60,086 bases of DNA from Nitrospirota bacterium (GCA_016194285.1 JACQBZ010000102.1:1-60086); one strand, 5' to 3'; shown: positions 1 through 60,086, counted from the stretch's first letter. Made by a program: numbers and translations. Notes: generated by a model not told the origin, from the sequence alone.

Positions 1-1094
1 AAGGCTCCCAGCCGGTCCACCTCGTGGAGTTCCCGGGCCAGGGCGCTCGCCAGATCGAACCGAAAACCGTCCACGTGCATCTCGGTGACCCAATACCGAA
101 GGCTGTCCATGATCAATTGAAGGACCTGAGGATGAAGCATGTTCAATGTATTTCCGCATCCGGTATAATCCATGTAATATCTCGGGTTGTCCTTGACCAA
201 CCGGTAATAGGTCGTGTTGTCAATGCCTCTCAGGGACAGCGTGGGGCCGAGGTGGTGGCCCTCGGCCGTGTGATTGTAGACGACGTCCAGGATGACCTCG
301 ATGCCCCAATCGTGCAGCGCACGAACCATCATCTTAAATTCGTCGGCCAGGTTCATGGTTCCGGATCCGTAGCGGTTATCCGGGGCGAAAAAAGAGAGGG
401 TGTTGTATCCCCAATAATTCGTCAGTCCGCGTTTGGCCAGATCGTAATCATCCACATGATGGTGAACCGGCAGCAGCTCGATGGCCGTCACCCCGAGACC
501 GAGCAGGTGTTTGATGATGGGTTCGCAGGCCAGGCCGGCATACGTTCCCCGCAGCGGCTGCGGAACCTCCGGGTGTCGGACCGTCAAACCCTTCACATGG
601 GTTTCGTAAATTACGGTCTGATGCCAGGGGATCTTGGGCGGGCGATCATTCCCCCAGGTAAAGGCCGGGTCGATGACCGCGCACAGCGAAGCGAAGGCCC
701 CGTTGTCGCGGTCATCGACGGCCAGATCCTCGTCCGGATCACCGATCCGGTAGGCAAACATGGCGTCATCCCAATGGGTCCGCCTTGCGATCGCTTTGGC
801 ATAGGGGTCCACCAGGATTTTGGAAGGGTTGAACCGATGCCCCGAATTCGGGTCATAGGGACCGTGGACTCGGTAGGCATAGAGCCATCCGGGCCGCGCG
901 TCCGGAAGATAGATATGCCAGATCCGATTCGTCTGCTCGGTCAGCGGGATTCGGTGGCTTTCCTTTTGGGCATCCACTGAGTTGAAAAGACAAAGCTCCA
1001 CTTGGGTGGCATGTTCCGAGAAAATCGAAAAGTTAACGCCTTTGCCGTCCCAGGTGGCTCCCAGAGGGTACGGATGACCCGGCATGGTTCTCAT
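1..1094 (-). CDS. glgX: Glycogen debranching enzyme (3' part runs off the window)
   Basis: Manual translation from ATG at 1094 gives [37 protein letters not shown], the typical GlgX N-terminus. It lies directly downstream of glgB and is missing from the ORF track because it is open at the edge. Confidence 0.93.
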
Positions 1095-1131
1095 TTCATT
1101 CCCCAAGGGGATTGGCGGTTTCGCTTCATTG

Positions 1132-3084
1132 TCATCCTTTAAAAAAGAGCGCCCCCAGAGGAGGCAAGGTCAACGTGAGCGAGTGAGAACGCTGATGAGC
1201 GGGAACGGGGGCGGCCTCGACCCCGCCGGAATTTCCAAGTCCGCTCCCGCCGTAGACGGCGGCATCGCTGTTGAGAAGTTCGCGCCAAAAGCCGCCTCTC
1301 GGAACACCGACCCGATAGTGATGTTTCGATACCGGGGTGAAATTGCAGACCACCAGGAGGATCTCATCGGCATTTTTCCCCTTTCGTAGAAAACTGACGA
1401 CGCTCTGCTCCCAATCGTTGGAATCGATCCATTCAAATCCCTGAGCGTCGAAATCCAGACCATAGAGGGCCGGTTCCATTCGATACAGGCGGTTCAGATC
1501 CTTTAGCCACTGCTGGATCCCGCAATGGTACGGGTATTGAAGGACGTGCCATTCCAGGCTCTCCTCATGTTTCCATTCGCGAACCTGGCCGAATTCCCCG
1601 CCCATGAAGAGCAACTTCTTCCCGGGGTGGCCGTACATATAGCCGTACAACAGACGGAGGTTGGCGAACCGCTGCCATTCATCCCCGGGCATCTTCCCGA
1701 GGAGGGACCCCTTGCCGTGAACCGCCTCATCATGGGATAGGGGCAGGATGAAATTTTCCGTAAAGGCATACCAGAGGCTGAAGGTGAGCTGGTTATGATG
1801 ATATTTCCGATACAGGGGATCTTCCGAAATATAGGCCAGCGTGTCGTGCATCCAGCCCATGTTCCACTTCATCCCAAAGCCCAGCCCGCCGACGAAGGTC
1901 GGCCGGGAGACCATCGGCCAGGCGGTGGACTCCTCCGCGAAAATTTGAATATCAGGAAATTTCCCATAAGCCGATTCATTGAGCTGTTTGAGGAAATGAA
2001 TCGCCTCGAGATTCTCGCGACCGCCGTGTACATTGGGGATCCACTCGCCTTCATTTCGGGCGTAGTCCAGATAGAGCATCGAGGCCACGGCGTCTACCCG
2101 AAGGCCGTCCAGATGGTATTTCTCAAGCCAGAAAAGCGCGTTGCTGATGAGGAACGCCCTCACCTCGTTCCGGCCGTAATTGAAAATGTAACTGTTCCAT
2201 TCCGGATGAAATCCCTTTCGTGGATCGGCATGCTCGTAGAGATGGGTCCCGTCAAAATAGGCCAGCCCGTGCTCATCCGAGGGAAAGTGGGAGGGGACCC
2301 AGTCCAGAATCACGCCGATCCCCTGTTGATGGAGGTGATCGATCAGGACCATGAAATCCTGGGGCGTGCCGTATCTCCGCGTCGGGGCAAAATATCCCGT
2401 CGTCTGATATCCCCACGAACCGTAGAAGGGATGCTCCGTGACGGGCAGAAACTCGACGTGCGTGAAGCCCATTTCTTTGACGTAGGCCGCCAGGAGCGGA
2501 GCCATCTCCCGGTAGGTTAACGAACGGTTTCCTTCTTCCGGGACCCGCCTCCATGAACCGAGATGGACCTCGTAAATCGCGAGGGGAGCGCCGAGGGCGT
2601 TTTGCCGTTTGCGGTTCGCCATCCAGTCTTGATCGTTCCAGTCATGGTTCAGATCCCAGACCACGGAGGACGTTTTGGGCGGGGATTCCCAGCCGAAGGC
2701 GAACGGGTCGCCTTTTTTCACTTCAAACCGTTTGTTTCTGGAGATCAGATGATATTTGTAAAGAGCGCCGGGGCCGACATTGGGAAGAAACCCCTCCCAG
2801 ATTCCGGACTCATCCTTTCGGACCTCGAGCAGGTGGGCGGACGGATTCCATCCGTTAAAATCCCCCACGACCGAAACCCGCTCGGCATTCGGCGCCCATA
2901 CCGCAAAGTAAGTTCCGGCGCCGCCTTCTCCCGACATCGGATGCGCGCCCAACTTCTCATACAACAACGTATGATTGCCCTGTTTGAAAAGAAAAACGTC
3001 GTAATCCGTTAAAAGACCGGCCGGATTGGAACCCGGTGCGTGTGGTGTCCTGATCGGATCTTCTCGTGTTGGCTTGTTTTCCAT
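1132..3084 (-). CDS. glgB: 1,4-alpha-glucan branching enzyme
   Basis: GH13 motifs [44 protein letters not shown] and LSHDE. Confidence 0.97.
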
Positions 3085-3136
3085 GGTTCTTCCTGTTCAA
3101 ATCATAAAGCCATCGCCGGCGGTTGTCAAACAATCT

Positions 3137-3211
3137 GCAGGGGCTCGCGTCGCCCCCTTCACCGGCAGAGCCGGATGGAGCCTCCCCCTCTCGCTCGCTT
3201 TGCTCGCTGGG
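3137..3211 (+). repeat. 75-bp dispersed REP/MITE-like element, copy 1
   Basis: GCAGGGGCTCGCGTCGCCCCCTTCACCGGCAGAGCCGGATGGAGCCTCCCCCTCTCGCTCGCTTTGCTCGCTGGG, near-identical to the copies at 12606, 31638 and 56193. Confidence 0.9.
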
Positions 3212-3243
3212 TAGATCACCGCTGGCAGCGTGTGGCAGGCATT

Positions 3244-4671
3244 CTACATTATGCGAGCATTGATCAAAAAATGCGCCCAGATGCTGAGCGCGTATCCCAA
3301 GCCGATCGCCCAGGTCCATCGGAGATGGGAAAAGAAGGTGTAGACGCCGCGCGCCTGTCCCATGAGCGCCACGCCGGCGGCCGAACCGATCGAAAGGAGC
3401 GAACCGCCCACGCCGGCCGTCAAGGTGACCAGCAGCCATTGTCCGTGGGACATGTCGGGATTCATGGTCAAGACCGCGAACATGATCGGGATATTATCGA
3501 CGATCGCCGACGCCAGCCCCACCAGCACGTTGGCCCAGGTCGGGCCGAGATCGATATACAGCGTGTGAGATATCGCGGTCAGATATCCGATGGTATGGAG
3601 TCCGCCCACGGACAGGATCACCCCGTAGAAGAACATCAAGGTGTCCCACTCGATCCGTTTCATGCTGTTGAAAATGTCGAACGGTTGGACCTTCTCGCCG
3701 GATACTTCCATATCGATCTCATTGCGCCCGAGGAAATGGCCATAGATCTTCAGAAATCCCAGGCCGGTCATCATGCCGAGGACCGGCGGAACGTGAAGGA
3801 AATTGTGGAACGAGACCGTCATCACGATCGTCAAGAGGAACAGTCCGATCACCCCACGCGCGCCCCGCTTCAACCCGACGGTTTCTTGAATCGGTTTCGG
3901 TCGCCCCCTCGGAACGGCGAACGACATGATCAGCGCCGGAACGAGCCAGTTGATCAACGACGGAACGAACAGGTCGAAGAACTCGGAGAATCGGACGACG
4001 CCCTGTTGCCAGACCAGCAACGTCGTGATATCGCCGAACGGACTGAAGGCCCCGCCGGCGTTCGCGGCCACCACGATGTTGATCGCGGCCAGAGCGATGA
4101 AACGCGGGTGGCCTTCGCCTGCGGCCATGACGACGGCCGCCATCACCAGCGCGGTCGTGAGATTATCGGCGAACGGGGAGATAAAAAAGGCCAGCAGTCC
4201 GGTGATCCAGAAAATCGAGGTCAGGGAGAATCCGGAGGAGACCAGCCAGGCACGGAGCGCGTTGAAGACATTGCGCTCCTCCATGGTATTGACGTAGGTC
4301 ATCGCGGCGATCAGAAACAGGAGCAACTCGGCGTACTCGAGAAGATTGTGCCGGATCGCCGCGGCGGCCGTGGCCGTATCCCCCTGCAGGGCGTAGGCGA
4401 CGGCGATCAAGGTCCAGATCACGCCGGAGGCGACCACGACCGGCTTCGATTTGCGGAGATGTAGCAGTTCTTCGCTGATCACCAGCGCGTACGCCAAGGC
4501 GAACACGATAATCGAAATGATTCCAAACCAACTGGCGGTGAGGTCGAGAAGTCGGACGTCCTCGTTCCCGGACGAGGCGAGAACGGTCGAAGGGGACAGG
4601 AGCATCAGTAATGTCGCGAGAAAGGGCAAACCCGTCCCGGCGGTTTTTATAAGGGTGGTGATGGTTCGCAT
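3244..4671 (-). CDS. nhaD: Na+/H+ antiporter, NhaD family
   Basis: Polytopic membrane protein with LRKSKPV, FFISPFADNLTTAL, AANAGGAFSPFGDITTL, SAIVDNIP and GGSLLSIGSAAGVALMG. Confidence 0.9.
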   Translation of the reverse strand: MRTITTLIKTAGTGLPFLATLLMLLSPSTVLASSGNEDVRLLDLTASWFGIISIIVFALAYALVISEELLHLRKSKPVVVASGVIWTLIAVAYALQGDTATAAAAIRHNLLEYAELLLFLIAAMTYVNTMEERNVFNALRAWLVSSGFSLTSIFWITGLLAFFISPFADNLTTALVMAAVVMAAGEGHPRFIALAAINIVVAANAGGAFSPFGDITTLLVWQQGVVRFSEFFDLFVPSLINWLVPALIMSFAVPRGRPKPIQETVGLKRGARGVIGLFLLTIVMTVSFHNFLHVPPVLGMMTGLGFLKIYGHFLGRNEIDMEVSGEKVQPFDIFNSMKRIEWDTLMFFYGVILSVGGLHTIGYLTAISHTLYIDLGPTWANVLVGLASAIVDNIPIMFAVLTMNPDMSHGQWLLVTLTAGVGGSLLSIGSAAGVALMGQARGVYTFFSHLRWTWAIGLGYALSIWAHFLINARIM

Positions 4672-4715
4672 CGGGACTTAGAATACCCGGAACGGTATGG
4701 AGATGCAAGACGATT

Positions 4716-4776
4716 CGGCCGGCAGCGGTGCGTGGGAGCAATAACGTGAGAGCGTCGTTGCTCCCGCTGTTAGCCG
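4716..4776 (-). repeat. Degenerate attC-like imperfect hairpin after the DHFR-like gene
   Basis: Minus strand CGGCTAAC AGCGG GAGCAA...TTGCTC...CCGCTG CCGGCCG, 10 nt after the stop codon. The R'' box is close to consensus and the R' box is degenerate. Confidence 0.45.
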
Positions 4777-4786
4777 CCGTTTGGGT

Positions 4787-5314
4787 TCACTTTCGTTTTC
4801 TTTTGTAGTGGCTCTTTACAAGTCCGTTGGAATATACCTTGGTTCGTACGTGTTTGAATTGAAGATCATGGTCAAGATAACCGAACAATGGAATGCCGCC
4901 TCCGATCAGCACGGGGATCTTTGTAATAATCAGCTCATCGATGCAATCTTCTTTTAGAAAGCCCTGTATCACTTTTCCGCCGTCCACATAGATATTCGAA
5001 AAGCCTTCGTTGGAAAGATAATTCAGCAACGCTCTTGGCTTCATTGAAAGAACGGTTACTTTCCCTCTTAATCGATCCGGTATTTGTTTGACGCTCGTGC
5101 TTAGCACGAAGACTTTCTTTTCATAAGGCCAGGAAGGAAAAGTGAGGACTTTTTCATAAGTGCCCCTTCCGATTACGACCGCGTCAATCTTGCTTATAAA
5201 TTCGCGATAGTCGTCTTTCACGGGCTTCTCGAATTTAACCAGCCAATCGATCGCCCCATCTTTTCTCGCAATAAAGCCATCAAGACTTGTTCCTATGTAA
5301 ACGATTGTTTTCAA
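4787..5314 (-). CDS. Dihydrofolate reductase family / RibD C-terminal domain protein
   Basis: YIGTSLDGFIA, IGRGTYE, IYVDGGKVIQ, IDELIIT and PVLIGGGIPLF motifs. TTG start. Confidence 0.88.
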   Translation of the reverse strand: MKTIVYIGTSLDGFIARKDGAIDWLVKFEKPVKDDYREFISKIDAVVIGRGTYEKVLTFPSWPYEKKVFVLSTSVKQIPDRLRGKVTVLSMKPRALLNYLSNEGFSNIYVDGGKVIQGFLKEDCIDELIITKIPVLIGGGIPLFGYLDHDLQFKHVRTKVYSNGLVKSHYKRKRK

Positions 5315-5318
5315 TTTT

Positions 5319-5390
5319 ACCTTGACGCTGAACGGGCTTTGGAAGTTTTTTGAACGCTTTTCGAAAACGTTCTGTGGTGTGGGAGATTAC
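5319..5390 (-). pseudogene. Truncated RelE/ParE-like toxin remnant
   Basis: Reads (V)ISHTTERFRKAFKKLPKPVQRQG, overlapping the antitoxin stop. The start codon is GTA, and toxin similarity ends after ~24 codons where the DHFR gene begins. Confidence 0.7.
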
Positions 5391-5605
5391 AGCTTGTCTG
5401 GATCAAGCTTTTTTGTTCGGCCTTCACGATGCTCGGCCAGCGCTTCATCGGCCAACCGATCAAGCATGTCGGACGATTCCGCAAAGGCCCTTTCCCAACG
5501 CTGCTCGGACGCCAGTTCTTCGAGAATCCAGGTTGCAAGCGCATCCTGTTCTTTCTTCGGAAGCTTGGAAACCTCGGCCAATGCTTTCTCAAGCAGTTTT
5601 GTCAT
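5387..5605 (-). CDS. Putative type II antitoxin (72 aa)
   Basis: MTKLLEKALAEVSKLP...EQDALA...RWERAFAES...LDRLADEALAEHREGRT pattern, AAGGAG RBS, and stop/start coupling to the toxin remnant. Confidence 0.75.
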   Translation of the reverse strand: MTKLLEKALAEVSKLPKKEQDALATWILEELASEQRWERAFAESSDMLDRLADEALAEHREGRTKKLDPDKL

Positions 5606-5657
5606 GGGTGAACTCCTTTTTTATATATTATACTTCGAATAACCTCATTCCTACAAG

Positions 5658-5718
5658 CCGCTGACCGTCCGTCGGCTCCGGCGCGTAGTGGCAAGGTCAT
5701 ATTTCACGAACTGACACC
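5658..5718 (-). repeat. Cassette-junction motif J1
   Basis: Plus strand CGGCTCCGGCGCG (5673-5685) followed by GTCATATTTCACGAACTGACACC (5696-5718). Confidence 0.8.
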
Positions 5719-6326
5719 GGGCTTTTTGGGTGCATCAAATCCCTGGCATAAGGCCAGCAGAAAATCAAAAGTGCTGTCAGCGCTCCCAAAACATGGCTCA
5801 ATGGAACGGGGGAGAAGGGGACATCGTCCACCTTCACGAAGGCAAACGCGTTCATTGCCGATTCCAGGACGATCTTGCCGGTGGTGAGAAGAAGTACAGT
5901 CAGGCAAATCCAGCGCCACGGTCCGGCCTCCCGCAAGCCGTGGAGGGCGAGATAAACAACCGCCCCACAGGCAATTCCGGAAAGCCCTCCGTAGAATTGG
6001 ATGTCAGGTTGCGCGGCAAGCAGGCCGGCGCCGATTAGAATCGGCGCAAGGATGTATAAACTCTTGTAGTATGGATAACCGCGGCGTTCGATCATCCATC
6101 CGGCGATGCCGAGCGTTGCGGAATCATATACAAGATGGCTCACGGAGAAATGCACCCAATTCCCCGTCATGAGACGCCATACCTCGCCGGAAAGAATGGC
6201 CGCGCGATCGTATACAATCAGGGTCCCCGAATTCGGAACGACATACGCGAGAACCCCGGCGGCGACCATCATCAACGTCCAGACGGGTATACGTCTATCT
6301 CTCAGTTGTAATTGGCGCGTTGCCAC
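5697..6326 (-). CDS. rrtA: Rhombosortase (rhomboid-family intramembrane serine protease)
   Basis: YDRAAILSGEVWRLMTGNWVH, HL, YGGLSG catalytic Ser motif and SHVLGA His motif. Adjacent to a GlyGly-CTERM protein. Confidence 0.85.
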   Translation of the reverse strand: MATRQLQLRDRRIPVWTLMMVAAGVLAYVVPNSGTLIVYDRAAILSGEVWRLMTGNWVHFSVSHLVYDSATLGIAGWMIERRGYPYYKSLYILAPILIGAGLLAAQPDIQFYGGLSGIACGAVVYLALHGLREAGPWRWICLTVLLLTTGKIVLESAMNAFAFVKVDDVPFSPVPLSHVLGALTALLIFCWPYARDLMHPKSPVSVREI

Positions 6327-7177
6327 AGCGTGTACACTCCCATCCCGAAGACCAGCATCAGTGTGAAAGGATCCACTCCACCCCCACCGGTACTACCCGG
6401 TTTGTGTATGACTTTGTATTCTTCAGGCGAGCTTTTGACTTTTTCCTGGAAAAGTTCAAGTTGCTCTTGGAGATTTACCACAAGATCTTTGGCAGCCTCA
6501 TGGAAACTTGCGGTGCTGTCCGTTCTGAGTTGCTCGCTCAGGTTGACGGGGGTTGCCGATCCTTTGATTTGGCTGATCCCGGGTGCGCGAAAGAGCATCT
6601 TACGACTTTGAATATGGTAAACCGCCGCGTCCACCATGGTGTTTGTGTCGTCCTTCTCTCCTCTCACGACATACGCGCCGGCCAGGGTCCAATAGCTCAT
6701 AGAGAGCATGCCTTGGTCCGTGAATTGAATCTGATCGTAGGAGAGAAGGGCAATCACATCGATACCGAACATGGTCCGGAGTTGATCCAGGTTGGTAAAG
6801 CTTCCCCCGGGCCTCAGGTAGGCCGACGGGATCAGCTCAATCGATTTTACAAACGGGTATTTTTTGAAATTTTCCCCGATCTCCTTCATCAGCGCAATCT
6901 TTTCTTTCTCCGGAAGAGCGGGATTCATCGGAGGCGAAAAGTTTGTCGTGAAACCGGACCTCGTTTGTTCACCTCCCGGCACAAAGGCAATGCCGACTTT
7001 TATGGGCAGGGACAAGACGGGGACGGCGGCCGTCTCTATCGGGTCTGACTTGCCCGGGTAAAGGTAATCGACCACGCTGCTGTTATGGTGTTGCCGTTGG
7101 GAGGCGCAGCTGATTGAGAGGCCGGCGACGATGATCAAAAGACTTACCGTTGGCAAATAATATCTCGCGGTTTTCAT
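6302..7177 (-). CDS. Rhombotarget lipoprotein with GlyGly-CTERM tail
   Basis: Lipobox SISC, SSVVDYLYP and DVIALLSYDQ motifs, and a C-terminal GGGG + hydrophobic helix + WQR. AGGAGG RBS before ATG at 7177. Confidence 0.85.
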   Translation of the reverse strand: MKTARYYLPTVSLLIIVAGLSISCASQRQHHNSSVVDYLYPGKSDPIETAAVPVLSLPIKVGIAFVPGGEQTRSGFTTNFSPPMNPALPEKEKIALMKEIGENFKKYPFVKSIELIPSAYLRPGGSFTNLDQLRTMFGIDVIALLSYDQIQFTDQGMLSMSYWTLAGAYVVRGEKDDTNTMVDAAVYHIQSRKMLFRAPGISQIKGSATPVNLSEQLRTDSTASFHEAAKDLVVNLQEQLELFQEKVKSSPEEYKVIHKPGSTGGGGVDPFTLMLVFGMGVYTLWQRANYN

Positions 7178-7221
7178 ATCTGACCTCCTTTGATTGACAA
7201 ACACGGTTGAATGCCATCATT

Positions 7222-7266
7222 CGGCTCCGGCGCGGGGGAGCAATGTCATATTTCACGACCTGACCC
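7222..7266 (-). repeat. Cassette-junction motif J2
   Basis: CGGCTCCGGCGCG (7222-7234) and GTCATATTTCACGACCTGACCC (7245-7266), with the same 23-nt offset as J1. Confidence 0.85.
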
Positions 7267-7300
7267 TGGCATTTGTAAACATGGCCAAGAAAAGATTGTT

Positions 7301-7774
7301 CTATTTTTCAGGGGTATTAAAGAAATATGGGCTCCCAAAAGCCCATCCGGACATGAATGGAGTCAGATAAATATAACTAAACCCGTTCCAATCTCCCGTG
7401 ATCTCTTGCCCATCTTTTTTATAAATTGGTCTGATACGCCAATAATATCGGGTGTTGGGCTCCAAAGCTGTTTCGAGTGCATGGGAAGTTCCCGATATGT
7501 CTTTCTTCTCATAGGCTATTATTGTCTTGAGAGAAAAGCCCCCTTCAGGTTTAAATATGACGAGCTGATAAAGCAGGCCTTCCACTCCGGTCGATTTTTC
7601 AAGATCGGATGGTTCCCAGGTCAATGTGGGTTTTAGTGAATCTACAATTGGAGCGGTTGCAGGAGGTTTCCTGCCTGGAGGCTCAATTGGCCTCACCCCA
7701 GAATGCCATGAAACACAACCTGGAAGAAATAACATTGCATAGATCGTAATCAGGATCCTCATCTTTTGTTTCAT
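7301..7774 (-). CDS. Putative lipoprotein with FN3-like beta-sandwich
   Basis: Lipobox LPGC, PTLTW...YQLVI...LEPNTRYYWRIRP pattern, and AAGGAGG RBS. Confidence 0.7.
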   Translation of the reverse strand: MKQKMRILITIYAMLFLPGCVSWHSGVRPIEPPGRKPPATAPIVDSLKPTLTWEPSDLEKSTGVEGLLYQLVIFKPEGGFSLKTIIAYEKKDISGTSHALETALEPNTRYYWRIRPIYKKDGQEITGDWNGFSYIYLTPFMSGWAFGSPYFFNTPEK

Positions 7775-7796
7775 ATGTCCTCCTTGTGTTATTTAT

Positions 7797-7829
7797 GCCT
7801 AACGGCCATAACTGAGCAGCCGTGTCAGC
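7797..7829 (-). repeat. attC right half ending in a perfect GTTAGGC core
   Basis: Minus strand GCTGACACGGCTGCTCAGTTATGGCC-GTTAGGC, 22 nt before the ATG at 7774. Confidence 0.55.
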
Positions 7830-7846
7830 AATTCAAAAGTCATTTC

Positions 7847-7896
7847 CCGCCCAACCGTCCCCGGCTCCGGCGCGGGGGAGAATTGTACTCCGACCC
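7847..7896 (-). repeat. Cassette-junction motif J3
   Basis: CGGCTCCGGCGCG (7862-7874) and AATTGTACTCCGACCC (7881-7896). The minus strand continues into GTTGGGC, which fits GTTRRRY. Confidence 0.8.
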
Positions 7897-7946
7897 GATC
7901 TTCCCCCCTCACAGCCGCTTCAAATCTTGTCGTCAACGGATTTCCT

Positions 7947-8441
7947 TTAGCAATGAGTCGTTTTACCCTCTTCTTGCGGAGGTGCAAGTCGGGCGCTCTC
8001 GCTTTTCCCGGCCCGCTCGCGGAGATAGGCTACCACGACTGTTTGCTTCTTACATATAGCCACATCCAATGGGGTCTGGTCGGACTCGTTCCTAGCATTT
8101 GGGTCTGCTCCTTTACTCAACAGCAACTCAACTATTTCCTTCCAGCCGGCGCCTGCCGCCAAATGTAGGGGAGTCACCTTGAATTGCATTTCGGAGTTAA
8201 TGTCTGCTCCGTTGGCTAGAAGAAATTCAACTACGTCCTTATGGCCGTAGGCTACCGCGACATGCAGCGGTGTACCCCCAAACTTATCTCTGGCGTTTAT
8301 CAATCGAGGGTTTTGACCCAGCAGTTCCTTTACCACTACCAAGTCACCGACCATTGCTGTTTTATGGAGTGCCGTCGTTGAAGCGCATCCAACGACCCCT
8401 ATCGAAACCGCAAGCACAAATGTTGTAATTCCTGGTCTCAT
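7947..8441 (-). CDS. Ankyrin-repeat lipoprotein
   Basis: Lipobox VVGC and ankyrin motifs GTPLHVAV...LLANGADIN, TPLHLAA...LLSKGADPN and TPLDVA. Confidence 0.88.
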   Translation of the reverse strand: MRPGITTFVLAVSIGVVGCASTTALHKTAMVGDLVVVKELLGQNPRLINARDKFGGTPLHVAVAYGHKDVVEFLLANGADINSEMQFKVTPLHLAAGAGWKEIVELLLSKGADPNARNESDQTPLDVAICKKQTVVVAYLRERAGKSESARLAPPQEEGKTTHC

Positions 8442-8482
8442 AAAACCTCCTTCTTTTGCAAACCAAATTCCAAATTCAATGC

Positions 8483-8509
8483 CCGCTCACCGCCCCCGGC
8501 TCCGGCGCA
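8483..8509 (-). repeat. Cassette-junction motif J4
   Basis: CCGCTCACCGCCCCCGGCTCCGGCGCA, matching J1 and J3. Confidence 0.75.
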
Positions 8510-8547
8510 GGGCAGGATACAATGTTTGCTTTATTTGATCTTCCTTC

Positions 8548-8607
8548 TTCCAGCGCCCTGCGGGAGCCGCGCCGTTTTATGGCGTCGGCTCGACGCGGTT
8601 GTTAGGT
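8548..8607 (-). repeat. attC recombination site (R' box degenerate)
   Basis: ACCTAAC AACC GCGTCGAGCCGACGCC ATAAAAC GGCGCGGCTCCCGC AGGGC GCTGGAA: 60 bp with an RYYYAAC box and an imperfect stem with two unpaired bases, just after a stop codon. Confidence 0.75.
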
Positions 8608-8619
8608 CAGGATGGTTTT

Positions 8620-8788
8620 TCTACTCTTCATGCGCTCGCACACGCACAACACGGTAATTCAGCATTTCCACATCCCACTTCCTTATTTCGGTGTCGCCCT
8701 CTAAATACCCAAATGGATAGACCGCACGAACCCCCTCTGGTGTTTTTTCCGCCTTCACTGATTGTTTGTAATTCAGATAGCCTGGACA
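8620..8788 (-). pseudogene. 5'-truncated cassette ORF fragment
   Basis: Open frame CPGYLNYKQSVKAEKTPEGVRAVYPFGYLEGDTEIRKWDVEMLNYRVVRVRAHEE* ends just before the attC and lacks a convincing start at its 5' end, which abuts the TACTCTGACCCC motif at ~8801-8812. Confidence 0.45.
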
Positions 8789-8917
8789 TATAATTTAATT
8801 GGGGTCAGAGTATATTTGGCCATTTGACGCCTGCCGCTCCAGCCTGATCTGCCGCGATCTAGGACAGCCCACTGCTTCCATCAACAATCGATTCATCTTC
8901 CCTGCCTCCCGTCTCTA

Positions 8918-8957
8918 CGGCCTATATATAATAGATGCAGGTCGAATATATTGCTCC
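8918..8957. repeat. ~40-bp direct repeat, copy 1 (attI-like or promoter-like)
   Basis: CGGCCTATATATAATAGATGCAGGTCGAATATATTGCTCC. Confidence 0.85.
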
Positions 8958-8963
8958 AAATGC

Positions 8964-9545
8964 TTAAGCCTCACCCACGTGATCCTGATTTACATTCTTA
9001 CGACCCAACACTCTATATCGAGTGATGCTTTCTCTTGTGCGGAACCCGATTTTCTTGTCTCGCGGTTCAGGCTGCGCCATCAGTTGACGGATGGCGTCGA
9101 ACACCACCCTGAACTGGGCGTCGTATTTCTTTTCCAAATCATTGAGCTTGCGCGTCAAGCTCTCTTGTGAGGCAATCATCCGGCGGAGTCTGACAAAGGT
9201 TCGCATAATCTGGACATTGACCTGGATCGCGCGTTTACTCTGCAGAATGCTTGAGAGCATTGAAACACCCTGCTCGGTAAATGCAAAGGGAGAATATCTT
9301 CGACCGCCCCAACTTGAGGTCACAAATTGTGACCTCAAGATTGAAAACTCTGCCTTGGATAGTTGGAACATGAAATCATCAGGGAATCTTTCTTGATTGC
9401 GCTTAACCGCTTGGACAAGCACTTTTGTCGTTACCCTATAAAGTTCCGCCAAATCACTGTCCAGCATCACCTTATGTCCTCGGATCAACAAGATCTTCTT
9501 CTCAACAACTTCACTTGGAATCAACACTCTCATCTGATCCCCCAT
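8964..9545 (-). CDS. ORF6N-domain DNA-binding protein
   Basis: [50 protein letters not shown] and KIGF motifs. Confidence 0.9.
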
Positions 9546-9578
9546 TTGCTACCCCTGCCCAATCCACCCCCGCCCCTC

Positions 9579-9620
9579 CGGCCTATATTATATATAGATG
9601 CAGGTCGAATACATTGCTCC
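9579..9620. repeat. ~40-bp direct repeat, copy 2
   Basis: CGGCCTATATTATATATAGATGCAGGTCGAATACATTGCTCC. Confidence 0.85.
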
Positions 9621-9657
9621 TTTTCGGCCCCGCATGGGGCGTTCATTTTTTCATATA

Positions 9658-9683
9658 AGGGGCACGGCGCGCCGTGCCCCTAC
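9658..9683 (-). repeat. GTAG-type REP palindrome
   Basis: Perfect 24-bp palindrome AGGGGCACGGCGCGCCGTGCCCCT followed by AC (GTAG on the minus strand). Confidence 0.75.
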
Positions 9684-9748
9684 CATTATAATGACCCCAT
9701 TGCTTAATGACATGGATTAGACCGATCATCCGACAGAAGGATCTGTCC

Positions 9749-10639
9749 ATGAAGATCTTCGTCCATTTTCTTCTCCTGGTTTTGCTCTTTCCGGTGCCGG
9801 TTTTCTCTCAGGAAGCCACTCCATCCCTCCAGTCCTTGCTTGAGGATGGGGATCATCACTGGGATCTTCGAGCCGAGGGCGCACGAGGCTCAGAGCCCGA
9901 CCCAAAGGAGATCGACCAGGCGATCGCGGCGTATCGTCAGGCGCTGGATTCCAATCCGGAGTCCTTGGCCGCCCGGTGGCGATTGATGCGGGCCTATTTC
10001 TTCAAAGGGGAGTATGCGACGGATGACAAAGAGGGGAAGAAAAAGATTTTTGACGAAGGCAAGGCTGTCGGGGAAAAAGCGCTTCAACAGATTCGGCAGG
10101 AAGCTTCACGGCGAACCGGCAATTCCTTGGACAAAGCCAGCCCGGTTGAGCTGGTTCATTATCTTGAAAATTCACCCGACGTCGTCGGTTGCTTTTTTTG
10201 GTCCTCGGCCAACTGGGGACAATGGGCCCTGGCCTACGGAAAGTTTCAAGCCGTCCGACAGGGGGCGGCCGGGAAAATTCGCGATCTCGCCAAGGCGGTG
10301 ACGATCTTGGACTCGAATTATGCGGAAGGAGGAGGGTATCGCGTCCTGGGACGTCTTTATCATCAGACACCCTATGTCCCGTTTATCACCGGCTGGGCCT
10401 CCACAAAGGAGGCGGTCGCATTTTTACGGCGGGCTTACCAGATTGGACCTCATAATTCCATCAATCGGCTTTACCTGGCCGAGGCGCTCTGGGATTGGAA
10501 TAAAGATTCACGGAAAGAGGCGCTGACGCTGGCCGAGGACTTGATTCACGACGCACCCCGGCCGGAATTCCAGGTGGAGGATCAAGCCGCTCAGGAAAGA
10601 GCTCAAGCGCTTTTGGAAAAGTGGCGAGGGAAAAACTAA
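9749..10639 (+). CDS. Exported TPR-like helical protein (TRAP TatT-like)
   Basis: Signal peptide plus helical repeats (AIAAYRQAL, GGYRVLGRLY, NRLYLAEAL). Start adjusted to ATG at 9749. Confidence 0.65.
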   Translation: MKIFVHFLLLVLLFPVPVFSQEATPSLQSLLEDGDHHWDLRAEGARGSEPDPKEIDQAIAAYRQALDSNPESLAARWRLMRAYFFKGEYATDDKEGKKKIFDEGKAVGEKALQQIRQEASRRTGNSLDKASPVELVHYLENSPDVVGCFFWSSANWGQWALAYGKFQAVRQGAAGKIRDLAKAVTILDSNYAEGGGYRVLGRLYHQTPYVPFITGWASTKEAVAFLRRAYQIGPHNSINRLYLAEALWDWNKDSRKEALTLAEDLIHDAPRPEFQVEDQAAQERAQALLEKWRGKN

Positions 10640-10671
10640 AGGTTTGCATTCCAATCCGCGCTCAAAATTCC

Positions 10672-10701
10672 TTGACAACGTTACCCCGCACCCAGTAGAA
10701 T
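10672..10701 (+). promoter_or_regulatory. Sigma-70-type promoter
   Basis: TTGACA-N18-TAGAAT upstream of the gene at 10745. Confidence 0.55.
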
Positions 10702-10744
10702 GCGGCCAGTTTTTATTCGGGTTGATCCGATTATGGAAAGGGTC

Positions 10745-11575
10745 ATGATGACCTCGCGTGTCTTTCTCCTCGGACTGATGACTTTGCTGGCTCTTCTCCA
10801 ATCCCGTCCGGTCTTTGCGCTTCTGCCGTACCTCGACAGCGAAACCGCCGTTCCGGTGGATCGAGGTAAATCGAGGCTGGATGTAAGCCTGCAGCTCGAT
10901 CGTTGGAACAGCCGTCTCTCCACCGATGCCCTAGAGGCGGAACTGAGTTACGGTCTGATCAACAATCTCGATTTCTCGGTGGATGTCCCGTATCTGGTTC
11001 GCAAGGTGAAAGGCTCGGGGGATGTAAACGGCGCGGGCGATGAAGACGGCGTGGGCGATGTGACGCTCAAGGTGAAGATTCGTTTCATCAAAGGGCGAGA
11101 AGCGAATCCAGTTTCGATCGCCGGGCAATTGACCGTGAAGTTTCCGAGTTGCAACAAGAACAAGGCCCTCTCCCCGGAATGCACCGGTGAGCCCGACGTG
11201 GGTCTACGCGCGATCGCGTCGAAAGAATTTTTCCCCGTGACGGTTCATCTGAACCTGGGATATATCTTCGTCGGTAATCCGGCCAATACCAATCTGAACG
11301 ACGTCCTGACCTACAGTCTTGCGTTTGACTATCTGACGACGGCCGATTACCTTCACGTGGTGGGCGAACTGGCGGGCCAGTCCAACCGGTATCCCAAAAC
11401 ATCGGACGAGGCATTCCGGCTTTCGGCCAAGACATCCGCGGATCCGCTGTCGGCCCTGGTCGGTTTGCTGTACGACTTGGATATCAACAAGGCGCTGACG
11501 GTGTCATGGAGTATGGGGTTGACACAGGCCAGTCCGGACTACAGTTTGTCGGCGGGATTCCGATATTTATTTTAG
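10745..11575 (+). CDS. Putative outer-membrane beta-barrel (MetA-pathway/phenol degradation-like transporter)
   Basis: Signal peptide, GVGDVTL motif, alternating beta-strands and C-terminal FRYLF. Confidence 0.65.
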   Translation: MMTSRVFLLGLMTLLALLQSRPVFALLPYLDSETAVPVDRGKSRLDVSLQLDRWNSRLSTDALEAELSYGLINNLDFSVDVPYLVRKVKGSGDVNGAGDEDGVGDVTLKVKIRFIKGREANPVSIAGQLTVKFPSCNKNKALSPECTGEPDVGLRAIASKEFFPVTVHLNLGYIFVGNPANTNLNDVLTYSLAFDYLTTADYLHVVGELAGQSNRYPKTSDEAFRLSAKTSADPLSALVGLLYDLDINKALTVSWSMGLTQASPDYSLSAGFRYLF

Positions 11576-11631
11576 GGGCTCGTCTTGCTTGCTGAATAGA
11601 TACCCACGGACTCTGTCTACAGATATCGATT

Positions 11632-12600
11632 CTAAATCCACTTCTTCCTGCGGAAGAACCACAGCATTACCACGACGATGCCCACCATCACCCCGATCGT
11701 CGCGGGATATCCGTAGCGCCATTCCAATTCGGGCATGTACTTAAAGTTCATGCCGTAGATGCTGGGGATGACCATGAGCGGCATAAAGACGACGGTGAGC
11801 GCCGTGAGCACTTTTATGACCTCGTTCAAACGGTTCGACACCATGGAGATGTAGGCCTCCAGGAGCCCGGTCGTAAGGTCTTTATACGATTCAGCCAGGT
11901 CGTTAATCCGCACGAGATGGTCATACACATCTCGGAAATAAATGGCCGTCCGTTTGTTGACCACCGCGAACGGGTCGCGGCTCAACCGGTTGAGAATTTC
12001 CCGCTGTGGACTGGTCACCCGCCGAAGGGACATCCCGTCCCGTTTCAGTGAAAATATCCGGTCCAGGGTTTCCTTGCTGGGAGACGCAGTGACCTCTTTT
12101 TCGAGCTCATCCAACACTTCGTCGAAGTCATCTAAGATGGGAAAGTAATTGTCAACCGTACCGTCCAGAATCTCGTAGAGTAGGAAATCCGTTCCCCGGG
12201 ACATGGTGAGAGAATTTTTCAGGCACCGTTCTTTCGTGCGGTTGATGCTGCGGGACAATTGCTGATGATAGGTGACCAGGTGGCGTTTGCCCAGAAAAAA
12301 GTTGAGCTCGACCGTTTTGAACGTTCCGGAGACGTCTCCGCGACGGGCTCCGTGGAGCACGAGGAAGAGGTAATCGCCGAAATCATCCAGTTTGGGAAGG
12401 TGGGATTCGGCGATGCAATCCTCGATGGCCAGGGGATGAAAATTAAAGATGGAAGACAGGATCTGGTTCTCTTCCTCTGTCGGAGCTTCCAGATCCACCC
12501 AGACCGATTCGGTTTCGTCCTTCAGCAGGCTGGGTAAAGACTCGGAATCCGTAATCCTCCGTAGGCCGTTTTGCTTTGAGAAGGCAAAAATCTCGATCAT
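11632..12600 (-). CDS. corA: Magnesium/cobalt transporter
   Basis: HPLAIED and YGMNF signature, MPEL, two C-terminal TM helices. Confidence 0.95.
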   Translation of the reverse strand: MIEIFAFSKQNGLRRITDSESLPSLLKDETESVWVDLEAPTEEENQILSSIFNFHPLAIEDCIAESHLPKLDDFGDYLFLVLHGARRGDVSGTFKTVELNFFLGKRHLVTYHQQLSRSINRTKERCLKNSLTMSRGTDFLLYEILDGTVDNYFPILDDFDEVLDELEKEVTASPSKETLDRIFSLKRDGMSLRRVTSPQREILNRLSRDPFAVVNKRTAIYFRDVYDHLVRINDLAESYKDLTTGLLEAYISMVSNRLNEVIKVLTALTVVFMPLMVIPSIYGMNFKYMPELEWRYGYPATIGVMVGIVVVMLWFFRRKKWI

Positions 12601-12605
12601 CGTTT

Positions 12606-12680
12606 GTAGGGGCTCGCGTCGCCCCCTCCACCGGCGAAGCCGGATGGAGCCTCCCCCTCTCGCTCGCGTTGCTCGCTGGG
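12606..12680 (+). repeat. 75-bp dispersed element, copy 2
   Basis: GTAGGGGCTCGCGTCGCCCCCTCCACCGGCGAAGCCGGATGGAG...GCTCGCTGGG. Confidence 0.9.
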
Positions 12681-12721
12681 AAGATCCACACGGCCGCCCG
12701 TCGGGCTGTCGAAATCAAATT

Positions 12722-12919
12722 TCAGACGGCCTTCTTCACCCAGCCTGAACGAATGCAACGGGTGCAGACTTTGATCCGTCGGGTCGTGTGGTCCACGAGG
12801 GCCTTGACGGATTTCAGATTCGGGTAAAAGGGGTGCTTTGTTTTGTTATGGGCATGACTGACCTTAAAACCGATGGTCTTTCCTTTGCCACAGATTGCAC
12901 ACACGTACGCCACGGACAT
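12722..12919 (-). CDS. rpmB: 50S ribosomal protein L28
   Basis: CAICGK...VSHAHNKTK...PNL...VCTRCIRSG, the Zn-binding form. Confidence 0.96.
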   Translation of the reverse strand: MSVAYVCAICGKGKTIGFKVSHAHNKTKHPFYPNLKSVKALVDHTTRRIKVCTRCIRSGWVKKAV

Positions 12920-13093
12920 TCTCCTTATGACGGTTATCCTTGATCATCATTGTCGAATATGCAAAGACCAAGTCGAAGTTGCAGAAACCAATTGGCTATG
13001 TTACCATAATGTCCGTCGTGTGACAAGAATTTTTCTGCAGATCATGCAGAGGTGCATTTCGACACGTCTCTTCTAACCTCGGCCCTCTTGTCT

Positions 13094-15595
13094 ATGATGA
13101 GCAAACTCGAATCGCTGGAGACCATCCTCGACCGTATTCAGAAGCCCATCCGATACGCCGTTCAAAAAAACTTCGCCCACCTCATGAAGGTCCAGGGATT
13201 GGCCGCGTTTGTAACGCAACAGGTTCAGACGGCCCTTGCACAGAACCCTTCCGAAGAGGAGGCCCGTGGCTGGGTTCGCTTAAAAGATCTTTTTGCGGAT
13301 TACGACCAACTTCTCGAGGGGGAGCGACAAGACCGTTTGCGAAAAGCTCAGGAGCTTTTGAAGATTCTCTCACATCGCCCGATGGGTCAGTCGAATTCAG
13401 ATCCGGACCGGGGTCTGGGTCCGTCCGACTCGCGTCCCAATGCGGTCTTTTGGGATCGACCGATGCAATACCTGAAAGGAGTGGGCCCCAAGCGGGCCGA
13501 ATGGCTTGCTCGGTTGGGAATCAAGACACTGGAGGATTTCCTTTACTTCCTGCCTTGGCGGTATGAGGACCGCAGCCATCTTAAGCCGATTGCCCAGGTG
13601 ACCCCCGGGGAAGAGCAGACCGTCTGCGGCGTGGTTCAATCGACCCATCTCACGATCACGTCCCGCCGTAAGTTTAAAATCGTTGAAATGCTGCTGGGGG
13701 ATGAGAGCGGCTCCCTTCTCGTCAAATGGTTCAATCAGCCCTATCTGCAAAAGCGGTTTAAGAACGGGCAGAGGCTCATGCTCTTTGGAAAGGTGAAGGT
13801 GAACCGCCGCCAGGGTTACGGTCTGGAGATGGAAAACCCGGTTTACGAGTTTTTGGACGACGCCGTGCCTGCCCCTGCCCGTCCGGCAGGCGGGGGCGGG
13901 CAGGAGGCCACGACGGTCGGTTTGCACAGCGGTCGGATCGTGCCGATCTATCATGAGACGCACGGGTTGACCAGCCGGCCGGTCCGATCGCTCATGAAGA
14001 CCATCCTTGACGAGTACGCGCCGCGGCTTCACGAAATTCTTCCGTTGTCCGTCCTCAAGACCCATCATCTTGTTCCGATCTCGGAGGCCTTGACCCAGGC
14101 CCATTTTCCGGTTCCGGGTACCGCTTTGGAGTCGTTGAATCAGGGACGCAGCGAAGCCCACCGCCGGTTGGTGTTCGATGAATTTTTCCTTCTCCAACTC
14201 GGGCTGGGTCTGAAACGGCGGGAGGCGTCGGAGGAGTCCAAGGGAACGGCCTTTGAAACGGACGGCCCGTATCTGAAACGGTTCCTTGCGGGACTCCCGT
14301 ATCAACTCACGGCGGCCCAGAAGGGCGTTTTGGAGGAGATCAAACGGGATATGGCCCGCCCGCATCCGATGAATCGTCTGCTTCAGGGGGACGTCGGCTG
14401 CGGAAAAACGGTCGTCGCATTGGCCGCGATGGTCATCGCGGCCGACAACGGGCATCAGGCCGTCCTTATGGTTCCGACCGAGATCCTTGCGGAACAACAT
14501 TATCTTTCTCTCAAGCAATGGTTATCGCCTTTCAAGCGGCCCTGCCTTCTTCTGACCGGCGGTCAATCCAAACGGGAAACGGCGAACGCCTTGAGGATCG
14601 CGGCCTCCGACGAGCCGGCGTTTGTTGTTGGAACACATGCGTTGATTCAGGGGGAGGTGCGCTTCGGCCGATTGGGCCTCGTGGTCGTGGACGAGCAGCA
14701 CAAATTCGGCGTGATGCAGCGCGCCCTGCTGCAGAAAAAGGGATACCATCCGGATGTCCTCATCATGACGGCCACGCCCATTCCGCGGACGTTGGCCTTG
14801 ACCGTTCACGGGGATCTGGATCTCTCCGTGATTGATGAGTTGCCCCAAGGGCGGGCTCCGATCGAGACCCGTCTCGCCTATGAATCGAAACGTTCCCAAG
14901 CCTATGCCCTTGTGGCGGAGCAGGTGGCGGAAGGACGCCAGGCCTACGTGGTTTATCCGATTGTGGAGGAGTCGGAAAAGACGGATCTTAAAGCGGCCAC
15001 CCAAATGGCGGACCATCTGCAGCGCGAGGTTTTTCCTTCCATGAAGATCGGTCTGCTGCACGGACGAATGCCGATGGATGAAAAGGAAAGGGTCATGGAG
15101 GCCTTCAAGAAAGGACAGATTCAGATCCTCGTGGCCACGACCGTGATCGAGGTCGGGATCGATGTTCCCAATGCAACGGTGATGATCATCGAGCATGCCG
15201 AGCGGTTCGGCCTGTCGCAACTCCATCAACTTCGCGGCCGGGTGGGCCGCGGCCGTCACCGGTCCTATTGTATCCTATTGGCCGCCGCCCCGGTTTCGGA
15301 GGAGGGCAAACGGCGGCTGAATACCATGGTCCGGAGCCACGACGGGTTCGTGATCGCCGAGGAAGATCTGGCGATCCGGGGCCCCGGCGAATTTTTCGGG
15401 ACGCGCCAGTCCGGCCTGCCCGAACTGCGGGTCGCGAATATTCTGCGGGACGCGAAGCTGCTGGAGGAGGCGCGCGAAGAGGCCTGGAAGGTGCTTTCGA
15501 ACGATCCGCAGTTGAACCGGCCCGAGCATGCCGCGTTAAAAGCCGCTTTGGCGAGGAAATGGAAGGGGAAGTTAGAGCTGTTCACGGTGAGCTGA
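13094..15595 (+). CDS. recG: ATP-dependent DNA helicase RecG
   Basis: LKGVGPK, RLLQGDVGCGKT, DEQHKFG, MTATPIPRTL, QLHQLRGRVGRG and RGPGEFFGTRQSG. Start uncertain. Confidence 0.97.
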   Translation: MMSKLESLETILDRIQKPIRYAVQKNFAHLMKVQGLAAFVTQQVQTALAQNPSEEEARGWVRLKDLFADYDQLLEGERQDRLRKAQELLKILSHRPMGQSNSDPDRGLGPSDSRPNAVFWDRPMQYLKGVGPKRAEWLARLGIKTLEDFLYFLPWRYEDRSHLKPIAQVTPGEEQTVCGVVQSTHLTITSRRKFKIVEMLLGDESGSLLVKWFNQPYLQKRFKNGQRLMLFGKVKVNRRQGYGLEMENPVYEFLDDAVPAPARPAGGGGQEATTVGLHSGRIVPIYHETHGLTSRPVRSLMKTILDEYAPRLHEILPLSVLKTHHLVPISEALTQAHFPVPGTALESLNQGRSEAHRRLVFDEFFLLQLGLGLKRREASEESKGTAFETDGPYLKRFLAGLPYQLTAAQKGVLEEIKRDMARPHPMNRLLQGDVGCGKTVVALAAMVIAADNGHQAVLMVPTEILAEQHYLSLKQWLSPFKRPCLLLTGGQSKRETANALRIAASDEPAFVVGTHALIQGEVRFGRLGLVVVDEQHKFGVMQRALLQKKGYHPDVLIMTATPIPRTLALTVHGDLDLSVIDELPQGRAPIETRLAYESKRSQAYALVAEQVAEGRQAYVVYPIVEESEKTDLKAATQMADHLQREVFPSMKIGLLHGRMPMDEKERVMEAFKKGQIQILVATTVIEVGIDVPNATVMIIEHAERFGLSQLHQLRGRVGRGRHRSYCILLAAAPVSEEGKRRLNTMVRSHDGFVIAEEDLAIRGPGEFFGTRQSGLPELRVANILRDAKLLEEAREEAWKVLSNDPQLNRPEHAALKAALARKWKGKLELFTVS
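13868..13904. repeat. Nested palindromic insertion inside recG
   Basis: CCTGCC-CCTGCCCGTCCGGCAGGCGGG-GGCGGGCAGG, encoding PAPARPAGGGGQ. Confidence 0.65.
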
Positions 15596-15620
15596 GATGA
15601 CCGTGGTTGTTGCGAGAACC

Positions 15621-15648
15621 GTAGGGGCGTAGCATGCTACGCCCCTAC
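15621..15648. repeat. GTAG-type REP palindrome
   Basis: Perfect 28-bp palindrome GTAGGGGCGTAGCATGCTACGCCCCTAC. Confidence 0.85.
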
Positions 15649-15685
15649 TTGATCTTTAATCCTCGATTCGTTAGGATACCGCACG

Positions 15686-16018
15686 ATGTTGTCATGGACT
15701 CAATTCAAAGAGGATCTCTATAACGGCATCTTGCTTGTGCGAAACGGGTTGCTGACGGCGGCCGTTTCTTCATCCCAAGAGGTCGACCGGCTGAAGCATC
15801 GTTATCGGCTCCAGTCGGTTGAACGGCAACTGGTCGAAGCCTACCGCGCATTGGGCAAATACGGCTTGATCAACCTGCAGAACGGTCCTCCGGACATCCT
15901 GAAAGAGAAAGAAGGACTGCATCTAATCCAGGAGGTCGACGCAAAGCGCGCGGAGCGGGAAAAACTGATCGCGGAACGGGATGCTTTTGACCGGGAAGCA
16001 AACGGAAATCAGAAATGA
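15686..16018 (+). CDS. Hypothetical coiled-coil protein
   Basis: 110-aa ORF with an RBS-like AGGA, in line with ppx. Confidence 0.7.
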   Translation: MLSWTQFKEDLYNGILLVRNGLLTAAVSSSQEVDRLKHRYRLQSVERQLVEAYRALGKYGLINLQNGPPDILKEKEGLHLIQEVDAKRAEREKLIAERDAFDREANGNQK

Positions 16019-16025
16019 CCGTTCG

Positions 16026-16967
16026 ATGATTATGGCCGGAATCGATATCGGAACCAATACGCTGCGGCTGCTGATCGCCGAGGTTCGGTCGGTTCAGGGC
16101 CGGATCCACATCCGGCCGATCTTTGAGGCCCGCCGGATCACCCGCTTGGGGGAAGGAATCGTGGACAGCGGCCGGTTGTCTCCATCGGCCATGTCCCGAA
16201 CCCTTCAGGCGCTCAAGGAGTTTCGGGCGGCGGTTTCAGAACATCCGGTGGACCGGATTATCGGAGTGGCCACCAGCGCGGTCCGCGAGGCCGGTAACCG
16301 GGCGTTGTTTCTTAACCGGTTGAAAGAGGAGACCGGGCTGGATGTCGAGGTGATCTCAGGAGAGGAAGAAGCCCGGCGTACGCTGTTGGGTGTGCGGTAC
16401 GGGCTGGAAGGGGATGATTCGAATCTCCTGGTACTCGACATCGGCGGCGGCAGCACGGAATGGATCGTCGTGACGGGCGGCCAAATTCAGGAAATGAAAA
16501 CGTTGGATGTCGGGGTTGTCAAGCTGACGGATCGTTATCTCATCACCGATCCGCCGTCGGCCGAAAACCAACAGCAATTGATCCGTGCCATTGAAGAACG
16601 CTTCCGGCCGATGGTTCCATCCGTGGGCCGGCTGTCCGGACATCGCTTTGTCGGGGTGGCCGGAACCGTGACGACGCTGGCCGCTCTGGAACTGGGGCTT
16701 AAGGTGTACGATCCGTTGCGCGTCCAGAACCTGCGGTTGGGTTTCGAGCGAGTCGAAAGCTGGTATCGCAAGCTCGTCGGAATGACGTTGGATGAACGAC
16801 GACGTCTCGCCGGTCTTGAAAGGGGTCGGGAGGACCTGATCGTGGCGGGCGCCGCGCTGCTGTGGGTCGCGATGCGCATGGCCGGGGCGAAAGAGGTGGT
16901 GGTCAGCGATGATGGGTTGAGAGAAGGGGTTTTGATCGATTGGTTTGAACGCAACGTCACAAGATGA
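16026..16967 (+). CDS. ppx: Ppx/GppA family phosphatase
   Basis: GIDIGTNTLRL, ATSAVREA, ISGEEEA, DIGGGSTE and GLREG motifs. Confidence 0.92.
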   Translation: MIMAGIDIGTNTLRLLIAEVRSVQGRIHIRPIFEARRITRLGEGIVDSGRLSPSAMSRTLQALKEFRAAVSEHPVDRIIGVATSAVREAGNRALFLNRLKEETGLDVEVISGEEEARRTLLGVRYGLEGDDSNLLVLDIGGGSTEWIVVTGGQIQEMKTLDVGVVKLTDRYLITDPPSAENQQQLIRAIEERFRPMVPSVGRLSGHRFVGVAGTVTTLAALELGLKVYDPLRVQNLRLGFERVESWYRKLVGMTLDERRRLAGLERGREDLIVAGAALLWVAMRMAGAKEVVVSDDGLREGVLIDWFERNVTR

Positions 16968-16990
16968 AGTGAACAGGAAGGGGATGGACG

Positions 16991-17518
16991 ATGAAACGGA
17001 ATTGGATCATGGCGATTGTTCTATGGACACTCACCCTCAGCGCGGGCGGTCTGGGCCTCGTCTTTGCGACGGCCTGGGCCCAGGGAGGTAGACCGGTGGT
17101 TACGATTGAAACGGACAAAGGGAATATCATTTTCGAAATGTTTCCGGATGCGGCGCCCAAAACCGTCGCGCGGATCACCGAATTGATCAAACAGGGATTT
17201 TACAACGGTCTGACCTTTCATCGTGTCGTGCCCGGCTTCGTGATCCAAGGCGGGGACCCCAAGGGCAACGGGACGGGCGGTTCGGGGGTCAACCTCAAGG
17301 CCGAATTCAACAAGAAACCGCATCTCCTCGGCACCGTCGCCATGGCCCGCGCGAATGATCCGGACAGCGCCGACAGTCAGTTCTACATCTGCCTCGGTCC
17401 GCAGCCCTTCCTGGACGGCAAGTACACCGTCTTCGGACAGGTGACGGACAAGGCCAGTCTCGACGTGATCCAGAAGATCCAGCAGGGGGATGTCATGCGG
17501 AAAGTCACCGTCAAGTAA
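16991..17518 (+). CDS. Cyclophilin-type peptidyl-prolyl isomerase (exported)
   Basis: FYNGLTFHRVVPGFVIQGGDP, SQFYI and LDGKYTVFG, plus a signal peptide. Confidence 0.95.
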   Translation: MKRNWIMAIVLWTLTLSAGGLGLVFATAWAQGGRPVVTIETDKGNIIFEMFPDAAPKTVARITELIKQGFYNGLTFHRVVPGFVIQGGDPKGNGTGGSGVNLKAEFNKKPHLLGTVAMARANDPDSADSQFYICLGPQPFLDGKYTVFGQVTDKASLDVIQKIQQGDVMRKVTVK

Positions 17519-17552
17519 CGCACCCCTCCGACGACGCTGGGATCTCCCGGTA

Positions 17553-18440
17553 TCATCCCCGCGGGTGGAGTTGTTGATGAATCTGTTTCAAGCGATGGCG
17601 GGTGACCTGCGTATAGATCTGCGTCGTGGAAAGGTCGGCGTGACCCAGCATGGCCTGGACCGAACGCAGGTCCGCTCCTCGTTCCAATAGATGCGTCGCG
17701 AAGGAATGCCGCAGCATGTGCGGTGAAACAGAACGCTTGATGCCGGCCCGTCGAACGTAATTCTTCAACAGCTTCCAGCAGCCCTGCCGTGTCAACCCGT
17801 CTCCGGAGCGGTTGAGGAAGACCCGGTCGGAGACCTTCCCCTTGGCCAATTTTGCCCGAGCGTTTTCAAGGTACGTCTTGAGCTTTTGAAGCGCCATCTC
17901 GCCCATCGGGATGATCCGCTGTTTACCGCCCTTGCCGGTGGCCAGGACGTATCCGACTTCGGTATGTACGCCCTGCAGCGGCAGCGCGGTCAGTTCCGAG
18001 ACGCGCAGTCCGGTGGCGTACATCAATTCGATCAGGGCATCATCGCGCACGGCCGAAGGCGTGCGGCCCTTGGGAAGGTTGAGCAGGCGTTCGACTTCTT
18101 CAAAGGCCATCGTCTTCGGCAATCGCTTCCAGTCGCGGGGCGATTCCACATTATGGGTGGGATCCGTCTGGAGTATTTTTTCGCGATTGAGAAAACGGTA
18201 ATAGTTGCGAAGGGTCGCGATCTGGCGCGCGAGCGAGCGGGAGGAAAGGCCGTTTTGTTTTCGGGCGGCCAGAAAATCAAGAAGATCCCGGCGGGTGACG
18301 TCTTCCAAATGGTTCAACGCTCTGGCCTTTAGGAATTCCGAGAACCCTTTCAGATCGGCGCCGTAGGCCGCGATCGTGTTCGAAGAGAGTCCCTTCTCGA
18401 CCATCAGGTATTGAAGAAACTGTTGGATATGGGCTTGCAT
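17553..18440 (-). CDS. xerD: Site-specific tyrosine recombinase XerD
   Basis: YATGLRVSEL, GKGGKQR, SPHMLRHSFATHLL and LGHADLSTTQIYT. Start adjusted to MQAHIQQF. Confidence 0.93.
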   Translation of the reverse strand: MQAHIQQFLQYLMVEKGLSSNTIAAYGADLKGFSEFLKARALNHLEDVTRRDLLDFLAARKQNGLSSRSLARQIATLRNYYRFLNREKILQTDPTHNVESPRDWKRLPKTMAFEEVERLLNLPKGRTPSAVRDDALIELMYATGLRVSELTALPLQGVHTEVGYVLATGKGGKQRIIPMGEMALQKLKTYLENARAKLAKGKVSDRVFLNRSGDGLTRQGCWKLLKNYVRRAGIKRSVSPHMLRHSFATHLLERGADLRSVQAMLGHADLSTTQIYTQVTRHRLKQIHQQLHPRG

Positions 18441-18465
18441 GTGGGTGCCTTCGTCAATCTCTATT

Positions 18466-19617
18466 CTACGGTGAACGCAAAGGATAGCCGTTGCGCTTAA
18501 GATGGTTAATGATCCTGCGACTGTGTTCCTGACCCCGTGTTTCAAGAGAGAGATCCACCCGACTCTGGGTGATGGGAAGTCCGGATGAAAGACGATCGTG
18601 AACGATGTGAAGAATGTTGGCGCCCATCTCGCCGATGGCGGCGGCGAGCTTGGCCAGGGCTCCGGGTCGGTCGGGAAGAACGACCGAGAGGCGCAGGAGA
18701 CGACCGGTTCGGACCAGGCCCCGTTCGATAATCCGTTCAAGGAGGGTGACGTCGATGTTTCCGCCGGTGATCACGAGACAGACCGGACCCCGAAGCCGAC
18801 GCCCGTGGTTCAACAGCGCCGCCAGAGGGACGGCGCCGGCCCCTTCGGCGATGATTCGCTTGTGCTCGATCAGCAACAGGACGGCCTCGGCGATCTCGTC
18901 CTCCGCGACCCGGATCGTGCGATCCAGGTACCGCTCCAAAAGCGGCCGCGTTATCCTACCAGGGGATTTAACGGCGATTCCGTCCGCCAGGGTCGGTCGA
19001 GCCGTGGCGGTAACGCCGACGACCTGAATTCCGGGCTTCACCGTTTTCACCGCAATCGCGATTCCGGAAGCGATGCCGCCTCCCCCGACGGGAACAAGGA
19101 TCGTTCGAATGTCCGGTCGGTCTTTTAATATCTCCAGCGCGATGGTTCCCTGACCGGCGATCACCGCCTCATCATCGAAGGCGTGGATGAGAACCCTTCC
19201 TTCCGCCCGCTCGATTTCCCTGGCTTTTTCCACCGCGGCATCGAAGTCTTTTCCGTGAAGAACCACCCGGGCGCCATAAGACCGGCTCGCCTCCTGTTTG
19301 GCGATCGAGGCCCCTTCGGGCATAACGATCGTTGCGGAGATGCCGTGTGTTCGAGCCGCCAGGGCCACGCCTTGCGCGTGGTTTCCCGCCGAAGCCGTCA
19401 CCACGCCCCCTCGTCGCTGCGCCACCGTCAGTTGAGCGATCCGGTTAAACGCCCCGCGGACTTTAAAGGATCCCGTCTTCTGAAGATTTTCAAGTTTTAA
19501 AAGAACCGGCATCCCCGCCTGAAGGCTCAGCGAGCGGGATGAAACCAGCGGGGTCGCGTCGATGGAGGATCGAATTGTTTTGTAGGCCCGTTTGATCGCT
19601 GTTAATCCGATCGACAT
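18466..19617 (-). CDS. ilvA: Threonine ammonia-lyase with C-terminal ACT domain
   Basis: LKLENLQKTGSFKVRGA, ASAGNHAQG, PVGGGG, GGNID and ACT motif LPDRPGAL. Confidence 0.92.
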   Translation of the reverse strand: MSIGLTAIKRAYKTIRSSIDATPLVSSRSLSLQAGMPVLLKLENLQKTGSFKVRGAFNRIAQLTVAQRRGGVVTASAGNHAQGVALAARTHGISATIVMPEGASIAKQEASRSYGARVVLHGKDFDAAVEKAREIERAEGRVLIHAFDDEAVIAGQGTIALEILKDRPDIRTILVPVGGGGIASGIAIAVKTVKPGIQVVGVTATARPTLADGIAVKSPGRITRPLLERYLDRTIRVAEDEIAEAVLLLIEHKRIIAEGAGAVPLAALLNHGRRLRGPVCLVITGGNIDVTLLERIIERGLVRTGRLLRLSVVLPDRPGALAKLAAAIGEMGANILHIVHDRLSSGLPITQSRVDLSLETRGQEHSRRIINHLKRNGYPLRSP

Positions 19618-19709
19618 GGGATGAGTATCCTTTTGGGAGAGAATTGAGTCTTTCTCTGTCACTATAGATAATTTCTTCAGGAAAAACAACCCGCGTCCGA
19701 TCCGTTCTG

Positions 19710-19738
19710 TTGACAAGGTGTTCGGCTTATCTTATAGT
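19710..19738 (+). promoter_or_regulatory. Sigma-70-type promoter
   Basis: TTGACA-N17-TATAGT. Confidence 0.6.
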
Positions 19739-19752
19739 GACTCATAGCGAAG

Positions 19753-21693
19753 ATGACGACGATGACATCGAGGATCCTGATCGTGCAAGCGGGGGCCGGA
19801 ATTTTGGCGGTCCTCCTGTTTTCAGGAACCCTGCTGACGACGCCGGCGGGGGCGCAGCCGCCGCCGGCCGTTGAACCGACGGGTTCCCCCGACGCCGAGG
19901 CACGGGAATTGCTGGACAAGGCCGTCGCGGCCGCCGGTGCGGGCGATCTGGAGCAGGCCCAGCTTACGTATCAACTTTTGCTCACGACCTATCCGCAATC
20001 GCCGGTGAAGGATCAGGTCTATTTCGGATTGGCCCAGATCGACCAGCAACAGCAGAATTATGCCGATGCCGTTGTCCAGTACCAAAAGTTGATCAGCGAA
20101 TTCCCGGCTTCGCCGTTGATTGAGAAGGCCCGGCATGCCTTGGCCGAGGCCTATATTAGTCTCGGCCAGTACGACAGCGCCATCCCGATCCTGGAACGCG
20201 AGCGAAGTCTGAGTCCGGATCCGGCCGCCCGGCAGACGCTGACCGACCGCATCGTTGAAGTTTTTCTCAAGAAAAAGGATCGCGTCCAAGCCATCAATGA
20301 ACTGTTGAAAAAAGAGACGAGTCATGAAGAGGAAAAGCAGGCGGTCGAAAACCGAGTGCAAGAGTTTTTGGATCTGAGCTCACGGTCGGAGCTCAAGGAG
20401 CTAATTCGTCAATTCCCCAAGGGGTATCCGGGCGATGCGGCTTTGCTGAAGCTGGCCGATCTTTACGAGTCGTCCAAGGAATACTTTGAGGCGGAGCGTG
20501 AACTGCGGCGCTTTTTGACGATTTATCCCAAGCACCGGGCCGTTTCGAAGGTGCGGGGCCGGATCGTCGCCATCAAACAGATCTATCTCAGCAACCAGCA
20601 CCTGATCGGCGTCATGCTTCCGCTGTCGGGCCGACTGCAGCCGTTCGGTCAGCAGGTGCTCAACGGAATCCGGCTGGCGTTGGACCCCGCGTCCAACCCG
20701 GTTCCTGAAAAATTCGTCGGAATCGTCGTCAAGAACACGGAAGGGGAGACCACGGCGCTGCAGACCGGTCTGGATGAACTGGCACGGGAATACCGCGTGA
20801 GCGCCATCATCGGACCGATGCTAAGCCGCCAGGTGGCCGCCGCGGCTCCTCGGGCGGACTCCTACCGGATTCCGTTGTTGACACCGGCGGCGTCGCAGGA
20901 TTGGTCTAAATCGTGGAGATATGTTCTGAGGAACTCCGTTACGAATCGACAACAGGCCAGCGAGATCGCGGCGTATGCCGTCAACTCGCTCCATCTGAAG
21001 CGCTTCTGCATCTTGCATTCCGATGACGGGTACGGAATGGAGATGATGAGGTTTTTCTCGGAAGAGGTCCTGAAATTGGGTGGCGAGATCATCGCACGGG
21101 CGTCGTACGACCCGCAGGCCACCGATTTTGGAGCGCAGATCAAGTATCTTAAGGAAACGGATCTCTCCAAATACGGCGTCCTGGGCCCGCCGCCCCAACA
21201 GAAGGGTGAGGTTCGGGAATACACACCCGGTTTCGATGCCGTTTTCCTTCCCGGCGATTACGATCAGGCCGGGCTGATCGCGGCCCAGTTGGCCTTTTAT
21301 AATATTCAAGGCGTGACGCTTCTGGGCACAAACGGGTGGGACTCCCAGGATCTTTTCCGGATCGGCGGGAAATATATCGACGGTGGGATATTTGTGGACG
21401 GTTTCTTTCCCGGCAGTGCCGAACCGCAGGTGCAGTCCTTTGTGGAACGCTATCGCAACCGGTACGAGGAGGAACCGACGCTTCTGGCGGCCCAAGCGTA
21501 TGACGCCGTCAGCCTGGTTCTCCGAGCCCTGCAACAAGGCGCCGTGACCGGCGAGGCCGTGCGGGATTTCCTTGGACGAATTCGAAACTTTTCGGGAGTC
21601 ACCGGGTCGATCAGTTACACGCCGGACGGAGACCTGGCGAAACGGCTTTATGTGATACAGGCCAAGGACGGCAAATTCGTCCAGATCAATTAG
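19753..21693 (+). CDS. TPR/BamD-like domain plus LpoA-type periplasmic binding domain (PBP activator-like)
   Basis: N-terminal TPRs (YPQSP, FPASP), then IGVMLPLSG, IIGPML, FDAVFLP, LLGTNGW and AQAYDA. Confidence 0.8.
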   Translation: MTTMTSRILIVQAGAGILAVLLFSGTLLTTPAGAQPPPAVEPTGSPDAEARELLDKAVAAAGAGDLEQAQLTYQLLLTTYPQSPVKDQVYFGLAQIDQQQQNYADAVVQYQKLISEFPASPLIEKARHALAEAYISLGQYDSAIPILERERSLSPDPAARQTLTDRIVEVFLKKKDRVQAINELLKKETSHEEEKQAVENRVQEFLDLSSRSELKELIRQFPKGYPGDAALLKLADLYESSKEYFEAERELRRFLTIYPKHRAVSKVRGRIVAIKQIYLSNQHLIGVMLPLSGRLQPFGQQVLNGIRLALDPASNPVPEKFVGIVVKNTEGETTALQTGLDELAREYRVSAIIGPMLSRQVAAAAPRADSYRIPLLTPAASQDWSKSWRYVLRNSVTNRQQASEIAAYAVNSLHLKRFCILHSDDGYGMEMMRFFSEEVLKLGGEIIARASYDPQATDFGAQIKYLKETDLSKYGVLGPPPQQKGEVREYTPGFDAVFLPGDYDQAGLIAAQLAFYNIQGVTLLGTNGWDSQDLFRIGGKYIDGGIFVDGFFPGSAEPQVQSFVERYRNRYEEEPTLLAAQAYDAVSLVLRALQQGAVTGEAVRDFLGRIRNFSGVTGSISYTPDGDLAKRLYVIQAKDGKFVQIN

Positions 21694-21757
21694 GAGGCAG
21701 TACGCTGCGGTCTCCTCGGTCCCTGCGGCCTCGCATCTGGAACTTTTTGAGCAGCCT
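21694..21757 (-). repeat. Partial MITE-like element
   Basis: Minus strand AGGCTGCTCAAAAAGTTCCAGATGCGAGGCCGCAG...GCAGCGTAC, an inverted-repeat-like end with only one arm present. Confidence 0.45.
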
Positions 21758-21806
21758 TAAGAATGAAAGTTTTTCCAGCAACATTATAGAATAGAGATAT
21801 TTTTTT

Positions 21807-22532
21807 ATGAATATCGATCATATCGTTCAGGAGATTTCGATCTCGGCCATCCCGATCCTTTTGGCGGTCATCTTTCACGAGGTGGCCCATGGCTGGGTGG
21901 CGAACAAGCGGGGCGATCCGACCGCTCGGCTGATGGGCCGCCTGACGCTCAACCCGCTGCCGCACATCGATCCGGTCGGGACAGTCATCATTCCGATTTT
22001 TTTGTTGATCGCCACCAAGGGCAGCTTCGTGTTCGGCTACGCGAAACCCGTCCCGGTGAATTTCATGAACCTTCGCCGGCCCAAGGAGGACATGATATTG
22101 GTGGCAGGCGCAGGCCCGGCCACGAATCTGCTCCTGGCGATCCTCTGCGGGTTCCTGTTTCGAATGATCTTGGCGATCAACCCGAGTCTCATACTGCATC
22201 TGCGTCCGGGAGGCGGACCGTCCGCCTGGAGCGATCCGGTCGCGATCATCCTGATTCCGATTCTGCTGATGCTTATTGAAGCGGTGAAATGGAACGTCGT
22301 CTTGGCGATCTTCAACATGATCCCCATCCCGCCGTTGGACGGCGGGCGGGTCATGGTCGGACTTCTTCCCGACCGGCAATCGGAGGCCTGGAGCAGCATC
22401 GAGCCGTTTGGGTTTTTTATCATCATTGCGCTCGTCCTCCTGGATCCGTTCGGGTTCTGGTCGCAGATTATCTCGCCGCTGATTATGAACATGATGATGT
22501 GGATCCTGGGCATCAACCCGTTCTTTTTTTAA
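21807..22532 (+). CDS. Site-2 protease (M50 family)
   Basis: HEVAH, AGPATN and FNMIPIPPLDG motifs. Confidence 0.93.
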   Translation: MNIDHIVQEISISAIPILLAVIFHEVAHGWVANKRGDPTARLMGRLTLNPLPHIDPVGTVIIPIFLLIATKGSFVFGYAKPVPVNFMNLRRPKEDMILVAGAGPATNLLLAILCGFLFRMILAINPSLILHLRPGGGPSAWSDPVAIILIPILLMLIEAVKWNVVLAIFNMIPIPPLDGGRVMVGLLPDRQSEAWSSIEPFGFFIIIALVLLDPFGFWSQIISPLIMNMMMWILGINPFFF

Positions 22533-22559
22533 GACCCATCGAAAAGGAGGCACCCGAGG

Positions 22560-23549
22560 GTGAAATCGCAAAAAAAGCGCATGCTGAGCGGGATGCAACC
22601 CAGCGGGCGTTTGCATCTGGGAAATCTACTGGGGGCGCTGGACAACTGGATTAAATACCAGAGAGACTACGACGCTTATTTTTTTGTGGCGGACTGGCAC
22701 GCCCTGTCGACGAATTATGCCGACACCCATAAGATTCGCGAGTACGTTCAGGAGATGCTGATCGACTGGCTTTCGGCCGGGATCGACCCCGAGAAATGCA
22801 CCGTCTTCATTCAGTCCCGACTTCCGGAGCATGCCGTGCTGCACCTGCTCCTGTCGATGATCACGCCGGTGCCGTGGCTGGAGCGGAACCCCACCTACAA
22901 GGAGAAGATCGAGGAACTTCGCGAGCGGGATCTGACGACGTACGGTTTTCTGGGATATCCCGTCCTTCAGTCGGCCGATATTCTGATCTACAAGGCCGAT
23001 GTGGTGCCGGTGGGCGTGGATCAGCTTCCGCATCTCGAATTGACGCGCGAGTTGGCGCGACGGTTTAACAATCTCTACAAGACCGTGTTTCCCGAGCCGC
23101 AGCCCCTTCTCACGGAGGTGCCGAAACTTTTGGGAACCGACGGGCGGAAAATGAGCAAGAGCTACAACAACGCGATCTATCTCTCCGATCCCGAACCGGT
23201 CGTGCGTGAAAAACTCCGGACGATGGTGACCGATCCGGCCCGGATCCGGCGGACCGATCCGGGCAATCCGGATGTCTGTCCCGTCTTCTCCTATCATAAG
23301 ATCTTCTCCGAGATCGGGGTCGTCGACCGGGTCAACACGGAATGCCGGACGGCCGCCATCGGCTGCATTGACTGCAAAAAGCTGGTGGCCGACCGGATGG
23401 TCCATCGGCTCGACCCGATCTGGAAGGAGCGGGAGAAGTGGGTGAAGCATCCCAAGAAGGTTGAAACGGTTGTGACCGAAGGCACGAAGAAGGCCGGTCA
23501 GGTGGCCCGACAGACCCTCGACGAGGTTCGGGAGGCGATGAAGATATAA
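22560..23549 (+). CDS. trpS: Tryptophan--tRNA ligase
   Basis: SGMQPSGRLHLGN, YPVLQSADIL, VPVGVDQ and KMSKS. Confidence 0.97.
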   Translation: MKSQKKRMLSGMQPSGRLHLGNLLGALDNWIKYQRDYDAYFFVADWHALSTNYADTHKIREYVQEMLIDWLSAGIDPEKCTVFIQSRLPEHAVLHLLLSMITPVPWLERNPTYKEKIEELRERDLTTYGFLGYPVLQSADILIYKADVVPVGVDQLPHLELTRELARRFNNLYKTVFPEPQPLLTEVPKLLGTDGRKMSKSYNNAIYLSDPEPVVREKLRTMVTDPARIRRTDPGNPDVCPVFSYHKIFSEIGVVDRVNTECRTAAIGCIDCKKLVADRMVHRLDPIWKEREKWVKHPKKVETVVTEGTKKAGQVARQTLDEVREAMKI

Positions 23550-23550
23550 C

Positions 23551-24348
23551 ATGCACCCTAATCTCATCCAATTCGGTCCCGTCACGATCCGCTACTACGG
23601 GCTGATGTATTTCATCGCGGCAATGGTCGGCGGCTGGCTGCTCGCCAAAGAGGTCCGCCGGAAGGGGATCCCGCTCTCGATCGACGACAGCTGGAACCTG
23701 ATCATGTACTGTCTTTTGGGCGGGATCCTGGGCGCCCGGATCTATTACGTCGCGTTCAACTGGTCTTACTACGGCGAAAATCCTTCGGAGATCCCCGCGA
23801 TCTGGCACGGCGGTCTTGCGATTCACGGCGGACTCATCGGCGGGGTGCTGATCGGGATCTGGTTCGTTCGTCGTCACCGCGTCTCATTTTGGCAACTGGC
23901 CGATGCCGGCGCGCCGAGCGTTATCCTGGGCCAGGCCTTCGGACGATTTGGAAATTTCATGAACGGGGATGCGCATGGTACGCCGACGACGATGCCGTGG
24001 GGCATCGTTTTTCCACCCGGGAGCATCGCCGGACAACAGTTTGGTTCGGTCCCGCTCCATCCGACCATGCTGTACGAGCTGGTGCTGAACGTGATGACCT
24101 TTGCCTTTCTCTGGTCCGTCCGGAAGCGTCCCTGGGGCGACGGTTTCATCTTCTGTCTCTATCTGATCTGCTATTCCGTTGTCCGTTCCATCGTGACCTT
24201 CTTCCGCGCCGACGATTTGTATCTGGGACCCTTGCGCGCGCCGCATGTGGCGAGCGTTCTGCTCATTCTCGCTGCGGGAGGGTATATCATTAAAAACAGG
24301 CTCTGGGAACAAAAAGCGGTTCCGTCCGGAAAACCAAAACGGAGATGA
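23551..24348 (+). CDS. lgt: Prolipoprotein diacylglyceryl transferase
   Basis: IRYYGL, GARIYYV, GGLAIHGG, GRFGNFMN and HPTMLYE. Confidence 0.96.
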   Translation: MHPNLIQFGPVTIRYYGLMYFIAAMVGGWLLAKEVRRKGIPLSIDDSWNLIMYCLLGGILGARIYYVAFNWSYYGENPSEIPAIWHGGLAIHGGLIGGVLIGIWFVRRHRVSFWQLADAGAPSVILGQAFGRFGNFMNGDAHGTPTTMPWGIVFPPGSIAGQQFGSVPLHPTMLYELVLNVMTFAFLWSVRKRPWGDGFIFCLYLICYSVVRSIVTFFRADDLYLGPLRAPHVASVLLILAAGGYIIKNRLWEQKAVPSGKPKRR

Positions 24349-24366
24349 GCAGGTTCCTCGTTGGAA

Positions 24367-24412
24367 CGATCCGGCGGGTCGCCCAGATAAAGGGCGAGGC
24401 AGAGCCTCGCCC
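24367..24412. repeat. REP-like hairpin pair
   Basis: CGATCCGGCGGGTCG and GGGCGAGGC-AGA-GCCTCGCCC hairpins in the intergenic gap. Confidence 0.5.
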
Positions 24413-24464
24413 CGGAGGACAGGACCCGCTTGTAAGACAAGATGATTGATCGAAAGCCGCTTCG

Positions 24465-24680
24465 ATGAAACCCTGCTGCCTTCAGTCCATGAAACGGTAC
24501 ATCAAGAAACAGCGGGACGTCGCGACCTGCGACGGCTGCGGCCAACTGCTGCTGGCTTATGGAAATCCGCGGGATCTTGAAGAAACGAAAAAGGCGTTGA
24601 CGGCCCAGGGCGTGCCGTTCGAAGTGGAGGCATTCAGTCATCTTCAGGTGATTGCGAAACCGAGGCTCAAAAAAAAATGA
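24465..24680 (+). CDS. Small Cys-containing hypothetical protein
   Basis: 71 aa with CC and CDGC. Its stop overlaps the next start (ATGA). Confidence 0.7.
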   Translation: MKPCCLQSMKRYIKKQRDVATCDGCGQLLLAYGNPRDLEETKKALTAQGVPFEVEAFSHLQVIAKPRLKKK

Positions 24681-25396
24681 TCGCGGCCAGACCGTTTCAT
24701 TGGTCCTTTTACACCTTCGCGCCGTTTACCGTGGCCATGCTCTTTCTGGACTCGAAATGGGTTTTGGCCCACGGGCTGAATGGACAAGTCCTGGACAACA
24801 TCTTCGTGCCCCTTTATGTCTACGCCATGTATCGGACGATGCCGGATGAACGCCTGAAGAAGATCATGTTGATCACGATCCCGGTGTCGGCGGTCGGCGA
24901 AATCTTTTTTAGTATGGGAATCGAGCTCTACACCTACAAGTTCGGCTATGTCCCGATCTATGTCCCGTTCGGCCATGCGCTCGTCATCGGGAGCGGCTTT
25001 CAGCTTCTCTGGTATTCAAAAGTTCACAATCGTTCCGACGGTATCATCAAACTATTTTTGTCGCTCTATGCCGTTCTTTTCCTCGGCGTCTTTCTGGTTT
25101 TCCATGACAGCTTCACGATCCTTCTCGGCCTGCTTTATTTTCTGGGCGTTTTTGCGATGAAGCAAAGGGTGATCTACATGTTCATGCCGCTCTTCGTCCT
25201 GTTCGTCGAGTTCGTCGGAACGGCTTTCGGCTGCTGGTCCTGGTCTCCCAAACCATTCGGTTTCTTATCCACCACCAATCCGCCCATGGGCTCGGTCATG
25301 TTCTATGTCTATCTGGATATCATCGTCATGGTTCTGGGGAGTGCGTGGGCGACTTTTTCAAGTGAACAGCCGTTGACAATCGGCAAAAGGATATGA
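24677..25396 (+). CDS. Hypothetical polytopic membrane protein
   Basis: About 7 hydrophobic segments with the motifs LYTY, VPIYVPFGH, E..GT..GCW and NPP. Confidence 0.75.
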   Translation: MIAARPFHWSFYTFAPFTVAMLFLDSKWVLAHGLNGQVLDNIFVPLYVYAMYRTMPDERLKKIMLITIPVSAVGEIFFSMGIELYTYKFGYVPIYVPFGHALVIGSGFQLLWYSKVHNRSDGIIKLFLSLYAVLFLGVFLVFHDSFTILLGLLYFLGVFAMKQRVIYMFMPLFVLFVEFVGTAFGCWSWSPKPFGFLSTTNPPMGSVMFYVYLDIIVMVLGSAWATFSSEQPLTIGKRI

Positions 25397-25418
25397 TATT
25401 TTGAAAATCGATTTGATA

Positions 25419-25474
25419 GGCGATGGGGTTCGCCGTTAACCGTCCCAATAATTTCCAGGACTGATGACCCCTAC
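25419..25474 (+). ncRNA. Fluoride (crcB) riboswitch
   Basis: GGCGATGGGGTTCGCC-GTTAACC-GTCC...GGAC-TGATGACCCCTAC matches the aptamer consensus, including the GGGGT/ACCCC pseudoknot. Confidence 0.92.
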
Positions 25475-25502
25475 TCCGTGAAAAACCGAGTAGGGGTTTT
25501 TT
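25467..25502 (+). terminator. Riboswitch intrinsic terminator (expression platform)
   Basis: ACCCCTACTC...GAGTAGGGGT followed by a T-tract. Its 5' arm overlaps the aptamer pseudoknot strand. Confidence 0.85.
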
Positions 25503-25558
25503 GTTGTCTGAAGAAAGCCCGGCGACGTTTCTTTTTTTTGGTAAAGGGGAAGTTCAAC

Positions 25559-26764
25559 GTGGAAAACAATCTCCTAATCGCCATGACCTGGTTGATCCTG
25601 GCCCTCGCGGCCTCTCTGATCTCGATACGGATCGGCGTCTCGGTGGCCCTGGTCGAGATCCTGGTGGGCACTCTGGGGGGAAATTTCATTGGATTGCACC
25701 CCAACGACTGGATCAATGTGCTGGCCGGTTTTGGAAGCGTCGTCCTCACCTTCTTGGCCGGGGCCGAGTTGGACCCAAAAGTGCTCCGGAGAAAATGGAA
25801 GGAGAGTCTCGGCATCGGATTCGCCTCGTTCTTCGCGCCGTTTCTCGGTGCGATGGCCTATGCCTACTGGGTGGCGGGCTGGTCGCCGGAATCGTCCCAG
25901 ATCGCGGGCATTGCGCTGTCGACCACTTCGGTGGCGGTGGTGTATGCCGTCATGGTCGAACGAGGGTACAACCAGACCGAACTGGGCCAGGTGATCCTGG
26001 CCGCCTGCTTCATTACGGACCTGGGAACCGTGCTGGCGCTGGGATTGCTGTTTGCGAGTTATGATTTATGGCTTGTGGTTTTTGTGGCCGTGTTGGCCTT
26101 GTCCCTCTGGCTCCTGCCGCGGACGACCCCTTGGGTCTTCTCACGCATGGGCAGCCACATCAGCGAGCCGGAAACAAAATATATCTTGATCGTGCTGTTC
26201 GGCCTCGGCGCCCTTTCGATGGCCGCCAAGAGCGAGGCGGTGCTTCCCGCTTACCTCATCGGGATGGTGTTGGCGCCGGTCTTTCTGGCGAATCGGACAC
26301 TGGCACAGCGACTGCGCGTCATGACCTTCACACTGCTGACCCCGTTTTACTTTCTGAAAGCCGGAGCCCTGGTGAATCTATCCGCTATGACGACCAGCGT
26401 GGTCTTGATCGGCATCTTTCTGGCGGTCAAGATCGCGGCCAAGTTTATCGGCGTCTGGCCATTGACCCATTTCTTCCGGTTCGGAAAACGGGAGGGTATG
26501 TACACCACGCTGCTCATGTCTACGGGGCTGACGTTCGGGACGATCTCGTCGCTATACGGACTGAGCCATAAACTGATCAATCAAACTCAGTACACTATCC
26601 TTGTGACGGTCGTCATTTTGAGCGCCGTCGTGCCGACCGTCTTCGCCGAGCGCTGGTTTGATCCCAACGGAAAGGCCGAGAAGGACGAGGAGGGATTGAC
26701 GGATTCGCGCAAAGAGATTAAAACGGTATCACCCGCAGCGGTCTTTAAAAAAGGAGAAAACTGA
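25559..26764 (+). CDS. Cation:proton antiporter (Na+/H+ exchanger family)
   Basis: LTFLAGAELD, IALSTTSVAVV and FITDLGTV motifs. GTG start after an AGGGGA RBS. Confidence 0.9.
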   Translation: MENNLLIAMTWLILALAASLISIRIGVSVALVEILVGTLGGNFIGLHPNDWINVLAGFGSVVLTFLAGAELDPKVLRRKWKESLGIGFASFFAPFLGAMAYAYWVAGWSPESSQIAGIALSTTSVAVVYAVMVERGYNQTELGQVILAACFITDLGTVLALGLLFASYDLWLVVFVAVLALSLWLLPRTTPWVFSRMGSHISEPETKYILIVLFGLGALSMAAKSEAVLPAYLIGMVLAPVFLANRTLAQRLRVMTFTLLTPFYFLKAGALVNLSAMTTSVVLIGIFLAVKIAAKFIGVWPLTHFFRFGKREGMYTTLLMSTGLTFGTISSLYGLSHKLINQTQYTILVTVVILSAVVPTVFAERWFDPNGKAEKDEEGLTDSRKEIKTVSPAAVFKKGEN

Positions 26765-27186
26765 TGTTCTCAAAAATCCTCATCGCACATGACGGCTCGG
26801 AAGGGGCGAAGAAGGCGCTGAGCCTGGCGATTGATCTGGCCAAACGTTATCAAGCCGAGCTGCATTCCATCTCGGTCGAGGAACATCTGCCGCATTATGC
26901 CGCCACGGTCGGCGAGGTGTTAGAGGCGCGCTCCGAGGCGGACGACTATTTCAAAAAGATCACGAAGGACGCCGAGGTTCTCGCAACCCAACAAGGCGTC
27001 ATGCTTCATTCGCATGTCGTGCCCGGTCACGAAGTCGAGACGGTCGTCACTTTCGCTAAGGAGAAGGGTTTCGATCTCCTTGTGATCGGCTTCATGGGCC
27101 ACTCGAAAATCTTCGGCCGGATCTGGGGCAGCACTTCACAAAATCTGACCCGCCTTTCACCTTGCACGGTTTTGGTGGTTAAGTAA
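26764..27186 (+). CDS. Universal stress protein
   Basis: KILIAHDGS, DLLVIG and GSTSQNL...PCTVLVVK. Confidence 0.93.
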   Translation: MFSKILIAHDGSEGAKKALSLAIDLAKRYQAELHSISVEEHLPHYAATVGEVLEARSEADDYFKKITKDAEVLATQQGVMLHSHVVPGHEVETVVTFAKEKGFDLLVIGFMGHSKIFGRIWGSTSQNLTRLSPCTVLVVK

Positions 27187-27203
27187 TAAGCATCCCGTCA
27201 AAA

Positions 27204-27317
27204 CCACAATATCTCGTTAGCTCCATATTTTGTTCCCCCATATCTTGAATTTCTTCTTGACAACGAAATCGATTCTGCTATAGTAGCATCCAAACAAACG
27301 GCTACTATATCTTGTAG
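27204..27317 (+). promoter_or_regulatory. Cluster of NrdR-like boxes around a sigma-70 promoter
   Basis: CCACAATATCTCGTTA (27204), GCTCCATATTTTGTTC (27220), CCCCCATATCTTGAAT (27235) and CTACTATATCTTGTAG (27302). Promoter TTGACA-N16-TATAGT at 27257-27284. Confidence 0.75.
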
Positions 27318-27331
27318 GTGGGGAAGGGTGA

Positions 27332-27622
27332 ATGGAGCAGAACGTTCACGAGGCCCATACAGCACTGACCAAAGAACAGATCCAAGCCGTCATCAATCAA
27401 AAGTTGGATAATACGATTTACTGGTTGAACAAAGCCTATGATGCAAGACCCCAGGACCCGGCGGCCGAGAAAACGCTTTTGGAGTTGATGGCCGAGCTGC
27501 AGAAAATGAAACGGGAAGCCAACGAGAACCTCGGGGTCAAAACCCGTCGCGAGCCGAAAGAGCGTCAACGTCATACCCACGGCGGTTTTAACGCGCATAG
27601 CGAGCGCACGCCGCGCCCGTGA
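27332..27622 (+). CDS. Hypothetical helical protein (96 aa)
   Basis: ORF with a GGGAAGGG RBS directly after the promoter. Confidence 0.7.
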   Translation: MEQNVHEAHTALTKEQIQAVINQKLDNTIYWLNKAYDARPQDPAAEKTLLELMAELQKMKREANENLGVKTRREPKERQRHTHGGFNAHSERTPRP

Positions 27623-27695
27623 AGATGGAGTTTGCAACAGAGACCGGATCCCTTGACATTCATTCGGGGGTGGGACTACCATTGGGCCTGTGAGC

Positions 27696-28436
27696 ATGGA
27701 TGATCTCCAAACATCGTACGCCGTCAAACTGCCCGCCTTTGAAGGTCCGCTGGATCTTCTGCTTCACCTGATTAAAAAGAACGAGGTTCATATCTACGAT
27801 ATCCCGATTGCGCTGATCACCCGCCAGTACCTGGAATACCTGGACCTGATCAAGTCATTGAATCTGGCGGTCGCCGGAGATTTTTTGGTGATGGCCGCAA
27901 CGCTGATCCATATCAAGTCCAAGATGCTTCTTCCTCCATCCGAGACGGATGAAGAGGAAGAAGACGAGGACCCGCGCACCGAGCTGGTGATGCGGTTGTT
28001 GGAGTACCAGCGTTTTAAGGATGCCGCGCAGGGTCTGGAGGCGCGCGAACAGGAATGGCGCGAGGTATTCCACCGCCCGGTCTCGCTCGGAAGCGGGGAG
28101 CCGACGGATGAAATCAACCTCGTGGATCTGAGCTTATTTGATCTCCTGGAAGCCCTCCGAGGTGTGATGCAGCGTGCGCCGGAGAAAAAGGACCTGGAGA
28201 TTGTGGTGGATGCGCTGTCGGTTCAGGAACGGATGGGCCTGATCCTGGACCGGCTGGATGCGCAGGAAAGCATCACCTTTGCGTCATTGTTTGATGACGA
28301 CACCACGCGTCTTGCGATGGTCGTGACCTTTCTGGCGTTGTTGGAGTTGATCCGACTGAAACGGTTGCGCATTCTTCAAACCGAACTTTTTGGCGCGATA
28401 CGCATATGGAAGAGCACGAGCTTACAGCCGTTCTAG
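27696..28436 (+). CDS. scpA: Segregation/condensation protein A
   Basis: FEGPLDLLLHLI, FLVMAATL, KSKMLLP and TFLALLEL. Confidence 0.95.
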   Translation: MDDLQTSYAVKLPAFEGPLDLLLHLIKKNEVHIYDIPIALITRQYLEYLDLIKSLNLAVAGDFLVMAATLIHIKSKMLLPPSETDEEEEDEDPRTELVMRLLEYQRFKDAAQGLEAREQEWREVFHRPVSLGSGEPTDEINLVDLSLFDLLEALRGVMQRAPEKKDLEIVVDALSVQERMGLILDRLDAQESITFASLFDDDTTRLAMVVTFLALLELIRLKRLRILQTELFGAIRIWKSTSLQPF

Positions 28437-28987
28437 AGGCGGTTCTTTTTGTTTCGGGTGAGCCGATGTCGTTGGAGGACCTGGCCGAGGTCCTCGAAGG
28501 GACCGATTCGGAACGAATCCGACAGGCCTTGGAGCATTTGCGCCAAAACTACGAATCCGCCGGTCGGGGCCTTCAGATGGTGGAGGTGGCCGGAGGATAC
28601 CAGATCGCCACCCGCCCCGAGTGTTCCCCCTGGATCCGCTCCCTCGAGAAGATAAAGACCGCGACCCGATTATCCCGTTCCGGCTTGGAGACCCTGGCGA
28701 TCGTGGCCTACAAACAGCCGGTGACGCGCGGAGAGATCGAAGCGATTCGCGGCGTGGATTCGGCGTATGTCCTCAAGACGCTTCTGGAACGCCGCATCGT
28801 GAAGATCGTCGGCCGACGAGAAGGGCTGGGCCGGCCCATGATTTATGGCACCACGCGCGAATTCCTCCAGTATTTTGGCTTGAAGGATCTATCCGAGCTG
28901 CCTGCGCTGAAGGAATTTAAAGAGGTGGCCGAAACCCTGCCGGAACATGAACCGATCCATGAACCGGCGGGCGACATGACGCATTAA
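28406..28987 (+). CDS. scpB: SMC-Scp complex subunit ScpB
   Basis: LEAVLF, LETLAIVAYKQPVTR, IRGV and GRPMIYGTT..FL..FGL. Confidence 0.96.
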   Translation: MEEHELTAVLEAVLFVSGEPMSLEDLAEVLEGTDSERIRQALEHLRQNYESAGRGLQMVEVAGGYQIATRPECSPWIRSLEKIKTATRLSRSGLETLAIVAYKQPVTRGEIEAIRGVDSAYVLKTLLERRIVKIVGRREGLGRPMIYGTTREFLQYFGLKDLSELPALKEFKEVAETLPEHEPIHEPAGDMTH

Positions 28988-28997
28988 TTTGTTTATC

Positions 28998-29021
28998 ATA
29001 GGGGCTTGCGTCTCCCCCTCC
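28998..29021 (+). repeat. Partial copy of the 75-bp element
   Basis: ATAGGGGCTTGCGTCTCCCCCTCC. Confidence 0.6.
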
Positions 29022-29056
29022 GCTCCGTACCGAGGATTTCCAACCGACCTGAAATC

Positions 29057-29839
29057 ATGGCCGCCATGGCAAAACGCTCCGCATCCAGAAAAGGTCAGGC
29101 CCAACTGCTCTGCCGGATGCTTCGCTTGTTCTACGACAAGGGATGGGTGGCCGGGACCGGCGGGGGAATCTGCGCCGTCAACGGGCCGAAATCGGTTCTC
29201 ATGGCGCCGACCGGCGTTCACAAAGAAGCGGTCAAACCTTCCGACCTGTTCGTCGTGGATCGCCGCAGCGGTGCGGTCATCCGGCCGCCCAAGAGTCGAT
29301 CCTTGACCGTTTCCGAATGCGCTCCCATCTTCTGCGCGATCATGAACCGGCGAAGCGAGGATCAGGACTTCGGCGAGCTCAGTCGAGCCGCTTTGCCTGT
29401 CCGAGCGCGGGGAGCGGGGGCATCGGAGGACAAAGGTCGCATTATCCGCACGGGCCCCCGATATAAACAGATCGGTTCGGTCATGCACAGCCATGCGCTC
29501 TCGTCCGTCCTCGCGGCCGATCTGGCCGGGGATCGTGATCATATTGTGATGGAAGGTCTGGAGATGTTAAAGGGCATCCGCGGGGTTTCGAACCAATCAA
29601 AGCACGCCGTCCCCGTGATCCACAATACGTCTCGAGAGCGGGATCTGCTGGACGAGATCCGTCGGGTGCTTGAGAACCCCCTTTTCGAAGAGACCTTCTG
29701 CATCCTTGTCCGAGATCATGGGGCTTATATTTGGGGAGAGGATATTTGGGAGACCAAACGGCATGCCGAAGTCTATCATTTCCTCTTTGAGGCCGTTGTG
29801 GCGCGGTCGGAGCGAAACCAAAGCAGTCTGCCAAGATAA
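29057..29839 (+). CDS. mtnB: Class II aldolase family, methylthioribulose-1-phosphate dehydratase-like, with a ~39-aa insertion
   Basis: GWVAGTGGGI, APTGVHKE, SECAPIF, HSH, EMLKGI, VPVIHNT and LVRDHGAYIWG. Confidence 0.8.
   Translation: MAAMAKRSASRKGQAQLLCRMLRLFYDKGWVAGTGGGICAVNGPKSVLMAPTGVHKEAVKPSDLFVVDRRSGAVIRPPKSRSLTVSECAPIFCAIMNRRSEDQDFGELSRAALPVRARGAGASEDKGRIIRTGPRYKQIGSVMHSHALSSVLAADLAGDRDHIVMEGLEMLKGIRGVSNQSKHAVPVIHNTSRERDLLDEIRRVLENPLFEETFCILVRDHGAYIWGEDIWETKRHAEVYHFLFEAVVARSERNQSSLPR
29350..29467 (+). repeat. Nested repeat insertion inside the mtnB-like CDS
   Basis: GCGAAGCGAG...GAGCGGGGGCATCGGAGG...GCCCCCGATATAAA carrying the inner hairpin GACTTCGGCGAGCTCAGTC. Confidence 0.6.
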
Positions 29840-29845
29840 TAAGAA

Positions 29846-29940
29846 AGCCGGTTCGCGGCTGTGCCGCGAGAGGCGAGGGGCTTGGGGGTATCTGAGATTT
29901 CAAATTTGAAATTTGAAAACCGCACGAGCCCCCAAATAAA
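29846..29940 (+). repeat. Related intergenic element carrying 7-bp tandem units
   Basis: GCGAGGGGCTTGGGGG...GCCCCCAAATAAA with ATCTGAG-ATTTCAA-ATTTGAA-ATTTGAA in the loop. Confidence 0.55.
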
Positions 29941-29955
29941 AATAGGAGGGTCACG

Positions 29956-30357
29956 ATGTATACCTGTTCATGCTGTCAGCAATCGTTAGACCGGACCAAG
30001 ATCGACGTACAAAGCGTCGCCGACGCGGTGGAGAAAGACAAGCTCACCGCGAAGGACGTGTTCAAGCGGACCTACATCGGCCACGGCAAGCAATCCAGCG
30101 TCTTTGTCTTCCAAGGGCACAAAGGCCCGTTCAAAAAACATGTCCATGTGACGCATGACGAGATCGGTTATGTCTTGAAAGGATCGGGAAAAGTCATGGT
30201 GGGGGATCGGGTGCAAGAGGTCCGGGAGGGAGATATCTGGGTGATCCCGGCCAACACCCCCCACGGCGGAGAATTTCAGACCGAGCCGACCCAGGTTCTC
30301 TTCGTTTCTTCGCCCATTGATAATCCGGAGAATCCGGACCGGGTCTGGCTGGATTAA
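29956..30357 (+). CDS. Cupin domain protein
   Basis: HVH...HDE..YVLKG and GDIWVIPANTPH cupin motifs. AGGAGG RBS. Confidence 0.88.
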   Translation: MYTCSCCQQSLDRTKIDVQSVADAVEKDKLTAKDVFKRTYIGHGKQSSVFVFQGHKGPFKKHVHVTHDEIGYVLKGSGKVMVGDRVQEVREGDIWVIPANTPHGGEFQTEPTQVLFVSSPIDNPENPDRVWLD

Positions 30358-30374
30358 AAGTCGGGTGGAAGGAG

Positions 30375-31628
30375 GTGGGCGTGTCGGAGACCGAGCGGAT
30401 CAATTTCGAGAAAATGAGCCGGTTTCAGTTCGACCGGGCCGCAGAGGCGATGGCGCTGGACCCGGAAACCCGGGGACTGCTCAAAATGCCGTTCCGGGAG
30501 ATCCAGGTCAAGATACCGGTCCGGATGGACGACGGCCATCTGGAGGTTTTTATCGGCTATCGGGTCCAACACAACAACGCCCGAGGGCCGATGAAGGGCG
30601 GGATCCGGTATCATCCCGAAGTCGATCTGGGTGAAATCCGCTCGCTCGCGGCCCTGATGACCTGGAAAACGGCCGTGGTTAATATCCCGTTCGGGGGCGC
30701 CAAGGGGGGAATCGTTTGCGATTCGAAGCGTCTGTCACCCGCCGAAACGGAACGGATGACCCGAACCTTCATCTCCATGCTCGATACGGTGATCGGACCG
30801 TATCAGGATATCCCGGCACCGGATGTCAACACCAATCCCCAGGTGATGGCCTGGATCATGGACGAGTACAGTCGGCGGCATGGCTACACCCCCGGCATCG
30901 TCACCGGCAAACCGGTCGACGTGGGCGGTTCGAAGGGACGGGAAGAGGCGACCGGCCGCGGATGCGTCTTCGTTCTTCAGGAAGCCGCCCGGGATTATAA
31001 CCTGGATCTCGGGAAGGCCCGTATCGTGATTCAGGGAATCGGCAACGTGGGAAGCCATGTCGCCCGGTTCATGACCGAGTTGGGCGGCCGGGTCGTCGCC
31101 ATCAGCGACAGCGGGGGCGGAATCTACAATCCCGACGGCCTGCCGATGGACCGCGTGCTGGCCTACAAATCGGAGAAACGGAATCTGTCCGGATTTCCCG
31201 GGTCACGGTCCGTTACGAACGAGGCGCTGCTGGAACTGGACTGCGACATCCTGATTCCCTCCGCCCTCGGGGGCGTCATCCACAAGTTCAACGCCGATCG
31301 GATCAAGGCCAAGATGATCGCCGAAGCGGCCAACAACCCGACGACCACGACGGCGGATGAGATCCTTGAAAAAAACGGAGTGGTCGTCATCCCGGACATC
31401 TTGGCCAATGCCGGAGGCGTGACCGTTTCCTATTTCGAGTGGACGCAAAACCTGCAGCAGCTTTCTTGGGAAGAAGAGCAGGTGAATCGCGAGCTCCGCA
31501 AGATCATGACCCGGAGCTATCAACACGTGGCTTCGGTCGCTCGAGAAAAAAGGGTTTCGCTTCGCGTGGCCGCCTATATCGTGGCGCTTGAAAAAGTGGC
31601 TCGGGCCACCCGCTTGCGCGGAATTTGA
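30375..31628 (+). CDS. gdhA: Glu/Leu/Phe/Val dehydrogenase (glutamate dehydrogenase)
   Basis: GPMKGGIRYH, PFGGAKGG, DIPAPDVNT, QGIGNVG and PDILANAGGVTVSYFEW. Confidence 0.93.
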   Translation: MGVSETERINFEKMSRFQFDRAAEAMALDPETRGLLKMPFREIQVKIPVRMDDGHLEVFIGYRVQHNNARGPMKGGIRYHPEVDLGEIRSLAALMTWKTAVVNIPFGGAKGGIVCDSKRLSPAETERMTRTFISMLDTVIGPYQDIPAPDVNTNPQVMAWIMDEYSRRHGYTPGIVTGKPVDVGGSKGREEATGRGCVFVLQEAARDYNLDLGKARIVIQGIGNVGSHVARFMTELGGRVVAISDSGGGIYNPDGLPMDRVLAYKSEKRNLSGFPGSRSVTNEALLELDCDILIPSALGGVIHKFNADRIKAKMIAEAANNPTTTTADEILEKNGVVVIPDILANAGGVTVSYFEWTQNLQQLSWEEEQVNRELRKIMTRSYQHVASVAREKRVSLRVAAYIVALEKVARATRLRGI

Positions 31629-31637
31629 AGGCTTATT

Positions 31638-31740
31638 ATAGGGGCTCGCGTCGCCCCCTCCACACATCGGCTGCAAACCGCCGAGTGCAGGCCGGCAAAG
31701 CCGGATGGAGCCTCCCCCTCTCGCTCGTCTTGCTCGCTGG
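31638..31740 (+). repeat. 75-bp element, copy 3, with a 29-bp hairpin insert
   Basis: Same element with an extra CACATCGGCTGCAAACCGCCGAGTGCAGG at 31663-31691. Confidence 0.88.
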
Positions 31741-31741
31741 C

Positions 31742-32704
31742 TTACGGGACGAGATCCTCGCCGAAGACGCCCATCTTCTTAAATTTCTGATAGCGTTGTT
31801 CAAGCAAGTCGTCGGTCTTCAAACCGTCGAGCTTGGCCAGTTGGCTCTCGATCGCTTTTTCAAGGATCTCGGCCATCTGCGGGGGATCTTTGTGGGCCCC
31901 GCCGACCGGTTCCGGCACGATTTCGTCGATGACGCCCAATGATCGGAGGTCCTTGGCCGTCATTTTCAAGACGTCCGCCGCGTCCGGGGCCTTGGCGCTG
32001 TCGTTCCAGAGAATGGCGGCGCAACCTTCCGGCGAGATCACGGAGTAGATGGAGTGCTCCAACATCAGGATGCGGTCTCCGACCCCCAGGGCCAGCGCGC
32101 CGCCGCTCCCGCCTTCCCCGATCACGATGGAAACAATCGGCACCGCGAGTCGAGACATCTCGATCAGATTCCGGGCGATCGCCTCGGCTTGCCCGCGTTC
32201 TTCGGCCCCGATTCCGGGATAGGCCCCCGGCGTATCGATGAAGGTGATCACCGGCTTCATGAATTTTTCGGCTTGTCTCATCAGGCGCAATGCTTTTCGG
32301 TATCCTTCCGGATGGGGCATGCCAAAGTTGCGGTCGATCCGTTCCTTGACGCTCCGGCCTTTCTGATGTCCAATAATCACGACCGGTCGGTTGCGAAAAA
32401 TCCCGACGCCTCCGACGATGGCATGGTCGTCTCCGTAGAGGCGATCCCCGTGAAGCTCGACAAAATCATGGATCATGAACGCGATGTAATCCAGGGTATT
32501 GGGCCGGTTCGGATGCCGGGCCAGTTGTGTCCGTTGCCAGGGAGTGAGCTTGGCGAAGATTTCGGCCAGTACCTCCTGGGCTTTTTTCTCAAGCACCTCG
32601 ATCTCGCGGTGAATCAGCGGGTCGGTTTTAGCGAAGGGCTTTAGTTTTTCGATCTTCTCTTCGAATTCAACGATCGGCTTTTCGAAATCCAAGTGATCCT
32701 TCAA
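31742..32704 (-). CDS. accA: Acetyl-CoA carboxylase carboxyltransferase alpha subunit
   Basis: LDFEKPI, ARHPNRP, PEGYRKALR, DTPGAYPG and GEGGSGGAL. TTG start after TAAGGAG. Confidence 0.96.
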   Translation of the reverse strand: MKDHLDFEKPIVEFEEKIEKLKPFAKTDPLIHREIEVLEKKAQEVLAEIFAKLTPWQRTQLARHPNRPNTLDYIAFMIHDFVELHGDRLYGDDHAIVGGVGIFRNRPVVIIGHQKGRSVKERIDRNFGMPHPEGYRKALRLMRQAEKFMKPVITFIDTPGAYPGIGAEERGQAEAIARNLIEMSRLAVPIVSIVIGEGGSGGALALGVGDRILMLEHSIYSVISPEGCAAILWNDSAKAPDAADVLKMTAKDLRSLGVIDEIVPEPVGGAHKDPPQMAEILEKAIESQLAKLDGLKTDDLLEQRYQKFKKMGVFGEDLVP

Positions 32705-32732
32705 TGAGCGACTCCTTATGTATCTTTGACGA

Positions 32733-35700
32733 TCACCGTAAGACAACGGTCCCCTTGCCGAATTCCCGTTCAACATCGGTGATAAACAGATCGGTCGGTT
32801 TGATCCGAACCTCTTCATTCACCGCGATCGTGGACTCGGATTGATTGGGCATCCCCAGACGAAGATAGACGGGGCATGAACCGCGGTGACGGAGCAGGAT
32901 TTCTTTTAGGCGGTGAAGATCCTGGGAGGTCAACCCGGTGGAATTGAGGCAGATATCCACGCGACGGGTGGCCTGTTCCCGGACGTTGGCCAGCGGTTCA
33001 ATGCTCATGGCTTTGACCTTGGCTCCTTTCTCGCCTTTGTCGACGAATCCCGTGACGAAGAGCGGGGTGTCCGGCGTCAGGATCGCCGAGGTCTTCTTGT
33101 ACAAGTCCGGGAAAACCAGAATCTCGATCGTGCCTTGCAGATCTTCCAATGTCAGATAGGCCATCTTGTCGCCGCGTTTGGTGGTCGTGATTTTCTGTTG
33201 GGCGATGATGCCGCACAGCTTGACCTGCCGATCTTCCGGGACGTCGTCCAGGGTTTCGGCGTTGGCCGTGGCATAGCTCCGTAATTCATCCGCATATCGC
33301 GCCAGCGGATGGCTGGTGATGTAGAAACCGATGCTTTCCTTTTCAAGCCGCAGCATCTGTGACTCATCCCACTCTTCCAGAGGCGGAAGCGGGTCGGGAT
33401 CGGACCGCTTCTCCGGACCGGATTCTTGACCGAACAATGCGGCCTGTCCTTGAAGCCGGTCTCGCTGCGCAACGTTTCCTTCCTCGATGGCCTTTTCCAT
33501 GACGGCCGTCATCTGCGCCCGCTTGGCCTTCGTCGAGTCCAGGGCGCCGCTCTTGATGAATCCCTCGATCGCGCGGCGGTTGACCCTGCGGGAATCGATC
33601 CGTCGGCAGAAATCAAAAATGGAGCTGAACGGTCCGCCCTGTTCACGGGCCTCGCGGATCGAGTCGATCGCGTTGTCGCCCACGTTCTTGATGGCGGCGA
33701 GGCCAAACCGAATTCCGTCCTCCACGACCGTGAAGTCTCGCCGACTTTCGTTGACATCGGGCGGGAGGATCTGGATTCCCAGGGCCCGGCATTCCGTAAT
33801 GTACCGTACCACCTTGTCGGCGTTTCCCATCTCGCTGGAAAGCAGGGCGGCCATGAACTCGACCGGATAATGCGTTTTCAGATAGGCGGTCTGGTAGGAG
33901 ATCAGGGCATAGGCCGCGCTGTGGGATTTATTGAATCCGTAGCCGGCGAAATAGGCCATAAGATCGAAAAGTTTCTCGGCTTTCTTTTCGGGGATTCCGT
34001 GGTCTCGCGCTCCCTTAATGAACCGTTCCTTCTGTTTCTCCATCTCCTCCGGTTTCTTCTTTCCCATCGCCCGCCGGAGCAGATCGGCCTGCCCCAGGCT
34101 GAATCCGGCCAAGACGTTGGCGATCTTCATCACCTGTTCCTGATACACGATGACGCCGTAGGTCTCCTTCAGAATGTCTTTGAGTTCGGGCAGTTCGTAT
34201 TTGATCGGAACGAGACCGCGCTTCCGCTTGATGAAGTCGTCCACCATTCCGCTCCCGATCGGGCCCGGGCGATACAAGGCCAGAATGGCGATTAAATCCT
34301 CAAACCCCTCCGGTTTGAGTTTGACCAGCAGGTCGCGCATCCCCCGACTTTCCAACTGGAAGACGCCGATGGTTTCACTGGAGGAGAGCTGTTGGTAGGT
34401 TTTCGGATCATCCAGCGGGATATCCGCGGGCCGGACGGCCTCTTCGATCGACCGTTTCTTATTGATCAGTTTGACGGCCTGATCGATGACCGTAAGCGTC
34501 CGGAGACCCAGAAGATCAAATTTGACCAGCCCGATTTTTTCCAGTTCGTCTTTGGCATATTGGGTGACGATTTCGCCCTTGGCTCCCCGGTACAACGGCA
34601 CGTGTTCCGTCAGCGGTTCTTCCGAAATGACGACGCCGGCGGCGTGCGTGGACGCGTGGCGGGCCAGTCCCTCCAGCGAGCGGGCCAGCGTTAGAAGCTC
34701 CTGGATTTTGGGTTCGGTTTTGGAGAGCTCCTGCAAACGCGGTTCGGCCTTGACGGCTTCGTCCAATGTGATCCCCAGCGTGTTCGGAATAAGTTTGGCC
34801 ACTTTGTCCACCTCGGCGTAGGGGAGCTCCAGCACACGTCCCACGTCCCGAATCACGGCCTTGGCGGCCATCGTTCCAAATGTGATGATCTGACAGACAT
34901 GATCCGAGCCGAATTTTTCGGTGACGTAACGGATCACCTCCTCCCGCCGGTCCATGCAAAAGTCCATGTCAATGTCCGGGAGCGAAACACGTTCGGGGTT
35001 TAAAAACCGCTCGAACAGCAGATCGTACCTCATCGGATCGATATCCGTAATCCTCAAGGCATAGGCCACGAGGCTTCCGGCGGCCGAGCCCCGGCCCGGT
35101 CCGACCGGAATGCCGTGCGAACGGGCATAATTGATAATATCCCAAACGATCAGAAAATAGCCGGCGTATCCCATGCTATTGAGAACGGCCAGCTCGGTCG
35201 CGAGGCGTTGACCGTATACCTCGTCCGCTGGGAAATCCGGAGACTTGTTTTTAAGCCGTGCAGCCAACCCTTCCCGGGCCAGTTTCTCAAGAAACTGGTC
35301 GCGGGTGAACCCTTCCGGGACTTTATAATGAGGAAGATGGAATTGATCAAAGGTGAGGTCGAGGTTGCAGCGTTCCGCAATCAGCTTTGTATTGAGAACG
35401 GCTTCGGGAAGCTCGAAAAAATTCGCGGCCATTTCCTCGGCCGACTTGAGATAGTTTTCTTCCGATCCAAACCGCATCCGATCCGGCTCATTCACCGTTT
35501 TTCCGGTCTGAAGGCAGAGGAGGATGTCGTGCGCGCGCGCGTGGTTGCGGGTTAAATAGTGGGCGTCATTGGTGGCGGCGAGGGCCATCCCGGTTTTTCG
35601 ATGAAGCTCGACCAGTTCTTTGTTGATTTTTTGTTGCGCCTCGAGTCCGTTGTATTGGACTTCGAGGTAAAAGTTTCCTTTTCCCAAAATTTCCTCGTAT

Positions 35701-36191
35701 TCTCCGGCCGCCGTCAGCGCTTTTTCCGGTTCACCGGCGGCCAGCAACATCGGAATTTCACCGCGGAGACAGGCCGATAGGCCAATCAACCCCTCGTGAT
35801 GTTTTTGGAGCAATTCCTTGTCGATGCGGGGTTTATAGTAGAAGCCGTCGAGGTGGGCGATGCTCACGAGCTTGATCAGATTTTTATATCCCGTGCGGTC
35901 GGCCGCCAGCAGGATTAAGTGATGGTATTCATGATGAAGTCCGCCGGACTCTTTATCGCGATGACTTTTGGGGGCGACATACATCTCACAGCCGATAATC
36001 GGCTTGATCCCGGCCGCCCGCGCTTTCTGGTAAAACTCGATTGCGCCAAAAAGATTTCCGTGATCGGTGATGGCCAAGGCCGGCATCCGGAAAGAAACCG
36101 CCTGTTGAAGGAGAGCATTGATCGGGTTCGCGCCGTCCAACAGGCTATACTGGGTGTGGCAATGGAGATGGACGAAATCGGAATGCTTCAT
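32733..36191 (-). CDS. dnaE: DNA polymerase III alpha subunit
   Basis: PHP motif HLHCHTQYSLLDG, GRGSAAGS, PDIDMDF, KFDLLGL and YGFNKSH. No intein seen. Confidence 0.98.
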   Translation of the reverse strand: MKHSDFVHLHCHTQYSLLDGANPINALLQQAVSFRMPALAITDHGNLFGAIEFYQKARAAGIKPIIGCEMYVAPKSHRDKESGGLHHEYHHLILLAADRTGYKNLIKLVSIAHLDGFYYKPRIDKELLQKHHEGLIGLSACLRGEIPMLLAAGEPEKALTAAGEYEEILGKGNFYLEVQYNGLEAQQKINKELVELHRKTGMALAATNDAHYLTRNHARAHDILLCLQTGKTVNEPDRMRFGSEENYLKSAEEMAANFFELPEAVLNTKLIAERCNLDLTFDQFHLPHYKVPEGFTRDQFLEKLAREGLAARLKNKSPDFPADEVYGQRLATELAVLNSMGYAGYFLIVWDIINYARSHGIPVGPGRGSAAGSLVAYALRITDIDPMRYDLLFERFLNPERVSLPDIDMDFCMDRREEVIRYVTEKFGSDHVCQIITFGTMAAKAVIRDVGRVLELPYAEVDKVAKLIPNTLGITLDEAVKAEPRLQELSKTEPKIQELLTLARSLEGLARHASTHAAGVVISEEPLTEHVPLYRGAKGEIVTQYAKDELEKIGLVKFDLLGLRTLTVIDQAVKLINKKRSIEEAVRPADIPLDDPKTYQQLSSSETIGVFQLESRGMRDLLVKLKPEGFEDLIAILALYRPGPIGSGMVDDFIKRKRGLVPIKYELPELKDILKETYGVIVYQEQVMKIANVLAGFSLGQADLLRRAMGKKKPEEMEKQKERFIKGARDHGIPEKKAEKLFDLMAYFAGYGFNKSHSAAYALISYQTAYLKTHYPVEFMAALLSSEMGNADKVVRYITECRALGIQILPPDVNESRRDFTVVEDGIRFGLAAIKNVGDNAIDSIREAREQGGPFSSIFDFCRRIDSRRVNRRAIEGFIKSGALDSTKAKRAQMTAVMEKAIEEGNVAQRDRLQGQAALFGQESGPEKRSDPDPLPPLEEWDESQMLRLEKESIGFYITSHPLARYADELRSYATANAETLDDVPEDRQVKLCGIIAQQKITTTKRGDKMAYLTLEDLQGTIEILVFPDLYKKTSAILTPDTPLFVTGFVDKGEKGAKVKAMSIEPLANVREQATRRVDICLNSTGLTSQDLHRLKEILLRHRGSCPVYLRLGMPNQSESTIAVNEEVRIKPTDLFITDVEREFGKGTVVLR

Positions 36192-36435
36192 GGGTTTGTG
36201 AGCCAGGGTTAAATTCCAAGTCATTTTACCGTTATGCTTAGGAAGAAGTCAATCAAGCCAAAATGTTGACCGGGGCGATCAGACCCGATGAGTGGGTCGT
36301 CCCGACCCCAGAGCAAGGTGTCGCGATCGGAATCCATCAACAGGTTTAGTGTAAATCGGATTGGAAACTGTCTAAGATCTTAAACAAGTCAGAATCACCT
36401 GAAAATTAAAGGTCAACTGGTCTGTTTGTTTCAAA

Positions 36436-36455
36436 TTGTCCACCCTTTTTGACAA
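36436..36455. promoter_or_regulatory. Putative enhancer-binding-protein site (UAS)
   Basis: TTGTC-N10-GACAA about 130 bp upstream of the sigma-54 site, with a weaker TGTC-N10-AACA at 36369-36386. Confidence 0.45.
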
Positions 36456-36584
36456 CGTCTGGTCAAAAGAAAACGAATCTTGCTGTTACGTGATCGTGAT
36501 TATTATTGAGAAGGGTTGATTTCGCTTTGTGATATTGAGAGGTTTGGCGCTAGGTAGAACGGATTCCGGTTTAGAAGGTTGAAG

Positions 36585-36600
36585 TGGCATGGTCATTGCA
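36585..36600 (+). promoter_or_regulatory. Sigma-54 (-24/-12) promoter
   Basis: TGGCAT-GGTCA-TTGCA. Confidence 0.75.
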
Positions 36601-36669
36601 CATTAGTGTTTATAAAGAATGATATGCGTCATCAACACGAGAAGGAATTCTTTAAAAAGCGAGCCAAGC

Positions 36670-37329
36670 ATGCCGTTTAGAAACCGAGAAGAGGCCGCAC
36701 GATTACTGGCCGAGAAGCTGATCGGATACCGTGGTCAAAATCCACTGGTCCTGGCCATCCCTCGGGGCGCCGTTCCCATGGCCCATATCATGGCCGAGGC
36801 TCTGGAGGGTGAGGTGGATGTGGTGTTGGTTCACAAGCTCGGGGCACCGGGTCAACCGGAACTGGCGATCGGTTCGGTGGATGAGAGGGGTCAGGTCTAT
36901 GTGGGCGAGCATGCCGGCAGCCTGGGGGTCGGTGACGAATACATCGCCCGGGAAAAAAAAGCGCAGATGAAAATCCTGAGCGGCCGCCGCGCGCTCTACA
37001 CGCCCGTGCATCCTCCCATTGATCCTTCGGGACGCATCGTCATTGTGGTAGACGACGGAATCGCCACCGGTGCCACCATGGTGTCCGCACTCCGCGCCGT
37101 GCGGGTCCAAAAACCGTCCAGGCTGATTGCGGCAACGGCGGTGGCATCCCGTGAGGCCTTACAAATGATCCGAGGGATGGCGGAGGAGGTCGTGTGTCTG
37201 GAGGTTCCGGAGATTTTTTATGCGGTCGGACAGTTTTTTCTTGAATTCCCCCAGGTCTCGGATGAAGAGGTGATTACGCTTCTCAAGCAGAGTCGCTCCA
37301 AGGCCGGCAACGTAAACCGATTGGCGTGA
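36670..37329 (+). CDS. Phosphoribosyltransferase family protein
   Basis: FRNREEAA, LAIPRGAVP, VVDDGIATGAT and AVGQFF. Confidence 0.9.
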   Translation: MPFRNREEAARLLAEKLIGYRGQNPLVLAIPRGAVPMAHIMAEALEGEVDVVLVHKLGAPGQPELAIGSVDERGQVYVGEHAGSLGVGDEYIAREKKAQMKILSGRRALYTPVHPPIDPSGRIVIVVDDGIATGATMVSALRAVRVQKPSRLIAATAVASREALQMIRGMAEEVVCLEVPEIFYAVGQFFLEFPQVSDEEVITLLKQSRSKAGNVNRLA

Positions 37330-37374
37330 GGGGCAGGGTCATCTGCCCAACCTACCATAATAAGGAGGAAGCCC

Positions 37375-37539
37375 ATGCCGCTCTATGAGTATGAATGCAC
37401 ATCGTGCGGGAAGATCTTCACGGCCGCTCTGTCGCTTCGAGAACACGACGAAAAAAAAGTGATCTGTCCCGGCTGCGGTTCAAAGAAAGTGGAACAACTG
37501 ATCACCCCGTTCATCGCAAAAACCGATCGCAAGAGCTGA
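37375..37539 (+). CDS. FmdB-family zinc-ribbon protein (54 aa, absent from the ORF track)
   Basis: MPLYEYECTSCG...CPGCGSKKVEQLI after a TAAGGAGG RBS. Confidence 0.88.
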   Translation: MPLYEYECTSCGKIFTAALSLREHDEKKVICPGCGSKKVEQLITPFIAKTDRKS

Positions 37540-37610
37540 CTCAGAGCGTTCGGAGGTCGAACCGTTGAATCAAGCGCACGTTGTTTGCGCCACAAAACCG
37601 GAGGAGTGCC

Positions 37611-37970
37611 ATGTTGGGAAAATTTCGTTTGCGGATTCGCGTTCAGATCGTCCTCGTCGGTCTTGTTTTTTCAACGACTCTTGTTGCGCCGGAAATTTCA
37701 CTTGCCCTTGATGGCGCCAAGTTGTATGGTGCTAAATGTATTGCCTGTCATGGTCCTAAAGGGGAGGGGACCCAAGTGGGTCCGGCCTTGAAAGGCGATC
37801 CGTTCATTACCCAAGGAACGCCGGCCGAGATCAAAAAAGTGATCCTGTCGGGCCGGACGCAGAAGGAAAAGAAGTATCCAAACATCGCGAACCCGATGCC
37901 GGATGGACTGGCCTCGGAGGCCGAAGCGGATGCCCTGGTCGTCTACCTGAAGGGTGATTTACAAAAGTAG
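37611..37970 (+). CDS. Monoheme c-type cytochrome
   Basis: Signal peptide, CIACH heme motif and a distal Met (PMP). Confidence 0.88.
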   Translation: MLGKFRLRIRVQIVLVGLVFSTTLVAPEISLALDGAKLYGAKCIACHGPKGEGTQVGPALKGDPFITQGTPAEIKKVILSGRTQKEKKYPNIANPMPDGLASEAEADALVVYLKGDLQK

Positions 37971-38115
37971 CGTATAGATAGGATGAAAAAAGAAGGGAGG
38001 GCTGCGGAGATGCTTCAAGGAACATAATCGGTTATCAATCCGTTTGCGCATCACCTTGGATCTCAACCCGTTTGGTGAAAATCCAAGAACTCATGCCGCA
38101 CAAGGAGGAAAGGAC

Positions 38116-39072
38116 ATGGATCATCGGTCTCATTTGCAAGTTCGTTGCGGAATCGTTTTAGCGGCCGGAGAAGGCAAGCGCCTTCAACCGTTCATCCGGC
38201 GATTATGTGGTAAGGATCTTCCCAAACAGTACGTCAATTTCATCGGAACGCGATCGATGCTGGAGCATACCTTTCACCGCGTCGAGACGCTGATTCCTCC
38301 CGACCGTCTCTTCACGGTAGTGGCGCGGCATCACCTGAGACATCCGGAGGTGTGCCGACAGCTTTCCGACCGCCCTGAGGGCAACGTGATCCTTCAGCCT
38401 GAAAACAAAGAAACGGGGCCGGGGATTCTCCTTCCGCTGGTCCATGCCTATAAGCATTATCCCGAAGCGGTGGTCGCGCTCTTCCCGTCGGATCATTTCA
38501 TCCTGGAGGAAGAGCTGTTCATGCATCACGTGGACCAGGCCTGTCGTGTGGTGGAGCGGGACCCGTCTCGCCTGGTTTTGTTGGGGATGGAGCCCAATGC
38601 GCCGGAGCCGGAGTACGGCTATATTCTGCCGGTCGGGGATACGGACACGCCGTCCCGATTGGGAATGCGCCCGGTTTCCCGGTTTATCGAGAAGCCCGAT
38701 CTCCACGCAGCAAGGGAATTGTTTCATAACGGAGGATTGTGGAACACGATGGTGATGGCCTTCAAGGCCAAGACGCTTCTGGCGCTGGCCCGGAAAGTGG
38801 CTCCGGCTCTCTGCCGTTCATTCCAACGGATCTGGAGTTCGATCGGGACGTCCGCCGAGACCGAGGTCATGGAGGAGGTCTACCGAAAAATAAAACCCGT
38901 AAATTTCTCCAAGGGGCTGCTCGAGGCCATTTCGATTCAGTATTCCTCCCATCTGGATGTGCTTCCGGTCCGGGATGTGTTTTGGAGTGACTGGGGATCC
39001 GAACATCGGATTAAAAGCATGCTTAGGCAAATGAATCATCCACAGGAGTTAATCAAGGTTCAAACGGCTTGA
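38116..39072 (+). CDS. Sugar-phosphate nucleotidyltransferase (mannose-1-P guanylyltransferase-like)
   Basis: VLAAGEGKRL, PKQY, PSDH, EYGYI, FIEKP and WSDWGS. Confidence 0.88.
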   Translation: MDHRSHLQVRCGIVLAAGEGKRLQPFIRRLCGKDLPKQYVNFIGTRSMLEHTFHRVETLIPPDRLFTVVARHHLRHPEVCRQLSDRPEGNVILQPENKETGPGILLPLVHAYKHYPEAVVALFPSDHFILEEELFMHHVDQACRVVERDPSRLVLLGMEPNAPEPEYGYILPVGDTDTPSRLGMRPVSRFIEKPDLHAARELFHNGGLWNTMVMAFKAKTLLALARKVAPALCRSFQRIWSSIGTSAETEVMEEVYRKIKPVNFSKGLLEAISIQYSSHLDVLPVRDVFWSDWGSEHRIKSMLRQMNHPQELIKVQTA

Positions 39073-39155
39073 AAAGGCGAATGGGGCGGGGGTAATGATA
39101 TAAACGGAAGTCTCTTGACAATAAACGCTTGAGAACATCATGGGAGGGATCAACA

Positions 39156-39467
39156 ATGAAGAAGAAAACGAATCAGACGAGTGACGCATCCAAATCCGAC
39201 TTCTCTGAAGCGGTTAATTTAAGCCCGGGACTTCGTGAACAGATCGCTCAAAAGGCCTTCGAACTGTACGAAAAGCGGGGTTGGGTCCACGGCTTAGACG
39301 TCGGGGATTGGCTGGAGGCCGAACGGTTGGTCTTATCCGAGATCCAAACAGGGAACAAGACCCGGACCAAGGCCCCATCTAAAGCGGAGACCGATCCCAA
39401 GGTTAAAACGCCGCTCCGGGAAAGAACAGTCGCAACCAAGCCGGGGCCGGTTTTGGGTCGACCTTGA
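39156..39467 (+). CDS. DUF2934-type protein
   Basis: IAQKAFELYEKRG...G.DVGDWLEAE. Confidence 0.8.
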   Translation: MKKKTNQTSDASKSDFSEAVNLSPGLREQIAQKAFELYEKRGWVHGLDVGDWLEAERLVLSEIQTGNKTRTKAPSKAETDPKVKTPLRERTVATKPGPVLGRP

Positions 39468-39492
39468 CCCGTAGGACGGAAGGAGTACCGCG

Positions 39493-40095
39493 ATGTTCCA
39501 GATCCGAATCCATGGGCGGGGCGGGCAGGGTGTCGTGACGGCTGCCGAGATCCTGGCCATTGCGGCCTTTCTCGATGGAAAATACGCCCAGGCCTTTCCC
39601 AGTTTCGGTTCCGAACGAATGGGGGCGCCCGTGACCTCTTTTTGCCGTATCGACGATAAGATCATCCGGCTGCGTGAGCCTGTCATGGAACCCGACGCAC
39701 TGATCATTCAGGATCCGACGCTTCTTCATCAGGTGGATCTGTTCGCCGGGGTCAGGCCATCGGGATATATCCTGATCAACTCCATCCGAAACCTTGAGGA
39801 ACTTGGAATCGGTGAGTTCCATTCACGCTTCCCCAACAGCCACATTCGAACGGTCCCGGCTTCCGAGATTGCTCTAGAAAAGACCGGCCGACCCCTTCCC
39901 AACGCGGTATTGATCGGCGGCCTGGCCGCCTTGACGGGACTTTTTGGTTCGGCCGTGGTGGGCGAGGCGATACGAAAGAAATTTCCGGGAAAAGTCGGGG
40001 AGGCCAATGCGGCCGCGGCCGAAGCGACTTTTCAGACCGTTGCATCGGGCCGGCCGTGGCGGGCCAAGGAGGAGAGTCATGCTGGAACCCATTGA
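39493..40095 (+). CDS. 2-oxoacid (pyruvate):acceptor oxidoreductase gamma subunit
   Basis: IRIHGRGGQGVVT and FGSERMGAPV. Confidence 0.92.
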   Translation: MFQIRIHGRGGQGVVTAAEILAIAAFLDGKYAQAFPSFGSERMGAPVTSFCRIDDKIIRLREPVMEPDALIIQDPTLLHQVDLFAGVRPSGYILINSIRNLEELGIGEFHSRFPNSHIRTVPASEIALEKTGRPLPNAVLIGGLAALTGLFGSAVVGEAIRKKFPGKVGEANAAAAEATFQTVASGRPWRAKEESHAGTH

Positions 40096-41332
40096 GGGTT
40101 CGCAGGCGGTGGCCGCCGCCGTGGCGCGCTGCCGGCCGGAAGTGATTTCCTGTTACCCCATCACCCCGCAGACGCACATCGTGGAAAACCTCTCGGCCCG
40201 CGTCCGTCAGGGAGAGATCGGAAACTGTCAGTTCATCAATGCCGAGTCCGAGTTCGGGGCGTTGAGCATCTTAATCGGAGCCTCGGCCGCGGGCGCGCGA
40301 ACCTACACCGCGACGAGCAGCCAGGGGCTCCTGTTCATGGCCGAGGCGATCTATAACGCGTCCGGGCTGGGGCTACCCATCCTCATGACGATCGGTAACC
40401 GGGCGATCGGCGCGCCGATCAACATCTGGAACGATCACTCCGACAGCATGTCGATGCGGGATGCCGGCTGGATCCAGGTTTTTGCCGAGACCAATCAGGA
40501 GGCGGTGGACCTGCATATCCAGGCCTTTCGTCTGGCCGAGGAACTGAGTTGCCCGGTTATGGTCTGCATGGACGGTTTCATCCTAACCCATGCCTACGAG
40601 CCGGTGGAGATTCCCGCTCAGGAACAGGTCGATGCGTTCCTCCCCCCCTACCATCCCGTCCAAGTTCTGGATCCGGCCGATCCGGTGACGATCGGGGCGA
40701 TGGTGGGCCCGGAGGCCTTCGCCGAGGTGCGGTATCTCGCCCATCACAAACAACTGCGCGCGTTGGAGCGGATTCCATCCTTGAGCGCCGAATTCAGGCA
40801 GAGGTTCGGACGAGCCTCCGGTGGATTAACCGATGCCTACCGGACGGATGATGCCGATACGATTGTCGTGGCCCTCGGCTCGGTCAACGGAACGATCCGG
40901 GAAGCGGTTGATGAATTGCGTGAACAGGGAATCAAGGTCGGCAGTCTTAAGATCGGCTCGTATCGTCCGTTTCCAATTGCCCAGGTGCGGGCGGTCCTTC
41001 ACCCGGCGAAACGGGCGATCGTGGTGGAAAAGGATTTGGCCTTGGGAAAAGGAGGCATCATCTCAAGCGACGTGAAGATGGCTCTGCGGGGACTGCCGGT
41101 GATCGTTCAGACCGTGATCGCGGGATTGGGCGGACGATCGATTACGAAGGCGTCACTCATTCGAATGATCGCGGAGGCGCGTGCTGGAAAGCTGGACGAG
41201 CCCCACTTTCTGGATCTGAACTGGACCGTGGTCCATCAGGAGATCGAACGGCAGAAGCGCCAGCGGCGTTCCGGCCCGATGGCGGAACACGTGTTGCGCG
41301 CCATCAATGCGGTCGGTTCTAAATTAACGTAA
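40079..41332 (+). CDS. porA: Pyruvate:ferredoxin oxidoreductase alpha subunit
   Basis: YPITPQT, ESEF, TATSSQGL and DGFILTH. Start adjusted to MLEPIEG. Confidence 0.9.
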   Translation: MLEPIEGSQAVAAAVARCRPEVISCYPITPQTHIVENLSARVRQGEIGNCQFINAESEFGALSILIGASAAGARTYTATSSQGLLFMAEAIYNASGLGLPILMTIGNRAIGAPINIWNDHSDSMSMRDAGWIQVFAETNQEAVDLHIQAFRLAEELSCPVMVCMDGFILTHAYEPVEIPAQEQVDAFLPPYHPVQVLDPADPVTIGAMVGPEAFAEVRYLAHHKQLRALERIPSLSAEFRQRFGRASGGLTDAYRTDDADTIVVALGSVNGTIREAVDELREQGIKVGSLKIGSYRPFPIAQVRAVLHPAKRAIVVEKDLALGKGGIISSDVKMALRGLPVIVQTVIAGLGGRSITKASLIRMIAEARAGKLDEPHFLDLNWTVVHQEIERQKRQRRSGPMAEHVLRAINAVGSKLT

Positions 41333-41360
41333 AAGGTATTCTCATCCAAAGGAAACCAGC

Positions 41361-42374
41361 ATGACCGATCGTCAACGGGTCAAGTTTTATCAAACCGGCA
41401 CCTTCACCGTGGGCAACCGCCTCCTCGGAGAGGAAGACCGGACCGTCCAGTCCAGGATGGAGCGGACCAATTCCCTCAACTCCGGCCACCGGGCCTGCCA
41501 GGGATGCGGCGAGGCTCTGGGCGCCCGGTATGCCGTTGACGCCGCCATGCGCGCCGCAGAAAACAGACTGATCGCGGTTAACGCCACGGGATGCCTGGAG
41601 GTGTTCTCGACGCCCTATCCGGAAAGTTCGTGGCAGATTCCCTGGCTGCATTCGCTTTTCGGAAACGCCCCGGCCGTAGCCACCGGCGTGGCGGCCGCGC
41701 TCCGGGCCAAAGGCCGTGCGGATGTGAAAGTGATGGCTCAGGGCGGGGACGGGGGAACGGTCGATATCGGATTTGGATGTCTTTCCGGTATGTTCGAGCG
41801 CAACGACGACGTCCTTTACATCTGCTACGACAACGAGGCCTATATGAACACCGGCGTACAGCGGTCGGGTTCGACCCCGCCGGGCGCGCGGACGATGACG
41901 ACCCCGGTCGTCGGAGAACGCCCGGGAAATTCCTTCGGGACCGGGAAGAACGTCCCGCGCATCGCGATGGCCCACGGAATTCCGTATGTGGCGACCGCTT
42001 CGGTGGCGGATCTCCGCGACCTGGAGGCCAAGGTGACGAAGGCGATGGGAATCTCCGGTTCGCGGTACATTCATATCCATGTCCCCTGTCCGCTGGGGTG
42101 GGCTCACGATCCGTCTCTGACGATCAAGGTCGCGCGTCTCGCGGTCGAGTCCGGACTATTTCCCCTGTTTGAGGCCGAGTTCGGCAAGCTCACCGGTCGG
42201 ACCTTGATCCGGCGGAAAGTTCCGGTGGAACGGTATCTGGAACTTCAAGGCCGCTTCAAACATTTGTTCCGAGATCCGTCCGATCGCACCGCCATCGCGG
42301 CCATTCAATCGATCGCGGACCATCATATAACCGAGTACGGTTTGTTGGAGAACGAGGGTTCCCATGGAACGTAA
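41361..42374 (+). CDS. porB: Pyruvate:ferredoxin oxidoreductase beta (TPP-binding) subunit
   Basis: GHRACQGCG, ATGCLEV, GGDGG, DNEAYMNTG and PCPLGW. Confidence 0.9.
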   Translation: MTDRQRVKFYQTGTFTVGNRLLGEEDRTVQSRMERTNSLNSGHRACQGCGEALGARYAVDAAMRAAENRLIAVNATGCLEVFSTPYPESSWQIPWLHSLFGNAPAVATGVAAALRAKGRADVKVMAQGGDGGTVDIGFGCLSGMFERNDDVLYICYDNEAYMNTGVQRSGSTPPGARTMTTPVVGERPGNSFGTGKNVPRIAMAHGIPYVATASVADLRDLEAKVTKAMGISGSRYIHIHVPCPLGWAHDPSLTIKVARLAVESGLFPLFEAEFGKLTGRTLIRRKVPVERYLELQGRFKHLFRDPSDRTAIAAIQSIADHHITEYGLLENEGSHGT

Positions 42375-43992
42375 ACCCTTTGCCATCACACTGGATCCCA
42401 ACAGCAGCCTGGCCAACCACACGGGTTCATGGCGAACCATGCGGCCGGTCTATGTCGATCGTATGCCGCCATGCAATCACGCCTGTCCGGCGGGAGAAAA
42501 TATCCAGGGCTGGCTGTATTACGCCGAGGAAGGGAAATACAAGGAGGCCTGGGAAGTCCTGATGCGGGATAATCCCTTTCCGGCGCTTCATGGACGTGTC
42601 TGCTATCATCCCTGCGAGGACGCCTGCAATCGGGCCCAATTGGACGAGGCGGTCGGGATTCATGCCGTCGAGCGGTTTCTGGGTGATCTTGCGATCAAGG
42701 AGGGCTGGCGAGTGGAGTGCGGACCGGCAACCGGCAAAAAGGTCCTGATCGTCGGCGCCGGTCCCAGCGGTCTGTCGGCCGCCTATCATCTGGCCCGGTT
42801 CGGCCATGCCGTGACGATCTTCGATACCGGGCCCAAGGCGGGGGGAATGATGCGGTTTGGGATCCCAAAATATCGCCTGCCGCGCGAGATCCTTGACGCC
42901 GAGATCGCACAAATCGAGGCCATGGGAGTCACGATCCGACTCAATCATAAAGTGGAGGATCTTGAGGCCGCCATGCGTGAGGGTGGATATGACGCGGCCT
43001 TCCTCGCGATCGGGGCGCATCTCGCCAAGCGGACCGAGATACCGGGGCGCGATGCGGGGAGGATCCTGGATGCGGCCGGTTTTCTAAAAAGCATGGAAGG
43101 CAAGACACCGCCGAAACTCGGGAGGCGGGTCATGGTCTACGGCGGGGGAAATACCGCGATCGACGCCGCGCGAACCGCGAAGCGGTTGGGCGCGGAGGAG
43201 GCCGTGATCGTCTATCGGCGGGACCGGGAGCATATGCCGGCCCACGACTTCGAGGTCAACGAAGCGCTTGAAGAAGGAGTCGTGATTCATTGGCTTCGGA
43301 CGATCACGCGAGCGGAGGAATCGAAATTTACGGTCGAGGTGATGGATCTGGACGAAACCGGCCGGCCGAAGCCGACCGGACGGTTCGAAGAGATCGGCGC
43401 GGATACCTTGATCCTGGCGCTGGGCCAGAACGCGGATACGGCGTTTCTTCGCAACGTCCCGGAGCTGAGAATCGCCGAGGACGGCGTCATTGATGTGGAC
43501 GAAACGATGATGACGGGACGTCCCGGCGTGTTCGCGGGGGGCGATATGGTTCCGTCCGAACGCACCGTTACCGTGGCCACCGGCCACGGGAAAAAGGCCG
43601 CGCGCCACATCGATGCCTATCTGCGCGGAACACGGTACGTGAAACCGGAGGCGCATCCGATCGCGACGTATGAAAAGTTGAACCCATGGTATTACACGGA
43701 TGCCGAACGATCCAAACAGCCCTATCTGGAAACCGTCCGGCGCCGTTCAAACTTCGACGAGGTGGTGGGCGGTCTCGATCCGGACACCGCGTTGCTGGAG
43801 GCGCGGCGCTGCCTGTCCTGCGGGAATTGCTTCGAGTGCGATAATTGCTATGGCGTCTGCCCCGACAATGCCGTGATCAAGCTCGGCCCCGGAAAACGTT
43901 TCGTCTTCAATTATGACTACTGCAAAGGCTGCGGCATCTGCGTCCAGGAATGTCCCTGCGGAGCGATCGAAATGGTCAAGGAGACGATCTAA
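42364..43992 (+). CDS. GltD-like NAD(P)/FAD Fe-S oxidoreductase with a PorD-like 2x[4Fe-4S] C-terminus
   Basis: PCNHACP, GRVCYHPCE, GAGPSG and GGGNTAID, then CLSCGNCFECDNCYGVCP and YDYCKGCGICVQECP. Confidence 0.88.
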   Translation: MERKPFAITLDPNSSLANHTGSWRTMRPVYVDRMPPCNHACPAGENIQGWLYYAEEGKYKEAWEVLMRDNPFPALHGRVCYHPCEDACNRAQLDEAVGIHAVERFLGDLAIKEGWRVECGPATGKKVLIVGAGPSGLSAAYHLARFGHAVTIFDTGPKAGGMMRFGIPKYRLPREILDAEIAQIEAMGVTIRLNHKVEDLEAAMREGGYDAAFLAIGAHLAKRTEIPGRDAGRILDAAGFLKSMEGKTPPKLGRRVMVYGGGNTAIDAARTAKRLGAEEAVIVYRRDREHMPAHDFEVNEALEEGVVIHWLRTITRAEESKFTVEVMDLDETGRPKPTGRFEEIGADTLILALGQNADTAFLRNVPELRIAEDGVIDVDETMMTGRPGVFAGGDMVPSERTVTVATGHGKKAARHIDAYLRGTRYVKPEAHPIATYEKLNPWYYTDAERSKQPYLETVRRRSNFDEVVGGLDPDTALLEARRCLSCGNCFECDNCYGVCPDNAVIKLGPGKRFVFNYDYCKGCGICVQECPCGAIEMVKETI

Positions 43993-44262
43993 AAGATTTC
44001 GTGATCCGGGAAAAAATAGAGACCGATCCAGCCGAGAATCGGTGGATCAATAACACCCACTTGAGTCTGTCCGGCGCGAGCATCATCTATATCGATGAAA
44101 TCCCATCGAGGCCGTCATCTTCATATGGTCATCAAGGAGTCGGCGTTGACGCCTGATAAGAGACGGTCGCTGGACGCGCGCATACGGTCTTTGAAGGATC
44201 ACAACGGAAATGGCATGGCCGCGGGCACGATGAAGATGGTCAACGGGATTGAGTAAGAAACA

Positions 44263-44991
44263 GTGGAGAATATTATGCATCCGGGAAGGAAAGAGACGTA
44301 CGTTCCGACTTTGAGAAGCGATCGCATAGTAAGAATACTCGTTTTGTGCGTTGCGACGGTATTCGGAATGTTGGCAACGCTCCTCCCCGCGGAATCCGGG
44401 CCCACGGCCGGTGACGGCTTTGTTGACTTGATGGATGCATCCTGGAACGGCCGGGTCAAAGACGTAAAGGTGCTTTTGGCTCGCGGCGTGAACGTGAACG
44501 GAACCGGTTCCGGAGGGAGGACACCCCTGATGGCGGCGGCCGTCAACGGGCATACGAATGTCGTCGAGGTGCTGCTCGGGGCCGGAGCCGATTTTCGAAA
44601 AAAAGATGAGAACGGGGATACCGCCCTGATATCGGCCGGAAGGAGCGGACACCAGATGGTGGTTCAACTGCTGTTAAGCCACGGGGCGGATCCAAATGCG
44701 AAGAGCGGAAACGGCGATACGCTGTTGATGGCGGCCGCCTGGAACGGATTCGGGGGCGTTGTCCGGGAACTCATAGCCCACAAGGCCGATGTCAACGCCA
44801 CAAACGCCGACGGTGAAACGGCCTTGATGTTTGCCTCGCAGGCGGGCTGGCCCGATATCGTTCAAACGCTCCTCGATGCGGGGGCGAATCCCAAGGCAAA
44901 AAACTCGGCCGGCCGGACCGCCTTGATGCTCGCAGCGGAAGAAGAAAATAACGATATCGTGAGAATGCTACTCAGGCATTTAACGGATTGA
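44263..44991 (+). CDS. Exported ankyrin-repeat protein
   Basis: Hydrophobic N-terminal segment and about 6 G.T.LM.AA repeats. Start uncertain. Confidence 0.85.
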   Translation: MENIMHPGRKETYVPTLRSDRIVRILVLCVATVFGMLATLLPAESGPTAGDGFVDLMDASWNGRVKDVKVLLARGVNVNGTGSGGRTPLMAAAVNGHTNVVEVLLGAGADFRKKDENGDTALISAGRSGHQMVVQLLLSHGADPNAKSGNGDTLLMAAAWNGFGGVVRELIAHKADVNATNADGETALMFASQAGWPDIVQTLLDAGANPKAKNSAGRTALMLAAEEENNDIVRMLLRHLTD

Positions 44992-45280
44992 AGTTCCGGA
45001 GGGGCATTCGCGCATTCCACAAAAAAAAGAGACTCGTCCCGAACGGGATTAGAATTCATGGGCCGCTTCCGCTTCGTCATCCACGAGCATCCGTCTCCCT
45101 CCAAAATCCTGCCGATCAACGGCTGGCAGTTCAGGTCGATTATTCTTCGCACCGCACCCAAGATTCGAATGTTGACGCCGGCTCGCCGGGTCTGTATCAT
45201 CGAGGGGCATGACGATGCGAAGAAAGGCCGGCCGTCCCCTGTAGATATGGAGAGGGCCGTGGCCCGGTAAGGAAAGACCG

Positions 45281-46252
45281 ATGAAAAAAATTGGAGTGTT
45301 GACCAGCGGGGGCGACGCCCCCGGAATGAATGCCGCGATCCGAGCCGTGACGCGAACGGCAATTGCCGCGGGGATGGAGGTCTCCGGCATTCGACGCGGG
45401 TATGCGGGTCTGGTCGCCGGCGATGCCATTCCCTTGGGCGCGCGCGACGTGGGTGGCATTCTCTCGCGTGGCGGCACCATGCTCGGGAGCGCGCGAAGCC
45501 CGGAGTTCATGACGGAGCAGGGACGACGCAAGGCCGTCTCGGCACTCCAGGCCCAGGGAATCGAGGCGGTGGTGATCATCGGCGGGAACGGTTCCCAGGC
45601 CGGGGCATATTCCCTTTCGCAGATGGGCGTGCCGGTCGTGGGTGTCGCCTCGACCATCGATAATGACCTGGCCGGCAGCGAGATCAGCATCGGCGTGGAT
45701 ACCGCATTGAATATCGCGTTGGAAGCGATCGATCGGCTCAAAACGACCGCATCCTCGCATCAACGGGCCTTCCTGGTCGAGGTGATGGGACGGGATTGCG
45801 GATACCTCGCGCTGATGGCCGGCATCGCCGGCGGGGCCGAGGTAATCGCCATTCCCGAAGCGCCCTGCGATCCGGAGATCATCGCGCAGGAACTGCGGGC
45901 CGCCTATGATCGTGGAAAATCCCATGCCATCGGCGTGATTGCCGAAGGGGCGAAATATAAAGCGGCCGAGATCGCGGCCTATTTCAAGGAGCATCATCAA
46001 CGCATCGGGTTTGACCTCCGCGTGACGCTGCTGGGGCATGTGCAGCGGGGGGGTGCGCCGGGCGCGTTCGACCGACTCTTGGCCACGCGGCTGGCCGCCG
46101 GGGCCGTGGACGTGCTGGTTCGGGGTCAGTCCGGCGTCCTTGTGGGGTTTTTGGGCGGTCGGGTTTCGACGACGCCGTTGGCTGAAGTTGCCAATGTCAA
46201 GAAGCCACTGGATCTTAGCCTGCTTGAGTTGGCGCGCGTCTTGGCGCGATGA
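45281..46252 (+). CDS. pfkA: ATP-dependent 6-phosphofructokinase
   Basis: LTSGGDAPGMNAAIR, GGNGS, TIDND, EVMGR and LGHVQRGG. Confidence 0.94.
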   Translation: MKKIGVLTSGGDAPGMNAAIRAVTRTAIAAGMEVSGIRRGYAGLVAGDAIPLGARDVGGILSRGGTMLGSARSPEFMTEQGRRKAVSALQAQGIEAVVIIGGNGSQAGAYSLSQMGVPVVGVASTIDNDLAGSEISIGVDTALNIALEAIDRLKTTASSHQRAFLVEVMGRDCGYLALMAGIAGGAEVIAIPEAPCDPEIIAQELRAAYDRGKSHAIGVIAEGAKYKAAEIAAYFKEHHQRIGFDLRVTLLGHVQRGGAPGAFDRLLATRLAAGAVDVLVRGQSGVLVGFLGGRVSTTPLAEVANVKKPLDLSLLELARVLAR

Positions 46253-46352
46253 GACGATCGCGCTGAAAACGACGGTGCAAGGAGTAGGGTGAAGGGGCTC
46301 TCCATATCCAATCGAGATCATCGAGGCGACGAACGGGAGGCATGACCAGATT

Positions 46353-47108
46353 ATGAAGAGATTGGTGTTGGTCCGTCATGGCGAGAGTGTCTGGAACAAG
46401 GAGAACCGCTTCACCGGCTGGATCGATGTCGGACTGAGCGAAAAGGGGATGAACGAAGCTCTCGACGCTGCAAGGCTGCTGAAGCGCGAAGGATACACCT
46501 TTGATGTGGCCTATACATCGGTGCTCCAGCGCGCGATCAAAACGCTCTGGATCATCTTAGAAGAGATGGACCTCATGTGGATCCCGGTCCATCGCAGTTG
46601 GCGGCTGAATGAACGGCACTACGGTGCGTTGCAGGGACTCGATAAGGCCGAAACGACCCGGCGTCACGGGGAGGATCAGGTCTTGCGATGGCGTCGCGGC
46701 TATGATGTCCGTCCACCGGCGCTCACCCCGGATGACGAGCGGTTCCCGGGCCGGGATCCCCGCTACGCCAACCTCAACTCGGATGAGCTGCCGTTGACCG
46801 AAAGTCTTAAGGACACGGTCGCACGGTTTCTTCCCTACTGGAATGAGACGATTGCCCCCGCGATTCAACGCGGTCAGCAGGTCCTGATCGTGGCCCATGG
46901 AAACAGTCTGCGGGCGTTGCTCAAGCATCTGGATCGGGTGTCGGATGAGGAAATCATCGGGCTCAACATTCCGACCGGTATTCCTCTGGTCTATGAACTC
47001 AAGGAGGATTTAAAGCCGATTCGGAGTTTCTATTTGGGCGATCCCGCTCAAGCGAAGCGAGCGGCCGAGGCGGTGGCGAACCAAGCCAAGAAGAAAGCAA
47101 ACCGGTAA
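46353..47108 (+). CDS. gpmA: 2,3-bisphosphoglycerate-dependent phosphoglycerate mutase
   Basis: [20 protein letters not shown] and IPTGIP. Confidence 0.97.
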
Positions 47109-47133
47109 TGGGTATCCGGTGAGGAGCACTGTC

Positions 47134-49554
47134 ATGAAAAAGACGCCGCAGGATCCTTCCTCTATTCTTTGGTTTAAAGAAATCGGCATTGACGACATTC
47201 CGAGGGTCGGCGGGAAGAACGCCTCGCTGGGTGAGATGGTCCGAGAGTTGGCCGCCAAAGGGGTCATGGTGCCGAACGGGTTCGCCATCACCGCCGAGGC
47301 CTATCGAGGTTTTATTCGTGAAGCGCGCCTGGATCAGACCATCCGAGAGACGCTGGAGGGATTGGATACGCGCGATCTGGAAAATCTCCGTCGTCGGGGG
47401 CTTAAAATCCGCCAGGCGATTGTGTCGGCGAGCCTTCCCGCGGAATTGGAGCAAGCGATTGCAGACGCCTACGATCACTTGAGTGATCAAGCCCGCGGTC
47501 CACTCGATGTGGCGGTTCGCAGCAGCGCGACGGCTGAGGATCTGCCGGATGCCAGCTTCGCCGGACAACAAGAAACCTATCTCAACGTTCAGGGCCAACG
47601 GGCATTATTGGAGGCCTGCAAGCGCTGCTTCGCCTCACTGTTCACCGACCGGGCGATCTCGTACCGGACGGATAAAGGCTTTGAACACCTTAAAGTTGCG
47701 CTGTCAATCGGCGTGCAGCGGATGGTGCGTTCGGACCTGGCGGCGTCGGGGGTCATGTTTTCGATCGATACGGAGACCGGGTTTCCGGACGCCGTCTTGA
47801 TCAATGCCTCCTACGGTCTGGGCGAGAATGTGGTCCAGGGATCGGTGAATCCCGACGAGTACTACGTCTTCAAGCCGACGCTCAAGGCCGGGTTTCGGCC
47901 GATCCTCCAGAAAATGCTGGGCACCAAAGAATTCAAACTGATCTACGACGTGGGCGGGGGGAAGATGGTAAAGAACGTGCCGGTTCCGCCCGACGATCGC
48001 GCCCGGTTCGCGATCACCGACGACGAGATCCTGACGTTGGCCCGCTGGGCCTGCGTGATCGAAGAGCACTACAGCGCCAAAAAAGGCCGGCCCACGCCGA
48101 TGGATATGGAATGGGCCAAGGACGGACTGACCGGTGAGCTCTTTATCGTCCAGGCCCGCCCCGAGACGGTCCAATCGCAAAAAGACCGCGGTGAAGTCGA
48201 AATCTACCACCTCACACAGCAAGGACGGGTATTGGTGACCGGGCGCAGCGTCGGGGACAAGATCGGCCAGGGCCCGGTGCGGGTGATCAAGAGCGTTCAG
48301 CATATCGACCGGTTCAAACCGGGCGAGGTGCTGGTCACCGACAAGACCGATCCGGACTGGGAACCGATCATGAAAAAGGCGGCCGCCATCGTGACCAACC
48401 GCGGCGGTCGAACCTGTCACGCCGCGATCGTCAGCCGTGAGCTCGGCCTCCCGGCCGTGGTGGGCGCCGAGCGGGCGACCGAACAACTCAACGACGGTCA
48501 GTCGGTGACCGTTTCCTGCGCCGAGGGTGAAACCGGGGTCGTCTACGAAGGCACGCTGCCGTTTGAAGTCGAGAAGATCAATCTCAAAACGATGGCTCGT
48601 CCCGAGACCCGGGTGATGATGAATCTGGGCAATCCCCAGGAAGCCTTCGGCCTTTCCTTCATCCCCAACGACGGAGTCGGTCTGGCCCGCGAGGAATTCA
48701 TCATCAGCACCTGGATCAAGATTCACCCGTTGGCGCTGGTGAACTATCATCGGCTCGACGATCCGACGGTCAAGGCGGAGATCGATCGGCTGACGGCAGG
48801 ATACGATGACAAAGCGCGATATTTCGTTGATCGGCTGGCCCAGGGGGTCGGGATGATCGCAGCGGCGTTCTATCCCAAAGATGTGATCGTGCGGTTGAGC
48901 GATTTTAAGACGAATGAGTACGCCAACCTGATCGGCGGGCGGCCGTATGAGCCGACCGAAGAGAACCCGATGCTGGGCTTCCGCGGCGCCTCGCGCTACT
49001 ACAACCCGCGCTACCGCGACGGCTTCGCGCTGGAATGTCGGGCGATGAAACAGGTACGGGATGAAATGGGATTGACCAACGTCAAATTAATGATCCCGTT
49101 CTGCCGCACCGTTGAGGAGGGGCGGCTCGTCCAGGCCGAAATGGAAAAGCACGGGCTCCGACGAGGGCAAAATGGATTGGAACTTTATGTGATGTGCGAA
49201 ATCCCCAGCAATGTGATCCTGGCCGATGCTTTCGCCGAGTTATTCGACGGTTTTTCGATCGGCTCCAACGATCTCACGCAGCTCGTGTTGGGCGTGGATC
49301 GTGACTCGGCGATCGTGGCCTCGCTGTTTGATGAACGCAACGAGGCGGTCAAATCAATGATCGCGACGGTTATCAAGGCGGCGAAAGCCAAGGGCCGAAA
49401 AATCGGCATCTGCGGCCAGGCGCCGAGCGACTATCCGGAGTTCGCCCGGTTTCTGGTCGAGCAGGGAATCGACAGCATCTCGCTCAACCCGGATGCCGTG
49501 ATGAAGACCACGGTGACGATTGTGGAAACGGAAAAGGCGTCGGGGAAAAAGTAA
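47134..49554 (+). CDS. ppsA: Phosphoenolpyruvate synthase
   Basis: VGGKNASLGE, VRSSATAED, QARPETV, GGRTCHAAI and SIGSNDLTQ. Confidence 0.97.
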   Translation: MKKTPQDPSSILWFKEIGIDDIPRVGGKNASLGEMVRELAAKGVMVPNGFAITAEAYRGFIREARLDQTIRETLEGLDTRDLENLRRRGLKIRQAIVSASLPAELEQAIADAYDHLSDQARGPLDVAVRSSATAEDLPDASFAGQQETYLNVQGQRALLEACKRCFASLFTDRAISYRTDKGFEHLKVALSIGVQRMVRSDLAASGVMFSIDTETGFPDAVLINASYGLGENVVQGSVNPDEYYVFKPTLKAGFRPILQKMLGTKEFKLIYDVGGGKMVKNVPVPPDDRARFAITDDEILTLARWACVIEEHYSAKKGRPTPMDMEWAKDGLTGELFIVQARPETVQSQKDRGEVEIYHLTQQGRVLVTGRSVGDKIGQGPVRVIKSVQHIDRFKPGEVLVTDKTDPDWEPIMKKAAAIVTNRGGRTCHAAIVSRELGLPAVVGAERATEQLNDGQSVTVSCAEGETGVVYEGTLPFEVEKINLKTMARPETRVMMNLGNPQEAFGLSFIPNDGVGLAREEFIISTWIKIHPLALVNYHRLDDPTVKAEIDRLTAGYDDKARYFVDRLAQGVGMIAAAFYPKDVIVRLSDFKTNEYANLIGGRPYEPTEENPMLGFRGASRYYNPRYRDGFALECRAMKQVRDEMGLTNVKLMIPFCRTVEEGRLVQAEMEKHGLRRGQNGLELYVMCEIPSNVILADAFAELFDGFSIGSNDLTQLVLGVDRDSAIVASLFDERNEAVKSMIATVIKAAKAKGRKIGICGQAPSDYPEFARFLVEQGIDSISLNPDAVMKTTVTIVETEKASGKK

Positions 49555-49596
49555 AACGGTTTACATTGGACGGTCCGGTTGGGTAAACTACAGGGT

Positions 49597-49986
49597 ATGA
49601 AACGGCGGCTCCTGATCCCCGCGGTCATTCTCTTCATGATTTTTCGACCGACCCTGGGTCGGGCCGAGACACATGTGTCTGTCACTTTCTCGGTGGGCGG
49701 AGCGGTCGTGATCGGCGCCGGGGTCTTTTACTGGGGTGTCTCTTACACCTCACGGGTCAGTGAATACACACCTTCGGAAGAAAATCCGGACCGTTTGTCT
49801 CTGACGAAGGATTTTGCTGAAAGGAACCCTTCGCGCACGATTCGATTCCTCCCGCAACTCCTCCCGCAATTCGTCCCGCCGCTCGTCCCCGTCGGAGAGC
49901 GGACGCGCGCCGATTTCGTTTCCCTCCTCAATGATCCTCGTACGGCATCCACCGTCGAACTGCCGTTGTTTGTTTTCTGTTGGTGA
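49597..49986 (+). CDS. Hypothetical exported/membrane protein
   Basis: Signal-peptide-like N-terminus, one further hydrophobic segment and a C-terminal W. Confidence 0.55.
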   Translation: MKRRLLIPAVILFMIFRPTLGRAETHVSVTFSVGGAVVIGAGVFYWGVSYTSRVSEYTPSEENPDRLSLTKDFAERNPSRTIRFLPQLLPQFVPPLVPVGERTRADFVSLLNDPRTASTVELPLFVFCW

Positions 49987-50042
49987 CTCGAACACCCGCA
50001 GCGTTCGCAATCCCGGCTTGTCCAGGAGGGGTTCTTCAATAG

Positions 50043-51599
<1,557 letters not shown>

Positions 51600-51630
51600 G
51601 CAGGGTTGGGGTGGACTCGTTGAGGTAATC

Positions 51631-53226
51631 ATGTGCGCCGCTGAGAGTCATGCCGACAAAATCCACGCGGGGAAGATTCTCGTCTTGGACTTCGGCTCTC
51701 AATACACACAGCTCATCGCACGACGGATTCGCGAGAGTCAGGTTTACTCCGAGATCCATCCTTGTGATGCCCCGATCTCGTTCATCCGCGACTTCAAGCC
51801 GAAGGGGATCATTCTGTCCGGCAGCCCGGCCAGCGTTTACGACAACAAACCGCCTTATTGTCCGCCGGAAATTCTGGATCTGGGTGTCCCGATCCTGGGC
51901 ATCTGCTACGGGATGCAATGGATCACGCACCAGTTGGACGGAAGAGTCTCCAAATCGGCGCGACGGGAATACGGCCGGGCCGAATTGGTGATTGATGATG
52001 CAACGGATCTGTTGAACGGGGTCGGCGACGCTTTGACCGCCCAGGGCTCACGACCCGAGACGGTCGTCTGGATGAGCCACGGTGACCGGATCGATCGGAT
52101 GCCTCCGGGGTTTGATGTCCTTGCGCACACGGCCAATTCGCCGATCGCGGCCATGCGGAATGAAAAGCGGCGCCTGTATGCGATTCAGTTTCATCCCGAG
52201 GTCGCCCACACCCCTCAGGGGCTTGCGATTCTCAAAAATTTTCTGTACCGCATCTGCGGCTGTGCCCCGACCTGGACGATGAAGGCCTATCTGGAACGAG
52301 CCGTCGAACAGATTCGCGAACGGGTGGGCGACGTCGATGTGATCTGCGCGATGAGCGGCGGTGTCGATTCGGCCGTCGCGGCCATCCTGACCCATCGCGC
52401 CATCGGGGATCAGCTGACCTGTATTTTCGTGGACAATGGGCTGCTTCGTAACCAAGAGGCCGAGCGGGTGACCGAGACGTTTCGAAAACTGTTTAAGCTG
52501 AATCTCCGGTACGTGGACGCCTCCAAAAATTTTTTGAAAAAATTAAAAGGGGTCACCGACCCGGAACGGAAGCGCCGGATCATCGGCCGGCAGTTCATCC
52601 AGGTGTTCGAGGAGCAGGCGAAGAATATGGGACGTCCGGAGTTCCTGGTCCAGGGCACCCTCTATCCGGATGTGATCGAGAGCGTTTCGTTTAAAGGACC
52701 TTCCGCAACGATCAAGACGCATCACAATGTCGGCGGCTTGCCGACGCGGATGCGGTTTAAGTTGGTGGAGCCGCTTCGGGAATTGTTCAAGGATGAAGTG
52801 CGGCGGTTGGGCGAAGAAATGGGCCTCCCGGAAGAGATCCTCTGGCGCCATCCTTTTCCGGGACCGGGCTTGGCGGTCCGGATCATCGGGGAGGTGACGC
52901 GAAAACGTCTGGATCTGTTGCGGGAGGCGGACGACATCGTTGAACAGGAGATCCGGAAGGCCGATCTATACCCACAGATCTGGCAGGCCTTTGCGGTTCT
53001 GCTTCCGATCAAAACCGTCGGCGTGATGGGGGACGAGCGCACGTATGAACATGTTATGGCGATCCGCGCGGTTCATAGTCAGGACGGAATGACGGCCGAT
53101 TGGGTCAAACTGCCGCATGAGGTGCTGGAGCGAATCTCGAACCGCATCGTGAACGAGGTCCGCGGGATCAACCGGGTGGTCTACGACGTTTCGTCCAAGC
53201 CGCCGAGCACGATCGAGTGGGAATAG
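51631..53226 (+). CDS. guaA: GMP synthase (glutamine-hydrolysing)
   Basis: [30 protein letters not shown] and KPPSTIEWE. Confidence 0.98.
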
Positions 53227-53228
53227 GA

Positions 53229-53993
53229 ATGCTCGAACGCATACAGAAAATTATTTCGACGGCGGGGATCACTTCCCGTCGGAAGGCCGAGGAGCTGATG
53301 CGGGCGGGCGCCGTGACGGTCAACGGGCGCGTGATCCGCGAGCTGGGCAGCAAGGCCGATCCGGAACAGGATCATATCAAGGTTTCGGGAAAACTCATCA
53401 ATCCCAAACAGACCAAAGTGTATCTCATGCTCAACAAACCCCGCGAGGTGGTCACAACGCTGTCCGATCCGATGGGTCGCGTGACGGTCAAGGAACTGCT
53501 CCGGGGGGTGCGGGGCCGCGTCTATCCCGTTGGGAGGCTGGATTATGACAGTGAAGGCCTGCTGCTTCTGACCAATGACGGCGAGCTGGTCCAAAAGCTG
53601 CTGCATCCGAGTTTTGAGGTTCCCAAAACCTATGAGGTCAAGGTCAAGGGGATTCTGACGGACGAGGAGATCCGGGCGATGTCCAGAGGCGTGGTCCTGT
53701 CGGAGGGTCGGACGCTGCCCTGCCAGATTCGCAAAATCAAAAAAACGGAGAAAAACTCCTGGTTGGAAATGACCATCCATGAGGGGCGGAACCGTCAAAT
53801 CCGTCGCATGTTGGAGAAGATCGATCATCCGGTGTTAAAACTGAAACGAATCCGAATGGCCATGCTGGAACTCGGCGGTTTACCCATCGGGCGGTATCGC
53901 TATCTCACGGCTCAGGAGATTCGGTCCCTTAAGTCTCTCGCCGCGAGGTCCAAGGCGCCGGCGCCCAAGATTCGAAAAGCCATGGGCGAATAG
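53229..53993 (+). CDS. S4-domain rRNA pseudouridine synthase (RluB/RsuA family)
   Basis: SRRKAEEL, VGRLDYDSEGLLLLTND and EGRNRQIRRM. Confidence 0.92.
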   Translation: MLERIQKIISTAGITSRRKAEELMRAGAVTVNGRVIRELGSKADPEQDHIKVSGKLINPKQTKVYLMLNKPREVVTTLSDPMGRVTVKELLRGVRGRVYPVGRLDYDSEGLLLLTNDGELVQKLLHPSFEVPKTYEVKVKGILTDEEIRAMSRGVVLSEGRTLPCQIRKIKKTEKNSWLEMTIHEGRNRQIRRMLEKIDHPVLKLKRIRMAMLELGGLPIGRYRYLTAQEIRSLKSLAARSKAPAPKIRKAMGE

Positions 53994-54060
53994 ACGCCCG
54001 ACGAACGGAGAGTGGCACGCCGGCCGCTTCAAATAAGAAACGAAAATAGAGGATACGGTA

Positions 54061-55824
54061 TTGAAACGGACACACGATTGTGGAAAGTTAAGAAAAAGCG
54101 ATATCGGCCAAACGGCCGTCCTGATGGGGTGGATCCAGTCCCGACGGGATCACGGGGGGCTGATCTTCATCGATCTTCGGGATCGGGAAGGGATCACGCA
54201 GGTGGTTTTTAATCCGACGCTTTCCCCCAACACCCACAAGCAGGCCAAAGAGCTCCGGAGCGAGGACGTCATTGCCGTTCGTGGAAGGATGGAGGCCCGA
54301 CCGGAAGGAACCGTCAACGCGCAGTTGGGCACAGGTGAAATTGAACTGATTGCGGGCGAACTGGAAATTCTCAATGCCGCCAAGACGCCGCCTTTTCCGA
54401 TCGAGGATAACGTTCTGGTCTCGGAGAACCTGCGATTGAAGTACCGGTATCTGGATCTCCGCCGCCCCCGCATGCAGGCCAATTTAAAACGACGGCATCA
54501 GATCCTCCGGGTCGTTCGGAATTTTCTGGATGAACGCGGTTTTATCGAAGTGGAAACGCCGCATCTCACGAAGAGCACACCCGAAGGAGCTCGGGACTAT
54601 TTGGTTCCCAGCCGCGTGAATCCCGGTCAGTTCTATGCGCTGCCCCAGTCGCCTCAGTTGTTTAAACAGATTTTGATGGTGGCCGGGATCGAACGGTATT
54701 ACCAGATCGCCCGTTGTTTCCGGGATGAAGATCTTCGCGCGGATCGTCAGCCGGAATTCACCCAGATCGATCTCGAGCTTTCATTCATGGATCAGGAGGA
54801 GATCCGGTCCCTCATGGAGGGGATGATGACCGAGGTCTTTTGGACGATCAAGAAAATCCGTTTGCAAACCCCCTTTCCGCGACTGACCTATTCCGAGTCG
54901 ATGGATCGGTACGGCACCGATAAACCGGATCTTCGATTCGGGCTCGAGGTGCACGATGTCTCTTCGATTGTGACGGGTTCCTCCTTCCAGGTTTTTCAGG
55001 AGACCTTGAACCGCAAAGGCGCCGTCAAAGCGATGGTGCTGGAAGGCCTTGCGACGCTGTCTCGGAAGGAACTGGATGAGTTGACGGAGAATGCGAAGTC
55101 GCTGGGGGCGAAAGGATTGGCCTGGGTCAAGGTATCGCCCGAAGGTTTTGAGTCCCCCATTGTGAAATTTCTCGGCGAGCCGCTGCTCCGCACCCTGTCG
55201 AACGCCCTCTCGGCAAAATCGGGCGATTTGCTTTTGTTTGTGGCCGATCAGCTCAAAACAGTCCGGGAAGTCATGGGGGGCCTCCGAATCCAGCTGGCGG
55301 AGCGATTCCAACGGATTCCGACGGATCAGTTCCGTTTTGTTTGGATCACGGATTTTCCGCTGCTGGAGTTTGACGACACCGAGCAACAATACGTCGCCAT
55401 GCACCATCCGTTTACCTCCCCCTTGGATGAGGATCTACCGCTGTTGGAAACGAATCCCCGACGGGTCCGCGCCAAGGCCTACGATCTGGTCCTGAACGGC
55501 TCCGAGGTTGGTGGCGGGAGCATTCGTATCCATCTCCGCGATGTTCAATCCCGGCTGTTCAAACTGATCGGGATTGATCCGGCATCGGCGCAGGAAAAAT
55601 TCGGCTTTTTACTGGAGGCCCTTGAATACGGGGCTCCGCCCCATGGGGGGATGGCGTTTGGGCTGGATCGTTTGGTGATGATCCTGTCCGGAGCCGAATC
55701 GATTCGTGACGTTATTGCGTTTCCAAAGACCCAGAAGGCGATCTGTCTTCTCAGCGATGCGCCGTCGCATGTGACGGAACAGCAACTCAAAGAACTGCAT
55801 ATCAAACTGGATGTCGTGGAATAA
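54061..55824 (+). CDS. aspS: Aspartate--tRNA ligase
   Basis: [35 protein letters not shown] and PPHGG.AFGLDR. Confidence 0.97.
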
Positions 55825-55872
55825 CGCCGTTCGAGGTTATTCCGTTCGATTTTGAAAGGAGGTGAGGAACGA

Positions 55873-56112
55873 ATGGCCCAGAAGGTAGCCAAGGCGGGAG
55901 TAAGGCGAGAAAAGGGATGGCTCTACTATCTTGATAAGCAGGGCGATGTCTCACGGACAAAGATGGCTCGGGGAGGAGGCAAGCATAATCCCGGTAAACC
56001 CCAGAAGATCGCCAAAGTAGGTGTCAAGAGAGAAGAAGGTTATCTCTATTTCATCGACAAGCAGGGCGATGTCTCCAGGGCGAAGATGGCTCGGAGGGGT
56101 AAGAGGCGGTAA
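55873..56112 (+). CDS. Small, very basic protein made of two ~33-aa repeats
   Basis: QKVAKAGVRREKGWLYYLDKQGDVSRTKMAR and QKIAKVGVKREEGYLYFIDKQGDVSRAKMAR. Strong AAAGGAGGTGA RBS and its own terminator. Confidence 0.88.
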   Translation: MAQKVAKAGVRREKGWLYYLDKQGDVSRTKMARGGGKHNPGKPQKIAKVGVKREEGYLYFIDKQGDVSRAKMARRGKRR

Positions 56113-56130
56113 ACGTTTTTCTACCACACG

Positions 56131-56169
56131 AGGCGGCTTTTCCGGGTATTCCGGGAAAGCCGCCTTTTT
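56131..56169 (+). terminator. Intrinsic terminator
   Basis: AGGCGGCTTTTCCGG-GTATT-CCGGGAAAGCCGCCT followed by a T-tract. Confidence 0.85.
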
Positions 56170-56192
56170 GTAGGGGCTCACGTCTACTGATA

Positions 56193-56267
56193 CCCAGCGA
56201 GCAACGCGAGCGAGAGGGGGAGGCTCCATCCGGCTTCGCCGGTGGAGGGGGCGACGCAAGCCCCTAT
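56193..56267 (-). repeat. 75-bp dispersed element, copy 4
   Basis: Reverse complement of the 12606 copy. An inverted stub GTAGGGGCTCACGTC lies at 56170-56184. Confidence 0.9.
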
Positions 56268-57265
56268 GATGACACGAGAGCGACGACGGTGTGATAACCG
56301 GAGGCGCCGGCCGGGTAGGCCTGTTCGAGCTTGGTGGGCTGCAGTTGTCCTCGCTTGTCCCAAGCACGGACCATCAGCGTGTAGGCCCCCGGCGCGGGAA
56401 TTTCCCAGTGGTATTTCCAAATGACCCAGGCGTACGGTGAAAGGGGCGGATCCAAGTCGGTCGGGTTCCAGGTCTTTCCGCCGTCGGTGCTGAGTTCAAC
56501 CCGGCTGATTCCATAGTAACCTCCGAAAGCCAGACCTCGAACGGTATGCTCGCGTCCTTGAATTTCCTGATAGTGGCCGGGGTTGTCGATTCGGGAGACG
56601 ATCCGGATTTCGCCTTTGTCCGTCCAGCCCCGTTGCTGCCAGTATCCTTTATAATCGTAATCCACCACCTCGATTTCGGTGATCCATTTGACGTTTTTTA
56701 TTCCGTACAGTCCGGGAACGACGGCGCGAAGGGGATAGCCGTGAGCCCGTGGCAACGGTTCCCCATTCATCATGTAGGCCAGCAGGACATTGTCGCCGAC
56801 GGCCCGTTCGAACGGAATGCTATCGCTGTACCCGTCGGCCGCGTGAAAGACCACGTCAAAGGCGGAAGGGTCCGGCCCGACCTCTTCCAAGAGAGTTTTG
56901 AGCGGGATCCCCCGCCAGATGGCGTTGCTGATCGTGTCGCCTCCGGGCAGTGTATCGATACAGATCAGGGTTGCGGCCAATTCAACGGAGGGCCGGCTGT
57001 AGAAGTCGGCAAAGGTTAATCGGGCCGGTTTTTTGACCAGACCACCGATGTACAAGAACCAACCGGCCAGGTCAATCTCGGGAAATCCGTCGTAGCTTAC
57101 GATATAGAACTTATCGTTGGGTGTAATCAGGACGGTGTCGCGCGGTGAGACGGAAAAAAGACGCTTCCAGAAAAACGTCCCGGCGGCAGCTGTTTTGGAC
57201 CAGCCCGAGCCCAAAGCGGCCAAGCCGGCGGTCCGCAGAAACATGCGTCGATTGAATTTGATCAT
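56264..57265 (-). CDS. Tat-exported molybdopterin oxidoreductase, sulfite oxidase family
   Basis: NRRMFLR Tat motif, TLIC, NAIWRG, ADGY, HGYPLRAVVPGLYGIKNVKW, GYWQQRGW and a C-terminal dimerisation domain. Confidence 0.9.
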   Translation of the reverse strand: MIKFNRRMFLRTAGLAALGSGWSKTAAAGTFFWKRLFSVSPRDTVLITPNDKFYIVSYDGFPEIDLAGWFLYIGGLVKKPARLTFADFYSRPSVELAATLICIDTLPGGDTISNAIWRGIPLKTLLEEVGPDPSAFDVVFHAADGYSDSIPFERAVGDNVLLAYMMNGEPLPRAHGYPLRAVVPGLYGIKNVKWITEIEVVDYDYKGYWQQRGWTDKGEIRIVSRIDNPGHYQEIQGREHTVRGLAFGGYYGISRVELSTDGGKTWNPTDLDPPLSPYAWVIWKYHWEIPAPGAYTLMVRAWDKRGQLQPTKLEQAYPAGASGYHTVVALVSS

Positions 57266-57358
57266 CGTTGCGTCCCATTGCACCCGGATGAGGAGTTTAT
57301 TATACTCGTGGATGAATCGAGTCGCAAGAACGCAGAACTTCCGCGGAAGACTTTGCCC

Positions 57359-58048
57359 ATGAGCAGTAGGACGTCCATCACACCGACCGGTCCCGGATTT
57401 TTTACCAATCTGTGGCATGCCTTCGGCCTGTTTTTCTGGGTGATTCTCTTAAGAATCTTGAATCACGTCCGGATTCAAAATTTAGAGAATATTCCGAAAC
57501 GGGGCGAGCACGGCGTTCTGATCTGCAGCAATCATATTTCGGCACTGGATCCGTTTGTGATCGCGGTGACGGCCATGCCGTTTTTCTCGCCGGTCTGGTG
57601 GCGGGCTCCGGCCAAGGAGGAACTTTTCCGATGGCCGCTGGTCCGGACGATTATCGGGACCTGGGGAGGCTTTCCGGTCCGACGCGGAAAACGGGATTTC
57701 GAAGCGATCGAGACGATGACCCGGCTGCTTCCGGTGAGCGTGATTGTCATCTTTCCGGAAGGAAGACGCTCGCCGGACGGCCGCCTTCAGCCCGGAAAGG
57801 CCGGCGTCGGGAAAATCATCTATGATGCGAAACCCGCCAAGGTTATCCCTGTGATGATCGAGGGAAGCGACCGGCTATTACCCAAAGGCCGCATTCTGCC
57901 CCGCTTGTTTCAGACGGTCACCATCACCTATGGTGCCCCGCTCGATCTTTCCCGATTCTTCTCCTTGGAGAACTCCATTAAATTATCTCAGCAAGTTGTT
58001 GACGTTGTTATGCAATCGATTGAACAGCTGCGACGAAACAGGCCTTGA
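57359..58048 (+). CDS. Lysophospholipid acyltransferase (PlsC family)
   Basis: NHISALD, AKEELF, FPVRR and IFPEG.RS motifs. Confidence 0.92.
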   Translation: MSSRTSITPTGPGFFTNLWHAFGLFFWVILLRILNHVRIQNLENIPKRGEHGVLICSNHISALDPFVIAVTAMPFFSPVWWRAPAKEELFRWPLVRTIIGTWGGFPVRRGKRDFEAIETMTRLLPVSVIVIFPEGRRSPDGRLQPGKAGVGKIIYDAKPAKVIPVMIEGSDRLLPKGRILPRLFQTVTITYGAPLDLSRFFSLENSIKLSQQVVDVVMQSIEQLRRNRP

Positions 58049-58253
58049 TAAATTTGTTTTATTTGCGTATGAAGGCGCTCATTTGTTCATTGCTTGTTGA
58101 TTGCAATCATTGTCTTTAACATCTTAAGCGCAGTTTATCATGCAGTAACTTTTTAGGTTTTTTAGGAGGTACGTACTTTCCCACAGCATTTGTCTGTTAT
58201 AATTCTTAAACAGGAATGTCCCTTCGGGGTATTTTAATGGGAGTACCAATCGC

Positions 58254-59150
58254 ATGGGAAAGCTGACTTCGGCCCATCTTGGGAAAGTCACAACTTACCT
58301 ATTGATCTTTCTATTTTTTATGGGAATTCCGCTCTCTCCTTCCGGATGGTCCGAAGATTGGCAAATGTCGTTTAATGTCTCGGTTCCTGACCCGAATGCG
58401 GATGGGGGTCTATTGATAAACCGGTTGGAAGCCGGCGGTCTGTCCACCGGCACGGATCTTTTCGACAATGAATCGGATGTGGCGGCCTTGCTGGCCGGGC
58501 CGGTTCAGTCCGCTTTTACTCATGAGGGGGAGACCACCTATCCCGGTGGTCTCCAGTTGCTGTGGCGGGATATTCGGGCGGATGGGGTACCGAAAACCTG
58601 GAAGGTGAAGGTAGCCTCGCAGCAAAGCAGCTCACCCATTACCCTGGCCTGGACGACTCCGCCGTCGATTCCATCGGACACCTGCCATTTGGGCGTGGTG
58701 AGTTTGCAGGATCAGACGACCGGGCAGTGGATTGATCTGAATGCCGCCTCCAGTTACAGCTATAGCAGTAATGGAACTGTCAGCAGTCCGGAGATTCGTT
58801 TCTTTACATTAACGGTTAGCAGCATTCCACAGAATGCTCCCGCTATACCGACGGGGCTCGTGAGCCGAAGTGGTAGTTTTAATCATTCCTTTTTTCATCC
58901 TATTCTCTTGCTATGGAAGGGAAACAGCGAGACCGACTTGGCCGGTTATAACGTGTGGCGCAGTCTGAGCAGTGGCAGCGGATACGTACGCTTGACCCGG
59001 GTTCCAACGGTTCGGAATCAGTATGTGGATATGCGTGTGGCGCAAGGCCCGGTTTACCACTATGTGATAACGGCGGTGGGAAAAAATGGTTGTGAAAGCG
59101 GATTCTCCAAAGAGACAATGGCCAGGGCGGGACGGCCGACCCCGCGGTAG
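58254..59150 (+). CDS. Secreted protein with C-terminal fibronectin type III-like domain
   Basis: Signal peptide and PAIPTGL...W..NSETDLAGYNVWRS...Y.D...YHYVITAV...ES.FS. Confidence 0.75.
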   Translation: MGKLTSAHLGKVTTYLLIFLFFMGIPLSPSGWSEDWQMSFNVSVPDPNADGGLLINRLEAGGLSTGTDLFDNESDVAALLAGPVQSAFTHEGETTYPGGLQLLWRDIRADGVPKTWKVKVASQQSSSPITLAWTTPPSIPSDTCHLGVVSLQDQTTGQWIDLNAASSYSYSSNGTVSSPEIRFFTLTVSSIPQNAPAIPTGLVSRSGSFNHSFFHPILLLWKGNSETDLAGYNVWRSLSSGSGYVRLTRVPTVRNQYVDMRVAQGPVYHYVITAVGKNGCESGFSKETMARAGRPTPR

Positions 59151-59172
59151 CTTCCGGGGCTTAACCCAAAAG

Positions 59173-59948
59173 ATGTCTGAGTCTCATTTCGGATATCCAC
59201 GCACACTCCTTTTACTAATGACCAGTGTCGTTACAACGGCACTGGTTTTTCTTTTGACTACTCCTGCCTCGGCTGCGATTACAGGAACCGGAACCTGCGT
59301 TGGAATCACCAGCCCATTAACCGCAAATCTAACCTGCGTCGGCGATGTCTACGTTGACGGTGGTTCGACCTTAAATATTGGTAATGATACGGCCAATGTC
59401 ACCCTGGACGTCGGGAGCGGAACGGTCTGCGTCGGTTTCAGTGCAACGGCTCCCTGTAATACGCTTGCCGGTTCCGGGACAATCATCGTGGATCCGCCAA
59501 CGGCAACGGGAACATATGGTCGGATCGTGGCGACGAACATGGTGGTGGCCTCCGGCTCGGTGATCCAGACGAATGGGACGGGCTGTCCGGCGTCCCAGAG
59601 TTACGATGCGAGTATTCCGGGCTGTGCGAACAAGGGATCGGGAGCGACGGCGGGCTTTGGGGAGGGAAGCGATGCAACAACGAACAGTAGCGGAGGCGGT
59701 GGCGGCAGTTATGGCGGCGCGGGTGGTTCGGGCTATGTTGGCCATGCCGGTGGGAATGTCTACGGGAGTGTGGACTTAACGACGATACAGTTGGGCAGCG
59801 GGGGCGGGAATAACACCGTGGGCGTTGGCGTTGCCGGGGGAGCCGGGGGCGGGGCAATGCGGTTGGATGTATCGGGGACGCTGACGGTGGATGGGACGAT
59901 CAGTGCGAATGGGACGAATGGACTGACCGGGACTCCAGTGGGGTGCTC
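59173..59948 (+). pseudogene. Glycine-rich secreted/surface protein, apparently interrupted by an IS
   Basis: Signal peptide and GGGGGSYGG.GG, GSGGG and GGAGGGA...G.ISANG repeats. Composition changes abruptly at CTAG (59948) and a stop follows at 59976. Confidence 0.65.
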
Positions 59949-60086
59949 TAGTGCTCATGCAACTATTATTATCTAATAATATGTGCTATACTGGTTCCCA
60001 AAAGGAGGGACCCGTATGGCACGTTCCAGAAACATCGGCTTGCGCCGGTTGAAACCTGATGAACGAACGCTGCTCAAAAGAAAGCT
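59949..60086 (+). mobile_element. Left end of a putative IS630-family element (partial)
   Basis: TA followed by GTGCTCATGCAAC, an AT-rich promoter-like stretch, AAGGAGG RBS and an ORF from 60016 (MARSRNIGLRRLKPDERTLLKRK...) running off the window. Confidence 0.55.

Follow-up and report, generated by a model that had tools for sequence, protein, structure and literature searches.

A probable gene-cassette array with sequence-conserved junction repeats in a groundwater Nitrospirae-like genome

Clusters of attC sites without an integron integrase are reportedly known as CALINs, which are recognized by at least two attC sites lying close together. REP elements are said to go with RAYT (REP-associated tyrosine transposase) genes, and Y1 enzymes (REP/RAYT, IS200/IS605) require a hairpin substrate next to the cleavage site; no RAYT system is known to carry gene arrays. 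Tandem units with directly repeated short double-stranded sites, and a recombinase whose gene lies elsewhere or at one end, typify Xer-dependent modules (pdif/dif modules, IMEX) and SCC islands. Here, we compare these systems with an array on a 60,086-nt stretch of DNA (the window) from a groundwater Nitrospirae-like genome, G000.

The array body occupies 4716-9635 on the minus strand, from a head element to a RibD_C gene and then an nhaD-like transporter of the CitMHS family (3244-4671, minus strand; Pfam CitMHS E 1.7e-33), which forms the conserved flank at the array tail. All array genes lie on the minus strand and encode unrelated accessory functions, in agreement with a first-pass annotation of the window, and GC per unit is 0.43-0.57 versus 0.55-0.61 in the flanks. 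Reading of the array probably begins at the head element (9566-9635), made up of A-box, TATA-rich stretch and G-rich segment. Upstream of it lie a GTAG-type REP palindrome (9653-9684; perfect 12+12 inverted repeat I17, related copies on 7 contigs) and a divergent gene for a TPR protein (9707-10639, plus strand; Pfam TPR_19), found in G001 and G002 on other contigs and not at the array head. An ORF6N-domain protein (8964-9545; Pfam ORF6N E 6.7e-35) is encoded between the head and a second head copy (8908-8957; A-box with one mismatch and TATA stretch, direct repeats D4 and D7), and inspection of the interval between head and ORF6N found no junction repeat. There follow a 34-aa remnant (8795-8896) of a gene that follows the head in G003:C2 with a length of 234 aa, recognized by blastn and tblastx (against L028, 76.5% over 183 nt by blastn, with a tblastx match too), and a called 45-aa ORF with no Pfam match, probably a gene fragment (8621-8758).

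Beyond an attC-like site (8548-8607) and junction repeat J4 (8466-8551; 39.3 bits with our repeat profile R2), an ankyrin-repeat protein cassette (7947-8441; Pfam Ank E 1.3e-29) is followed by J3 (7845-7915; R2 43.1 bits), an attC right half (7797-7829) and an ORF of 157 aa (7301-7774; GC 0.44), a putative lipoprotein so labelled from its N-terminus alone, with a sub-threshold Pfam match and no family match. J2 (7201-7273; R2 50.4 bits), whose GGGTCAG box ends at 7266, precedes a two-gene unit encoding a rhombotarget lipoprotein (6302-7177; NCBIfam TIGR04179, 323.7 bits, cut-off 150) and a rhombosortase (5697-6326; TIGR03902, 112.5 bits, cut-off 84). J1 (5646-5728; R2 50.4 bits) overlaps with its left part the final codons of the rhombosortase gene. 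Next comes a 72-aa ORF (5387-5605), earlier labelled antitoxin-like, a label for which Pfam and NCBIfam searches returned no match; the interval between it and RibD_C held no junction repeat on inspection. The RibD_C-domain reductase cassette (4787-5314; Pfam RibD_C E 3.7e-18; GC 0.43) is the final one in G000, G002, G003 and G006, with homologues at 76-87% amino-acid identity in four relatives, and its synteny with the nhaD-like gene is kept in G002 at 82.6% DNA identity. After RibD_C lies J0 (4712-4780), a hairpin (DNA fold -17.1 kcal/mol, z -2.9; 1 of 200 shuffles) previously placed at 4716-4776 and real, with a degenerate core at 4720-4732.

Most units are separated by a junction repeat of 45-60 nt that consists of a GGGTCAG box, a short A/T-rich part, ATTGCTCCCC, the central core CGCGCCGGAGCCG and a G-rich right arm. 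Motif searches recovered the core at the four minus-strand junctions reported by the first-pass annotation, exact at 5673-5685 (J1), 7222-7234 (J2) and 7862-7874 (J3) and with one mismatch at 8497-8509 (J4), together with the GG(G/T)GTCAG-like motif that it had seen before the cores of J1, J2 and J3; repeat analysis places the degenerate fifth copy, in the J0 region, at 4720-4742. Allowing up to two mismatches, the window holds 14 core matches; 100 shuffles gave 5.94 on average and never more than 12. Genome-wide (2.3 Mb) there are 5 exact cores, three in the window array and one each at C6:2185 and C79:7013. The C79:7013 copy looked coding, as judged by eye only.

The 15-mer count is 3 in G000 and 6 in G001, all six on two array contigs, and at most one in 144 genomes outside the family. 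Profile R2 has 7 matches in G000, 8 in G001, 5 in G002, 3 in G003 and 2 in G006, and the other 96 genomes searched contain a sole strong intergenic match, in G043. Across unrelated cassettes and three genera, the junction repeat keeps about 45 nt, with hardly any change in the 13-nt core. What it conserves is sequence rather than structure, and it is found almost exclusively in arrays of this kind, in five genomes of a single family; the genome-wide scatter of motifs that had been raised as a reason for doubt was not found.

Like sedentary chromosomal integrons and CALINs, the array is made of co-oriented, mostly single-gene, unrelated and compact units that vary between close relatives, with a repeated element after each unit, a single leading element at the head, no adjacent integrase and cargo that partly carries attC pieces. 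Unlike theirs, its repeat is conserved in sequence, has no R''/R' boxes, does not fold and draws no match from an attC model. On neither strand did J1-J4 fold better than shuffles (z +0.6 to +0.9), leaving J0 as the only window junction with a hairpin, and RNAalifold found no conserved hairpin in 18 aligned junction repeats (-1.18 kcal/mol, 4 trivial pairs, 0 covarying pairs). Smith-Waterman comparison of 20 junction repeats with six real attCs showed no similarity (z -1.5 to +1.7). A scanner for R''/R' boxes detected attCs beside IntI in relatives, and also on C65 and C34 of G000, and returned 0 sites on the window contig. Our attC model R1, built from 7 sites with only 7 base pairs and thus weaker than IntegronFinder's model, found 8 candidate sites elsewhere on which it had not been trained (13.5-29.9 bits); with default filters it matched nothing in the window array or in L018, L019, L021, L024, L027, L028, L047 and L168. 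With filters off, its best match in the window array was 8548-8607 (8.2 bits, E 0.41, R' unmatched), a site first described as a full attC, of which an R''-like box and an L''/L' hairpin (fold z -1.8) stand and the R' box does not.

The junction repeats are not attC sites, which accords with the earlier view that they are no ordinary attCs. The accompanying idea, that another motif stands in for the attC left arm at J1-J3, found no support: the repeat is a separate sequence-conserved unit, with attC pieces on either side only at some junctions.

Integron-derived pieces are mixed into the array, as had been claimed. They comprise the attC-like hairpin without R', the attC right half, whose terminal R' GTTAGGC (7803-7797) directly precedes the ribosome-binding site of the 157-aa gene, and R' boxes that follow five cores. 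The strict R' consensus occurs within 80 nt after the core at 5 of 25 sites versus 2.1 expected (46 of 1000 shuffles), with exact GTTAGGC at three of the five. Moreover, an attC (R1 20.7 bits) adjoins a core on its upstream side in G002:C24, and cassettes with attC are present on C65 and C34 of G000. Part of the cargo was formerly in integrons, since attC pieces and R' boxes remain. Intact IntI, found in 9 of 31 relatives searched, was not detected above cut-off by a TIGR02249 search of G000 and all 8 family genomes, which sets the array apart from a complete integron with its adjacent intI; C-terminal IntI remnants persist in G000 (C34:50563-50718, 52 positions), G003:C97 and G007:C201.

Such debris and remnants would suit an ordinary decayed chromosomal integron (CALIN), whose junctions are worn, lineage-specific attC sites left after IntI loss. 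We regard this as improbable: decay should erase similarity between sites, yet the core is nearly invariant; attCs are defined by structure, of which the junction repeats have none; and neither a significant attC-model match in the arrays nor sequence similarity to local attCs was found. Furthermore, homology between arrays breaks at the core rather than at the R' crossover point (G|TT).

Alignments show different units between the same repeats in relatives and co-occurring strains, with homology ending at the repeat. For example, window 5673-7266, from repeat to repeat, is 90% identical to G001:C11, where its neighbours differ: the rhombosortase and rhombotarget-lipoprotein unit comes first after the head there and at a different position in the congener G000, and homology between the two genomes stops precisely at the 3' end of the J1 core. 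At the ArsC junction, G000:C6 and G001:C59 likewise diverge directly after the core. G002 keeps nhaD and RibD_C with four other units between, G003 has the head and then RibD_C alone, and G006 has the head, an HNH gene and RibD_C. Other orders are seen in metagenome contigs, whose joints connect 5317 to 8921, 7260 to 8796 and 7266 to 4792. Comparison of the head-to-RibD_C interval among relatives bears out the suggestion of a hot spot of gain and loss at the motifs, and different genes between the same repeats make the locus look like an integron-like gene-swapping array. Breakpoint positions vary, some falling at the core 3' end and others at the GGGTCAG edge (7260/7266), and two lie outside any repeat (8796 and about 8787), so illegitimate events would also shape the array. 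As the evidence comes from 5 related MAGs and the contigs of one study, the events are few and not independent; no recombination product, whether circle or empty site, was seen in this material.

Breakpoints outside repeats, and the lack of a dedicated recombinase nearby, might also be expected if repeat and head were regulatory or REP-like intergenic sequences (promoter, operator or transcript-processing) with no recombination role, and the gene differences were ordinary insertions and deletions only seemingly anchored there. The junction repeat that precedes the single-copy pair recQ-arsC in five genomes indeed resembles a fixed 5' region, and most of the 16 head copies inspected are followed, about 70-250 nt (up to about 410) downstream, by the start of a co-oriented accessory gene. 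Head elements also precede single accessory genes without junction repeats, so the head may be merely a promoter-like element. We think this reading unlikely: the junction repeats are confined to variable arrays and do not precede core genes in general, they follow stop codons and in one case overlap a gene end, and at two independent junctions a unit retains its 3' repeat while the downstream neighbour changes exactly at the core. As for the head, the TTGAC-N17-TATATT type promoter present before other genes here is absent from it, as read by eye.

The head element, about 80 nt long, also starts the arrays in G001, G002, G003 and G006. Of 8 genomes of the order, 6 carry 3-12 copies of it each (control 0). 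In relatives, a RAYT-like gene lies directly upstream of the head at seven loci (G001:C11, G002:C24, G003:C36, G003:C19, G003:C2, G006:C66 and G006:C49), a link to a Y1/HUH gene that the first-pass annotation had proposed looking for. The family assignment of its product is borderline (Pfam Y1_Tnp 22.8 bits, cut-off 23; NCBIfam REP_Tyr_transpos 61.2 bits, cut-off 80), with HUH and Tyr motifs read by eye. The last ~130 nt of the gene form with the GTAG REP and the head a block of ~280 nt at 80-90% identity, and the gene outside this block is at 45-60%. A GTAG REP of the same kind as that in the window follows RAYT-like genes in relatives, so that the pairing of a RAYT gene with flanking palindromic GTAG REPs is seen at the relatives' array heads, and in the window as a REP only. 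The array thus resembles REP/RAYT systems in this association at the head and in its intergenic repeats, and differs from them in that the junction repeats are non-palindromic, have no GTAG head, and occur a few times per genome, clustered in arrays.

In the reading that goes back to the first-pass annotation, single-stranded DNA would be cut and joined at the junction motifs by a trans-acting enzyme of the RAYT-like Y1/HUH type, which would capture integron-derived cassettes behind the head. The RAYT-like genes at the head speak for it, as do the RibD_C junction hairpin, whose foot abuts the core in J0 and again in G003 (there with the core intact), and the left part of the junction repeat, an inverted partial copy of the A-box. 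The hairpin substrate that such enzymes need is, however, not conserved among the 18 junction repeats, with J1-J4 unfolded. The window contains no IntI or HUH gene, as already noted in the first pass, and the RAYT-like copies of G000 are on C83, where the gene is interrupted by an IS, and C39; at the largest array seen (G001), the gene is a pseudogene (1 TGA). Head elements far outnumber RAYT-like genes, whose obvious cognate sequences are the GTAG REPs, and a head-plus-core arrangement is lacking in all 80 of the protein's best metagenome relatives. The HUH idea thus gains weak support, its action at the junctions in particular was not borne out, and we give it little credence. Among the same 80 relatives, one has a core within its own coding region.

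Xer-dependent modules and SCC islands share with the array tandem units bounded by directly repeated short sites, and XerC and XerD are shared by the array-bearing genomes. In the junction repeat, two inverted arms around a 6-8-bp spacer, as in dif-like sites, were not apparent by eye. Compared with SCC composite islands, the units are much smaller, and no serine recombinase was found in any of the five genomes. XerC and XerD are the only tyrosine recombinases common to all five; a XerD-like gene (17553-18740) is the window's only one. Other integrase-type matches number 0-3 per genome, including the IntI remnants in G000 and G003, and none lies at an array.

Overall, we somewhat favour a lineage-specific cassette array that recombines at double-stranded junction repeats, for which the enzymes named are candidates only. 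Recombination between junction repeats, acting on double-stranded DNA, would excise, insert and reorder the units. The agent may be a conservative site-specific recombinase whose gene lies elsewhere, such as XerC/XerD; alternatively, homologous exchange across identical cores of 25-45 nt might suffice, and ordinary deletions would add further decay of the array.

A broader reading, which we hold tentatively and with more doubt than belief, is that head and sequence-specific double-stranded junction repeats together form a second, integrase-independent platform for gene capture. Served in trans by the RAYT-like HUH enzyme or by XerC/XerD, it would recruit cassettes, including former integron ones, and may have taken over in a Nitrospirae-like family that has lost IntI.

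Between nhaD (3244-4671), at the tail of the array, and a plus-strand TPR gene (9707-10639), at its other flank, every gene lies on the minus strand. Starting from the tail, these encode a RibD_C reductase (4787-5314), a 72-aa ORF without family match (5387-5605), a rhombosortase (5697-6326; TIGR03902, 112.5 bits, cut-off 84), a rhombotarget lipoprotein (6302-7177; TIGR04179, 323.7 bits, cut-off 150), a 157-aa putative lipoprotein named from its N-terminus and without family match (7301-7774), an ankyrin protein (7947-8441), a 45-aa fragment (8621-8758), a 34-aa remnant (8795-8896) and an ORF6N protein (8964-9545), whose gene contains a perfect 13+13-nt inverted repeat with a 1-nt spacer (9313-9339). 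Unit GC ranges from 0.43 to 0.57, versus 0.55-0.61 in the flanks; the source genome (G000; 2.3 Mb, 102 contigs, the window being the complete contig C14) has 56% GC.

The units are joined by a 13-nt minus-strand core, exact at 5673, 7222 and 7862 (junctions J1 to J3), with one mismatch at 8497 (J4) and degenerate at 4720, which confirms the motif-joined array described in the first-pass annotation. The core forms the centre of a 45-60-nt junction repeat (18 copies aligned, five genomes), composed in order of a GGGTCAG box, an A/T-rich part, ATTGCTCCCC, the core and a G-rich right arm. The motifs are not spread genome-wide: the whole G000 assembly holds only five exact cores, three in the window array, one in another array fragment on contig C6 and one on C79, judged by eye to be coding. 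A sequence-only profile of the repeat (R2) finds 7 copies in G000 and 8, 5, 3 and 2 in its array-bearing relatives of the same family, G001, G002, G003 and G006. In the rest of the 101 genomes of the class it returned only scattered weak matches, of which those in G037 and G073 look coding by eye and were set aside, plus one strong copy in G043. Likewise, an exact 15-mer of the repeat occurs three times in G000 and six times in G001, all six on its two array contigs, and at most once in 144 genomes outside the family. An Rfam search of 4000-10500 gave no match at E <= 1. A proposed origin of the right arm as a copy of the G-rich segment of the array start was weak (9/192 pairs at z >= 3, median z 0.76), and sigma-54 or sigma-70 promoter readings of the repeat and the array start, made by eye only, were unconvincing.

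The strong G043 copy (44.5 bits) lies upstream of a recQ-arsC pair; this genome is a MAG with about 4% contamination, and the contig may be mis-binned. The single-copy pair shares 88-91% protein identity between G000's family and G043, which belongs to another family, and in all five genomes (L169 at G043:C304:7959-10068, G000:C6, L021, L047 and L028) a junction repeat with a conserved 5' region stands before it. This pattern suggests horizontal transfer, mis-binning of a contig or a regulatory region that has become fixed. A test of whether the extended pre-recQ sites of L047, L028 and G043 form a large palindrome gave folds at shuffle level. A separate, interspersed repeat of about 80 nt is also found in the window (3132-3223, 12598-12700, about 31640-31740 and 56191-56265). 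It gives 83 blast matches on 42 G000 contigs, has copies 90-97% identical in many genomes across the class, and reaches about 100 times the depth of its neighbours in metagenome contigs, with tandem copies present. It has no Rfam match at E <= 1 (3050-3300 searched) and no consistent structure, three of four copies folding at shuffle level and one at z -2.2.

Comparison with relatives identifies the array as a real hot spot of gene turnover, in which different units are carried and homology breaks at the repeats. Window 5673-7266 matches G001:C11 at 90% identity, the match running from one repeat to the next. In G001 the rhombosortase/rhombotarget unit is the first one behind the array start and has a different gene after it, and homology stops precisely where the core ends on its 3' side. 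The G001 array continues on C59 with PEMT, RecQ+ArsC, RRM, a 119-aa ORF, EamA and RibD_C, and with five repeats. In G002, glgB, nhaD and RibD_C are syntenic and four other units extend up to the array start; in G003 the start leads directly to RibD_C, and in G006 to an HNH gene and then RibD_C. At the ArsC junction, G000:C6 and G001:C59 are alike up to the core and divergent immediately beyond. Moreover, Logan contigs from four groundwater metagenome runs of one study, two of which may be the source of the G000 assembly, were aligned to the window (uncovered parts carry no meaning) and bridge the G000 arrangement across 5111-11500 with zero differences. Other contigs join 5317 to 8921, linking the RibD_C start to the array start (depth 22.5); 7260 to 8796 (depths 25.9 and 20.9, only 22 nt on one side); and 7266 to 4792, placing a J2-type repeat and the lipoprotein after RibD_C (depth 2.3). 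These alternative arrangements come from co-occurring relatives.

A gene that is 234 aa long in G003:C2 survives in truncated form as the remnant at 8795-8896, with break points at about 8787 and 8796 that coincide with no repeat, so not every break falls at a repeat. Such breaks would be expected if the repeats were regulatory and the genes had moved by ordinary rearrangement, an explanation we regard as unlikely beside the homology that ends exactly at cores. We tentatively prefer, at somewhat better than an even chance, a cassette array that recombines at its junction repeats as double-stranded DNA.

Integrons are recognised by their structure-defined attC sites, and several tests agree that the junction repeats are not attC. 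Neither strand of J1-J4 folds more stably than shuffled sequence (z +0.6 to +0.9), folding being found only at the RibD_C junction 4712-4780 (z -2.9) and at 8540-8612 (z -1.8). For the 18 aligned repeats the consensus fold has an energy of -1.18 kcal/mol, and no base pair covaries. A simple scanner built on the R''/R' consensus with paired ends recovers canonical sites beside intact IntI genes in G012 and G013, and sites on C65, C34 and further contigs of G000; on the window contig it found no site. A covariance model (R1), rough because it was built from 7 real attCs with only 7 base pairs, regained all 6 training sites present among the searched sequences and gave eight untrained candidates at 13.5-29.9 bits (five on C34/C65, one in G012, one in G002:C24 and a weak one in L023); on the window array and eight other array loci it returned nothing. 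The junctions are non-canonical, as had been proposed, with no fold and no scanner or R1 match at J1-J4. Local alignment of 20 repeats with 6 real attCs stayed at shuffle level. A resemblance of the core region to the left half of G012 attCs, noted by eye, was not significant by Smith-Waterman against shuffles, and a right-arm 10-mer matching a C34 attC was discounted, since it has 8 copies in the genome and its strand is opposite to that of the cassettes.

Integron pieces are nevertheless mixed into the array. The first-pass annotation read 8548-8607 as a full attC; its R''-like box and L''/L' hairpin stand, and its R' box is absent. With filters off, it is the top R1 match in the array (8.2 bits, E 0.41, R' end unmatched). 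The attC right half proposed at 7797-7829 holds, terminating in the R' box GTTAGGC directly ahead of a ribosome-binding site. Strict R' boxes lie within 80 nt after 5 of 25 cores (2.1 expected; at least 5 in 46 of 1000 shuffles), and a post-hoc pattern, GTTAG[GC][ACT], follows cores at 6 sites (0.76 expected; 0 of 1000 shuffles). Exact GTTAGGC occurs at J3, at C6:3304 and at the G001:C59 core 5866-5878; in G002:C24 a core is flanked by an R1 attC immediately before it and an R' box after it. Together, the attC pieces and R' boxes near cores show that some cargo derives from integron cassettes. They also lend something to the idea of an integron in decay, against which stand the attC tests on the junctions; we consider this idea improbable. 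Intact IntI is found in none of the 8 family genomes and in 9 of 31 relatives, all outside the family; a C-terminal IntI remnant (52-62 positions) persists in G000:C34, G003:C97 and G007:C201.

This remnant (G000:C34:50563-50718, loci L001/L073; G003:C97:3-158; G007:C201:2241-2426) has an open frame of 66-94 aa, appears nearly identical by eye across three genera and has a promoter-like TTGACA/TATA pair ahead of it; contigs of two assemblies stop at an identical base. In G007 it is followed by an attC-like site found by eye, which scores 49.4 bits with R1 as one of its own training members. G000 also holds candidate integron cassette arrays on the plus strand at C65:1-5200 (L166) and C34:8000-11500 (L167), with 3 and 5 R1 sites, respectively, three of them training sites; none has a junction repeat.

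The array opens with a head element of about 80 nt (A-box, TATA-rich stretch, G-rich segment), present twice in the window (9566-9635 and 8908-8957, flanking ORF6N) and also opening the arrays of G001, G002, G003 and G006. Six of the 8 genomes of the order carry 3-12 A-boxes each (control matches, none), and the A-box reappears, inverted and in part, as the left portion of the junction repeat. Of 16 head copies examined, most are followed by an accessory gene in the same orientation, which begins some 70-250 nt (at most about 410) downstream. Some copies (L051, L052, L058 and L061; G002 and G006) have an A-box core that is a perfect 12-nt palindrome matching both strands, resembling the target of a dimeric DNA-binding protein; an SOS/LexA-type operator was rejected, as the downstream genes are accessory and form no repair regulon. 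Scanning a genome contig collection for the A-box gave 5 loci, two (L042, L046) from a Nitrospirae bacterium record and three that are probably chance matches.

Four relatives have, at 7 loci in all, a GTAG-headed REP and a RAYT-like gene immediately upstream of the head. Family support for the protein is borderline (Pfam Y1_Tnp, 22.8 bits, cut-off 23; NCBIfam REP_Tyr_transpos, 61.2 bits, cut-off 80), its HUH and Tyr motifs being read by eye. Identity is 80-90% across a block made up of the gene's final ~130 nt, the REP and the head, and 45-60% over the remainder of the gene. The window keeps the REP alone (9653-9684), without the gene. Of the G000 copies, that on C39 looks intact and sits between other REPs, and that on C83 is split by an IS; C91 and C62 close with the end of this IS too. 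The same ~140-nt sequence, probably this IS end, terminates all three contigs (C83:33111-33258, C62:57092-57232, C91:3-137); on C83 it interrupts the gene just past the HUH motif, and on C91 it follows a head element downstream of two apparent tRNA genes (by eye).

The first-pass annotation had suggested that a second enzyme, for instance of the HUH type, cuts and joins integron-derived DNA in trans. Its prediction of a linked HUH gene came true in the relatives, at the array head, yet no evidence of HUH cutting was found: the junction repeats lack hairpins, the gene at the largest array, in G001, is interrupted by an internal stop, and a head plus core is missing from all 80 of the protein's best metagenome relatives, the one exact core among their loci lying within a coding region. 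Capture driven by such an enzyme therefore seems doubtful. Keyword searches found no literature on cassette arrays linked to RAYT genes and passing mentions only of integrons in Nitrospirae, neither of which shows absence in print.

For a sequence-conserved, unstructured repeat, a double-stranded core-type site or homologous exchange (25-45 identical bases) fits better than a single-strand hairpin mechanism. XerC and XerD orthologues are common to the five array-bearing genomes, each of which has 0-3 further integrase-type matches (counting the IntI remnant in G000 and G003); none of them lies at an array, and no serine recombinase was found in the five. A XerD-like gene 8 kb from the array belongs to a conserved TPR-corA neighbourhood, which in G002 and G003 lies away from the arrays. 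The XerD-like recombinase at 17553-18740 has an N-terminal extension of ~100 aa (395 aa versus about 300-330 in relatives), and its true start is probably internal.

Among well-understood systems, integrons are, to our knowledge, alone in stockpiling and shuffling cassettes of single genes. The array architecture here is the same, but the junction repeat is sequence-defined and unstructured, and there is no integrase. Tools based on attC would miss arrays of this kind. Furthermore, we know of no settled function for RAYT-like domesticated transposases, and the ~60-nt repeat offers a concrete substrate, with RAYT-like Y1 enzymes and XerC/XerD as the two candidate enzyme families, and a direct way to test what a RAYT-like enzyme does. 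An array that is not built on attC implies that cassette arrays can persist, or be rebuilt, by another recombination route.
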